Shown here: positions 1 to 64,000 of the stretch, in pieces
How the letters are laid out: each line of letters opens with the position of its first letter
Position numbering within the stretch: the stretch's first letter is position 1
Assembly (NCBI GenBank): GCA_025594325.1
Contig: JANHCV010000015.1
Location: 62,001-126,000, forward strand
Length of the DNA stretch: 64,000 bases
Source: Blastocladiella emersonii ATCC 22665
Taxonomy: Eukaryota > Fungi > Blastocladiomycota
Direction: 5' to 3'
Position numbers and translations under genes: made by a program
The notes under the pieces: model-generated
Database searches by the model: none
Seen by the model: the letters and a program-made list of their open reading frames with translations, nothing else
Told to the model about the DNA's origin: nothing

Positions 1-558
1 GGAGAGCGCCTGGGCGACATTTTGCTTCGAGACACGCGTTCAGGGCGACGCGTCGAGCACGTCGAGCATCACGGCGAGCAGCGAGTCGCGTGGGTGTCTC
101 CCCTGCGAGACATCACGTGTGAGGCGATCAAATTCAGGAGAAGCCCTGAGCTGTTCCCTACCTACACGCGGTGGTGCGGGTCAGCGCCAGCTTCTGACGG
201 GTCGACGCCAGAGGCGCGTACCAGGCGCGCAACGTCGTGCTCGACGCGGTCGGGGGCGCCGTCGTTGGTGTCGATCACGTCGGTGGGGCTGGTCTGGGTC
301 TGCACTCATCGAGAACCGCATCGTCAGCGAGCCACACTCGACGAGGCGCATGGTTGCACGGGAGACGCACCGCCTTGTCCACGCCGCGAGCCGCCCGAGA
401 ACGGTGCAGAGGTAGGCATGATGTTGAGGTGAGCGGTGATGGGTTTCCTGGGGAGCGTGTTGCAGCGGCCGCTCGTCGAGTCGGACACTCCTCTCGTCCT
501 CCCTCTCCCTCCCTGCCGCCCTGAGGGCTCTCATGTATCGCAACTAGACGCACCAACC

Positions 559-1703
559 ATGCCAACGACGCCCGCCACGCTGCAAGCCATCGACACCGAG
601 TACTCGGCCGACTCGGTCGAGACGTGCCCGTCGCGGCCGACGACCGTCGCCGTGGGCACGTACCAGCTGCGCAAGAAGCCGGGCGACGACGGGTCCGTCG
701 AGAAGGCGCTGCCGCCCGACCGCCTCGGCCGCCTGTACATGCACACGCTGGGCGGCGAGGACGAGGACACGCTGACCAAGGTGCAGCGCATCGAGATGCC
801 CGCGATCCTTGACATGAAGTGGGGATCGTGGACCGCCGATGCCGGCCGTGAGGGCGCCGACACGCTGGCGGTCGCCAACTCGGTCGGCCAGGTCCAGTTC
901 TGGCGGCTCGACGAGTGCGGGACCAAGGTCAGCCACCAGGCGACGTACGCGCTCGACGACGACAGCGTGCTGTGCCTGTCTCTCGAGTGGAACAACCGCA
1001 TGCCCGGGTACGCGCTGTTCTATCGTGGAAGCCTCAACCTCGCGCCTGACAACCGGGCCCATGTAGCCGCACCGCGACGCCGCAGGTCGCCGTGTCGCAG
1101 AGCGACGGCGGTCTCACGATCCTCGAAGCAACGCCAGCGGGCCTCACCGCGACACATGCGTGGACGGCGCACACGCTCGAGGCGTGGATCGCCGCGTTCG
1201 ACCCGTGGCACCCGACGACGCTGCTGAGCGGCGCCGACGACCTGGCGTTCAGCATGTGGGACCTGCGCAGCGGCGAGACCCCGACCACGCCGACCTTCCG
1301 CAACACGCGGACGCACGGCGCGGGCGTGTGCAGCATCCAGGGCAGCACGCACCGCGAGCACCTGGTGGCGACGGGCAGCTACGACGAGTACGTGCGGACG
1401 TGGGACGTGCGGTCGCTCGCGCGCCCGGTGTCCGAGGTGCACGTTGGCGGCGGCGCGTGGCGCATCAAGTGGCACCCGAGCGCTGACCGCGCGGGCGAGC
1501 TGCTGGCCGCCGGCATGCACGCCGGGTTCTTTGTCGTGGACACGGACAAGGGCGAGATCGTGACCGAGTACACGGCGCACTCGAGTCTCGCGTACGGCGT
1601 CGACTGGTGCGGCAGCGCGCTCGACCGTGTCGCGAGCTGCTCGTTCTACGACCACGCGCTGCACCTGTGGAAGGCCGAGGCCGAGGCCGAGTCGACGGCG
1701 TGA
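559..1703 (+). CDS. DPH7: WD40-repeat diphthine methylesterase (diphthamide biosynthesis, Dph7/WDR85-like), 2 exons
   Basis: ATG at 559 (MPTTPATLQAIDTEYSADSVETCP). GT-AG intron 1008-1066 joins ORF 436..1227 in frame to ORF 1092..1703. Dph7-like motifs: DTEYSADSVE, AILDMKW, HTLEAWIAAF, LATGSYDEYVRTWDVR, GGAWRIKWHP, SLAYGVDW, SCSFYDH. Confidence 0.88.
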
Positions 1704-1784
1704 CAGGGGAATAGAGAAGCCTGTTTGATTGGTTTCGCAGTGGGCTAGAAAGTTGGAGGGGCATCTATAGGACAGCATCGCGGC

Positions 1785-2382
1785 CTAGGCGGACACGGAC
1801 GACGGCTTGAGGAAGGCGTCGTTGCGCAACGCCGCGTACGCGGGCCGCACGAGCGACGTCTCGGCGACCTTGATGTCGGTCTTGATATCGAGGATCAGGT
1901 CGTCTGCGTGTGCGCGCACTGAGGTCAGCTACGGTTCACGTAATGAGAATGCGCGAGAACGTACCGAGCGACGTGTAGTTCTTCTCGTCGCGAATGTACC
2001 CGCACACGACGATCCGCAGGTCCTCGCCGTAAAAGTCGCTCTCGAACTCGTGGATGATGTGGACCTCGGCCGTGCGCTTCTCGTTCTTGAAGTACGGGTT
2101 CCACCCGACGCTCATGACCATCGGGTACGTCGTGTCGCTGCTGCCGACCGACGCCCACCCGTAGTAGATGCCGCTGTGGTTGCCCACGCTCGCAGCAATG
2201 TGGTCGGCGCCCGCCTGCGGCAGGTTCGCCGTCGGGATCCCCAGCTGCTTGCTGCCGCGCTGGAACCCCGTCTCGACGTTGCCGCGCGCGTACACTGGGT
2301 ACGGCGCCGTGGGCGTCGCCGCGTCGACGAGCAAAGGCCGGCCCGTCGCCGCGTCGGTCGGAATCGGGGCGGACATGGTCAT
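1785..2382 (-). CDS. FMN1: Riboflavin kinase, 2 exons
   Basis: GFQRGSKQLGIPTANL, GIYYGWA, MSVGWNPYFKNEKRTAEVHIIHEFESDFYG, GYIRDEKNYTSL; second exon DDLILDIKTDIKVA...; stop at 1785-1787. Confidence 0.95.
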
Positions 2383-2570
2383 TGCGTTGCGTGGTGATTC
2401 GGTGATTCGTTGCGGTCAAAGTGGGGCGCGTGTGAGGGAGGAGGGGACCCGCCGCGGGGCGGATTCTTTGACAAACCACGCGCGCCGCCGCCCCTGCTTC
2501 ATGCGGCTCGATGACGAAGCAGCCCCCTCTTGCGAACACAAATTTGCACGTGGAGGTTCTCTATTACGGT

Positions 2571-3495
2571 TTACACGAACACCTCCGAGTCGGCTGTTCC
2601 AGCGTTGAGCAGGTCGCTGTCCGTCGTGACGTCGAGCGACGCTATGTCCATGGCCAGGTCGTCCGTGGCCGCCGTCTCGGCATCGCCCGCCGGGTCGTCG
2701 TTGGCCTCCTCGTGGTCCTCGTCGAGCATGACCTCGGCCGCGGCCGGGGCCTCGGAGCGCTCGAGAGTGAAGGCGGGGCGCATGAGAGCTACACAGCCCG
2801 CCAACGTCAGTTAGCACTCGCCCTCAACAGCGGACGACAAGCAACGTACTCTCAGTGCGGTTGGACGTGAGCACGGGCCGCTGAGTGTCGTACTGGTCGG
2901 CCTCGTCGATGCGCTGGACGGCGTCGATCCACGAGATCCCCGGGTTCGCGCCGAGCACGGACACGAGGGCGTTGGTGAACGCGCCGCCGTTCGTGCCCCC
3001 GAGCGAGTACTGGTCGTCCTGCGACGCCGAGATGCAGACCACGGTGCCCGCGATCTCGTCGCCGCCGACGTCCAGGTCCGCGATGGACCCGTTCGAGCAC
3101 GAGTCCACGCTTATGACGAGCTGCGCGCCCTCAGGCAGACCCGCGAGGATCCCGCGGATCTCGTCGTCCGTGACGACGCCGTCGGCCGCGCACAGCACCT
3201 CGTTGAGCCCATCGGCCTCCTTGCCCGAGCTGTCCTCGCGCTGGCTGCCGTGGCCCGCGTACGAGAACAGCAGCGTGTCGCCCGGCTGCGCCTGTGCCAC
3301 CATGTCCCGCAGCCCGTCCAGGATCTGGTCGCGCGTCACGGGAGCCGCCGAGTCGGTGACGACGGAAACGTCCGCGATGCCCATGGTGCGCGCGAGCGCG
3401 CCCATGTTGCGCGCGTCCACGTCGCAACCCGGGATGGGGCTGCCGCCCTCGCCCGTCGGGTATGTCAGGCCGAAACAGAGTGCGCGGTTGACCAT
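2571..3495 (-). CDS. Metacaspase-like peptidase (C14), copy A, no prodomain, acidic C-terminal tail
   Basis: ALCFGLTY...GCDVDARNM; His motif FSYAGHG; Cys motif VDSCSNG; CISASQDDQYS. Intron 2849-2789 links ORF 2824..3495 in frame to the exon ending at 2571. Confidence 0.85.
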
Positions 3496-3974
3496 GGTTG
3501 GATGATAATGAAGCTACGTGAGTGCGCGGAGGGAGAGAGAGATCGGCATGTCTCAAGCCCCGGGTCGGCTAGTGCACCGGAATCCGCCACGCTTCTCCTC
3601 AAGCTGCGGGCCGGAGTGTCGTCTGGCCACCCGCAACGCGACGCGACGTTGGACGGGATCTCGTCTTCCGTCCGTGGGAGGCGACCGAGCCCGCACGGTC
3701 GTCGCCCGCCCGCGCTCTGGCGCGCGCGCGCGAGGGGCGTGGTTTTCATGCTGGTCGGCATCACACCGGCCATCAGCTCGCGGGCCCGCAGTCGTATAGG
3801 TGATACATCGCAGTCAAGTTGAGATCGGGGAGAGAGAAAACCCGCCGCGGTGCAGCTGCAGGTTTTGACGAGCGCGTCACGGCCGCCACCGCAGACTGCT
3901 GTTCGCTGCCCTTGCGAAGTCAAGGCCGTTTCGAGCAAGAGTCTGTACATTATTCTCCTCTAATCTATCGCGCA

Positions 3975-4906
3975 CTACATGAGCAGCTCAGAGTCGCCCG
4001 TCGCGGCGCCAATCAGGTCGCCGTCCGTGACCTCGAGCGTCGCCATGTCCATGGACAGGTCGTCCGTGGCCGCCTCGGTGGACTCGCCGCGGCCGAACAC
4101 GCCCGACAGGTAGTCGACGACCTCCTCGAAGAAGCCCTGGTCGTCCTCGAGCGGGACCGCGGTAGCGGACGGGTCGATGGTGAATGCGGGGCGCATCAGG
4201 GCTACAATCCCAGCAAACGTCAGTGCAGGCTCGCGACCACTTCACAGCGTGGAACCGTACCCTCGGCGCGGTTCGACGTGAGCACAGGCCGCTGGGTATC
4301 GAGGTGGTCAGCCTCGTCAATGAGCTGGACCGCGTCGACCCACGAGATGCCCGGGTTCTCGGCGAGCACCGACGCGAGCGCGTTGGTGAAGGCGCCGCCG
4401 GCGCCGGACCCCATAGACACCTGGTCGTCCTGCGCGGCCGAGATGCACACGACGTCGCCGGCGATCTCGTCGCCGTCGACATCCAGGTCGACCATGGTGC
4501 CCGAGTAGCACGCATCGATACTCAGCGTCATGGTGGCGCCCGCGGGGAGGCCGGCGAGGACCGCGCGGATCTCGTCGTCGGTGATGGGCCCGTCGGCCGC
4601 GCACAGCACCTCGTTCTTGCCGTCGGCCTCGTCGTCCGATGCGTCCGCGCGCTGGCTGCCGTGGCCCGCGTACGAGAAGAGGAGCGCGTCGCCGGGCTGC
4701 GCCTGCGCCACCATGTCGCGCAGACCGTCGAGAATCTGGTCGCGCGTCACGGGCGCCTCCGTGTCGGTGACGACCGTCACGTCCTCGATGCCCATGGTCG
4801 CCGCCAGCGCGCCCATGGTGTGCGCGTCCAGGTCCGAGCCCGGGATGGGGCTGCCGCCCTCGCCCGTCGGGTACGTGAGGCCGACGCAGAATGCGCGATG
4901 AACCAT
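3975..4906 (-). CDS. Metacaspase-like peptidase (C14), copy B, tandem paralog
   Basis: FSYAGHG and IDACYSG dyad motifs. Intron 4260-4202 at the same position as in copy A; both second exons begin LMRPAFT; near-identical 5' flank. Confidence 0.85.
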
Positions 4907-5282
4907 AGTTGGATGATAATAAAGCTACGTGGAAGTGGGTTTCTGGGGGGAGAAGGAGAGCGGGAGCCGGGCAGGAGCCGGGTGGCCTTTTGAAGGGCGC
5001 CGACTGGGCGCCGACCAAGCCCCGAAGCGCACGCACCGCCACCGTGCTTGCCCTCGCCCGACTTCACCGCAGTGCCTGGCCGGCGACGCGCGGCGCGGGA
5101 CAGTACATAACAAGGGTCTCTATATTTCTACATTTCGTTCGACTCGGTCGGTCCACGAGTGACGACATGGGGGTCCGAGGATCCCGTTCAGTCTCCACAC
5201 TTTTGCACACGAGGGACGACGCGTCGCGCCGCGGCCGTTCCTGCACCACTTCCGGTTGACATCATCACGCCCGCCATCAAGC

Positions 5283-7077
5283 TCACATCCACCCGCTCTC
5301 GTACAGCCACACGGCGGCGTGGATGGCCCACGACTCGAGCTGGTCCTTGACGCGCGTGAGGAGCGGGAGGTCCTCCTCGTCTTCCTCGGCCTCGCCCTCC
5401 TCGTCGCTGGATCGCGGGCGCCGCGACGTCATGTCGATGACGGCGGCACTCATGACGGACACGCTGGCCCACTCGGACAGCCCGAGCGAGCGCGCGACGC
5501 TGCGCAGGAGGTCGTTGGTCTTGAACACGAGTAGCAGCGGGCGCGGGACCTGGGCGAGGACCTGCGCGATCTCGACAAAGTACGCCTGCGCGCTCGACGA
5601 CACGCTCGTCAGCTCGTCGCCGTTACGCTCGCTCGCCACACCACCACCGTTCGTCCCGTCGCCGACAATCGTCTCCCAGCTGCGGCCCGTCAGCATGCAC
5701 GCGAACAGGTGGTACATGTCGACGTGCGCAACGCGGCGCGACCAGTCGCGGATCCCGGCCTCGTCGCCGCGGATCAGCGCGCGCCACAGGTGCGCGTACC
5801 CGTGGCGGAACGCCGGCGACAGCTCGCGGTACAGGCCGTGGTCGAGCAGCACGATGGTGAAGTTGCGCGGGCGCCAGAAGCGGGCGAGGAACGGCAGAGT
5901 CCGGGTCGCGCGCGGCTGCACCATCAGGTTGCCCGGGTGCGGGTCCGCGTGCAGGAACCCGTGCTTGAAGATCATGTCCGAGAAGGCCCGCGTCAGCTCG
6001 CACGCGACCTGGCTCGGGCTGATGCCGTGCTGACGCAGGTACTCGAGGTCGTCGATGCGGCTGCCCTCGGCGACTAGTTGCGCGCGCGGGTGTGAGTTGC
6101 GCCGTTGGGTGGGCGAGAAAATGAGCGGGCAGCGTACACTCCATGCACAGTAACCGCTCGTCGGCCCAGTACACGGCGGGGACCTTGATGAGCCGCGACG
6201 ACCCGGCAAAGTTGGCCGTGACGCGCGCCGTGTTCTTGGCCTCGTGGCGGAAGCTACGGTACGCGGGTCGGTGAGTATAAGTAACGTCGTGCGTGCTTGA
6301 GAGAGAATCACGTACTCGAGCTCGAGCGGGAGATTGTCGCGCATCTCGTCGGCGAGCCAACCAAACTCGAATTCGGGGAACAAGATCTTGACCATCTGCA
6401 CGAAGCTGGCCGTGAGCTCAATGTCGAGCATGGAGAAGGTGCGGATCTCCGGGTGCTGCATCTTGATGGCGACGCGGCGCCCGTCCTTGAGCGTGGCGCG
6501 GTGCACTTGGGCGACGGACGCGACTAGAATGGTTGCGACATCAGAACCGCGGACCATAAACGCGCCTTCTCGCGATCAGCGTACCGCCGAGAGGCTCTGG
6601 GTCGAAATCGTCAAACACGTCGTCGAGCCCGACCCCGCGGTCGCGGCGGAACATGGCGTCGAGGTCGGCGACGGGCGTGGGCGGGCACTGGTCCTGCAAA
6701 ACCCGCATGGTCTGCACGTATTCGGTGGGCAGCAGGTACTCCATGGCAGCAATGTGCTGGCCGAGCTTCACGTAGACGCCGCCGTTCTTCTCGGCCGCCG
6801 CCAGGATCCGCTGTGCGCTGCGCAGGTGCACCTCGCTCTTGAGCGCGCGATACGCGGCCTCGTCGCCATCGACGGGCCCGTCCCGCAGCGTCCACTTGTA
6901 GTCGGCGACGATCGACACGCCCGTCACCACGGTGCGCAAGGACCGCACGGCGGCGCGCGCGAGAAACATCGGGTCGCGGTCGGCGCCCGTCAGGGCCAGC
7001 GAGCCCGCGACGCTCGCGCCGCCGAGGACCGCGGTTGCGAGGATCGCCCGGCGCGCGGTTCGGGCAAAGTGATACAT
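5283..7077 (-). CDS. ABC1/ADCK (UbiB-family) atypical kinase, ADCK1/Mcp2-like, multi-exon
   Basis: ATG at 7077 (MYHFARTARR, mitochondrial-presequence-like); NGGVYVKLGQHIA, LQDQCP, ASVAQVHRA, VAIKMQHP, GFLHADPHPGN, LLDHGLY. Confidence 0.9.
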
Positions 7078-7679
7078 GGTAGTGTGAAGCGGTTGTTGAA
7101 TGTGGGAGAGAGAGGGAAGGGGTGCTGACAGGCGCGGGTCAAGGGGGAAAGCGATCGGAACCCCGAGGGTCGAGCCGCGGGATCGGGATCGGTGGCCGGC
7201 CGCGCCGCGCCTCAACACCTCTCGCCGCAACCCGGTCGACATCAACAACCACCATTGACGCTCATTTTCGGCACGGCGATGTTTTTCAAACGCGGCGACC
7301 CAATGCACCAAGCTTAGCGCCGTCGTCGCGTCCCCACACGGCGGAACGGCGGCTCGGCAAAAGCGAAACCTCGAGAGCGCCCGATCAGGTGACGCAGCGT
7401 GACGTCGGAAACAGAGCCGCACCGCTCTCTCCCCGCGGCCCTCGCCGTCGCCGGCGGCCGGCTGGCGGGCGCGCGCAGGCCATGTCGTTGCCCTCGACGC
7501 CGTCGCAGCCCGCCCGTGTGATCGCCGACTACCACGTAGCTCCACGCATCTTGAACCAGCAGCTGCGCCCTTGACCCGGCTCCCTGCTACGCGATCGACC
7601 TCCCGACTGGCCTCCACGCCCCCGTCCTCGTTTCCGCCCCTCTCTACGAAACCCCCGAAACCCGTCCAATCGATCCACC

Positions 7680-8609
7680 ATGGCGGAGAACCAGTTCACG
7701 TGCCGCATGTACGAGGCCAAGTTCCCCGAGCTCGAGGACCTGGTCATGGTCAACGTGCGCCAGATCGCCGACATGGGCGCGTACGTGCGCCTGCTCGAGT
7801 ACGACGGCATCGAGGGCATGATCCTGCTGTCGGAGCTGTCGCGCCGGCGCATCCGGTCGATCCAGAAGCTGATCCGCGTCGGCCGCAACGAGGTGGCGCT
7901 CGTGCTGCGCGTCGACAAGGAGAAGGGCTACATTGACCTGTCCAAGCGCCGCGTCGCGCCCGAGGACCTCATCAAGTGCGAGGAAAAGTTCAACAAGTCC
8001 AAGGCCGTCCACTCGATCATGCGCCACGTCGCCGAGAAGCTCAACCTCGTCCTGCAGGACCTGTACGAGCAGTTCGGCTGGCCCCTGTACCGCCGCTACG
8101 GCCACGCCTACGACGCCTTCAAGCTCGCCATCTCGGACCCCGACCGCGTCTTCGAGGGCCTCGAGATCGAGCCCGAGATCATGGCCGAGCTCATCTCCAA
8201 CATCAAGCGGCGAATGACCCCGCAGCCCGTCAAGGTCCGCGCCGACGTCGAGGTCACCTGCTACGGCTACGAGGGCATCGACGCCATCAAGGCCGCCCTC
8301 ACCACCTGCGAGTCCTTCTCCAACGAGGAGGTGCCCATCAAGGTCCGCCTCGTCGCCCCGCCACTCTACGTCATCACCACCATCACCACCGACAAGGTGC
8401 TCGGCATTGAGACCCTCGAGCGCGCCATCGCCGCCATGCAGGACGCCATCGCCGCCCACGGCGGTAACGTCAGCATCAAGATGAAGCCCCGCGCCGTCTC
8501 GGCCACCGACGAGAAGGAGCTGGCCGAGCTCATGGAGCGCTTCGAGCGCGAGAACGCCGAGGTCTCGGGCGACGACGACGACGAGGACGCCGAGGCCGAC
8601 GACGAGTAA
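7680..8609 (+). CDS. SUI2: Translation initiation factor eIF2 alpha subunit
   Basis: CRMYEAKFPELEDLVMVNV...IEGMILLSELSRRRIRSIQKLIRVG (Ser51 loop), GYIDLSKRRV, VRADVEVTC, LVAPPLYV; acidic C-terminus. Confidence 0.98.
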   Translation: MAENQFTCRMYEAKFPELEDLVMVNVRQIADMGAYVRLLEYDGIEGMILLSELSRRRIRSIQKLIRVGRNEVALVLRVDKEKGYIDLSKRRVAPEDLIKCEEKFNKSKAVHSIMRHVAEKLNLVLQDLYEQFGWPLYRRYGHAYDAFKLAISDPDRVFEGLEIEPEIMAELISNIKRRMTPQPVKVRADVEVTCYGYEGIDAIKAALTTCESFSNEEVPIKVRLVAPPLYVITTITTDKVLGIETLERAIAAMQDAIAAHGGNVSIKMKPRAVSATDEKELAELMERFERENAEVSGDDDDEDAEADDE

Positions 8610-8898
8610 GAGTTTTTGTCCGTGTGTGTGTATCACTGTGGCCGTGTCTCTCCTTGCATCCGAACCCTTTCTCTCCCGCCCGCCCGCCCGCCCCTCTTTC
8701 GCTTCCCCACCCAACACCTGTGTTCCTCCCCCCTTCCCCTCCCTATAGTCTCGTTTTCTTGATTTTGTTTGCTCTCCTGTCTCTCTGCTCTGCATCAGTG
8801 GCTCTGGATCACGCACGCACGCTAGTTGTATATCAGGTCAGTTCAATAGGCAGGAAGTGCTCGGGCTCCCGTGGTCGCCACCACGACTCAGACTCGCT

Positions 8899-10407
8899 CT
8901 ACTCGTCCGAGCCAAAGTAGCGGTCGCCGTAGTTGCCGATACCCGGCAGAATGTGGTACTGGTCGTTGATCTCGGGGTCGACCTCGCTGACGACGATCTT
9001 GACCTTGGGGAACGCGCGGGCGACGGCGTGGAGGCCGGGCGGCGCGGCGATCAGTGTGGCGAGCACGATGCGGTCCTCGGGGACGCTGTGGTCGAGCAGG
9101 ACGCGGATCGCCATCATGGCGGCGGCGCCCGTGGCGACGGTCGCGTCCATGAGCAGCACGCTGCGCTGGGCGACGTCGGTCGGCAGCTTCGAGTAGTGCA
9201 GCTCGGGCTCGCCCGTCTTGGGCGAGCTCTGGATCAGCAGCTTGCCGATCGACACGTCCTTGGACACGCGGCGCAGCGACGCCTCCATGATCTCGCCCGA
9301 CCGCATGATCGACACGCCGCACAGGCCGCCGGCCGCGTGCGCGAGCCCGGCAAACTGCGCGCCCGTCGGCGTCGTCACGTTGAGCGGCTCGAACGGGAAC
9401 TCGGCCAGCGCGCGCTCCACGACCAGGCAGCTGAGCCGGTCGCTGTAGAAGATGAAGTCGGACCGCGCCGTGGTCGCGTCGCGCAGGATCGTGTGCAGGG
9501 CGCGCAGCTGGCCGCGCGGCGGCATCACGAGCACCGACGCGGGGAGCTCCGTCGACGAGAAATTCTCCTTGGCCAGCAGGTGGCGGAACGACTGCCCGCG
9601 CTCGTCGAGCTGCCGGATAATGTGCTTGTTGATCAGGTCGACGGCCACCGTGTTGTCCTTGCCGCGCGGCGCGATGATGTCGGCCCACTTCATGGTCGGG
9701 TAGATGAACTCGTCGAACGCCGGCTTGACGAACCGGTGGTACTGCTGCAGCACGCCCGCCGCGTCGCGCCCGCGCTCGGCAATGTCGCGGCGCAGGCGGC
9801 GCGCGAGGCGCACGTCGCTGTCCGTGTCGACAAACACCTTGAGGTCCATGAGGTCGCGCACGTTCTTGTCGTAGAGCGCGAAGATGCCCTCGAAGATGAC
9901 CACGTTGGCGCCGTAGATCTTCTCGACCTTGTCGGCGAGCCGCGAGTGCGTCGTGAAGTCGTAGACGGGCACTTCGACGGCCTTGCCGAGCTTGAGCCCC
10001 TCGAGCACCTCGAACAGCCGCTCGTAGTCGAACGACGACGGGTGGTCGAAGTCGTGCTCGTTGCGGTGCGCCGCCGCAATCTGCTCGGGCGTCAGCGACT
10101 TGTAGAACGAGTCCATGGACAGCAGCACCACCTGCGGGCCCAGGCTGCGCAGGATCCGCTGCGCGATGCTCGTCTTGCCCGACGCACTGCCGCCCGACTA
10201 GACACGGGCGGGGTCGATCGTATGTGTCAACGGGATACTCGTTGGACCACGGAGAGCGCTCGCTAGTACCATGCCCACAATGTACGGCCGCTGCGGCTCG
10301 CCGTCCATGTTGTACCACGGCATGCGGCCCGACACGTAGGTCTTGGACACGCGGCCCTTGGGCGCCGCAGCAGCGGGAGCAGCGCTGGTCGTCGATGCGT
10401 CCGCCAT
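8899..10407 (-). CDS. URK1: Uridine kinase with C-terminal UPRT-like domain (Urk1/UCKL1)
   Basis: GRMPWYN...PYIVG exon, then GGSASGKT P-loop, SMDSFYK, DFDHPSSFD, FVDTDSDVRLARR; UPRT part FIFYSDRL, GKLLIQS, LPGIGNYGDRYFG; one intron near 10200-10270. Confidence 0.93.
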
Positions 10408-12115
10408 GGTTGTCGATGCGTAGTACAGGTGGCGAGAGGGGGTGTTGCCGCAACCGCGTTGCGGAAGGGGAAAAAAGAGAAGAAAGGCTGCACGAGCGCC
10501 GAGACCCTTCCGGTGCACCGAAAGCTCCAAAGCCGCGGCGGCGCAGCAACCGCTCACGCGACGCGCGCGCCACTCCTGTCCCTGCGTCAACAAGCCGGCC
10601 AAGGTCGCCAACCGCGAGGTTGCCGCCGCCACGCTGCCCTTGCCGCTGGTCAAAAAGTGTCCTCGGCCACACACCGCCGTGGGGAATCGGCAGTGTCCAC
10701 CAGAAACCTGTTCCCCGTTCCTCGCCCCTCCCCTTCCCTCCGTCAACAAGTCGCTGGTCACCGCGCCCAACCTCCCACGCCCACTGCCCTCGCCCACTGC
10801 CCTCGTCCACCCCTCGTCCAACATCCCTCGACCTCTCCCACCTTCAACTCGATGGCCTTCGTCCGTGTGGCAGGCGACTCCGCACGGACGAGCAGCGTCG
10901 CCGAGTCCCCAAAGCAACGTGGCAACGTGGCTGGCTGGCTGCTCACGTTGTCTATCATTGCTAGCTTATGCGGACCGAACGAGATGAGGAAAGCTTATGC
11001 TGGCACCAGGCATACACGCAACCATGGTGAAAATTCGTCTGTGGCTCCTGATCGTTCGGCTCGACGTTGTCGCGCATATTTTGCTACTTTGGCCATCCGG
11101 GAGCGAGTTCGCGCGCAACACATCGTCCCGAGCACTGTGCGCGCGTCCTTGAACGGTTATGCGGTCGAAGGTGTCGACCGGCGAGAGGGCATGAGATGGA
11201 GTACATTGGTCGAGAGGAAGCTGCCTGAGCGTGCGGGGATTGTACGCGACCAACGAGTTCGGACGGGTCGAACGAGCGATCTTGCTATAGCGACCGGTTG
11301 AGTGAGCAGTGCGGGACGCAGCTAGCGTGATAAAGCAGCAACTTGAACACGACGAGCATGTCAACCGAAGAGTGTAGCTCTTAGCCATCGGCCGTGGACC
11401 CGCGCTCGAGAAAGAGCGCCGCGCCGGTGGCGGCCAAAGAGCGTCAACCGGTTAGACGCGTGCGCCGAGACGCAGCGACCGACCGGTAGGACGATCTTGG
11501 GCGCTAATTTACCTCAACGACCGTGAAAGATACGAGGCCGGCAAGGTGATAAAACGCCCGAGAGAGAGCAAGTATGCGCTGGCCGCGCGGCGCGGTTTTG
11601 AGGCGACCACGACCGCGGCGCACGTGCAACGTTGCCAGGCCGCAGAAGCGATGGCGATCGTTCGGTGCACCTTTGAGCGAAGCGGGAACCTGTACCTTTC
11701 ATGATGTTCAACCGTAGTATTTAGTTGACGGAGCGAGCCCCTCAAGCGCGACGCTAGATCGCGAGCCAGGTTGGAGATCGCTTCGGAAGGGCCGCCAGAA
11801 TCAGGCTCACGCGCTGAAGCCGCAGCGTGTCACACGGTGGCCACGCGAGCCCGTTGCGACAAGTCTCCATACGATTACATTGCGGTGGTACGAGTGGGAT
11901 AACCTCGTAGGAGTCAGCGGCGGCGGCCTGCTCGGCGAGGCGGAAATGCGCGTCACTCCGATTCCACGTGCCGCATGCGAGACGCGATTGTCTCGCAAGA
12001 ACGCCACACGGCGACGCCGCACTCCGAGTCGTGCGCATACATTTGAACCTTTCGCACGCAAAAGGCTGGGCGCACGACCTTCTTCTTTGCCTGCTCCCCG
12101 TCAGTTGCCTACACA

Positions 12116-13664
12116 ATGGAGACTCTGGACGAACCAAGCGTCGCCCTGCCCGGCTCCTTTGAAGTCGCTGCTGCTCCAGCAATCCCGGCTCTAGCACCCC
12201 TTGTTGCCGACGATGCAGCGTCCACGGTCACTTTGCCCGAGAGCGCTGCTGCTTCGCTCGCGCAACGGGCTCCACCCGCTGAACCTACTGTACCTGCTGC
12301 GGCTGTCCCGCCCGCTCAACCAACCGCATCGGTGGCGACGAACATTCCACCTCAACCAATTCCTGTTACAAAATTCCACCTCAACCAACTCCTGCTCCAA
12401 AGGCTCCAGCGACGTCAACGGCACCAACTGGAGCAGTTGCGGCTGCTCGGCCGCCAACGTCCTTTGCTGCGCGTCCAGCAACTCGCGCTCACGTCCTCGC
12501 GAACCCGCTCCGCGTGGTCCAGCCGCCCGCGACCGTCGTTCGCGCTCAGGTCAAGCCGGACAACGTGGTGCTGGCGAGTACTTACGACATGCGCCGCCTC
12601 GACCGCGCCACGATAGACCTCGCCGCTCGCCTGAAGTTCATACCAAAACAATTGCAGCAGTACGGGCTCAAGGCGCTGGTCGGCCGTCTAGAGGACATGT
12701 CTACGCTCGCGACGGGCAAAAAGTATAACCGAAGCCTCGAACACAAGTACCCGGAGCGCGAGGCTCGGTACAACGGGGCGCCCTGGGTCAAGGACTTTGT
12801 GATCAAGCACGAGCCGCTGGCCAAGCTGCCCAAGGTGCCGGCGTCTGCACTCGAAATCGAGAATGCGCAGCTCAAGAAGCGGAACGCGGCGCGCTTCAGG
12901 AAGCGTACGCCGCCATGTACGTGCTGCAGAAGGCGAGCAGTAATCTGGCGAGCCCACTTTTCGCGCAGGTCGCGACATCAACTCTGGAGCGTGCAACGGC
13001 GGCGGCCATGGCACGGCCAGTACCAGCTACGGTTAACAAACCTGCTGCTCCTGCGGCCAAGAAGTCGAATGCGCGTCCAGCTGTCGTTTCCTCTGTTCCA
13101 GCGCCAGCGGTTGCTGCAGCTCCCGTGGTATCTTCCGCCGCGAAGGCTGCCGCCCAGCCCGCTCATGATGCTCTGGAGAAAGCGCAGCCCACGGCGTGCG
13201 ACGCGTCAGTTCCACGCGACACGATCCCTTTGGCTTCAGAGTCGGCTCAAAACTCGCCGAACGAATGCTCTGAGCCAGCGCTTTTGATCGCCATTGGTGC
13301 CGTGTCGCCGCCCGCCACGACTGCGCCAAACCCGACTCCAGCAGCTTGCATCGCTCCGCTGTTTGCTGATCCAGTCGTCGAAAGCTCGGTTCCGACTCGG
13401 GACGCGTCTGTGGCGATTAAAAAGGAACCTTCGACGCTACCCGCCCTATCAACGTTCACATCGGCGCCTGGTAGTCCGTGGGCATCGTACGTAGGGTTGT
13501 TCCGCACTGCAGGACCACTGGCGTCTATACTGGCCGCCAATACCTGCGCTCCATCGGCCTCGAGTGAAAAGTCTGCCGACCCATCTACGGTCTTGGTCGA
13601 CGCAGTTAAGCTGGACGTGAATCTTGAGTGGCTGACCAAGGAATGGGGTCTGAGCTTCCAATAA
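12116..13664 (+). pseudogene. Ala/Pro/Thr-rich orphan protein with conserved helical core and C-terminal NLEWLxxEWGL motif; two frame breaks
   Basis: Three successive frames (12116.., 12514.., 12915..) join into one coherent protein if single frame breaks are corrected at about 12370 (AAAA run) and about 12890 (CG run). Paralog of 15886..17598. Sequencing error cannot be excluded. Confidence 0.6.
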
Positions 13665-13907
13665 ACCTCTGTCCTGTTCGAACTGCGTTTAAACCCATAC
13701 GTTGAGCTGCTCACTTTCTCGAGCGACGGTGCTACGCGTGAGTTCATGAGCGTGAGCCACTGGTTGATGGGTTGATGTGGTGCGAGACATCTGCGAGACA
13801 ATAAACGCGTCGACGTGATAAGTCACGGCCGGATCGCGTGATGATATCCGACGGCACAAGCCAGCCGCAGCGCTCGCGGCTACCTCTCCCGCCCCTCACC
13901 ACTACAC

Positions 13908-15753
13908 ATGAATCAAATGGATCTATCGACGAGCGACTCTATGCAACAGCCCTTGCATCAACGTTTATCGCCAGAACTATGGCTCACAGTCCTCTTGCAC
14001 CTCGCGGAGATTGGCGGGGCGAGCGACGTGGCCGCCGTCATGCGCACGAACCGCATGCTCCACGCTCTTGCGCGTGACGAGCGCGTTGCACACGCGCTCT
14101 GTCTTGCGTTCAACAAGCAGCTTGCACTCGATATGCACGGTCGCCCGCCACGCCTGGGCGAGCTGCCGATTTCGTGGTGGGCCGTTGTTCGCGACCAGGC
14201 TCTGGTCCACCGCACCTGGGCTCGCGGAGCATACACCGTCACACAACTTGACTTTGCGGCCCCGAGCGACCCGACTGACAAAGCCGATTTCTACGATTGG
14301 GTTCTTGCTGACAAGTCGTTCCTCGTCGCATTTGCTTTCCGAAGCCGCGACGAAGGCTACCGCGGACCGGCATCTATGACGGCCGAGTCTACCTTCGCCT
14401 TTGAAAGCTATGCCTGCGCCCACGTTCTTTCCTTACCATCCCTCGATCCCAGTCGCTACGTTGCGGTTCCCTGGTCTTAACCTCGCAGCTGAACTCGGTG
14501 ATGAGGGCTACGAATTTGAGCCGCTGCTGCTTGACTCGCCTCGATGCCGGTTCCTGGTCGCTGTAACTCCGATGCTCGCCGCAGACATGTCCTCGACCAT
14601 TGTCTGGTGGTACTGGAATCGCAGCGAGGACGACGCCATTGTCGAGGCACGAAAGTACACTCCCTCACGTACAAGTTCGTATCAATGGCCTGGTGCTTGA
14701 GGGAAGCGGTAACTGACTGCGAGCGAGAATAATGGTGTAGGCTCCAAGGCGTTCTTCGTAGATGACAATGCGCTTGTTCTCATCTACCAAGAGGCAGATA
14801 CCAACCATCCGGTGTTTGAAATCCTGGATCCGATTACTCTCGGCTGCACCTCGCGCACGGTTGTTCCGCGCGAATGCGACTACACAGTCCGCCTTGCTCC
14901 GCTCAGCCCGGACATGATTGCGCTAATCCCTCCGGATGGACCCATCGCGCTGTACTCGGTGACGAAGCAAGCGATCGTCGAGGAGCCTCAACTCATCGAC
15001 GGCATCGATCTTATGGGACTTGACCCTCGGCCTTGGTATCGTCCATCGCTTCACACGGAGACCAGCTTGATCCGAGCGTCCTGTACCGCACCGCTTGCTC
15101 AGCGTCGATGGCAGCATTTAGTGGTGGACGGCTTTCACTCGGACACGCCAGACGGAGCTCGGATTACACGTGCTGTTCGCACGCTTCCATCCACACCCAC
15201 TTGTACAGCAAGCGATGACCGCTCGGACTCGACTGCTGGAAGGACGCTGGTTTCCTTTATGCACCCGCACAGCGTCGAAGCGTCCCTCGTTGGCTACCAT
15301 CTCTCTATCACGCTTTCCATGCAGAATGAGCTTCATGTCACCGATCTCAGGTCGGGGACCTCGCTCGCGACGCTGATCAAGCTTGACTCTCTCCCTTCTC
15401 ACTTCCTGCAGACTGACGGTACAGCCATCCGCCCGTTGCCAACGCGAACAGCGGACGAACTTATACACGCTTGGCGCTCGTCAGAGGCTCGAAACGCGCA
15501 CAACGCGTCGCTGAGGCATGTCACCCGGTCCGAAGCTCGGGGCGCGGCACCGCTTGTCATGACCCATCATTCGATGGCCGCGAACGGGCTCTCGCGGTAT
15601 CTCAGTGAATTCAGTGGCTCAATCGTCGAAATCGAGCTCACCAAAATGCTCAGCTACGATTCGTTCGAGCTTTACTGGCTTGGGGATCGCTACGACAAGC
15701 TGGTCGCGTACCGCGGACCGTACCTGTACCTGCTCCAGGCGCTTGAGAAGTGA
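13908..15753 (+). CDS. F-box-like N-terminus plus unknown domain; one intron and one unexplained frame change
   Basis: RLSPELWLTVLLHL...DVAAVMRTNRMLHALARD resembles an F-box. Phase-1 intron ending at 14740 joins ORFs 14401.. and 14812..; the frame switch near 14445 has no canonical GT donor. Confidence 0.5.
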
Positions 15754-15885
15754 TCCCGCATTTGTGAATATACTCTGCCTTCACCTCGTTAACGAGTCTC
15801 GCGAAGCGTTGCTGCCACCGTGTCCACGACCACGCTCGACGGAGCTCTTCGCAATCCCAGTTTTGACGCACATGGAAGTATATAT

Positions 15886-17598
15886 TCAGAGCTTCAGACC
15901 CCACTCCATCGCGAGCCACTCGAGGTTGACGCCCGTGTCCGCCGCGGTGCTAGTGGTGGCCGCGGCCGCGGACGACTTGGGCGTCGTCGATACCCGGTTG
16001 CGGACCTTGTCGTTGGACTGTGCGGCTGAGGCTCCCGCAGCGCCCGTCGCCGTGGTCACGTATCCCGGCGTAGATGTGACAGCAGATACGGATACAGTCG
16101 GGGCGCGGTCAATAGATGTCGACGAGCCATTTGTCGTCGCGGGGAGCGATGAGGTGGGCGAGACCGGCGTCGCGCGCACGTCCTGCGCGGGATCCGAGGT
16201 CTTGGCGAGCGGGAGGCTGGTGTTGGAAGCGGAACGAGAGAGAGCAGGATGGCCCGACGCCATGGGAACGACCGAAGTAGTGGCGGGCGGCGTCATGACC
16301 TGGGCCGGGGTCTTGGTGACCGTGCCTGACGTCGCGGCCATCGTCACAGTCGTAGCGACTGGCGCTGCGGTACTCGGTGGTGGCGACTTGGCCGCGGCGA
16401 GCGACGAGGCGGGCGAGGACGGCGTCTCGGGCACGTCCTTCGCGGGATCGGACGGCTTGGCAATCGGGAGGTTGGTATTGGAAGCGGTACAACGAAGACC
16501 GGGAGCGCTTGATACCACGGGAGCGACCGACGTGGTGGCGGGCGGCGTGATGGCCATGGCCTTGGCCGACGTCGCGGCCGTCGTCACAGCCGCAGCGGCC
16601 GGCGCAGCGGCACTCGGTGGCGATGCCTTGACCGGGAGGCCTGGGACCGCAGCCGTCGCGCGTGGAGCTGCACCCGCCGTCGGCTTGACCACGCCTGCCC
16701 CCGCCGCCGCCGCGAGAATGTTCTGGATGGCCTCGTTCCGCGTCACGTACATCTCGTTCACCTTCTGGAGCTCGGCGACCTGCTTGCCGAGCTTGCCGAT
16801 AACGTTGTCCTTGATCCGCGCAAACTCGTGGAACTCGGGCGTGAGGTAGTACGGCATGCCGCGCTCGAGGTACCGGTCGTACTTCTTGGACGTGACGAGC
16901 GGCACCATGGCCTCGAGCCGGTCGACGAGCTCGCGCACGTTGCCGCGTTGCGCAGGCATGGCGCCAAAGTTGAGGTGCGCGGCGAGGTCGCGCGTCACGC
17001 GCTCGAGGCGGCGGATCTCGTACGTGCTCGTCAGGACGAGGTGCTCGGGCTTGACCTCGGCGCGCGCGACGGCCGACGGCGCGCGGACCGCGCGGAGCGG
17101 TTGCGCGGGAGTGTGCGTGCGAGGCGGCGGGCGCTTGGTGAAGAGGGCCGGCGCAGGAGAGGCCGCGGCGGCGACGACGGGGGCGGGAGCAGCTGGAACT
17201 GGAATCGGGGAGGCAGGTGCGGCCGCGGCCGGAGCAGCAGACGTACTTGGTGAGGAAACAGGACCGGTCGCCACAGAAGTCGTCACGACGGGGCTCGGAT
17301 CGGGCGTAGTCGACGCGGCGGTGACGAGGACCGAGTCCTTTTGCAGGACAGGCTCGGTCGCATCGGAGGTCGACGCGTCGGGGCTCGACGGGGCGAACGT
17401 GCTCGAGACGGTGGTATCAGGGACCGACTTGTTTGGCGGAACAGGCTTTGCCGGGGCAGGAACCGCCGCGTCAGGGTTCGACGGGGCGGGCGCAGTCGAG
17501 ACAGCGGCTTCGAGAGCCGGGCTCTTCGGCAGAACAGGGCCAGCAGAGACAGGTGCCGCCGCGACGGGGTTCGGCGAGGCAGCGCTGGTCTCGGCCAT
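15886..17598 (-). CDS. Ala/Pro/Ser/Thr-rich orphan protein (570 aa) with helical core and C-terminal NLEWLAMEWGL motif
   Basis: Single intact ORF; core VKPEHLVLTSTYEIRRLERVTRDLAAHL aligns with VKPDNVVLASTYDMRRLDRATIDLAARL of the 12.1-kb copy. Confidence 0.75.
   Translation of the reverse strand: MAETSAASPNPVAAAPVSAGPVLPKSPALEAAVSTAPAPSNPDAAVPAPAKPVPPNKSVPDTTVSSTFAPSSPDASTSDATEPVLQKDSVLVTAASTTPDPSPVVTTSVATGPVSSPSTSAAPAAAAPASPIPVPAAPAPVVAAAASPAPALFTKRPPPRTHTPAQPLRAVRAPSAVARAEVKPEHLVLTSTYEIRRLERVTRDLAAHLNFGAMPAQRGNVRELVDRLEAMVPLVTSKKYDRYLERGMPYYLTPEFHEFARIKDNVIGKLGKQVAELQKVNEMYVTRNEAIQNILAAAAGAGVVKPTAGAAPRATAAVPGLPVKASPPSAAAPAAAAVTTAATSAKAMAITPPATTSVAPVVSSAPGLRCTASNTNLPIAKPSDPAKDVPETPSSPASSLAAAKSPPPSTAAPVATTVTMAATSGTVTKTPAQVMTPPATTSVVPMASGHPALSRSASNTSLPLAKTSDPAQDVRATPVSPTSSLPATTNGSSTSIDRAPTVSVSAVTSTPGYVTTATGAAGASAAQSNDKVRNRVSTTPKSSAAAATTSTAADTGVNLEWLAMEWGLKL
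16140..16590. repeat. Diverged internal tandem duplication (about 80 aa unit) inside the 570-aa ORF
   Basis: TPPATTSV...SNTNLPIAKPSDPAKDVPETPSSPASSL vs TPPATTSV...SNTSLPLAKTSDPAQDVRATPVSPTSSL; boundaries approximate. Confidence 0.75.
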
Positions 17599-18265
17599 GG
17601 TGACGAGTTGCGTTCGAGTGTGCGTTTTGACGAGGTTTGGACTAGCGTGTGCGGTTTGGCGAGTTTTAGACTAACGTGTGTGTCCTCGGTTGGTTGCATC
17701 TAGTCCCGGAGAGAGTATACATGGTGTGTCCGGCCGGTTCGGGGGTGGTGCAAGCGTGAAAGTGTGGCGCCGCGCTGGGCGCCGCGGTTGCGAGACAAAC
17801 GCGTCTCGCAGCGGGCACGTGGGTTCGGGATGACGCGAAACCACGTCATCTCTCGCGCCCGTCACCTCGCGTTCAACGATTCCATGACCATGGACAGCAT
17901 GACACGTTTCTCGATACATCGTTGATGGTGGTAATGATCCCGCTCAGGGTGCTCCGGGGCGGGCAGCGCACCCTTGCGGAAGCGTTGATGCGACGTTGAT
18001 CGTGCCGCGCGGGCGGCTTCAATCGCGTCGCTTTTCGAAGGTACGGCTGATATCCCGATTCTCTGTTGGTAGCGGATGCCGTCCATGGCACTCACTCGGA
18101 AGCCGACCTAAGGCTGTTGACACGTCGACGCGACGTTGACCGCGCCACGGGGTGGCGCAGCTCGCGCTCCACCAGACGACGGCCGTGTCCAAGTAACGAA
18201 AAACGTGCATATGAATGGTGTACAAGACGACGAGGGCAACAAAAAGACCGCGCGATGCGATGCGA

Positions 18266-19479
18266 TTACAGGAGGCCGACCCGTCGGAGGTTGTCCTGGA
18301 TACAGATGTCGTTGACTGCGGCCATGACGAATTTGACCTGCGTCGTGTCCGTGGCGCTGCGAGCTGCTCGTTAGTCCAGATCCCGCACAGCAAAGAGCCA
18401 GAGGAGAAGCGTACCAGGTGTAGTGGACGTAGATCTGCTTGGACGCGGTGCGGTTGAGTGCGGTGAAGCGCTGGTAAAAGTACTCGCAGCTGGCGTCGTA
18501 GTCGCCCTCGGGGCCGGCGTAGTCGGGGAAGTGGCGGGCGAGCGGGCTGCGCTGCGACAGGAGCTTCTCCTTGAACAGGTCGATCTTGTTGAGGAACAGG
18601 ATCATGGACGTGTGCGCGAACCACCGCGAGTTGCAGATGCTGTCGAACAGGGCGAGCGCCTCCTGCATGCGGTTCTACGGGTGTGGGGCGAGGGGAACGC
18701 GGTTGAGTCTGGGCCGATTCGTGCAAGACTCCGCGAGCGATACGTACCACGCTCTCGTCCTCCATCAGGACCTGGTCGTACTCGGAGATGGCGACGAGGA
18801 AGACGATGGCGGTGACGTTCTCGAAGCAGTGGATCCACTTCTTGCGCTCGGACCGCTGGCCGCCGACGTCGAACATGCGGTAGATGAGGTCGCCGATGTG
18901 GAACGTGGTCTCGGTGATGCCCGTGGTCTTGACGCGCGACCGCAGAATGTCCTGGTCGGTGGGCATGTAGCGCGGGGCCGAGATGCGCTCGAGGGCGGCG
19001 TAGTAGTACCGGGCCGAGTCGTTGAGCTGGAACTCGGCGGACCGCTGGAGCGCGGCCTGGATGGCGCGGTCGTTCCACAGGGCGACGACGGCCTGGGCGA
19101 GGTCGCCCGGGAACGTGTCGACGTCCGCGACGCGGTTATCGTCGAGCGCCTCCTGGATGCGGGCCGCGGCGTGCTCGGACGCCTGGCCGCCGGCGAGCTG
19201 CATGCCGAGGCGCTCGGTGCACCCCGTGTACAGGGCAATCGACGACTGCAGCACGTTGGAGAAGATGATCTCGCGGAAGGCCTGGCGGTCCGCGTCCGTG
19301 TACCCGCCGCCGTGGATCAGCATCATCTGCTTGAGGATCGTCGACTTGCCACTCTCGCCCGACCCGAGCAGCAGCAGCTTGACCTCGTTGCGCGCACGCT
19401 GCGCGTCGCGCCGGAGCTGCATGTCGATGGCGTCCGACGCTGCCTTGCCACCGGCCTCGGCGGACGAGATACAGCCCAT
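18266..19479 (-). CDS. Heterotrimeric G protein alpha subunit (Gi/fungal group I-like), 3 exons
   Basis: MGCISS (myristoylation/palmitoylation), KLLLLGSGESGKSTILKQM, RSRVKTTGITE, FDVGGQRSERKKWIHCFE, ILFLNKID, C-terminus NLRRVGLL. Confidence 0.96.
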
Positions 19480-20413
19480 GGTGTGTCGAAGACGGGAGGA
19501 AGGCTGCGAGTGGAGAGAGGGAGGGTGGTCGGTGGCGCGCTCGTTGGTGGTGGCGCCGCGGTGGAGATTAAGAGGGAGGTTCAAGTAGCTACACGCGGGT
19601 CGAATTCGAGGCGTATCGAGGAGCGCAGATGCATAGGGCCGATGACAAGCCGGTTGGAGGAGCGAGGAAGGGAGAGCGAGCGCTGAGGTTAGGAACGCTG
19701 CCGTCGTCAAGGCTCAGCTCAGCGCAGCGGCCGAGAGTACGGGCTCAGCCACCCGACCCGTTGCGCCGTAGCGCGCGCTCAAGCACGCCGGCGAGGCGTA
19801 TGCGTAGCGCACAGCCGCGCCGACGCCGACGCCACGCCACACGCCGCCGCCGACGCGGCTGCGGCGCCAGGGAGGCGCCGTGCAATGGAGTGCAGCGGGC
19901 GCGGAAGCCCCGTCGTGCATGCATGGAGCGAGGGTCGGGTGGTCGCCATGACGTTGGAGGGTGCGTGGCCTTACCGACGAGTGCGACTTGTCCGGGAGGG
20001 ATGATGGAGCGGCCCGAGCTGGTAGTGGTGGTGGCCGAGTGAGGGTGGCGCGGGTGGAGCGCGCAGCAGCAGAGCGTTGCAGAGAGTCTCTGCAGTCTAA
20101 GGTCGTTTTTGCGTGCCGAGTGCGGTTGGTAGGGTCGGCGGCGAGGAGGAGTCGGAATCAGCAGCGGGGGCGGGCGGCGGCGTGAACGACAAGGGCGATG
20201 AGCTCTCTCCTCTCCTCTCCGCCACCGCCGCCACTCGGTGTTGCCTGTTCGTTCGCTGTTGACGCCGACCGGCCAATCAAACGCCGCCGCGGGGGAGGCG
20301 AAAATTTAATTAGGGACCGTCTCAGAGTCACGGGGGAGGCGGCTCTTCCTTCCTTCTCGCGCTGCACTGCGCCACCCTGCCTGCCCTCTTGGCCACGTCG
20401 TGAAGTCTATCTA

Positions 20414-21658
20414 TCAAGCAGAGGGATCGCCTTCACCGTCACCACACCGCGGCGCGATCTGGCTCAGGACGGCCGTCACGGCGACGAGCTCGTCGGCCAT
20501 GACCGCGCCGATCCGGTGCATCGTCCTCACCCAGTCGCCGAACGCCGCCGCGTCGAACCCGGTGGCGGCCTGCGTAGCCAGCACGTCGAGCAGCGTGAGG
20601 AGCAGTCGGATCCGCTGGTCCTCGGCGCGCAACTCGACCCACGGTGCCTGCGCGGTGCGGTTCCACGCCTCGAGCCACGCCCGGTGGTTGGCCGCGAGCG
20701 ACACGTCCTGGTCGTCGGCGAGGAGCGTCGCAGCCGGCGCGTACTGCCAGTCGGCGGCAAGGCTCGCGGTCGTCGGCCGCGGCGCCCACGTCACGGCGTG
20801 CACGAGGTCGCCGGCGTGCGTCACGCGCCCGACGAGCGGCGGCGGTGGGAAGACGGTGGTGGGCGGCGGGGTGGCCGTGTCGAGCGTCAGGTGCACTACG
20901 AGCCATTGGCCGTGCATGACCTACCCTCGGCGGACGACGAGTGTGAGCGCGCGTTCCTCGATAGAGCACCACATCGAAACGTACCACAATCCGCGGCTGC
21001 ACCATCGCGTGCGCACACACGGCGTGCTGGACGAACCGGCCGAGACACCACGCGGCGCCCGTCCGCCACCCGCACTGCGGGCACTGCACCTCGCGCGTGA
21101 GGTAGCACCCGTCGATCGCCCGCTGCTTACCATTAGCGTGCCATCGGACCACGAGCATCCCGAGGAACGGGTCCGCCGACGACGGTTGCGCGGCCGGATT
21201 CGCGGCGCTCCACGTCCGCGGCCAGTCACCGCCAGTCCCGAGCGGGATCGCGAGCCGGCGCACGAGCCACGGGACGGCGGGGCCCGCGAAACACTCGCAC
21301 GGCGCGAGCGGGTGCGTTGTGACGGCCGGGGAGCATACGGCTGAGAGGACCTGGGCGAGGTTTCGTCGCAGGAACGGGCACCGCGCCGCGTGCAGCGCGT
21401 CGAGCGTCGCGCGGACCGCGTGCGGGTGCCGCGCTGCGTTCACGTCGATGATCGCTTCACCCTAGCGAGGGCGCAGAGGATGAGGTCTCGGACGGGTGTG
21501 GAGGGGAGAGCCCGAGCCTGCGTACGCACGAGGGTCGCCGGGCTCGGCATGGACGACGGAGGCGTCGACGACGACGAGGACGAGAGCTGGCTCGACGACG
21601 GCCGCTTGGACCGGCGCCGCGCCGCGAGTGCGGGAGGTCGTGGCTGGATCTGATTCAT
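20414..21658 (-). CDS. Hypothetical protein with Cys/His clusters, 3 predicted exons
   Basis: Two canonical short introns (about 21527-21463 and 20983-20923) join exons ...MPSPATL / GEAIIDVNAARHP...VQPRIV / VMHGQWLVV...; the start could be 21658 or 21550. Confidence 0.5.
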
Positions 21659-21847
21659 GGCCGTGTGGTTCGTTGCATGTGGATTTCTCGAGTGGGAGAG
21701 AGGGCGGCGATGCACAGTGACTTGGAGCGGACTCGTGCCCCGTCACCGAGCAGAGTTGCGCGCGCGCGGCCTTCAAGTCGTCGTCGCGTCTCTTCCCTCC
21801 CTCTCCTCGCCCCCAACCACCCACCGATCCGCTACGAATCACATAAC

Positions 21848-22990
21848 ATGAAGCAACTCGGGCGGCACATTGAAAAGGACTCGTCGGGCTACGTGCGGCT
21901 GCAGCCCGAGGAGCCCGAGGACATGTGGCACATCTACAACCTGGTCGCGCCGGGCGACCGTATCAAGGCGTCGTCGTTCCGCAAGGTGCAGTCCGAGTCG
22001 AGCACGGGGTCGGTCGCGTCGCAGCGCGTGCGCGTGACGCTGACGCTGGCCGTCGAGGACGCCGAGTTCGACGGCACCGCGAACCAGGTGCTCGTCAAGG
22101 GCCGCAACACCGAGGAGAACAAGTACGTCAAGTTGGGCCAGTACCACACGCTGGACCTGACCCTCGACAAGTCCTTTACCCTGATCAAGGACGAGTGGGA
22201 CAGTCTGGCGTTCGAGCGCATCGACGCCGCGTGCAATGTCGCCAAGCGCGCCGAGGTCGCCGCCGTCGTCCTGCAGGAGGGGCTCGCCAACGTGTGCCTG
22301 CTCACCGAGCACATGACCGTCGTGCGCCAGCGCATCGAGGTCTCGGTCCCGCGCAAGCGCCGCGGCAGCAGCAGCAACCACGACAAGGCCGTGGCCCGCT
22401 TCTTTGACCAGGTGTACCAGGCTGTCCTGCGGCATATCGACTTCGCCGTGATCAAGTGCGTGCTGGTCGCGAGCCCGGGCTTCCTCAAGGACCAGCTGTT
22501 CGAGTACATGATCTCGGAAGCGGTGCGCACCGAGAACCGCGTGCTGATCGAGAACAAGGCCAAGTTCCTCGTGTCGCACTGCTCGTCGGGCCACAAGCAC
22601 GCGCTGACGGAGCTGCTGCAGGACCCCGGGGTGCAGGCGCGCCTGAGCGACACCAAGTTTGCCGGCGAGACGCGCGCGCTCGACCGGTTCCACCGCATGC
22701 TGCAGGACGACCCGGAGCGCGCCTACTACGGCGCCGCGCACGTCCTGCACGCCGCCAACCTGGGGGCGATCGACACGCTCATGATCGCCGACGCGCTGTT
22801 CCGGTCCAACGACGTCAAGCTGCGCAAAAAGTATATCTGGCTCGTCCACCACGTCCGCCGCAACGGCGGCACCGCCCTCATCTACTCGTCCATGCACGTC
22901 ACGGGCGAGCAGCTCAACAACCTCACGGGGATCGCCGCGATCCTCTCGTTCCCGGTCCCGGAGCCCGACGAGGATGGGGAGCAGCACTAG
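21848..22990 (+). CDS. DOM34: Pelota/Dom34 ribosome rescue factor
   Basis: MKQLGRHIEKDSSGYVRLQPEEPEDMWHIYNL, LGQYHTLDL, VPRKRRG, VASPGFLKD, SSMHVTGEQL, GIAAILSFP. Confidence 0.97.
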   Translation: MKQLGRHIEKDSSGYVRLQPEEPEDMWHIYNLVAPGDRIKASSFRKVQSESSTGSVASQRVRVTLTLAVEDAEFDGTANQVLVKGRNTEENKYVKLGQYHTLDLTLDKSFTLIKDEWDSLAFERIDAACNVAKRAEVAAVVLQEGLANVCLLTEHMTVVRQRIEVSVPRKRRGSSSNHDKAVARFFDQVYQAVLRHIDFAVIKCVLVASPGFLKDQLFEYMISEAVRTENRVLIENKAKFLVSHCSSGHKHALTELLQDPGVQARLSDTKFAGETRALDRFHRMLQDDPERAYYGAAHVLHAANLGAIDTLMIADALFRSNDVKLRKKYIWLVHHVRRNGGTALIYSSMHVTGEQLNNLTGIAAILSFPVPEPDEDGEQH

Positions 22991-23218
22991 ATTAGTTTTG
23001 TTTCTCTACCTTGCTCCTTAGCTCTCTGAGTATGAAAGAGTGAGCGAGAAATGTGGCGTAGCACGGGCTGAGTGAAGTAGCAGCCGGCTCACATGGGGCG
23101 ATCGACGTGTGGCGTTGCCACATGCACCCATCGCGATGCTGGGGCGTTTCTCGGCCAGCGCCGACGAAGCCTGCCCACCCTCTTTTCGGTTTTGATCCGC
23201 AGGAAGAAAGCATCAACC

Positions 23219-24070
23219 ATGGCATGCATCTCGTCGCTACGCTGCGCCGCTGCGCTACACGCCCGTGCCGTGCCCGCCGTCGCCGTTGCCGTCCTCGCCA
23301 CCATGCATCGTCACCGCTTTCGTCGTCGCCAAATGCATCAACACCTCGCTGTCGTCACTCGCCTGACCGTCCGCCGTGCCGTCGTGCCACCGTAGGCAGA
23401 GTTCATGCACTGTTGGACTTGCCGAGCGCACGCACGGCGGATGGTTTCGGGTGACCACCTTGCATTTTCGACATCTCGGACTGCTGAGCGACTGCTGGAT
23501 GGCACTGCGTGGGGTCCCTACGCTCGTCCGATTTCTGGCCAACGACGCTCTAGCGGACCTCTGGACGTCGTTACGACGACCAAATGCACGACGACGACGG
23601 CTGCGACGATGCATGCGCGAAGCGTGCAAACGACGGCGCGGCACGCACGCGAGCGCGCCCGCAAGACGAGTCGAGAGGGTCGCGCTAACAGCTCCGCTGC
23701 GCGCCCGGAAAAACTGTAGACCCAGAAGCGGAGAAACAACGGTCGCTCGAAGCACGGCCGCGGCCACGTCAAGCCGGTGCGCTGCTCGAACTGCCGCCGC
23801 TGCTGCCCCAAGGACAAGGCCATCAAGCGCTTCATCATCCGCCCGATGATCGAGGCCGCGGCCATCCGTGACATGAAGGAGGCGTCGGTCTACGAGGAGT
23901 TTGTCGTGCCCAAGCTCTACGTCAAGATCCACTACTGCATCTCGTGCGCCATCCACGCCCACATTGTCCGCGTCCGCTCGGCCGAGGGCCGCCGCAACCG
24001 CGCCCCGCCCCAGCGCTTCCGGTACAAGGACGGCAAGAAGATCGTCCCCGGCGCCGAGAAGAAGAACTAA
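23219..24070 (+). CDS. RPS26: 40S ribosomal protein S26 (eS26); exon 2 is certain, exon 1 (ATG only) is inferred
   Basis: Exon from 23720: [25 protein letters not shown]...PKDKAIKRF...YCISCAIH. Branch point GCTAAC at about 23684, acceptor AG at 23718-23719. Most plausible ATG is 23219 (caaccATG); alternative 23441. Confidence 0.9.
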
Positions 24071-25160
24071 GCCGGCGGGTGGTGGCCTCGAACATGTCCG
24101 GCGCGCGTTTGTGAGGGTGCGGGGGTGTCGGTGGTGTGTGTGCTGTCTGCGGGTGGGCGGCGCTTGATGGTCCTCGCGGTTCGTCGGGCGTGCGGCTCAC
24201 GCGTGGGTCCGCATCGGCGGCGTCTTCCCCCTTGCCGTGCTCTTGATTGCCCTACCTAATTTGATGGAAGTTCTTTCGTCTCTCTTGCATGTCTCCCTCG
24301 TGTGACGTGTTCTTGGCCAGGATCGCATCGGCTTCTCCCGCGACCACTGCTATCTCACTCGACATGGCGATCGTCGCCGTGCGTGACGCGTCTTCTCCCG
24401 CGACCAAGTTCTCGGCGTCGTTCTCTCACCCAACTTGGCGATTGTCGCCGTAGACGCGACGACGCGACGCGACGCGTTCTGAAGTGACTTGGCCATGAGT
24501 CGTGCATGACTCCAGGTCGGCGTGGCGCAGGCTCAGCGGCTCAGCGGAGCGGTGAGAGACAGAGTGGCGTGAGATCAGCTGAGTGGGGGCGCACTTCTCG
24601 ACACGGCATGTGGGAGCGCTGCGCCGGCCGGCGGCGACGCCCCGCCGCCCTGCCCGCCCGTGATCTCTCCCTCTCCCCCCCTCTCCCCTCATCGACCCTC
24701 AGCAACCGCGCCTTGCCCGTCGCTACACCCGACCTGGGCACCGCCCCCCTGCACTCTGCCGCCTCTCGATGTCCCTCGGCCCCGTCGCCCCCCACTGCCT
24801 GCCCGCCGCCGTCCGCCGCCCCGTCTACTGCCCCGCCCAGCACTGCGTGGGCGAGCCTCCCTGACGGGTCTAGTACTCCATCCGTGAACCGACTGCGCCT
24901 GCACCGCCCGCCCGGCTGAGCGACTGCACTGCGCCGCGCACACACACGCATCGACTATAACCTCCAAAAACCCCTCTCCAACAAGCTACACTTGCGGCTC
25001 GCCCGTACCCCCTTCTACCCACCCGCGCAGCTCGATCCCGTTGCTGCTGCTGCGTCCTCCTGCACACGCACCCTCACCGTCCTGCATCCCTGCCAGCGAC
25101 CCGCGCCTCAGGTCCCTCGCTACACCAACTACCCTACCCCCTACCCATCCCCCCTCCAAG

Positions 25161-25970
25161 ATGGCCGTCCCCGCCACGCCCGCGCCGACGGAGCGCATCC
25201 AGCCGACGTCGTACCTGGCGCGCATGTTCTCGGTGGTGGAGCGGCGCGACCTGCGTTTCGTGATCTGCGACTGCCCGTCCGACTCGACGCTGCCGGCGGT
25301 CCTCAAGGTGTTCCAGCAGCACGGCGTCACGGACGTGGTGCGCGTGTGCGAGCCGACGTACGCCACGGCGCCGCTGGCCGCGGCGGGCATCACGGTGCAC
25401 GACCTGCCGTTCCGCGACGGCGGCGTGCCGAGCTCGGCGCACCTCGCCCGCTTCCTCGCCATCGTGCGCTCGCCGCCGCCCGCCCACCAGCCGGCGCCGG
25501 GCGCACCGAAACGCACGATCGCCGTGCACTGCATCGCGGGCCTCGGCCGCGCACCGCTCATGGTCGCGGTGGCGCTCATCGAGGACGGCATGCCCGCGCT
25601 CGACGCCGTCGAGTACATCCGGTCGCGCCGCCGCGGCGCCTTCAACACGGCCCAGGTCAAGTTCCTCGACGCCTACAAGCCGACGTCGTCGTCCTCGGCC
25701 ATCCCGCTCGCGGGGACCGCCTCGGGCGCCATGGACGGCATGGTCCGCAGACTCCGCCGGTCGCGCTCGCACGACTCGTCGGTCGTCGCCGCTGACGGCG
25801 CCGCCGGCGGCCGCCCCGCGAGCCCCTCGGTCGGATCCATGTGGCGCCGCATGATCAACTCGCTCCGCCGTCGCCGCTCCGACCCCGACGCGCTCGCGGC
25901 GTCTGCGGCCGCGGCAGCGCCGGCACCCGCAGCGGCGGCGACGACGGCGGGGTCGGTCGCGGTTGCGTGA
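25161..25970 (+). CDS. PRL/PTP4A-type dual-specificity phosphatase
   Basis: RFVICDCPS, GVTDVVRVCEPTY, DLPFRDGGVP, AVHCIAGLGRAPLMVAVALIE, AVEYIRSRRRGAFN. Confidence 0.9.
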   Translation: MAVPATPAPTERIQPTSYLARMFSVVERRDLRFVICDCPSDSTLPAVLKVFQQHGVTDVVRVCEPTYATAPLAAAGITVHDLPFRDGGVPSSAHLARFLAIVRSPPPAHQPAPGAPKRTIAVHCIAGLGRAPLMVAVALIEDGMPALDAVEYIRSRRRGAFNTAQVKFLDAYKPTSSSSAIPLAGTASGAMDGMVRRLRRSRSHDSSVVAADGAAGGRPASPSVGSMWRRMINSLRRRRSDPDALAASAAAAAPAPAAAATTAGSVAVA

Positions 25971-26317
25971 ACGACGGTGACGATGATGATGTATCCTTTG
26001 TGTGTTACCATTAGGAATAGACCGAATCCTCCGCATTCCTAGCTCTCTCTGTGTGTTCCTCGTGCTCGCGTCCCCACACTCTTCTTCGCCGCGATGAGTC
26101 TTGTGCCTTCCCTCGCCGCCATGAGATGATCTGCGCACCCGAATCCGGTGAAGCGCTGAGCCACTCGACTAAACGACACGAATAGACGGCCGGGCATGGC
26201 GCCATGGCAACGGGCCGGTGACCGCGCCCACACACGCAGCCGACGCGTCCCTTTGCGCGCGATCCCTTGCCGCTCTCACGCTCCCCCACCGATCCCTTGC
26301 AACGCATCAACAAAGTC

Positions 26318-27660
26318 ATGTCAGCAACCCCACCCAGCTCAGCCCCCGCGCCCGAGCGCTACGCGCTGGCCATGGGCGTCTCGGCGCTCGCGGGCCTGAG
26401 CACGGCCGTCGGCGCCGCGTCCGTGTGGTTCGGGTCGCTGCAGAACCCGCGGTTCCTCGCCATCAACCTCGCGCTCGCTGCCGGCGTCATGTTGTATGTG
26501 TCGGTCGTCGAGCTGTTCCGCGAGTCGGTCGTCGCGTACGAGGAGGTGTGGCCGGCGCACCCGAAGCGCGCGTACGCGGCCGCGACGGGCACGTTCTTTG
26601 CGGGGATCGTGTTCACGGTGATTCTCGACGCCGTCGTGCATAAGTTCCAGGACGCGATGCTGGGTGAGGACGCGGTCGATCACCACGCGCCGCCCATGTC
26701 GGTCCCGCCCGCGGCCGTGGGAACGGCGAACGCCGCCGCGCCCGTGGTCAAGGATACCGCGCACCGCGTCGCGATCCCGGTCTCCGCGTCTGCGGCTTCC
26801 GAGTCGGACGAGGTCACGGCGGCCCTGGGCCTCGTGCCGACCACCGACAGCAGCTCCGCCAGCCTGCCGATCGCGACCCCGCCGCTGCCCGTCGCCGCGG
26901 CGGACGCCGAGCCCCGCCACCGCCGCCCGACGCGCGCGCGCAGCGTGTCGCCCGACTCGCACACCGACTCGGTCGTCTCGCTCACGGGGTCCGTGAACCG
27001 CGCTGCGGCCGCGGCGGGCGGGGCGCCCGCGTTGACCGAGGACGCGGAGGCGACGCGCGCGCGGTTGCTCCGGACTGCGTTGATTACGGGGCTTGCGATT
27101 ACGATTCATAACTTGGTACGCTCGGACGGGATGGGCTTGGTTGAGAGGTGCTGATTCTCGCTGTTGGGTAGCCCGAGGGCCTCACGACGTTTGTCTCTAT
27201 GGCGCACTCGCCGGCGTCGGGGCTCCCGCTCGCCGTGGCCATTGCCATCCACAACGTACCTGCGCTCCTCGCCGTCCCGCTCTCCCCTCGCGAACTCACC
27301 CCCTCGCCCATGTAGATCCCGGAGGGCACCTGCGTCGCGGTCCCGATCCTGTACGCGACGGGTTCGCGGTGGAGAGCCTTTCTGTGGGGCACCGTGACGG
27401 GTCTGACGGAACCGCTGGGCGCGGCCATCGGCTGGGCGATCCTGGCCGGGTCGGGCGCCGACCAGCACACGCTGACGGCCGTGTACGCGGTCCTGTTCGG
27501 CGCCATCGCGGGGTGCATGACGTACGTCAGCGTCGGCGAGCTGCTCCCGACGGCGCTCGCGTACCACCCGGCCGCGCAGAAGGAGGTCATTGCCAGCGTT
27601 TTCGTTGGAATGGCGATCATGGCGAGCTCGCTCGTGTTGTTTGCCATGGCCGAGGAGTAG
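26318..27660 (+). CDS. ZIP-family (ZupT/GufA-like) zinc/iron permease, multi-exon
   Basis: LAAGVMLYVSVVEL, GLAITIHNL/PEGL, AIAIHNVPEG, GLTEPLGAAIG, AIAGCMTYVSVGELLPTA; several TM segments; short introns near 27115-27170 and 27258-27315. Confidence 0.92.
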
Positions 27661-27925
27661 CGATGATGAATATCTGTTTACGAACCTAGGCTTTGAGGGA
27701 CTTGCTTCAGTGCGACGCGAAGCCCATCACGCGATGATCGCGCTTGACCATGGCCGCGGCCACGGCAATGGTCCGTCGTCGTCCCCTCGGCGGCCGCAGT
27801 CGTTCATCATGGCCGGACCGTCGCACACTGTAGCCTTGAGCACCGCCGACCTCCCACAAGCTCGTATTGATGGTCAAAATCAGTCAATTGTACTCGGCGG
27901 AGACCCTCGACCCCGCCCGTCCTCT

Positions 27926-30054
27926 TCAATCAAGGACCATCCCCTCGACCGCGCGCATCAACGCCGCATCCACAACCCCACCACCCCTCTGCCTCTCCGC
28001 CTCCGCCTCGGCCGCCGCCATCTCATTGACCGCCGCGATCCGCCCATGCACCCTCCGCTCGCGGCGCGGGATCCACGCCGCGACGGCCTGGAGCGTGGCG
28101 CGGTGCGCGAGCCCGAGGACCGCGCCCGCGCCGACCGATAGGACGAGGTTGTGCAGGGCGTCGGCGCACTTGTCGCGGACCTCGCTCGCGAACCCGGCGT
28201 CGTCGCGATCCCCCAAACCCTTGCTGAGCGCAGCGGGCCCGAGACCCAGCGCGAGCCCGCGGATCAGGAGCGACGCGAGATCGCCGCGCTCTTCGACCTC
28301 GGGGTCGCTGCGCCCGCACCGCGCGAGGAGAAGGGCCGCGGTATCCGGCGCGTGCGTCGCCGTGACGTTGGCGAGCCCCCACGCGGCCTCGCGCGCCGCG
28401 CGCAGATCGCCTCCACCCCCGCCCCCGCTGCCCGCGACCGCCATCTCGAGGACCACGCGCCACAGCGCCGGCACCGCGGCGTCCCCGAGCACACGGCGCA
28501 CGGTGTCCGCGGGGTCGGCGGCCGCCGCGAGGTTCGACAGCGCGAGGAGGGCCTCGCGGGCGAACGCGGGCGGGACGGCGCGCGGCGCGAATGCCGTGAC
28601 CCAGAGCGCGGCGGCTTCGGAGACGTGCGCGGCGGGGTCGTCGGGCAGCGCGACGGCGGGCGGGAGACGGTTTGCGAGACCTAGACCGACGCGCGCGAGC
28701 TCGTACAGGGCCGGGACCGCGCCGGCGGCAACGAGCATGGCCGAGTGCGGGTCGTCGCCCGACGCGATGTTGGTGAGGGCGCGCAGGACGGGGGTGCGCA
28801 GGCGCGTCGCGTCGTCGGGCGACAGGTCTGGGAAGCGTTCGAGGCGGAGGAGCTGCATCAGGCGGTGGCACAGCGCGGGGGTGATGGGCGAGCCGATGGA
28901 CGAGGTCGACGAGGGCGCGGAGAAGACGGCGGGCGCCGCGGTCGAGATGCCCTCGTCGTCGGAGGCGAGAGAGAGGGAGAGGGCCTCCTCGGCGGCAAAC
29001 ACGCCGACGCCGTGCAGGATGCGCGACAGGCCCCAGCACGCGTCCACGACCGTGTCGAGGTCGCGGTGCGCGAGCATCTCGACGAGGATCGGGAACAGCG
29101 GCGCGAGCTATACGCGCGGGCGACGCGTTAGTTGCGTGTTCGAGCGGGACTCGGAGGACGAGGAAACGTACGTTGATCCACTCGGCGGGCGCGCGGGTCC
29201 CACGACACAGGTTCGCCATGAGCCACGCGGTGATACGCGCGACGGGGACGAGCGAGGCCGGCAGCTCCCACTCCTCCTCTTCATCCTCCCCCTCACCACT
29301 CCCCCGCCGCACGGGTGGCGGCTGCGACGGCGGCGGCGGCGGGGCGAGGTACGCGCCGTAAAACTCAACGATGGCGGGGACCACGCCCGCGGCGACGACC
29401 GCGTTGCGCAGCGCCGGTCCATCGCCGGCCACGTTCCCGAGACACCAGGCGGCCTGGACGCGGACATCGAGGGCGGGGTTCTTGGCGACGTGGTGGACGA
29501 GCGCGTGGAGCGCGCCGGGAACGCCCGCGACGGCGGCGGTCTGGGCGGACGTGCCGGCGCAGATGTTGGTCAGGACCCAGCACAGCTCGTAGTGCAGCAG
29601 CGCGTCGTCGAGCGGGGCGCCGCCCAGCAGCGCGACCAGCGAGTCGGTGCGGTCGAGCGCCAGCACGTTGTCGACGGCGGATGCGACGCGGTCTACACGC
29701 CCAATGAGTCAGTCTCTGGTCACGCGACGTTCCCACCAAAAGTAACGGACCGAGCGACAGGTACCGGCGGATCTGGACGACGGCGTTGTACGCGTAGTCG
29801 CGCACGCCGCTGTCGATGGCGGCCGTCACGGCGTGCCGGTGGTACGGCAGCAGGTGCGCGATGGCGTGCACGTCGACCGCGTCCGCGCTATCGCCGCCGA
29901 GCCCGCTCCGGTCCAGCGAGATGTGCGCAAACTTGCGGTGGATCGCGTCCAGCACGTCGTCGGCCGAGGAGGAGGAGGACGACGCCGTGTCCCCGTGGCG
30001 CGACGCGCGCGCGGGGTGGTGTTGGCTTGGTTGTGGTGAGCGCAGCATGGTCAA
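27926..30054 (-). CDS. Divergent importin-alpha-like armadillo-repeat protein, 3 exons
   Basis: YELCWVLTNICAGTS, QAAWCLGNVAGDGPALRNAV, AWLMANLCRG, DACWGLSRI, LRALTNIASG, EALLALSNLAA, EAAWGLANVT; introns about 29761-29693 and 29171-29108. Confidence 0.75.
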
Positions 30055-30471
30055 GACTGGTTCATGGATGGCAGCGGTGCATAGAGAGGAGGGAGGGAGA
30101 GGCTTAGTCGGTCAGGAGAGGGGGCGGACGGACGGACGCGATGGCGACGCGACCGACCGACCGTGGGACGGCCATCGGGCGTGTCCGCGCGCGCGCCTCC
30201 CTTCCACCTCAGCGTGCGAACGGTTCTTCCGAGGGCAGGCAGGCGGGTGCAGCAAGTGCTGCAAGGGACCGTGGGAAGGAACCCCACGTGTTGCTGCAGC
30301 GGAGAGTGGCGCACCTCATTCACGCGTGACGTCTCCCGGGCCGCCGCGCTGGTTTTGTCTCCCCGCCACTTGCGCGCCGCGCCACACTTCATCTTGCTTC
30401 GGGCCTCGCTTCTCCTCCTCCCCTCCCCACGCAACCACCCACTACACGCAAACGCAACGCATCACACCACC

Positions 30472-31075
30472 ATGGCCGACGCATCCAAACCCGGCGCGAC
30501 CAGCGAGCCGCGCGCCGAGAAGCTCAACACGATCCAGAAGAACGCGATCCTCGAGGAGACGATCCGCAAGGAGATGCGCCGCCACGAGCTCTACGACCAC
30601 TACATGATGTCGCCCAACATCAAGAAGAACCTGGTCCTCACCGCCAAGCCCAACACCACCAACGTGCTGCCCAAGGCCGAGGACGGCGACCGTACGCTTC
30701 GTTGCGCGGTGTCATCGTTCTCGAGTCTCGCTCACACCGCCCCGCAACGTGTAGCCGAGTACAAGGCTTTCGCCGAGAAACTCGCCAAGACGCCGCGCGA
30801 AAAGTACAAGGCGCCGCAGACCACGAGCCAGGAGTACTTTTGGCACACGACGCAGCTGGTGCGTCTCCCTTCCCTCCCTTCACTCGCGCCGACCGACCGA
30901 CCGACACACCTCGCCCCGCCCCGTAGATGCCCGAGAACCTCGCCAACCCGCTCTTCCACCACCCGCGCAAGAGCTCTGAGATCACAAAGTTCTACCGCTC
31001 CGCCAAGTGAGCTGACGATCCCTCGCCGCCCGCGCTGCCCGAACCGAACCCGTCGATAGACACAAAGATTCATAG
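30472..31075 (+). CDS. FAM183/CFAP144-like cilia/flagella-associated protein, 4 exons
   Basis: NAILEETIRKEMR, TAKPN, PREKYKAPQTTSQEYFW, FHHPRKSSEITKF resemble the FAM183 family; three short GT-AG introns. Confidence 0.7.
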
Positions 31076-31292
31076 AGATCCACGTCACCGCGAAGCCGCG
31101 GCCCCGTGGTGCGCGAGCGCGTGTATTGCCTGACGAGAGTGAGCACCGAGATGCCCGAGCGAGAGAGAAGGAAGGGGAAGGGAAGGGGACAAGACACGCC
31201 GCGCGCCGACGCCCGATCCGCACCCACGCACGCCCGAAAGCGAGCGCGGTGCTGGACCAGGATGGCAAAAAGACAGCCCACGCAGCACCGCC

Positions 31293-33078
31293 TCAGTCGC
31301 GGCGCGGCTGCTGCAGTTCCCGACGCGGCTGGTGGTACGCCTGCGCGTACCCGGCGGGCCCGCTGGCGGGACCGTACCCGGCGCTGCCGCCGACGCCGCC
31401 GCCCGCGCCGTTGCTGTGCATGGGCGGGCCGCCGCGGCCGCCGCGCGGCTGCTGCTGCTGGTAGTACTGCTGCTGCTGCTGGCCGGAGCCGGAGCCGGAC
31501 CGCTGCGGGTACTGGGGCGGGTGCTGGCGGTAGCTGCCGCCGTGTCCGTGCCCGTGCCCGTGACCGCCGCTGCCGTAGTGCTGCTGCTGCTGGGTGGCCG
31601 CCGTCGCCGCGGCAGCGGCGCGATCGGGCTGCTGGGGCGACTCCTCCTGCATCGAGGGCGCCACGTACAGGGACTTGTCGATGGTGGAGGGGATCGGCCC
31701 GATCTCGGTGCCGAGCTCGGTCTCGATGCGGTACAGGTTGAACCGGTCCTCGTACGTGAGCAGGTTGATGGCGACACCCAGGTGGCCGAACCGCCCCGAC
31801 CGGCCGATGCGGTGGAGGTACGTCTCGGCGTTCTTGGGGAAGTCAAAGTTGATGACGACGTTGACGGCCTGGATGTCGATGCCGCGGGTGAGCAGGTCCG
31901 AGCACACGAGGTTGCGGCACACGCCGTTGCGGAAGTCGTGGAACACGCGGTTGCGGTGCGCCTGCGGCATGCGCGCGTGGATGTAGAAGCACGAGTACCC
32001 GAGCTCCGTGATCTTCTTGGCCAGCAGCTCGACGCGGTTCGTCGAGTTGCAGAAGATGATCGACTGGTTGATCTGCAGCTTGGAGAAGAGCGTGTTGAGG
32101 CAGTGCACCTTTTGCCGCTCCTCGACAAAGGCGTAGTACTGCGTCACCCCCTTGAGCGTCAGGTCGTCCATGAGGTTGATCTCGTACGGCTGCTGCAGCC
32201 ACGTGTCCTTGAAGTCCTTGACCATGAGCGGGAACGTGGCCGAGAAGAGCATGATCTGGCGATCGGGCGGCAGGAACCCGAGCAGCGACTCGATCACGGG
32301 CTGGAACTCGGGCGACAGCAGCTTGTCGGCCTCGTCCATGACAAACGTCGCGCATTCGTCGAGGACCGCGACGCCCTTGCCCGCGAGATCGAGCAGGCGG
32401 CCGGGCGTGCCGACCAGCACGTGCACCGTGTCCTGCAGGCGCATGATGTCGTCCTTGAGCACGGTGCCGCCCGTGGTGACCATGACCTGGATGCCGAGGT
32501 GCTTGCCGAGCGTCTTGCACACCTGCGACGTCTGGAGGGCGAGCTCGCGCGTTGGGACGAGCAGCAGGGCCTGGATCTTCTTGCGCTGCGGGTTGAGCTT
32601 CTCGAGGGTCGGGATGATGAAAGCGGCCGTCTTGCCCGTGCCGTTCTTGGCGCGCGCGAGAATGTCGCGGCCGGCGAGCGCGATCGGGATGGCCTCCTCC
32701 TGGATGGGCGAGGGCCGCTCGAAGCCGGCCTCGAAGATGCCCATGAGCAGCTCGCGCTTGAGGTAGTAGTCCTCGAACTCGTTGCCCTTGGTCGCCAGCA
32801 CGTCGTCCGTCTGCGGGCGGTCGTCTGCTGGTGGCCGCTGCAGGCTGCGCTTCCACTCGGCCTCGCCCGCGGCGCCGTCGTCGCCGCCGCTGAGGGACAT
32901 CTGCGCGAGACCGTCGCCGTTGAGGATGTTGTCGGTGGTGGAGGCGTTGCTCTTGCTGTTGCTACGGATGGCGGGGGTGTCAGGGACGAGGAGGGGAAGG
33001 CGTCCGAGATGCGCGCAAAACGGACCGAGCAGCGCCGTTGGCTTTGCTACTGCTGGCGGAGGAGCGTGTTGCCGACAT
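31293..33078 (-). CDS. DHH1: DEAD-box RNA helicase Dhh1/DDX6
   Basis: [63 protein letters not shown]; Q/G-rich C-terminus; short first exon from ATG 33078. Confidence 0.97.
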
Positions 33079-33632
33079 GTTGGAGCAGTTGCTGATGTTG
33101 TTGTTGGTTGTGGTAGTAGGTGTACGTGTTGCTTGAACCGGCAAAGAAAGAGAGTCGCGCGTCACAAGGGGAAGGGTAGGACGCCGACGGCAGAGGAAAG
33201 AAGCGAGCAATCAAAAGTGGAGATAGGGGAGAGGAGGAGAACAGGTCGTCTTGCGGGCGAGACCAAACGCGAACGAGAGGGGGATGAGGTTCAACACACG
33301 CCAAAACGGGGAAGGCAGGGGGGAATCAGGACGGATTCGCGACTCGTAGGGGGGAGGATGCAGCAGCGATCACTACTCAAAGGCCGGACTAGGGCGGAGC
33401 AGGGCGCGCGCGCAGGGAGGTAGGTGGTGGCGAACCGACAAAGGAGAGCGGGGGAAGAGCGGGGTGCCGTGCGGAGAGCGACGGCAGCGTAGCAACGACG
33501 AGGGAGCGTGCGTGTAGACGCGTAGGGTAGGCTTGGATGCGAGGGTGGTTGGGTGGTGTGGCCGCGAACGAGCGAGCGGGCGAACGCGGCGAGAGCAGTG
33601 GCAGTTGGCGATTGACTTGACTTGGAGGGCCG

Positions 33633-33689
33633 GGCGCGAAAACGAGGCAGCCGCCGGGCGTGGATACGTTGCAGCAAGTGGCGGGAAAA
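33633..33689. promoter_or_regulatory. Two E2F/SCB-like sites in the divergent DHH1 / Cdc25-like promoter
   Basis: GGCGCGAAAA at 33633-33642 and GTGGCGGGAAAA at 33678-33689 (reverse complements match TTT[CG][CG]CGC). Sequence match only. Confidence 0.3.
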
Positions 33690-33963
33690 GTAGCGGGGGC
33701 CGCACACAAGGTTGGGTGAGGGGGGAGGGGAGGGGGCAGGTGAAGGCGACGCGCGGAACACAACGCGCGAAGGTCGCCGCCGACCACCGCCGACCACGCG
33801 CCCAGCCGAGCGAAAAACCAAGTCGTCAAGCCCCAAAAACCGCAAAACCGGCACGCGTTGCCGTCACCCGATGCCACGTGGCGGCTGCAGCCACGCGCCG
33901 CCGATCCCTTTCGCTTTCGCTTTCCTCGTCGCTCACGATTGGTCAACCAGCACCACGAAGCGA

Positions 33964-34395
33964 ATGCTCCGCACCGCCGTCATGTCCGCCATCAAGTCGA
34001 TGCAAGCGCCGGAGCTCGCCGCCATGGTGCGCGACAAGTCGCTGCGGCCGGGCCGCGACTACCTGGTCGTGGACGTGCGCGACGACGACTTCGTCGGCGG
34101 CAACATCCCGCACGCGCGCAACGTGCCGTCGCACACGCTGCACGACCCGGACGTGGCGGCCAAGCTCGCCGCCGACGTCAAGGACGTGCCCAAGCTCATC
34201 TTCCACTGCGCCCTGTCGCAGCAGCGCGGGCCCAAGGCCGCCATGTACATGGCCCGGCTCCTCGGCCCCGAGCGCACCGCCGAGATCTACGTCCTCATCG
34301 GCGGCTTCTCCAAGTGGCAGGACGCGTACAGCGACCAGCCCGACCTGCTCGAGAACTACGACGCCAAGATGTGGTCCAACGAGTGGTGGAACTAG
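33964..34395 (+). CDS. Single-domain rhodanese Cdc25-like phosphatase/arsenate reductase (Ych1/Ibp1/Acr2-like)
   Basis: YLVVDVRDDDFVGGNIPHA, LIFHCALSQQRGPKAA, IYVLIGGFSKW. Confidence 0.9.
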   Translation: MLRTAVMSAIKSMQAPELAAMVRDKSLRPGRDYLVVDVRDDDFVGGNIPHARNVPSHTLHDPDVAAKLAADVKDVPKLIFHCALSQQRGPKAAMYMARLLGPERTAEIYVLIGGFSKWQDAYSDQPDLLENYDAKMWSNEWWN

Positions 34396-35300
34396 GTCGG
34401 GGAGAGAGAACGTAACTGATAGACTGCATCCTTGCACCGACGTTGACCCGCGAGAGGAGCACGCTGGAGAGGGTTCCTTCCGTGGTTCGCGGGGAAGCGA
34501 TTCGCACCCGCCCCCACGTGTTCGCGGCCAACCGCTCTCGTTATGAATGAACTCAAAAGAACCCTGCACGAGGTGCGTGGGACTCGGTCATGCAGCACGG
34601 CACCCTGCTCGGTGTTCGCGGCAGCAGTCAGCGGGGCCGGGGTGGCTCAGGGGCCCGTGGCTTGGACACGTCTCCGTGTTTCGCTTCGGACCGCGTTGCG
34701 CCACACCCGGCCGCCGCGAACAAAGGGCTCCGACGAGCAGTAGAGTTCAGGAGTACCAAACTCCCTGGCCGCGACCTGGCGTGGATTCGTGGGGGTCGCC
34801 GCTGCCGTGCGGCACTCCGTCTCCCATCCGCGTACCCCTCCTTCACGCGGCCGCGGTCGCCGCTCTCAGAGCCCAGTTTCGTGTGGATCTGCGCGCACCG
34901 TTGAACGCGTCTCCTGGATTCCCAGATGCGCTGGGTGACGCGTCGCGACGTGTTGCGCCCCGATCGCGAAGACGCCGACCTCGTTGCCATCGCTCAAGCG
35001 CTGTGACCGCCGCCCCCGCGGCCGCCCGTCTCCCACTGCGCTTGTCAGCGCGGCGGCGGGAACGCATCCTGCTGCTCACAAGGTCGGGGTACGCGGGTCG
35101 CGGTCGGCCAAGTCAAGCGAATGTCGGTGTCCTCGCGGCCGCGGGAGTGGAAGACCTGCCGCCCTGCCGTGTCCGCGACCGCCTGCTGGTCTCGCTGCAC
35201 GCCTGGCCGCGGAACCGATAAATACCGGCCGCGTCCCCCGCTCCTCGACGTTAGATCAGTACCAGCAGCGACACAAGTAGCTCTCCCCCGCCCTCCCTAC

Positions 35301-35333
35301 ACCACCACCACCACCAGCACCACCAGCACCACC
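35301..35333 (+). repeat. (ACC/AGC)n microsatellite in a 5' UTR
   Basis: accaccaccaccaccagcaccaccagcaccacc directly before the ATG at 35334. Confidence 0.8.
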
Positions 35334-35648
35334 ATGCGCGCTTCCAAGATCGTCCTCGCCCTCGCCGCCATCGTCGCCTTCGCCACCACCTCGGCCCTCG
35401 CCGCCCCGACCTCGGCCACTCCCGCGACCACCGTCAGTGACAACGACGTTGCCAGTACGCGTCGCTCTCCTCTCCCGACCGCTCCCTCCTCACGCGTCAC
35501 CCACACCCGCTCTCCCGCCTCCCCAGACCCGCTCGAGCTGTGCGACCTCGCCAAGTGCTACAAGGCGTGCGCGCCGCAGTGCAAGCAGGGCCACGACCAG
35601 TGCCTCGAGTGCCGCGACCTCTGCGATGAGCGCTGCGGCGGCATGTAA
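35334..35648 (+). CDS. Small secreted Cys-rich peptide 1 (8 Cys)
   Basis: Signal peptide MRASKIVLALAAIVAFATTSALA; phase-1 intron 35455-35526; CDLAKCYKACAPQCKQGHDQCLECRDLCDERC. Confidence 0.8.
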   Translation: MRASKIVLALAAIVAFATTSALAAPTSATPATTVSDNDVASTRRSPLPTAPSSRVTHTRSPASPDPLELCDLAKCYKACAPQCKQGHDQCLECRDLCDERCGGM

Positions 35649-35988
35649 CACGATCTCGACGGCGACCACGCGCCAACGGCGGCGCCAAGGCCGGCGGCAC
35701 GCCCAGATGGAGGAGAGAGACCGGTTTTGCATACAGAATACACGATCCATACAGTTTTGCTTCCCTTTCTCGACTTCACCTTGTCCTCGACGTCTTCGTC
35801 CTGAGCACGCGCTTCTTCCTGGCCCACGCCGACGGCAACCTCAGGTGGCGTGCATGGTCCGCCCGCTCGCGACGCCGTGGCCGCGTGGCGCAGCGTTGGG
35901 GGGAGGTGGCGCTTCGCGTGCACGCGCACGCCCGCCTCAGCGACGATCCTGCGCGTGCGCGATGGCCGTTGAGGAAGGTCGGAACTAG

Positions 35989-35995
35989 TATAAAA
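35989..35995 (+). promoter_or_regulatory. TATA box candidate
   Basis: TATAAAA 68 nt upstream of the ATG at 36057, in GC-rich context. Confidence 0.55.
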
Positions 35996-36056
35996 GCGGC
36001 CCTGCGTCGAACACGACGCTCTCGCTCTCCATCCTCGAAGAAGTCCATCATCGACC

Positions 36057-36363
36057 ATGCGTGCCGCTGTCCTCCTCCTCGCCATCATCCTCGCCCTCGT
36101 CGCGCTGGTCCGTGCCGCTCCGGCTGCCCACGTCGACGAGATCCACGCCCACGTCGCTGCTCGTACGCGTCCCCTTCAAATCTTTGATTGACCGTGAACT
36201 GACGCGGCAGTGCACGCGCCTAGGCTCGCCGCAGGACTTTTGGGAGGTGGACGAGAAGTGCGCGGCGCGTCTGATCAAGGACCGGTGCCCCGAGTGCAAG
36301 ATCGTCATGAACCGCGAGTGCCGCGAGTGTGTCGAGGACTGCCGCTACGAGTGCCGCATCTGA
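36057..36363 (+). CDS. Small secreted Cys-rich peptide 2 (7 Cys)
   Basis: Signal peptide MRAAVLLLAIILALVALVRA; phase-1 intron 36163-36223; FWEVDEKCAARLIKDRCPECKIVMNRECRECVEDCRYECRI. Confidence 0.8.
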
Positions 36364-36880
36364 GCTGCGAGAAGAGCTAGAGAGTTAATAGAGACCGTTG
36401 CATGAACTAGCCCTCGTCGTCGTCGTGATGGCTGCGTGATCCCGCCGCCGTGAGTTGGCCGAGTGCTCTCGCCTCGTCGTCGAGATCGTTGCACCCACTC
36501 CTCGCTCCTTCAGTAAACGACCGGGAAGCGTGTCTGTCGAGGGCGAGCTCGGAGCATGAGCGGCGACGGTGGCGAAGCCAACTTCCGACCCGCGCGCGCG
36601 CATGCGTGGCCCACGCGGCGCCGCGCGGCGCCACACACGCACGCGCCTAACTTCGCCCTTCGCTTTTCGCCCTCACCTGGCCCGCTTGCTCTCGCTCGCG
36701 CGCGCGTGCACGCTTCCGCCCGCCCACCACGCCGCGCTCGCCATCGTTGTTCTCTTGCATCGGCACCGCGGAGACCACGTCAGGGGCGCGAGCGTTCGCT
36801 CGAGTTCAAGACCGGCGCTGCGTGGGCGAGGTCAACGCCCTCTCCTCTTCCTCGTCCTCCGCACCGCCAACGAACGAACG

Positions 36881-37183
36881 ATGCGCGCCGCGATCCTCGT
36901 CCTCGCCCTCCTCGCGCTCGCGCTCGCTGCCGCGCTCGTGCCCGCGCACGCCGCCCCGGTGCCCCAAGCCCAGGTCCGCGTCAGCGTGACCGTCGTCGGT
37001 ACGCGAGGAATTCGGTGCTCGCGCGCGCGAGGTTCATGCAGGGGCCACCCGTTGACGACTTGCGCGCGCGGATCCTCGCGTGTAGACTCGCAGCAGCCGG
37101 CAGCGAACCAGCAGACCAACCAGCAGCCGACGCCGGCCGCGGCGGAGAGCCACGTCTTCCACGCCTCTGCCATGTCGCTCTAA
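36881..37183 (+). CDS. Small secreted Gln/Ala-rich peptide (no Cys)
   Basis: Signal peptide MRAAILVLALLALALAAALVPAHA; phase-1 intron 36999-37085; DSQQPAANQQTNQQPTPAAAESHVFHASAMSL. Confidence 0.65.
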   Translation: MRAAILVLALLALALAAALVPAHAAPVPQAQVRVSVTVVGTRGIRCSRARGSCRGHPLTTCARGSSRVDSQQPAANQQTNQQPTPAAAESHVFHASAMSL

Positions 37184-37592
37184 GCCTCCGTTCCAAGTAC
37201 CAAGGCGTCTGCGAGCGACGCGGGACGTGGGTCGTGTGTGAATGAAACGCGTTGCGTGAACCCGACACCTGATCGTATCACTGATCGCCTTCCCCCCTGA
37301 AGCGAGTGAACCACCAACGTCCGACGCTCTCCACCCGACCGAAACGAGAGCGAGAGCCGGGAGGAGGTGGCGGCGACAGGATCGTGCACGAGGGTCCGGC
37401 GGAACACGGCGGCGCAGCGCGGCGAGTGGACTGCGGCCTTGAAATTAGTGTGGCACCGCGTGGGCCACCACGAAACCTAACTCGAAAACAACGGCCGCGC
37501 TGTGCACTGCTCGACGAACGCGATGTCGGCGAGGAAGAAGAGCTGAGGACAATCCCCGGCGGGGACCTGCTCTCTCCCGCTCACGTAGCGCT

Positions 37593-37914
37593 ATGCAACT
37601 CGAACGCTTCGTTCTCGCCCTCGCGCTCGGCCTCGCCGTCGCCATCACTCCCGTGACGCCGAAGGGTGGCGCGGCTGTGGTCGTGCCGGCACCGAAGCCG
37701 GTGGTCCACGACGATACCGTCTTCAGTACGCTCTCCAATCGCCGCGACGTGATGCTAGACACTCACATACGAGTCCCGGGCTGCAGAGTTCGACGAAGTC
37801 GACGACAAGTGCGCCATGAAGTGCATCACCGGCCGGTGCGCGACCCCCTGCCGGGAGGACCTGTGGGACTGCCGCAGATGCAGAGAAGACTGCCGGTGGG
37901 AGTGCCGGTACTAG
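37593..37914 (+). CDS. Small secreted Cys-rich peptide 3 (8 Cys), paralog of peptide 2
   Basis: Signal-like MQLERFVLALALGLAVA; phase-1 intron 37726-37786; FDEVDDKCAMKCITGRCATPCREDLWDCRRCREDCRWECRY. Confidence 0.8.
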
Positions 37915-38093
37915 ACCTGTGTAGTAGTTTATAGATATGTAGACGCGTTGTTCATGTCAGTCGTGAAACACCTCAACGAGCGGACCGATCGCGGTCGCGA
38001 GACTGGCGCGTGGGCGTGCAATCGTGTGTGTGTATGAGTGAATGATGGGGGTTACATGAGGATGTGAGTGGGAGGGAGAGCGACGACAAACAC

Positions 38094-39089
38094 CTAGTTC
38101 TCGCCGCGGCGGTAGTGGTCGCGCGCGCGGCGGTGCGGCCGGCGACCGCGCGGCGGTTTCGGCTGCGGCTTGGGCTGCGGCGCGACGGGCACGGGCGCCG
38201 GCGCCGGGGCGGGCGTCTCCTTGACCTCGGGCGGCGTCGGGTCGGGGATCGACGTGATGGTCGGGGCGGGGCCCGCGGTCGACGTGGCCGCCGGAGGCGG
38301 CGGGTTGGACGCGGCGCCGCCGCCGTTGGCGGCGAGGCACTGCGCGAGCTCGCCCGGGATCCCGTCCTTGTACGTGGACCGGCACCCGTCGGGACGGCAC
38401 GTCATGGCGAAGCCGGTGCCGAAATACTTGCACACGCCCTTGGACGCGGGGTTGTGCGCGTCGCCGGGGATGAACTTGGGGCACGCCGGCCGCGACGACG
38501 GGTCCACGGTCACCCCGCCCGTCAGCGTGAAGTCGGACATCATGTAATAATCTGTCTGCCCACGGCGGGTATCCGCGAAAAATGATGCGGCGCCGTAGAC
38601 GGACCAGAAGAGCGAGTAACGGCCGTCGGGGAGGTACGCCGGGATGGTCACCGAGGTCGAGCAGATGTTGGTATCCTCGGGCACGCCGTCGCCGTCGCCG
38701 CCCAGCGGGTCGTCCGGGTACCCGGACTTGCACGTGGCCTCGTGGCACGAGAACTGCACAATGTTCTTGTTGATGTTGTCGAGCGTCTCGGCCGACCCGA
38801 ACGGGATGATGGCCAGCTTGATGAACCCCGCCGGGTGGTTGTTCCGCGGCCACCGCACCTCGACCGCCTGGCCGCGCCGGAACGTGCTCGTCGCCGCGTT
38901 CGCCGCCGACGCGTCCCACCCGCCGAACGGACAGTCGCCGTCCGTGAAGGCGCCGCAGAAACCCGGGTTGCGCGGCGGAGGCGACAGCAGCCGGAAGTGC
39001 GCGTCGGCCGTCGTCGCCGTCAGCGCGAGCACGAGCGCGAGCAGGGCGAGGAGAGCCGCGCGACGCGAGGAGCGGGTTGTTGATGTCAT
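38094..39089 (-). CDS. Secreted protein with N-terminal His after the signal peptide (LPMO/copper histidine-brace-like) and Pro-rich tail
   Basis: ...ALTATTADA|HFRLLSPPPR; second His in VRWPRNNHPAGF; paired Cys; LPDGRYSLFWSVYG; Pro/Ala/Thr linker. Confidence 0.7.
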   Translation of the reverse strand: MTSTTRSSRRAALLALLALVLALTATTADAHFRLLSPPPRNPGFCGAFTDGDCPFGGWDASAANAATSTFRRGQAVEVRWPRNNHPAGFIKLAIIPFGSAETLDNINKNIVQFSCHEATCKSGYPDDPLGGDGDGVPEDTNICSTSVTIPAYLPDGRYSLFWSVYGAASFFADTRRGQTDYYMMSDFTLTGGVTVDPSSRPACPKFIPGDAHNPASKGVCKYFGTGFAMTCRPDGCRSTYKDGIPGELAQCLAANGGGAASNPPPPAATSTAGPAPTITSIPDPTPPEVKETPAPAPAPVPVAPQPKPQPKPPRGRRPHRRARDHYRRGEN

Positions 39090-39548
39090 GGTGTCGTTGG
39101 TGGATGAGCAAGGGATGTGCGAGGAGATGTGCGAGTTGGCGCGTGGCGCAGAGGCCGGTGGTGGTGGATGAGTGTCTAGCTACGTGGGACTCGCTCTGCG
39201 AGGTGTATCGGATGAAGATTCGAGAGGAGGGGGATGAGCGGGGCCGCCGCCGCCTTTTGTAGCGGCGGCCGACGCAGCCGCGCAGGACCTGTCCGCTCAG
39301 CCGTAACAAGCTCGAGGGGACACGAGGAAGGGAAGGGGGAAGAAGAAAGCCTGTAAGGCGAGGAGGGAGACGCGTCGCGCGCCGAGTCACGCGCGCGCGC
39401 AGGTGCGAGACGCGTCGCGGGAGACGCACGCGCCGGTCACGCGACCCGCGGCGGCCTCTTCCGCGCCGCCGACCTCCGCCCCCTACCTTCTCTCTCCCCT
39501 CCACGCACCAGCGTATATGCATACATTCACATGAACTAGACGAACACC

Positions 39549-41648
39549 ATGGAGCCCACCCTCCCGACCTATCGGCCCGCTGCTGGCCGGTTCACCAACG
39601 ACGACGGCGCGTCCCTGCTCCCGCGCAGCAACCCTCGCCGCAACAGCTCCATCAGCTCGAGTGGCAGCAGCGACGATGACGACAAGAGCTCCAAGAAGCA
39701 CGCGCGCCCCGACGACCAGCAGCCCGCGCCCGCCATGCGCGCGCCGCGCTTCACCGCGGGCGTGCTGCTCGCGTCCGTCGCCCTCTTCGCCTACTTCATG
39801 CTCTTCCACGACGCCGACATGCTCACCAAGCTCGGTCTCGACAACTCGGGCGACCACCACCTCGAACCCAAGCACCTGACGCTCGTCCACAACGTGACCG
39901 TGCACACCATGGACGACTGGGGCTTTGTCGGCGCCGGGCTGGTCCTGCGCAAGGGACGCGTCGTGCGCGTCGTCCACGCTGCCAACGTGGCGCACTCGCG
40001 CCAGGCGCTCGCGAGCGCGGGCGCGAGGCTCGTCGACGGCCGGGGCGCGGTCGTCCTCCCGGGCCTCGTCGACTCGCACGGCCATCTCGTCGAGCAGGGG
40101 CTCGCGCAGTCGCGCCCCGAGCTCGTCCGCGCCAAGTCGCTCGAGGCGGTGCGCGCGCACCTGCACACGCACGCGATTGCGGCCAAAATGGCCGGTGTGC
40201 CGTTCAGCGACACGCGCTGGCTGCGCGGGCAGGGGTGGGACCATACCAAGTGGACCGACGCGGTCGACGGGCCCGGCGCGTTCCCGACCGCCGCGGACCT
40301 CGACGTCGACCCGGTCCTGCGCGAGATCCCGATCGTCCTCGCCCGCGTCGACGTGCACGGGTACCTGCTCAACCGCCGCGCCATCGAGCTGCTCGGCCCG
40401 CTCCCCGACACCGTGGTGGGCGGCGCCATCAAGCGCACGGCGTCGGGCGAGCCCGCGGGCGTGTTCCTCGACAACGCCATGGCGCTCGTCGACGGCGCGA
40501 TCCCGCCGCTCAAGCCCGCCGATATCCGCAACGCCGTCCGCAAGGCGCAGACGGCGCTGCTCGAGGCCGGGCTCGTCGGCATGCACAACGCCGGCACGCT
40601 GCCCGCCGAGCTCGCCGTGCTCGCGCAAATGGACCGCGAGCGGGACCTCCGCGTCCGCGTCTACGCCATGGCCCGCTGCCCGCAGCCCGCGCCCAAGGAG
40701 CACCTGCAGGTCGGGGCGCCGACGTTCTGCGCCGACCGGTTCGTCCGCGCCGCGCGCGAGGCGAACCTTACCGTGCCCACGGTCCTCGCGGACGACAACC
40801 ATGGCCGCCTGCCGCGCCTCGTCATGCGCAGCATCAAGATGTTCCTCGACGGCGCGCTGGGCTCGCACGGCGCCGCGCTCATCGAGCCGTACACGGACTC
40901 GCCCTCCGACAGCGGGATCGTGATCTGCTCGACGCGCGCGTGCCCGGAGCTCGCGCCCGTCGTCCGCCAGTGGCACGCTGCCGGGTGGCAGGTCAACATC
41001 CACGCGATCGGCGACCACGCCAACCGGCTCGCGATCGCCGCCCTCGAAAAGCTGCCCGCCGCCGCGCGCCCGCGCATCGAGCACGCGCAGATCGTCCACC
41101 CGGACGATATCCCGCGCCTCGCGCGCGCCGGGATCATCCCGTCGATGCAGCCCACGCACGCGACCTCGGACATGGCGTACGCGGCCAAGCGGCTCGGCGA
41201 CTCCCGGCTCCGCGGCGCGTACGCGTGGCAGTCGCTCCTGCGCGCCCGCGTCCCCGCGCTCGCGCTGGGCTCGGACTTCCCCGTCGAGCCCGTCGACCCG
41301 CTCAAGGGGATCTACGCGGCCGTCGCGCGCATGGACTACACCGGCGCGAGTCCCGCCGGCGAGGGCAAGCCGTGGATCGCGCACGAGGCCCTGACGCCGC
41401 ACCAGGCCGTCAAGGGGTTAACGCGCGACGCGGCGTTCGCCAGCTTCATGGACGCGCACGCCGGCGCGATCGTGCCCGACGCCGTCGCGGACTTTACGGT
41501 GCTCGACGCGGATATCCTGGCGGAGGGTGTCGCCGCGGACCCGGCGCGGATCTTGCGCGCCCGTGTCGTCGCGACGGTTGTTGATGGCAAGGCCGAGTAT
41601 GTCAACCGCGAGCACGCGATGGGCGGCGGGTGGGCTACGCTTGCTTAA
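39549..41648 (+). CDS. Amidohydrolase-3 (YtcJ-like) metallo-hydrolase with N-terminal TM anchor
   Basis: VLPGLVDSHGH, ARVDVHGYLLN, IKMFLDGALGSHGAAL, NIHAIGDHAN, RIEHAQ, SMQPTHA, GSDFPVE, ADFTVLD. Confidence 0.92.
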   Translation: MEPTLPTYRPAAGRFTNDDGASLLPRSNPRRNSSISSSGSSDDDDKSSKKHARPDDQQPAPAMRAPRFTAGVLLASVALFAYFMLFHDADMLTKLGLDNSGDHHLEPKHLTLVHNVTVHTMDDWGFVGAGLVLRKGRVVRVVHAANVAHSRQALASAGARLVDGRGAVVLPGLVDSHGHLVEQGLAQSRPELVRAKSLEAVRAHLHTHAIAAKMAGVPFSDTRWLRGQGWDHTKWTDAVDGPGAFPTAADLDVDPVLREIPIVLARVDVHGYLLNRRAIELLGPLPDTVVGGAIKRTASGEPAGVFLDNAMALVDGAIPPLKPADIRNAVRKAQTALLEAGLVGMHNAGTLPAELAVLAQMDRERDLRVRVYAMARCPQPAPKEHLQVGAPTFCADRFVRAAREANLTVPTVLADDNHGRLPRLVMRSIKMFLDGALGSHGAALIEPYTDSPSDSGIVICSTRACPELAPVVRQWHAAGWQVNIHAIGDHANRLAIAALEKLPAAARPRIEHAQIVHPDDIPRLARAGIIPSMQPTHATSDMAYAAKRLGDSRLRGAYAWQSLLRARVPALALGSDFPVEPVDPLKGIYAAVARMDYTGASPAGEGKPWIAHEALTPHQAVKGLTRDAAFASFMDAHAGAIVPDAVADFTVLDADILAEGVAADPARILRARVVATVVDGKAEYVNREHAMGGGWATLA

Positions 41649-43000
41649 GAATACATGTATTGATTGGGTTTCACCGCCTGTACTGCTGCCGTGGTCCCGT
41701 TCAGCGCGGCCGCCGCGCTCGCGAGCTTCTTCTCAACCATCGCCTTGACGAACGGCGCCCCCGCGCGCTCCGCGGCGCGCACCACGGCCTCGGCGCGGTA
41801 CGTCCCGAGCCGCGCATTCCTTGGCCGCGCCATGACCATCCCCGCCCACTGCGTGTGCCCGCGGTCGAGCATCGCGACGAGAACCAGGTCGCGGTCGCCG
41901 CCGTCACTCTCGCCCGTCGTCGCAAACACGCGGTCCGCGACCGCCAGCGCGTTCACGGCCACCGCGTCCGCGAGCGCCTGTAACATCGCCGGGTGCCGCC
42001 AAGAAGCGCGCACGAGTGGTTCGGTTATGATCTCGCGGTCGAACAGTGCGTACGGCAGCGGCTCGCCCCGCGGCGCGTACGCGGTCACGGCCTGCAGCAC
42101 GAGCTCGGCGTACGCGGCGCCCGCAGAGGAGGTTGGCGCGCACACAGGCGACGGGAGCGCGGCGAGGCGGGCGCGGAACTCGCGCAGGAGGACGGAGAAC
42201 GTGCGCTCGTCCCGCGCCAAGACCGACCACGACAGCCACGCGGCGACGGCGTGCGTCGGCGGCTGCGAGACCTCGCCGTCAGCGTCCCGGTTCGCGTTGA
42301 ACAGCGCGGCCAGCGGCTCTGCCGACTCGCCGCCCCACATGACGTACACGGTCGCAGTCGTCAGCCACCCGAGCCGCCCGTGCGCCGCGAACACGCGCGG
42401 CGCGTCGTCCCACCCGCTCACCGCGGCGCACAGCGCAGTCCACGCGGCCGACCCGACGCCGACGGGCACCTCCCAGAAGCTCGGGCACACGCGCTCGATG
42501 AGCAGCCGGACGACCGCCTTCGCGTCGTCGGGCCGCGCGGCCGCGTGTGGCGAGCGTAGCGCGTGGAGTACTGGCGCCGTCCGCCTCGCTTCCTCGCGCG
42601 CCAGCGCGTCGCGCGGGAGGTACAGGTGGCCGCAGCCCTCCTCCTCCTCTTCACCCAAGAGCACACGGACGAGCGGGACGTCGAGCGCCGCGGCCGCGAT
42701 CCGCAGCGCGTGCTGGTAGTTGTCGAGCTGCTTCCCCTTCGCTTCTTCATCCGCGGGCTGGCGCAGGAACGGGTGTGCGTCGCCGTGGCGAAACTCGCGG
42801 AGTACGCGCAGCAGGACGCGCGCGTTGCTACGCTGCATCGCCCACGCGTAGTGAAGCGGCGCGCGCTGAATAGCGTCGAGCGGGACGCCCGCGGCGAGCG
42901 CGCGCGATGCGCGGTGCATGCGCGCAACGTCTCGGAACGACAGGTACGCGGCGACGCCCGCGAGGGCGAGCGAGGGGAGGTCGTTGATGGTTGGTTTCAT
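41645..43000 (-). CDS. Hypothetical protein with F-box-like N-terminus
   Basis: 451-aa ORF with core-gene codon bias; INDLPSLALAGVAAYLSFRDVARMHRASRAL resembles an F-box. Confidence 0.6.
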   Translation of the reverse strand: MKPTINDLPSLALAGVAAYLSFRDVARMHRASRALAAGVPLDAIQRAPLHYAWAMQRSNARVLLRVLREFRHGDAHPFLRQPADEEAKGKQLDNYQHALRIAAAALDVPLVRVLLGEEEEEGCGHLYLPRDALAREEARRTAPVLHALRSPHAAARPDDAKAVVRLLIERVCPSFWEVPVGVGSAAWTALCAAVSGWDDAPRVFAAHGRLGWLTTATVYVMWGGESAEPLAALFNANRDADGEVSQPPTHAVAAWLSWSVLARDERTFSVLLREFRARLAALPSPVCAPTSSAGAAYAELVLQAVTAYAPRGEPLPYALFDREIITEPLVRASWRHPAMLQALADAVAVNALAVADRVFATTGESDGGDRDLVLVAMLDRGHTQWAGMVMARPRNARLGTYRAEAVVRAAERAGAPFVKAMVEKKLASAAAALNGTTAAVQAVKPNQYMYS

Positions 43001-43071
43001 GGAGTGTGCTAGTGAGATGTATCATGACAATGAAGAGACAAGGGAGAAGCGGATCAGACGCCGGCGGGCGC

Positions 43072-46000
43072 CTACAGGATGGCGTGCAGCTGGGCGAGCA
43101 CGTCGTCGACGGCGGGGGCGCGGCGGCTCGGGTTGAGCAGGAACGTCTCGAAGGCCGTGGTCAGCAGGCCGTGGAACTCGCGCAGGTGCGCCGCCGTCTT
43201 GGGCGGCAACCGCACCTTGGCCACGCCGTCGCGGTCGAGCGTCACGGTGCGCGCCAGGTAGTTGGTCGCCAGCGGGTACTGGCACCCGACCGCGAACGTC
43301 ACGAGCAGCGGGTGCACGTTGGTCGCGTCGAACACGAGCAGCTGCGTCGAGTGCAGGCTACATGAGGAACGGTTGTCAGTCAGCGGTCTGCCCTCCGTCC
43401 ATGGCACGCGAGAGAGAGCGTACCAGGTAAAGTAACAGTAGAACGGCGACAGCTCACGCGACGCCGTAGCCGCGGTCGCCGCCATGGCCGAGCTGACCTG
43501 GACGCCCGCGATCAGCAGGCCCGCCTCCTTGACCGACGCCAGGACCGCGGCCGCCGTCTCGCCGACGAAAATGGACCCCCCGTGCAGCGTAACCGTGCCG
43601 CGCGCGGACGTGAAGGCGCCCTCGTGCAGCTTCATGACGTTCGGGTACGCGGCCGCGAGCAGCGCGAGGTGCACGATGTCGAGGCACGAGTTGTGCTTGT
43701 TGCACGCGTCCCAGTCCAGGGGAAGCAGGGAGATGAGCTGGGTGCGCGTGTCGTCGACGATCGTGAGCGACTTGTAGTTGAGGCCGTGCCGCGTGCAGTA
43801 GGCCCGCGCCTTACTGGCGCCCTCCTTGCGCAGCTTGGTCTTCCACTCGGTGTAGATGTTGTAGTAGGTGAGCAGGTCGCTGCGCCCGTACAGCAGGTCG
43901 CGCGTGAGGCTGCCAGCCCCACCGCCGCCGCCGCCCTGCCAGTTGGTCGACTCGAACAGCTGCACCGAGGCGCTGAGGTACGCGGCGACGGTCACGGCCA
44001 CGTCGATGCACCCGTAGAAGGCGCCGAACGCGAGCAGCTTGCCGAGCTCGACGTCGAGCGGCATGAGCCCGAGGAACCGGCCGAGCGGCGTGAGCTCGCC
44101 GTCGTCGTCGAGCGCGCGTGTCGCCTTGAGCCGGTCAATCGCCGCGATGACGCGCGACGTCGGCGGCGGGTCGAGGAACGCGCGGAACGCATCGACAATG
44201 TCGGGCAGCCCGTACACCTTGATCTTGAGCGCGGTGCTCTCGAGCGCCATGCGCTGGATCTCGGGCACCTCGTACTCGGCCATGAGGTGGTCGTGCCGGT
44301 GCCGCGAGTACATGGCGAAATAGTAGCCCGCGCGCACGCGGCCCGCGCGGCCCTGCCGCTGCCGGCAGTTGGCCTGCGTGACAAACGACTCGCGCAGCCG
44401 CGTGACGTGCTTCTTCTCGTCGTACCGCGTGATCTTGGCCTTGCCCGAGTCGATCACGAACACGACGTCTGGGATCGTCACGCCCGTCTCGGCAATGTTG
44501 GTGCTGAGCACGATCTTGCGCATCCCGCGCAGCGGAGGGCGGAACACCTGCGCCTGCTGCGCCGGCGACAGCGAGCTGTGCAGCGGGAGCACCGACGCCC
44601 CCGGCACGTCCTTGAGCCGGTCGTAGAGCCGGCGAATCTCGCCGATACCGGGCAGGAACACGAGGATCGCGCCGAGGTCGCGCGGACCCGACGACAGGCG
44701 CGCGTCCCCGCTGGTGCTGTCGCCCTCGCCCTCGTCGTACGAGCCCTCCATGATGTGGTGGACGGTGCGCACGATCAGCTCGTAGTTGATGACGGTCGGG
44801 TCGAGCGCGCGGACCGCGGCCTTGACGGGGTGCGGGTACGCGGCGAGGTACGGCGACGTGTCCTCGGGGAACGTGGCGGGCTGCTCCTCCCAGTAGAACT
44901 GGGTGGCGCCCGTCATGGTCTTTTTCTTGACAACCCGCACATCGCGCAGGAACTCGTCCGACTGCGGCGTGTACCGCGTCGCCTCGATCACGTCCTCGAG
45001 GTACAGCCGGTCGACGGGGAACGTGCGGCCGGGGATCGCGAGCACGGGGCACCCGCCGAGGTACGCCGCGAACTCGGCGTCCTTCATGGTCGCCGACATG
45101 AGTACGACCTTGAGGTCGGGGCGCGCGTCCAGCAGCCGCTTGAGCATGACCAGCAGGAAATCGGAATCGAGCGACCGCTCGTGCACCTCGTCGAGGATGA
45201 CATGGCTGATCCCGTCGAGCACCGGGTCCGACTCGAGCCGCCGCAGCAGGATCCCCGTCGTGCAGAACACGAGCCGCGTGCGCGCCGACTGCTTGCTCTC
45301 GAGCTTGACGCTGTACCCGACCGTGTCGCCCACGCGCGCGTCGCCCCACTCCTTGGCCACACGCGTCGCGATCGACGTGGCTGAGATGCGCCGCGGCTGG
45401 CAGCAGAAGATCTGGCCCGCCTCGCCCGCCGCCACCACGTCCTCGAGCACGAACTGCGGAACCTGCGTTGATTTGCCCGAACCCGTCTCACCACTTACAA
45501 TGACGACGCGGTGGTTGCGCACGGCCGCGGCAACCTCGGCGCGGTACTCCCACACGGGCAGGGTTTCGCGCTGGCGCTGCAGCGCCGGGTCGCGCGTCGG
45601 AAGCGGCGTCGACGTGTTGACGTTGCGCCCGTTACCGGTGCGCGAGGCACTGGCCGTCGACGCGGTCGCGTCGGGGGCGGGGGTGCCCGAGCGGCTGTCC
45701 GAGCCTGCAGTCGCCTTCTTCGGGCCCATGGCGCCCTACACACATGAAAGGGACGGTGTAAGTTTTTGCGGACTGCTGAAAGAGACCAGTTCCGAAAAGT
45801 ACCTCGGCCTTGAACTGCGCGACGAGATCGACGAGGAACTGGACCATCTCGGAATCGACCTTGCGCTGGCCCTCCTCGGCCTGGCCCTTGTCGCGGGCCT
45901 CGACCTCGTTCCACACCTCGCGGTACGCGGGAGGGAGCATGCGGCCGAGCGGGCGGCCCTTGGAGATGAAGTAGAGGCCGATGGTGGCGGCGTAGTGCTC

Positions 46001-47224
46001 GGCCTCGAGCTTGGTCTTGCAGTAGTCGGGCCCTTTCCACGACTTGCCGTTGATGTTACACTGGACGCGGAAGCAGGTGCCGCTCGGGATCGGCACGCCG
46101 CGCTCGCGCTTGGCGTCCGGGTACCCGATCTTGACGTTGCGGTCCTCCTTGAACATGGTGTCGCGCAGCAACTGCTTGGGCACCTTGCCCGTCCACCCGA
46201 TGGTCGAAAACTCGCGCGCCTCGGGCGTCTTGTACGTCGACGGCACGTCCGAGTGGTCGAGATCGAACACGTTGAGCGAGTCGAGGTCGATGCCCAGGTC
46301 CTCGGCGGTCGACTTGGCGGGCTTCTTGGGCGACGAGGCCGCAGCGGCGCCGTCAGAGGCAGCAGCGGCAGCAGGGGCCGCAGCGGGCTTGGCGGCGTCG
46401 GACTTGGGCGAGGCCGAACCGCCAGCAGCGGCGGCAGACTTGGCGGCCGCATCACCGCCCTTGCCGCCGCGACCGCGCGCGCGGCCCTTGCCCTTGGCCG
46501 CCTTCTTGGCCGCCTCCTCGGCCTCAGCCGCGGCCTTCTCGGCGGGCGTGGGCTCGGGGAGGCCCTGGTGGTAGTACACCTTGTCGGCGAACCCGCGCGG
46601 GAGCCGCTCGCCCGAGACGGTAAGGCACACCGTATGCGCAACATTCTGCACGTCCCACGGCGCGGGCGCGCGCTTCATGGCGGCGTGCACGATAGCGCGG
46701 TCGAGCCCGAGATGCTGCTCGAGCGTGACGTGGACGAGGTGGAGGTCGCGCATCAGTTTGCTCACGTCCTCGGTCGGCACGCGGAGCCGCGGCGGCGCCG
46801 GCGCGGGCTCGCCGCCGTTGCCGAGCCCGAGCGTCTCGGGGATCTTGGTCACCAGGTAGTCGACGAGCATCCGCTCGCACCGCACGGGCAGCGCCACGGG
46901 GACCGCGTTCGCCGACGCGTCGTCGCGCAGCTTGGTGATTTCGGTCCCGATCCGCGCGACGCGCGCGTCGCGCGCGAAATCGGCCAGGTGCTTGGACACG
47001 GCGTCGTCGGCCGACGCCGCGGCCTTCTCGGCGGCCTTGGCCGCCTTGAGGTCCTTCTTCTTGGGCTTCGGCGGCGCAACCGGGTTGCGGACAAGCGGCG
47101 CCGGCGCGGCCTCCTCCTCAACGACGGCGGCAGCCGCGGCAGCGACCTGCTTCTTGGACGGGGTCGACGTCGTCGCGAAGCCGCGCGCGTTGGCCGCGGC
47201 GGCAGCGGGTTTCTTCTTGGCCAT
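43072..47224 (-). CDS. DEAH-box RNA helicase, DHX29/DHX57-like, multi-exon
   Basis: N-terminus MAKKKP...RGFATTSTPSK; LPVWEYR, GETGSGKSTQVPQF, QPRRISA, DEVHERS, MSAT, STNIAETGVTIPD, QRQGRAGR; introns near 45738-45800 and 43360-43420. Confidence 0.92.
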
Positions 47225-47591
47225 GTTGCAGCAAGTGGCGAGTGTGATCCGTTGCAAGTGCGGGGTGGATGGGGAGGGACAGGTGAGAAAGGCGCGAGGG
47301 CGACTTGGCTTCACCGCAGCCGTGTTTCGCAGGTCACGCCGGTCACGTCGATGTGATCGACGCGACTCAGCTTCCACTTCTTTCGATAAAGCGAGCACCG
47401 TGGAATAGCTTGCGTCTACTAAGCTGTTCAACTGACTGGAGAGTGAGCTACCTACTATTCTCGCCCGCTTACACGCACGCACTACGACCTCGCAGTCGAA
47501 ATCGCCGTCCACCACAATCTAATCAATGCGACTCGAGGATTGAATAAAAGGAATGAACCTGAGAGTCTTAAATATATGCAAAAATAGTATA

Positions 47592-50070
47592 TTAGTTGAT
47601 CTGGAGCGTTTTCAGATTCGGAAACCCACGCTCCTTAAGCGCAGCGGCACCCGCTTCGCCAATCCCGCTTTCAGCAATCTGGAGCTCGCGAATGCTGTCA
47701 GGCAAGTGAAGCGCAAGTGCCCACCCTCCAGCATCACCGAGTTTGTTGCGCCGCAAGTCCAGGTAGCTGAGCTTGGGTGGCAGCTGAGAGGCAAGCGCTT
47801 CTGCGCCATCAGGGCCAAGATCGCATCCGCTGAGATCGAGCGACTCCAAGGATCGCGGCAGACGTGCCTCGGCTATGGCGCGCGCACCGCCGTCGCCAAG
47901 CGGGTTATCGGCAAGCGAGAACGTGACCATTCCTTTGGTCAGACGCGACACAACCGCGCGTGCACCGCTGGCAGTGAGCCTGTTGTCGCTGAGTTCGAGT
48001 TTTTCGAGTACGCCAGGCAAGTCAGGCGCAAGTATTTTCGCGCCCTCGTCCGTGATCCCCGTGCATCCAAGCCAGAGCTTTGCGACCTTGGGCGGGATCG
48101 AGGGCGCAATGGCTTCAATTCCGGCGTCGCCAAGCAAGGGGTTATCGCGCAGGTCCAGCACCGTGAGGTCCGCAGGCATATTTGCCTTCAAAGCGGCAGC
48201 AAAGTCTGGGCCAAGCCCATTCCCCGCCAAGCCAAGTTCCGTGAGCTGGCGTGGGAGAGTGGTGGTCAGGGCCGAAGCGCTACCGTCGCCAATGCTGTTG
48301 TACCCGAGGTACAGTACTTTGAAGTACTGTGCTGTGTCGATAGCCACGGAAAGGGCAAATGCGGTGCCAAGCTCGTTTTTTTCGACTTCAAGTCGAACGA
48401 GATCGCGGGGCAGGCTCTGCGCGAGCGCAAGCCCACCGGCAGGACCAACGCGGTTCCCGTTGGCAACGAGTGACTGCAGCGTGGGCGGTAGCGACGGTGC
48501 GAGAGAGGCCATGCCAAGGTCGCCGATGCGGTTTCCCTCAACGTTGAGCTCAATCATGGAGGAATCGGAAAGACATTTAGCGAGCCCCTCGGCACCGTGG
48601 TCGCCAATCTGGTTCATGTGGATACACAGACGAAGAATGTTGCGCGGAAGATTTGCACCAATTGCAACTGCACCAGCATCGGCAATCCCGTTGCGATCAA
48701 GGATAAGCTCCTTGATGGTCGCTGGAAGTGCAGGTGCAAGAAAAGCGCAGCCATCATCGCCGAGATGGTTCGTTCCAAGGTTCAGCCTAATCAAGGCGAG
48801 TGGAAGTCCTGCAACAGCAAGCGCCTCGGCTCCGCGTGCGCTAATCCCGTTTGCACCAAGGTAGAGAGTACGGAGCCAACGTGGAAGCGCAGGAGCGAGG
48901 ATCTCAACTCCGTCATCGCCAAGCTGGTTGCAGTCAAGGATCAGTGCGGTAAGGGTCGTTGGAAGCCCAGACCCAGAAACAAGCGCGGTGATTGCAGTGG
49001 AATCAAGCTGGCAATTGGTCAGATTGACCGAGACGAGGTTTTGCAACCGAAATGCAACTGCATAGGCAAGGATCTCGAGCCCGGCGGCGGTGACGTGGTG
49101 ATCGTTGAGGGACAAGGTCCTCCCATCGCCAAGGGCGAGCTCGAATCGGCCAGCCCACAGCGCATGGTCAGCTTCAGTGACGGGAGATGGCCCGCTCCAG
49201 ACCTATGCGTTGAACGATTGGTAAGTTGTCCGTACTTGGGTCAATTATTGCGGCAGAAGCGTACCTCGAAGTGGGCCTCTGCACTGGGAGGTTGTAATGG
49301 TGAACCGCGCGCAATTGCGTCCATTTCTTGGGCGATCACGTCAAACAACGGCCGCGAGCCCCAACGTTTGTCCCAACACTGCTCCATGAGCGCCCACATG
49401 GCCGATGTAGTTTCCAGTCGAGCCGGACGCAAGCCATCCCGAATATGCATGGACACGAGCCAAGGATCCGTGTTTGGCCAGGGTACAGTCTCGGCAATGA
49501 CCTCGTACGCGACCATGGCGAATGCAAAGCGATCGGGCTCAAATCGAGGAGAGACCCCAGGCACATACCGCTCGGGTGCAATGTACCGCGGGTTTCCAAA
49601 GCTGCCGACGGTGAATCGCGAGAGATGCGCAGAAGGGGTTGCGAGTCGCTTTGAGATGCCAAAATCGGAGAGCTTGGCTTGCCCGTCGCTGTCGACAAGA
49701 ACGTTATCCGCGCGTAAGTCGTTGTGCGCGATCTCGCGCGAGTGGAGGTAGTCCATCTCGTGTGCGACGTCGGCGAGAAGTCGAAACTTGACGCCATCGG
49801 GTTTGCCGCGTGAGTAAAAGTTAAGAGACCCGTTCGCCATAAATTCCAAGACCAAGCGCGGCGCAAGTGCCCGAAGGGCTGGATGAGGCAGGATGCCCCC
49901 GAAGTCGACTGTGCAACAGTCTTGTCCGCAAGTGCAAGCGTCGCTAAAAGCGCGGCGCGAAAGACGCGGAGGACATGTGCCTTGTCGCTCGAGACAGTTG
50001 CCAAGTCGAGTGCTGTGATCCATTCGCGAAATCTGCCCACGAGGGCATGCAGCAGTTCATCTGTTTTCAT
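47592..50070 (-). pseudogene. Kinase (TKL-like, N-lobe missing) spliced to a C-terminal RNI-like leucine-rich repeat array; 5' frame break
   Basis: LVLEFMANGSL, IAHNDLRADNVL, KLSDFG, YIAPE, MEQCW. Phase-0 intron 49264-49203 fuses the kinase in frame to about 17 LRRs (LxLxxNxIGDxGAxALA). No GxGxxG or VAIK motif found; frame change near 49910. Confidence 0.65.
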
Positions 50071-50280
50071 GGTGACTGTGCGGATTGATACATGGGCAGT
50101 GGGTTCGGAGAGCGAGGATCGGCGGCGGGGCGTCGCGCGCTCCCGATCACCGCTGCGGCTTCCTGAAACGCTCCCGACCTGACGCTCACACGTGCGTGTG
50201 GACCCGCGGCACGTCCCCGCTCCCGCGCATTCACCACACACGCATGAAATCTCATGGATGAATCTGATTGACTATATGCA

Positions 50281-52560
50281 ATGAACTACATGCAACAAAT
50301 GGACCTCCCGTCAGACGTGCTGGAGCAGGTTGTTGCGCTTGCATCGCCCCGGTCAGTGCTCGCTGCGGCTTCGCGAGCGGTCCACGCGACTGTCGCTTCC
50401 GGACACTTGCAGTACATATGGCTTCGTCGTGTGGTCATACTCGAAAACGAGCTCCGAGGCGTCAAGCCCGACTGGTCCCGTACGAGCGTCCCGATTCGGA
50501 CGCACATGAACGCGTACCTTGGCCGTCTACTTCGTGCTGACCGCGCAGCGCGCGCTGCTGTGATACGCGGCGACCATGCTGCTCGGCCAGTACACCCGTT
50601 CACCAACGAAATGCTGACGCGCCTTGTCCTTGCGACCCGCGCCGACCTGCAGCAACGGAGTGGACTTGAGCGAGAGGGGCTGACGTCCTACATTACCACC
50701 TTAACACAAGCTGCCGGCGCTACTCCTGGTGGTGCTGCCGCGTGGCATCCAATCTTGCTCGTGTTGCAAATTGCCATCTTTCTTGGGCTGGTGGGTGATC
50801 TCGACCTAGTCCAACATCTCGATTCCAGTTTCAAGCATCACTTGCGTACCTTTTATCCCTTCGCTGTCAAAACAATCGACCTATTTCACCTCGGTTGCGA
50901 ATTGGAGCCCAAGGCCATGCGGTCGCTCTACCGGTGGTCGGGACCGCGCAAATCGGGACGGTTTCCCGTGCTTATTCTTCTCTCTTATCTCGCGGCGCTT
51001 GCCGTGTTCCAGTGGGACTTTGACTCGGTCGCGCGCCTCGAGCAGCCGCCGTTTGGGTTCAAGGTCGACACCGTCATCAAGCATGCTGCTAGCGAGTGCG
51101 GATTGCGCCTTCTCCAGGACTACGCCACGTTGGGCCATCTGCGCAACGATACGATTCTCGCCCAACTCCAGTGGTTCAAACGCAACGGTTGGATCCCGGA
51201 ATATCAATCTTTGCCGTTCTGCGCTGAGCTATTCTTTGCTCGCGGGGACGTGGAGCTCATTGCGGCCGTGTACAACGCCTACGACCGCAACCTGGGGGTT
51301 GCTGCCAACTTTGGCCCCAATCTCGCGACCGGTGCAAGCGAACGGGCGGATGATCCGGATTTTGATGCAAGCCTTGCATCGTCTTTCCAGAACCGATATG
51401 TTGGCGTCCACGAGTTACGCGTGCTCTCAGCGGTTGGTATCCGCGCGAAGCGCCTCATCATCCAACAACTTGAAGGCGCGCTGCGCCGCTGCGACCGCGC
51501 AATGCTCGATCATGCCAAACAAATTCTCAGCCCGTACAAGCTCAAGGATAAGTTGGAAGATGGTACATCTCTCTTTGCCCTTCTCCGAATGACCACCACT
51601 TACGACTTGCTGGCCTTTGTTGCGTTAGCGCTAGAGATCGTCTCAAAGTTGACCACGCTTGACCAAATTGCTTTCTCGCTCTCCGCAGCTCTCGAAATCG
51701 GGGTCCCATTCGGCGAGTTCCTTGGGTACGACAAACGAAACCTGAACCAAATTCTCGCGACCTTCCCGACAATTGCACAGACTCTGCTCAGCTCTCCGCA
51801 CTCGCAGAGTCCCGCGACCATCTTCACTCAGCTTTTCTACGAGCCCGAGTCGAACCGCGAACTTCTCAAGACCGACGCTGCGTTGCACCTCGCCGAACTC
51901 ACCGTTTACGTCCTCAATCACCCAGAGCATCACGCTTACGCGCTGGACGTGATTCGAGGCGTCGATGGCATCCACGCCGGTTACTACTACATTGATCTCT
52001 TGCTCCTCAAGCACGCGCTTTCCCCATCCGAGTGCTCGCTTGACAATCTTTCCACCACGCTTCATCCCGACGCACCCGCCTTCTGGACTCCTTGGTGCTT
52101 AGCACTCCAATCAATCCTCGCCATGTTCCCCAAGCAGCTGCGGCGGTCGGGCATGGGCGGGCCGTACTTTCCGCGCGCGACCTTCTTCTCAACGGACGAC
52201 AACCTCCAGGCGCGACTCGAGGCCGAGGCCGCTGATCCCACTTCCTGTGACTTTACCATGCTGACAAGGCCGCTTTTGACCGAAGTCCTGATCCCCATTG
52301 ACGCCAAGTGGGTGTGTCGCGATTTGCTCAAGCTCACCAGCACGTGTCCGCAGTGGAAGAAGGATCTCGTCCCTGCCGTTTTTCACGACACGGAGTGGAG
52401 CGACGACGAGATCACTGACGAGGAGGACGCAGAGGACGAGCAAGCTGCCAACTCGTCCGCTCCTGTGCTCATGTACATGAATTCGCTGCAGTCCATGGAT
52501 CCCCACTTGTCAGATTACAGTGTGAGCGATTGGAGCGGTTCCAGTCCCGACTACGCGTAA
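50281..52560 (+). CDS. 759-aa orphan protein, F-box-like N-terminus, acidic C-terminus
   Basis: Uninterrupted ORF; MDLPSDVLEQVVALASPRSVLAAASRAV; tail DDEITDEEDAEDE. Confidence 0.7.
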   Translation: MNYMQQMDLPSDVLEQVVALASPRSVLAAASRAVHATVASGHLQYIWLRRVVILENELRGVKPDWSRTSVPIRTHMNAYLGRLLRADRAARAAVIRGDHAARPVHPFTNEMLTRLVLATRADLQQRSGLEREGLTSYITTLTQAAGATPGGAAAWHPILLVLQIAIFLGLVGDLDLVQHLDSSFKHHLRTFYPFAVKTIDLFHLGCELEPKAMRSLYRWSGPRKSGRFPVLILLSYLAALAVFQWDFDSVARLEQPPFGFKVDTVIKHAASECGLRLLQDYATLGHLRNDTILAQLQWFKRNGWIPEYQSLPFCAELFFARGDVELIAAVYNAYDRNLGVAANFGPNLATGASERADDPDFDASLASSFQNRYVGVHELRVLSAVGIRAKRLIIQQLEGALRRCDRAMLDHAKQILSPYKLKDKLEDGTSLFALLRMTTTYDLLAFVALALEIVSKLTTLDQIAFSLSAALEIGVPFGEFLGYDKRNLNQILATFPTIAQTLLSSPHSQSPATIFTQLFYEPESNRELLKTDAALHLAELTVYVLNHPEHHAYALDVIRGVDGIHAGYYYIDLLLLKHALSPSECSLDNLSTTLHPDAPAFWTPWCLALQSILAMFPKQLRRSGMGGPYFPRATFFSTDDNLQARLEAEAADPTSCDFTMLTRPLLTEVLIPIDAKWVCRDLLKLTSTCPQWKKDLVPAVFHDTEWSDDEITDEEDAEDEQAANSSAPVLMYMNSLQSMDPHLSDYSVSDWSGSSPDYA

Positions 52561-52727
52561 TCAGCTGCGGTGATGCTGCCGCGCCGCGAGTAGTATTCCG
52601 CGTCTGTCACATGACCGCGTTGCTCATGTCGGCGATGTTGGTCGCGGGCGGGCGAGGCTCAGTGCTGAGAATAAAACGCGTGAATTAATTTCGATTATAC
52701 ATAGCTTTACACGTTGTGCCGTGCACA

Positions 52728-54736
52728 TCAGTCTGGTCCAAAGGCACGCACCAGGAACTCGTCGGGAAAGGTTCTGCGCATGAAGGTGTCATCGCCTTCG
52801 CACAAATAGAGCATAAATTCCCCGAAGCGAACTGGATCGTGGGACCCCGCGGCATGAAGCACGGTTCTGGCCAGCGAGGCCTCGCGGATGGCGTCATCAT
52901 TTTGGTGAATGGCAGGTTTTGTCATGGTCCGGCAGAGCGCCACGATTGGTGCGTGCACTCGCTCAACGAGGTCCTGGTTGTACTCGTCCAAAATTTCCGA
53001 TGGGCACATGGAGAGGAGGCTTAGCCACGCGGGGACAACAAGCTCGTTCTGAAGCAGCACGAAGTTGTCGTCGAACAAGCCCCAGGTTCTCTCCGAGCAC
53101 TCGCTTGAGACTGCAACCAAAAGCGCCGCATACGCGGTCGACCATCTGTCGTAGCTCCCGTTGCCGGGAGGGATCAGTCGGTCGAGCAAGCGGCCAGCAT
53201 CGGGCTCAACCAGGACTGGGAGTAGAGTGGTTGCGAGCGTGCCAAGCAGGTTTCGGTCGTAGACGTATTCGCGGTCAAGGAGCAGCTCGAACAGCCGGCC
53301 GGCAATGACCATGCGAGTCTCGATGCCACCGATGCCAAGCGTTTCGAGATCAAAGCCAAACCCGCGGTCTGCCAAGGTATCGAGTCGCTCATTGACGATC
53401 TCGACTGTCGTGGCACGTCCGCACCGCTCAATTCCAAGCGATATCAGCTTTGAAATGGTCGTTTGATCGTCAGAGTAGGATTGGTTATGCGCTTGCATTA
53501 TGAGACCAAGGAGCTGCTGCAGTTCGACGCCCTGCGTGTCGAGGAGAAGCCGCTCCAGCATGGGTTCAGTCCAGTTCATGTCCATGATCTGGAACACAAG
53601 TGGCCCCCAGTACTGGAATTCCGCTATCCACGGCCACGCGGTAACGATAGCAAAGGCGGGCTCAATGCGATCCTTGCTGATCCAGCGGAGGAGCGCACTG
53701 AGGAACAACTCTCGCTGGTTGCCATGGAGCAAACTGGCAAGTCGGTCGCGGTCATATCTCTCGAAAACGCGTAGCAGTTTGTCCGAATCAAAGTGCTTGG
53801 GGTCAAGGTAGGCACAAATTGCAGCTGATGGGGTCAAATCCAAATAGGTCGACGCAAGCCGTAGGGTCCAACCTCGCTCCACGAGGTAATCAAGGACCCG
53901 GCAGGATACATCGAGCTTGTGATCGTTGACGCACGCGAGAAAGGCCGAATAAACGAGTGGTGTTTCGAGCGCTGCCATGACTGCGTCAGGGCGCGAAAGG
54001 CTGCCTCGAGCGCACCAAGATTCATGTGCATAGCAGCCGATATCGCGACAAAACTCACAAAGTCGACGCGAAGCATCGGTTCAGCGACCGTGACCTGCTC
54101 GGACAGCGCAAACCAGAGATCCTGGATTTTCAGCTGAATGAGATGCGTGCGGTCGGGAAACCACGTCAGCATCGTGTGCTGCGAGACGCGCGCCTCGAGC
54201 GCGAGGATAGGAAGCGAACGAACGAGCGTCGCGAGGGCGTAGTCGAGATCCGGCAAGTAACTCGCTGCTTCAAAGTACAAGGCGAGAGCCATTGCGTCAA
54301 CGGCACGGCCTGGTTCAGAAGTATTGTGGGCTCCAGGGGCAGCGGTTTCTGCCGCCTCGATGCGATCCGAGAGCGCTCGCTGCTGAGAGACAGAGCTGCG
54401 TCGGAGCGGCTGGACCAGAGCGTCAAGGAGCCGTGTTCCAAGAGGGGGACGCGGGATGCCATCAAACGCGCCATGCAACGAGAGTGCGGCGCTTGCACAA
54501 CGGGCAACGCTGGAAACGCGCTGAGGAGCGCCATCGATGGTTTCGGGCGCAGCTCTGCACAAGCGCTCCGACAGTGCGCCGCCCACGCGATTGAACCAAA
54601 CGAGCAACAGGAACGAGCGGTTGACAGCAGCGTCGGCGAGGACGCGCGACGCGCTCACGACCCGACCCGAAGGCGTGCTGAGCGCGACCATGAGCTCCAC
54701 CGCTTCATCGGGAAGTAAAGCAAATTCGTAGTTCAT
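52728..54736 (-). pseudogene. Tandem F-box-like family copy 1 (frameshifted)
   Basis: MNYEFALLPDEAVELMVALSTPSGRVVSASR. Relative to copy 2 (FKHHPQPDTVMAA), about 10 nt are missing near 53993, which shifts the frame into ORF 52728..53978. Confidence 0.75.
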
Positions 54737-54857
54737 GGTGTTGTTCATTCGATACATCGCGCTTCCATTGCGGGAGAGAGAGCGCTCCGCGGCACGCCGA
54801 CACAAACTTGACCGCTCGCCCAAACGAGGGCCTGACAGGAGTGGCAGCTCCGACCCG

Positions 54858-54872
54858 CTGTGGCGCAACGCG
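54858..54872. promoter_or_regulatory. Conserved 15-bp upstream motif of array copy 1
   Basis: CTGTGGCGCAACGCG, identical upstream of copies 1-3. Confidence 0.5.
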
Positions 54873-55074
54873 TTCTCGTCGCGCCTCGCCAGCTCGAAAG
54901 TGGACGTATTGTTGATTTCGGGTTGGTTTCAGTTCAAGTACTGGTCAAATCCCGCCCCTGTCCTAATCACCCCCGTTCCAATATCCTTGCGCGGGAAATA
55001 TACTATATCCTCACGCCAAACCCGCCGCACCGTTCCGTTACCCACCTCGCATGCCTGCTATCAAATGCATCCCT

Positions 55075-57063
55075 TCAATCGTTCATCACGTTGTAGAGTA
55101 CACGGCGCACAAGCCTCCCGTCACCCTTGAACAATGTAAGTAGAAGCGAGGTAAAACGAGTGGAGGAGGCGTGATCCGCCGCAGCGCGGAGCGCATCACG
55201 CGCAAGTTCCAGCTGGTACTGGGCGGCCGCTGAATGCGATGCGGCTGTCCCGAGGACAACACGACAAAGGTCGCGAAGCGGGTCGAAAGTCAACCAAGTG
55301 AAGTGCACGTCGTGCCTGTTCACGATCGCGGACGGACAGACGGAAAGAAATCTGCGCCATGCCGGGATAAGTCGTTCCATGAAGTACAGGTGATTTGACG
55401 CTGGCTTGCACTCGCCAGCCACGGCGACGAGGAACGAGGCGTAGGTAATGCTCCAGCGGATCAAAGTGCTTTGAATACCCCTGCCAGGGATAATATGTTC
55501 AACGTGGCCTTCAGAGTTGAGCAGAACTGGGACTAGAGTTGTAGCGAGGGCGCCAAGCAGGTCTTGGACATCATTTTCCTCGGCGTGGAGAAGCAGCAAG
55601 AGCCGACCGGCAATGATGATGCGATTGTCGATACCACCAACGCCAAGTGCTTCAAGCTCAATTCCAAACTTGCAGTTGGCAAAAACATCCAGGCGCTTGA
55701 TGACGAGGTCGAAAGTTGAAGCTTGCCCGCACCGCGCAATAACAAAGGGGATAAGTCGTGAGATAGATGTCAATGCTTCGGAGCAGGACGCCGAAGCCTC
55801 GTGTAGGATGCACCTGATGAAATTCAGCAGCTCGCTGCCCTGTGCGCCAAGCAGAAGGTAATCGAGTACGTCGTCCGGGCAACCTATTTCCATGGCTCCG
55901 ATCACGAAGGGTGCCCAGTAGCGGTGTTCCATGAGCCACGGCCAAGCGCGAGCAATCGTGAAAACCGCCTCAATACGACTTTGGTGGATCCAGCGAAGCA
56001 ACGCATCGCGGATCAATTCGCGCTGAACCTCGTCAGTCACATCGGCGAGGCGAGCGCAATCGTAATTTTCGAAGATACCGAGTAGTTCGTCAACCGTGAA
56101 GTGATCTGGGCCGAAATAGGTGAACATGGCAGCGCTTGCAGCCCACTGAATCCGCGGATCTGAGACAGCGTGGACCTCCGGGGCCCAGCCATTCCCGATC
56201 AGAAGGTCAAGCACGCCACAGGAGCTGGTGTATTCGGCACCATCGATACAGCCGAGAAAGGCCCGATAAACGCAGGGCGTAGCGTGTGCGGCCATGACCG
56301 TATCGGGTTGTGGGTGGTGCTTGAAGACAGTCAAAATTGATTCGGGATGCATGTGCATGGCTGCCGAAATCGCAACGAGGATGAGAAAGTCCGCGCGAAC
56401 CACGTCGCCAGTGAGATCCGCTTGCCCTCGCAACTCGTGAGCGAGCCCCTCGATCTGTCGATGAATCTTGAAAGTGAAGTCTGGGATAAACTCGAGTAGG
56501 CACTGCAGGGGAGCAAAAGGGTCGACGGCCAGCAGTGGAAGCGAGCGGACGAGCACCTCCAGGGCGTGGTCGAGACCTGGCAAGTTATTGGTCGACTCGC
56601 AGTAGAGCGCAAGCGTCATGAGGTCCATTGTTCGAACTGCTTTGTCATGGTTGTAACTGTGCTGCTGCCCGGCGAAAATGCAAGCTCGAAGCGCGCGTTG
56701 CCGTGCGACAGAGAGACGGCAAAGGGGCCACGTCAGCGCGTCAAACAGTGGTCTGCAAAGAGGAGGACGTGGTACATCATCAAAACTGTCTCGTAAAAGG
56801 ATCGAAGCGATCGCGCATTGGGCTACGGCAGTCCTGCGGTAGATGGCGCGGTCGCGCACAAGGCAGTCTTCGGGCACAGCCCCGAGAAGACGAGTAGATA
56901 GCGGATAGCTGACGCGATCGAACCACGAGAGCACGAGGAGCGGTCGCCCGGCGGCAGCTTCAACAAAAATACGAGAGGCGCTGATAATCTGAGATGAGGG
57001 CGCGCAGAGCGTGGCGATGACCGTCACGGCCTCGTCGTGGAGATGCATGAAGTTGAAGCTCAT
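55075..57063 (-). CDS. Tandem F-box-like family copy 2 (intact)
   Basis: MSFNFMHLHDEAVTVIATLCAPSSQIISASR; uninterrupted ORF to the stop at 55075. Confidence 0.8.
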   Translation of the reverse strand: MSFNFMHLHDEAVTVIATLCAPSSQIISASRIFVEAAAGRPLLVLSWFDRVSYPLSTRLLGAVPEDCLVRDRAIYRRTAVAQCAIASILLRDSFDDVPRPPLCRPLFDALTWPLCRLSVARQRALRACIFAGQQHSYNHDKAVRTMDLMTLALYCESTNNLPGLDHALEVLVRSLPLLAVDPFAPLQCLLEFIPDFTFKIHRQIEGLAHELRGQADLTGDVVRADFLILVAISAAMHMHPESILTVFKHHPQPDTVMAAHATPCVYRAFLGCIDGAEYTSSCGVLDLLIGNGWAPEVHAVSDPRIQWAASAAMFTYFGPDHFTVDELLGIFENYDCARLADVTDEVQRELIRDALLRWIHQSRIEAVFTIARAWPWLMEHRYWAPFVIGAMEIGCPDDVLDYLLLGAQGSELLNFIRCILHEASASCSEALTSISRLIPFVIARCGQASTFDLVIKRLDVFANCKFGIELEALGVGGIDNRIIIAGRLLLLLHAEENDVQDLLGALATTLVPVLLNSEGHVEHIIPGRGIQSTLIRWSITYASFLVAVAGECKPASNHLYFMERLIPAWRRFLSVCPSAIVNRHDVHFTWLTFDPLRDLCRVVLGTAASHSAAAQYQLELARDALRAAADHASSTRFTSLLLTLFKGDGRLVRRVLYNVMND

Positions 57064-57179
57064 GGTCAGTTCATTTGATACATGGGCTTGCGGTTGCTGG
57101 GGGGGAGAGAGCGTTCGGCAACGGCGCCGACGCTTTTCCCACCGTTCCGACGGCTGACAGAGTTGACACCTCCGACAGA

Positions 57180-57194
57180 CTGTGGCGCAACGCG
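57180..57194. promoter_or_regulatory. Conserved 15-bp upstream motif of array copy 2
   Basis: CTGTGGCGCAACGCG about 117 nt 5' of the ATG. Confidence 0.5.
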
Positions 57195-57400
57195 CCTTCG
57201 CCTCACTCAACATGCTCTCCAACAGGTGCATACAGTACGCAAGTCGTAATGCTCTCATGCTTCAGTAACGGTGCTCTTCAGAAGTCGCCTCCCTCTTCGA
57301 CACCCGCTTCACAAACTGCTCCTCATAAATTGGACCGTGTTTTGCTCCAAGCTCGCTTCACCACATTCCAACTCGCGTAGCTGCTTACGAATACATCGCT

Positions 57401-59385
57401 TCAGCCGTTCATCATGCTGGAGAGCACGCGGTTCACGAGTTCCTCGTCACCCTTGAGCAATTTGTACAGAAGCGTGGCGAAACGAACGGGAGCGTGATCT
57501 CCCGCAGCGCGGAGCACGCTGCGCGCGAGAGCCAGCCGGTGTTGGTCGGCCTTTGGCTGCGGCGGCGCCGTCCCGAGGACAAGCTGGCAAAGGTCGCAAA
57601 GCGGGTGGGAAGTCAGCCAGGTGAAGTGAATGTTGTACTCGCTCACAACCTCGGGCGGGCACAAGGAAAGAAACTTGCGCCACGCGGGGGCAAGTCGTTC
57701 CGTGAAGAACGGGCCGTTGGACGATTGCTCGCACTCGCCAGCCACCACGACGAGGAACGACGCGTAAACGATGCCCCAGCGGATCCAGGTTTTTTAGGGT
57801 GCGTGACAGCAATAACTTGTCCAAATATGCCGTCAGATTCAAGTAGAACTGGGACTAGAGTCGTGGCGAGGGCACAAAGCAAGTCTCGGAGGAAGTCTTC
57901 CTCGTCGTCGTCAAGGCGCTGCAAGAGCCAGCCGACGATGGCAACGTCAATGCCACAAACGCCAAGGGTCTCGAGCTCAATCCCAAACTTGCAGTTGGCA
58001 AAAACATTGAGGTGCTTCATGACCACGCTGAGAGCTATACCTTGCCCATACCGCTCAACAACAGCGGGAAGGAGTCGTGAAACAAAGCTCGATGCGTGAG
58101 TGAAAGATGCTGAAGCCTCGCGTAGGATACATCCGACAAGCGCCAGCAGCTCGCTGCCCTGCGAGTCAAGAAGGAGGCGGTCAAACACATCGTCCGCGCA
58201 GCTTGCTTCCATGATTTGAGTCGCAAGCGGTGCCCAGTAACGGTGCTCCTTGAGCCACGGCTACGCGGAAGCAATAGTGAAGACAAGCTCGAGGTGGCCC
58301 TTGCGGATCCAGCGAAGAAGCGCGTTGGTAATCAATTTGCGCTGAACCTTTTCGGCCACGTCGTTGAGTCGGTCACGATCGTACGTTTCGAAAGTGCTGA
58401 GCAGTTCGGCAGGCGTGAAGCGATCCGGGCTCAAGTACGTGAATATGGCAGCGCACGCGGCCCACCGAACACGCGTGCCCGTCAAGACATGAAGTTGCGG
58501 CGACCAACCGTGTTCGATAAGGAGGTCAAGTACACGGCAAGCGCCGGCGTAATCGGTGTTGTTGATACACCCGAGAAAGGCCAAGTAAACGCAGGGCGTA
58601 GCGAGCACGGCCAGTATTACCTCGGGGTGAGGGTGATGCTTGAAGACAACTTCAATTGCTTCGGCATTCATGCGCATGGCCGCCGAGATTGCAACGAGGG
58701 TGAGAAAATCCGCGCTTACCACCTCGCCAGTCAGGTCCGCTTGCTCTCGTAACTTGCGCATGAGCCTCTCGAGCTGCCGAGAAGCCTTGATGGTGCGATC
58801 CGGAATATGCTCGAGCAGACTCTGCAGGGAAGCAAAGGGGTCCACGACGAGCAAGGGCAGCGAGTGGACAAGTGCTCCGAGCGCGTGGTCGAGACCCGCC
58901 AGGTTTTTGGTCGATTCAAAGTAGAGCACCAGGGTCATGACGTCCATTGCGCGGATCGTTGCTGTCTCAGAGTCAGGATTGTGGTGCTGCCCGGCAACAA
59001 CGGGAACTCGGAGTGCGCGTTGCTGTGGGTCAGAGAGGCGGCGAAGGAACCGCATCAGCGCATCAAAGAGCGGTACACCAAGCGGAGGGCGTGGTACAAT
59101 ATCAAAGCTGCCTCGTAAAAGGATCGAAGCGATCGCGCATTGGGCTACGGCAGTCCAGCGGTAGATGGCGCGGTCGCGCACAACGCAGCCTTCGGTTACA
59201 GCTTCGAGCAGAAGGCAAGACAGCGGGCGAGAAACGCGATTGAACCACGAGAACACGAGGAGCGGACGGCCCGCGGCCGCATCAGCGAGGATGCGAGACG
59301 CGCTCACAATCCGGGACGAGGGCGAGCTAAGCATGACAACGAGCGCCACCGCGTCTTCGTGAAGTTGCATGAAGTTGAAACTCAT
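57401..59385 (-). pseudogene. Tandem F-box-like family copy 3 (nonsense plus frameshift)
   Basis: TIASA*PWLKEHRYW where copy 2 has TIARAWPWLMEHRYW (TAG at 58261-58263); extra A in an A-run near 57792. Confidence 0.8.
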
Positions 59386-59496
59386 GGTCAGTTCATTCGA
59401 TACATGGGCTTGCGGTCGCGGGAGAGAGGGCGCGCTCAACGACGCGCCGTTCTTCCCATCGCCCCGGCGGCTGACAGAGTGGACAGCTCCGGCGGA

Positions 59497-59511
59497 CTGT
59501 GGCGCAACGCG
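59497..59511. promoter_or_regulatory. Conserved 15-bp upstream motif of array copy 3
   Basis: CTGTGGCGCAACGCG about 112 nt 5' of the ATG. Confidence 0.5.
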
Positions 59512-60710
59512 ACTCGGGCGCACTTCGGTGACCTGTCAAATCACCACAACATCCTTAAAAGATACGCTCCCAGAAATAAATTCGGTGCTCGAACCCACGC
59601 TCACCGCGTGCAAATCACTCGTCCTCGTCGATCACATCGGCCAACATCAGCCCGCGGAGCTCGTCGTCCTCCCAGCCCGATCGAGCCACTCGTCAATGTT
59701 TTGTAGAGAGCCCTTGGGGAAGAGATGCTTTACCTCCAGCAAGGGCGTCACGCCCTCGCATTGTTCCATGATGAGTTCCGCAAAGTGAGTAGGGGAATGC
59801 GCTGCCGCTGCTCGGAAAATGCTCTCGGCCAGATGTTGCTGACTCGTGGCGGCTGTCGAAACGAGGCCTTGGGTAGCGCTCGCGGCCTCGTGGAGCGAAG
59901 ACATAATCTCGCAAGTCCAGTACAGGATGTTCCGGTCGCTCGGATCAACAGCCTCTGGCGGGCAATGCGCAAGGAAGGCGGCCCACGCGGAGAGCAGCTG
60001 GTCGTCGGAGAGCGCGTGGTCTTGATTGCCATCCATTGGTAAGCGCAGGCGAACGTGTTTCTTCACAACTGACAGCAGGGCCGCGTATACGGCCGCGTGC
60101 TGGGCACGGCTCGCATCGCCAGCAGGAATGAGCTCTGTGAGATGATCTTGAGCGTCAGGCTCAAGCAAGAGCAGAATCAGAAACGATCCGAGAGCGTCGA
60201 GTGTGAAGTACATAACCTCGCCATCGGCATCAAGCAGCATTTCAATCAGGCAGCGTGCGAAGGCGAGCCGGTGCCCAGTACTCCCTATGCCGAACCGCTC
60301 GAGTTCAAACCCAAATTCGTAGTCGGCGATGATGTCAAGATGTTCAAGAACGAGGTCGCCAGTAGCCGCTGATCCACATTGCTCTGCCACGTGCGAAAGT
60401 ATCCTCGAGTACGCTTGGCGGCAATCCGAGTAATGTTCCTCGATTTCGTGCAGGAGAAAGTCGAGTAGTTGCACCAGGTCTCCGCCTATTTGATCGAGGA
60501 ACATGCTGCGGAAATCCGATTCCCTGAGGTCCGACTTGAGAACCCTGGCGACCAAAGGCCCCCAGTTGTCGAGTTCCGCAACCCACGGCCACGCGCGAGC
60601 AACAGCAACAGCGGGCGCAACATGGCCGCTCTTCAACCACCCACGTAGCACGTCACAGAAGCACCAGCGCTCAGACTCGTCGGAGACTCCATCACGATTT
60701 TTTTTGGTCG

Positions 60711-60882
60711 TTTTGAAGGCGATTAAGGCACCGCAGGCAAGCGGTGCTTTCAAAAGCCATGTCCAGCCGTTGAAGGCACCCACCAGCTTTCAAAAGCACT
60801 CCCCCGCCTTCAAAAGCACTCCCCCGCCTTTGAAGGCTGTGCACGCTTTTAAAGGCTATAAACGCTGTTATCGCCTTCAAAA
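60711..60882. repeat. Left subterminal repeats of the TIR element
   Basis: TTTTGAAGGC and GC(C/T)TTCAAAA in both orientations; tandem 20-mer ttcaaaagcactcccccgcc x2; hairpin gcaccgc-aggcaa-gcggtgc. Confidence 0.8.
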
Positions 60883-63037
60883 CGCCCAGGAAAAATTCAA
60901 TATAGGTTCGCCAGCTCACGCTCCAGCTTCGCTTAGGGTCCACGAGAAAGATATAGGGAGGAACAAAATGTATTGATCATCAGGCACATCGAGGGCGGGA
61001 GATGGTAGGAGGGCGACGACCGCGTCATGTCGCGGCCGATTCGAGAGGGCCGAAGTACACCGTGCTTGGCCGCCATCGACCAGCGAGCCGGCGCGTGCAC
61101 GCGGCCGTGACCATGGGAATTCTTGGAGATAAGCTTGGGCATACAGTTGCAGCGCTTGGGAGATGCGCGCTTGGGTACAGCATCATCAGCGCTACGAGGA
61201 ATAGGCGAGTGAGTGACTTGTCGCGGGTAAGCAAAAGCCGCGGGGCGCGTACCGTGGCCATGGCCGTCGCCTGCTTGAAGATGCATGTACTTGTCGCGGT
61301 TGACCTTGCGCGCGCGAGCGAGTTCACGCGGAAGCCGACTACACGGTGCAGGCGGGGCGCGACGAGTCAGTGACGAGCCGCGTGGGAGACTTGGTGAGTG
61401 GTGTGCAGACCGTTGGCGTGAGAGGGATCGACCGGGACACGGTGGTCGGGCCGGGACTCGGCGGCGGGCGGCGGCGGCGAGGAGGACCGGACGGCAGCCG
61501 CGTGCGAGCCCAACTAGTCGACTTGAAGGAGGCCGACTTGAAGGAGGCCGACGGGTGGGCACGATGACGGTGGCTGAGCTTGGTGAGCGAGGTTCGTGCG
61601 GGCACTACACAGCGAGACGATGCGAGACGGGTCAGGATCGCCGCTCGTTGGGACGGGGCGACGAACGAGTTGGCGACGGCGAGGGCGACGGCGAGGGCGG
61701 CATCAACCAGCGTCAGCGGAGCACCAAGTAGGTGCGCAGACAGCGTAGTCGAGGGAGATCGAGCCGTGACGAGTGGAACGGGTAGCGCAGAGCGAGAGTG
61801 TCGCGGCGAAGGGGAGCGGCGGCGGCCGTGAGGATTCGGGGAGCGACGGTTTGGCGTAGGGAGCGAGGGTACTGCGGTGGCTGGGAGGTTGCAAACATGA
61901 TGGTGGAGGGAGGTGGGCAAGGGGCGAGCGAGGGGCGAGCGAGGCGGCGGCGGCGGCGGACCAGAGGCAGGCTGAGGTTCACGGCGCGCGCCGGTGCAGC
62001 GTGGGCCGCGCGGCGGCGTCGGTGTTGCCAAGCATGTCGTTGGTGCGTGTGGTTGTGGTGAGGAGGGGGCGGCGGGCGGGGGAGAGAGCGGGGGCGGGCG
62101 GCGGCGCTCGCCCTTTGTTTGGCGGCCGGGTGGCTTGCCCGCCGCCGGGCCGCGGTGATCGCCGAAGGGCGGAGGCCACAAAACGTGACGCGCCTGTCAC
62201 TTCAAGCACGCCCGCTCCCTGTGATTTTCGGGACTTCGCGTCGGCGCGAGTGCGCGCCCGCACTGCTGCTACAAGCCCGGCCCGGCCGCTCCTATCTGTG
62301 TCGGTCCGCTCGAGCTCACCTCGCCCTGCGCTACCCGCCGCCTCCGCTCCATCCTGTTCCATCCGTGCGCCCAGCGCTGCTCCCAACTGCCCACCGTCGC
62401 CGCGGCGAGCGAGCGCGGGTCGCGAAAAGCCGCGCCCCGACTGCGCGCCGTCTCGGCCAGCGCTGCGCCGCTCGTAGATCGTGCAAGCCGCCGGGCTCAC
62501 ATGCTGAGCGCGAGCAGCTCGGGGCAGCGAGCGTCGATCGTGAGCGATCAAACGCCGTTCAGGGCGAGGTCGGCGGCGCCCGCCAGGGCCATGGCGACGT
62601 TGCATGCGGTGCCGCCGCGAACAGCGTGCTCAAGGCCGTGCCGCACGCCGCACGGGGCGCCCGCGTTGGCCAGGGCGGCGGTCTCGCGCGGGGCTGCGCG
62701 CCGGGCTGCGCGGCTGAGCGGGTCGCGAAGGACTGCTCGCGCGCGGGTAGGACGCAGGGCAGGGCCAGTGTTGGCGCCTGGCTCGACGCCGCCGCCGTCC
62801 TGCTCAGTGCGACACGATGAGGCGAGGCGTGACGGGTCGGAGCCTCTCGGGAGCGCGCTCAGTCAAAGCTTCAAGTTGTTGCAGTGGTTACATGACGATA
62901 AATTCGCGTTAGAGCGCTGTGTGTGATGCGGAGGGATCGGGGAGCGGGGGTTCGAGGGGCAGGGTGGTGGGGAGGTGGTCTGCAGCCGGCGGCCCTTGGC
63001 TGTGAAGCGGCGGGGAAGCTCTCAAAGGAGCGCGGCG

Positions 63038-63130
63038 GCCTGCAAAGCGGCGGGGGTGCCTGCAAAGCGGCGGGGGTGCCTGCAAAGCTGTGGGGAGCTG
63101 CCTGCAAAACGGGGTGAGCGCCTGCAAGCC
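63038..63130. repeat. Right subterminal repeats of the TIR element
   Basis: GCCTGCAA(A)G motif at about 63038, 63058, 63078, 63100 and 63120 (20-22 nt period). Confidence 0.85.
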
Positions 63131-64000
63131 TGAAACGAATTTCGTGATGTCCCTCGAAATGGGAGCGATCGTATCGCTCGAACAAATGAATGAAGGCGCC
63201 GGGATCGGAAATGTTCGGATTTAGGAAGCCGCAGATGAAGGCGCGTGTCGAATCTGTCTCGTCCACCCAAAATGTCTGAGGCGCCCATCCGCGATCCGCA
63301 ATCCAGTCGAGCAGGCGGCAGACGGAATTGAGCGTATCATTGCGGACACCTTCAAGAAAAGTCTTACACACGGGCGGTGTCGCAAGCACAGCAATGATCG
63401 ATTCCGGGTTTGGATGATGCTTGAAGACAATTTGGAGCGTGTCAAGACTCAAGTGCATCGCGGCAGAGATCGCGACGATGGTCAAAAAGTCGACGTGCGT
63501 GATTTCGCCGGTATCCTTGGCGTGCCTGGCCAGTCCATGCCAAAGGTTCTGGCGTAACTCTCCAAACGAAGGCGTCCAACCCGGGACCCAGAGCAGGAGG
63601 CTTCGTGAAGTAAACTGAGCGTTGGAAACAAGTCCAGGAAGGGAGCGGACAAGCTCCTTGAGCGCAAGCTCAAGGTGCGCTGCATTTCGAGTTACTTCGA
63701 AGTAGAGCGCAAGGGCAATTGCGTCAAGGATGGATTTGGTCGCGCCTTGGATGCTGCTCGCCTCATAATGCCCGAACTTGTCCTGCTCGGGCTCGTCATG
63801 CATGGACTGGATGAATTCGACGAATGCGCGCTGCTGATCCGTCGAGACACGAGAGAGTGTTTGCATAAGAGAGCGAAAAAGGTTCAAGTTGAGCGGAGGA
63901 TGAGGAAGCTCGCCAAAGTCATCATTGAGGGCTATCGCTGCGCTCGCCACGCGCGCAATTGCAGTAATCCAACCGGGATCAGGGTGTTGCTCATAGCGCT

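Follow-up and report, generated by a model that had tools for sequence, protein, structure and literature searches.

Elements of the CACTA or En-Spm type (CMC) have CA..TG termini, short target site duplications (TSDs) and subterminal repeat arrays, and many non-autonomous derivatives of them occur. Elements of the Mirage type make TSDs of 2 bp and have CAC-type termini and a Transposase_21-like enzyme. The Plavaka transposase is said to go back to Iyer et al. in 2014 and to correspond to the Pfam family PF18759; we know of no biochemical study of this enzyme. Plavaka is placed among the relatives of CACTA/EnSpm, Mirage, Chapaev and Transib and is divided into two lineages (Kojima, 2025; Biology 14:1741; PMC12730594). 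PlavakaA elements have TGT..ACA ends and a 2-bp TSD, PlavakaB elements have CATCA..TGATG ends and a TSD of 2 or 3 bp (PMC12730594). The Auricularia element PlavakaB-1_AuSu starts with CATCACGAAAC (PMC12730594, Figure S2).

The window studied here, the whole 64-kb stretch of Blastocladiella emersonii DNA that was analysed, contains a 2460-bp element with terminal inverted repeats (TIRs) at positions 60690-63149, the ends of which, CATCACGA...TCGTGATG, can be read directly from the sequence (Table 1). It probably represents a new non-autonomous family of the PlavakaB type within the CACTA-related CMCT clade, an assignment drawn from the ends and the TSD alone because the element encodes no transposase. 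The 2.46-kb element does not constitute a novel type of transposon, and its CATCA terminus is not new either, being the feature by which PlavakaB is recognised in the literature. The family seems to be undescribed, since the paper on the Blastocladiella emersonii ATCC 22665 genome contains no transposon analysis (PMC9730499).

Table 1. Positions of the element, its ends and the interrupted gene in the 64-kb window.
Feature	Position	Strand	Basis
Left TSD copy (TC)	60688..60689	.	read directly; exact 2-bp TSD in 10/14 family copies
Left TIR CATCACGA, followed by T8-GG	60690..60697	+	same in 14/14 full copies; also kept in the truncated copy on C15
Left subterminal region with TTTGAAGGC / GCCTTCAAA motifs in both orientations	60698..60896	.	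repeats D2, D4, I1; exact motif at 60712, 60806, 60829, 60873; 27-nt inverted repeat at the left end, 60697-60723 paired with 60870-60896
GC-rich interior without conserved reading frame or transposase remnant	60897..62991	.	frame, Pfam, tblastn and Rfam tests
Right subterminal array of ~20-nt units, each with GCCTGCAAA(G)	62992..63132	+	repeat D1; exact motif at 63038, 63058, 63078, 63100
Right TIR TCGTGATG	63142..63149	+	one copy (L033) has the mutated form TCGTGTTG
Right TSD copy (TC)	63150..63151	.	read directly
Host gene, upstream (N-terminal) part	63150..64000, continuing past the window end	-	paralog residues 149-400, E 2e-40
Host gene, downstream (C-terminal) part	59647..60689	-	aligned with the paralog from residue 407 on, starting at its own first residue; E 4e-34
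Intact tandem paralog, 727 aa, uninterrupted reference	55075..57258	-	no Pfam domain

The G+C content is about 65% over the window, 68-72% in the interior of the element and 55-60% in the surrounding block, which carries a tandem gene family. Taken by itself, the 8-bp inverted terminus is not beyond chance (4 matches to CATCACGA in the 64-kb window against 2.6 expected), and the case for the element therefore rests on its family copies. The subterminal motif TTTGMAGGC occurs nine times in the window against an expectation of 0.68, and eight of the nine are no more than about 200 bp away from one or other end of the element. At both ends, TTTG(A/C)AGGC points the same way when read inward from the terminus; the left end has reversed copies as well, the right end being a direct array. 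This bears out the motif arrays that the first-pass annotation had noticed at both ends, with both orientations on the left. Its five copies spaced by about 20 nt on the right stand as an array, repeat D1 having five copies with spacings of 20, 20, 20 and 42; the exact motif occurs four times on this side, and with the degenerate copies included the spacings are 20, 20, 22 and 20 nt. The number of units in the right array varies among the family copies, with a difference of one 20-nt unit (180 versus 200 nt). Such end arrays have the layout that would be expected of predicted subterminal transposase-binding sites.

Copies were sought throughout the Blastocladiella emersonii assembly (32.65 Mb, 21 contigs). 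The left 211 bp of the element match 15 places at 90-100% identity, and the right 200 bp match 15 places plus one 69-bp fragment. Together these define 14 full-length copies of 2398-2505 bp with pairwise identities of 92-99.7%, and three further fragments. All 14 full copies start with CATCACGA, followed by T8-9 and GG, and all finish with TCGTGATG apart from a single point mutation in one of them; the flanking sequences differ from copy to copy. The 2460-bp length, the 8-bp inverted termini and the TC on both flanks given by the first-pass annotation are confirmed by direct reading, the 14 copies bear out the ends, and given 14 independent loci it is unlikely that the junctions are an assembly error. 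Two copies are truncated, one on C15 that retains only its first 309 bp and one on C3 that retains only positions 1482-2460. Neither qualifies as part of a longer copy, each being only partial and having no transposase nearby. Four further matches resembling the terminus (C3:1276748, C11:2161516, C15:621374 and C16:1949626) were rejected as family members, since a partner terminus and a transposase are both lacking there; one of the four falls in an ordinary coding frame. In a whole-genome comparison, four loci match the element interior at 67-74%.

Tabulation of the flanks of the 14 full copies gives an exact 2-bp TSD in ten (TC, AA, GC, CA, GG, GC, GT, AC, AA and TG), a 3-bp TSD (GCG) in one and a 6-bp TSD (CGCCAG) in another. 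The remaining two copies, one of which is very young, have no TSD. With a chance of 1/16 per copy, we calculate a probability of about 1e-9 for at least 10 exact 2-bp TSDs among 14 copies. The duplicated sequences are varied and no target consensus is seen among the 14 copies.

The element is non-autonomous, as no frame is kept among the copies and no transposase remnant is found. Only 2-8 of the 14 copies keep the long interior frames open, none of these frames is conserved, and the substitutions among copies fall evenly across codon positions. The interior frames have no match in Pfam, tblastn with the resident Plavaka transposase gives no match to the element, and a search of the element against Rfam returns nothing meaningful. 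Captured gene fragments were looked for in the interior by frame analysis and Pfam, and none were found. An introner-like reading was rejected, since on the strand of the gene the element is not bounded by GT..AG, and since its size is 2.46 kb. The description of a non-autonomous TIR transposon with a 2-bp TSD thus holds, the element having no coding capacity and ten of 14 copies an exact 2-bp TSD.

Comparison with the published PlavakaB elements shows like termini and a like size of TSD, together with the presence of Plavaka transposase genes in the same genome. The CATCA..TGATG ends are found in the window copy and in all 13 others, one of which has a base change at the right end, and TSDs of 2 or 3 bp flank 11 of the 14 copies (ten of 2 bp, one of 3 bp). 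Read inward, the right end of the element starts with CATCACGAAATTCG, the first 10 bases of which match CATCACGAAAC of PlavakaB-1_AuSu. The published elements are autonomous, 6-9 kb long and from Agaricomycotina, whereas the family described here is a non-coding one of 2.46 kb in a blastocladiomycete, has long subterminal arrays of 20-nt units and has no cognate autonomous copy that could be found. No Plavaka transposase is present in the element or in the CATCACGA-ended copies; such an enzyme is encoded in a sister element whose ends are related (see below). Canonical CACTA / En-Spm elements resemble the family in that they have CA..TG termini, duplicate short target sites, carry subterminal arrays and often give rise to non-autonomous derivatives, and differ from it in their CACTA/CACTG ends and 3-bp TSD, as opposed to CATCA and a TSD of 2 bp in 10/14 copies. 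The enzyme family putatively linked to the present elements is PF18759, that of canonical CACTA / En-Spm is Transposase_21. Placement in the wider CACTA-related (CMC/CMCT) assemblage with mobilisation in trans, as first proposed from the window, is supported. From its CATCA terminus the first-pass annotation had also argued for something undescribed; this applies, apparently, to the family, and does not apply to the terminus, which falls within a described group as the PlavakaB signature (PMC12730594).

Pfam identifies Plavaka (PF18759) above the cut-off at three loci in the genome, and further paralogs are found with a transposase protein as query, among them C16:1909377, C19:1584266, C20:1643437, C1:89475, C2:680020, C20:917609, C19:1463858 and C19:1579728. 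Around the best of these loci lies a 6646-bp element [L056:561-7206 (= C17:1222860-1229505)] with the ends CATCGTGA...TCACGATG and a TT TSD, which encodes an 877-aa transposase frame (Plavaka match, E 3.5e-13). When this element is taken out together with one TT, the host sequence reads through the junction as an open frame of 424 aa. At full length it is single-copy, and derivatives of about 1 kb are present on contig C3. It shares with the 2.46-kb family the CATC-NN-GA termini and the 2-bp TSD, a poly-T stretch and then GGTCG following the left terminus, AA following the right one, and, at distances of about 40 and 60 nt from the right terminus, motifs of the GCTTT type that are about 20 nt apart and in register between the two. 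However, bases 5-6 of its termini are GT, not AC, its subterminal motif is CTTTCGG-like as opposed to TTTGMAGGC, and the interiors of the two show no similarity. Judged by these sequence comparisons, the 6.6-kb and 2.46-kb elements are sister families; they do not stand to each other as the autonomous form and the derivative of a single family. The 2.46-kb element was likewise rejected as a deletion derivative of the resident transposase-bearing elements, interior similarity being nil.

Under the proposed mechanism, a Plavaka DDE transposase made elsewhere would bind the subterminal repeats and would then cut at the CATCA termini; the element would be inserted at a target cut with a 2-nt stagger, repair of which would leave the 2-bp duplication. 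A longer copy with CATCACGA termini that encodes a DDE transposase, for which the first-pass annotation had suggested looking, was not found in the assembly. Comparison of the ends and interior with the genome, three terminus patterns, and Pfam and transposase-protein searches gave no transposase in or near the CATCACGA-ended elements, and there is no CATCACGAWWW terminus near any of the Plavaka transposase paralogs found by protein query. The source of the enzyme may be a partner that has been lost from the genome or is absent from the assembly, or it may be a related Plavaka enzyme that acts across families. The nearest candidate for this kind of source is the 6.6-kb sister element, the ends of which are off at 2/8 terminal bases. 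Its enzyme may at most be a candidate for cross-mobilisation, given the divergence at terminal bases 5-6 and the other subterminal motif.

Although the assembly contains no autonomous copy cognate to the family, the members of one sub-lineage are 99.4-99.7% identical, and the family is therefore possibly cross-moved at present. We raise only tentatively, as a somewhat doubtful proposal, that a Plavaka transposase from a family with other terminal bases (CATCGTGA as against CATCACGA) moves it now. Were this so, Plavaka enzymes would be relaxed in their recognition of ends and DNA transposons would still be active in the Blastocladiomycota. A survey in 2017 found very few DNA transposons in the sole blastocladiomycete genome then at hand (PMC5751038).

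Of the other origins considered, the one that best survives is a different branch of CMC (Mirage or EnSpm-like), with a resident enzyme of the Transposase_21 type and not Plavaka moving the family. The genome does contain one Transposase_21 (PF02992) locus (C16:202179-202616, E 1.9e-11), and the 2-bp TSD is one that Mirage-type elements likewise make. The termini of the family are not of the CAC type, though, and around this sole PF02992 locus there are no matching ends, CATCA-type ends and TTTGMAGGC motifs both being absent. As the CATCA..TGATG signature is moreover specific to PlavakaB in the published comparison (PMC12730594), we regard such an origin as unlikely.

Still less probable is an origin among PHIS (PIF/Harbinger-ISL2EU) elements, the TSD of which is 3 bp (TWA) or 2 bp; the resident Harbinger transposase, which is abundant, would then move the family as non-autonomous PHIS members. 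With at least 75 two-exon DDE_Tnp_4 (Harbinger) copies with open frames in the genome, this origin is not one to be dismissed by absence of the enzyme, and some PHIS lineages do have 2-bp TSDs (PMC12730594, section 3.1.4). Published Harbinger ends, however, are of the GGG type and not CATCA (PMC12730594, Figure S1). A Harbinger derivative should also share its ends with the ~75 copies, whereas the ends of the present family match only its own 14-16 members. That the repeat is not mobile at all, but a segmental repeat that became dispersed, or an artefact of assembly, with short inverted ends that arose by chance, would agree with the lack of significance of the 8-bp terminus alone in the window and is refuted by the table of copies and TSDs: 14 copies have base-exact boundaries, unrelated flanks, motif arrays at the ends and, in 11-12 cases, TSDs, and the exact collinearity of host gene and paralog is kept from one side of the insertion to the other.

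As a probable PlavakaB-type family, the 2.46-kb elements add to the little-studied Plavaka group a non-autonomous family that is well delimited, multi-copy and recently active, and they extend the PlavakaB end signature far beyond the mushrooms, its defining hosts. The 14 base-exact copies and the symmetric TTTG(A/C)AGGC arrays provide a concrete candidate for a Plavaka transposase binding site.

Several sub-lineages can be distinguished within the family, the youngest being a trio with 99.4-99.7% identity. The copy in the window is closest to C1:3720184 (97.8%) and has a terminal branch of about 0.006 substitutions per site. Its insertion, which had been taken as recent, can be called so in a loose sense, given this branch, a nearest relative at 97.8% and another sub-lineage at 99.4-99.7%.

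The insertion splits a coding exon of the host gene cleanly and in frame. The upstream piece aligns with the intact paralog through its own residue 261 (paralog residue 400), and its final residue, 267, corresponds to paralog residue 406, so that the two halves meet at paralog residues 406|407 with nothing gained or lost. When the element and one TC are removed, HFEG joins VSDESERW in frame, which agrees with the ungapped restoration of the gene against the paralog claimed from the first reading. Both halves are open, as also stated there, the upstream frame extending about 300 bp past the window end (L016). The host gene family has no Pfam domain. The locus presents a case of a gene from a lineage-specific tandem family knocked out by insertion, and its delimitation aids the annotation of a model zoosporic fungus. 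In its present state, the N-terminal frame meets a stop after about 92 codons of element sequence.

The family of the 2460-bp PlavakaB-type element includes four copies with irregular target duplications, at loci L032, L034, L035 and L040 (see table). A truncated copy on contig C15 consists of a solo left end of the family that stops abruptly after 309 bp. The truncated copy on contig C3 is adjoined by three open frames, which look as if they belong to an integrated element of virus-like or Polinton-like type.

Four other loci in the genome resemble interior parts of the element (window 61838-62518 and 62032-62259) at 67-74% identity, and Harbinger transposase genes lie about 2 kb away from two of the four. 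Across the whole genome, a two-exon PIF/Harbinger DDE_Tnp_4 transposase is present in at least 75 copies with open frames, so that it greatly outnumbers the Plavaka families.

Contig C3 contains a large inverted duplication. Each of its arms carries one derivative, of about 1 kb, of the transposase-bearing 6.6-kb Plavaka element; the ends of these derivatives are 77-85% identical to those of the 6.6-kb element.

The genes around the insertion (window 50281-64000) are about five paralogs arranged in tandem, a lineage-specific gene family in which no Pfam domain was found. The G+C content of the array block is 55-60%, compared with about 65% for the window, and one member is broken into two frames.

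Coordinates of family copies, related loci and neighbouring genes
Feature	Coordinates	Remarks
L032, family copy	C1:3720184-3722643	6-bp repeat CGCCAG as target duplication
L035, family copy		3-bp target duplication, GCG
L034, family copy		no target-site duplication
L040, family copy		no target-site duplication; very young, 99.7% identical to sister copy
Solo left end	L048:9473-9781 (C15:380972-381280)	
Frames beside truncated copy	L049:1931-7116 (C3:764930-770115)	
Frame, rve-like integrase core	within L049:1931-7116	E 1.3e-6, under Pfam's cut-off
Frame, 375-aa protein	within L049:1931-7116	function unknown
Frame, 780-aa protein	within L049:1931-7116	DUF5906 / D5-like helicase, E 2e-18
Loci matching element interior	C7:368586, C5:537630, C18:306087, C19:1865150	
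PIF/Harbinger DDE_Tnp_4, examples	C3:72950-73435, C7:365788-366331	
Arms of inverted duplication	C3:466375-474003, C3:498453-506081	
Tandem family member	window 50281-52560, plus strand	putative member, grouped by eye
Tandem family member	window 52728-54868	the broken member
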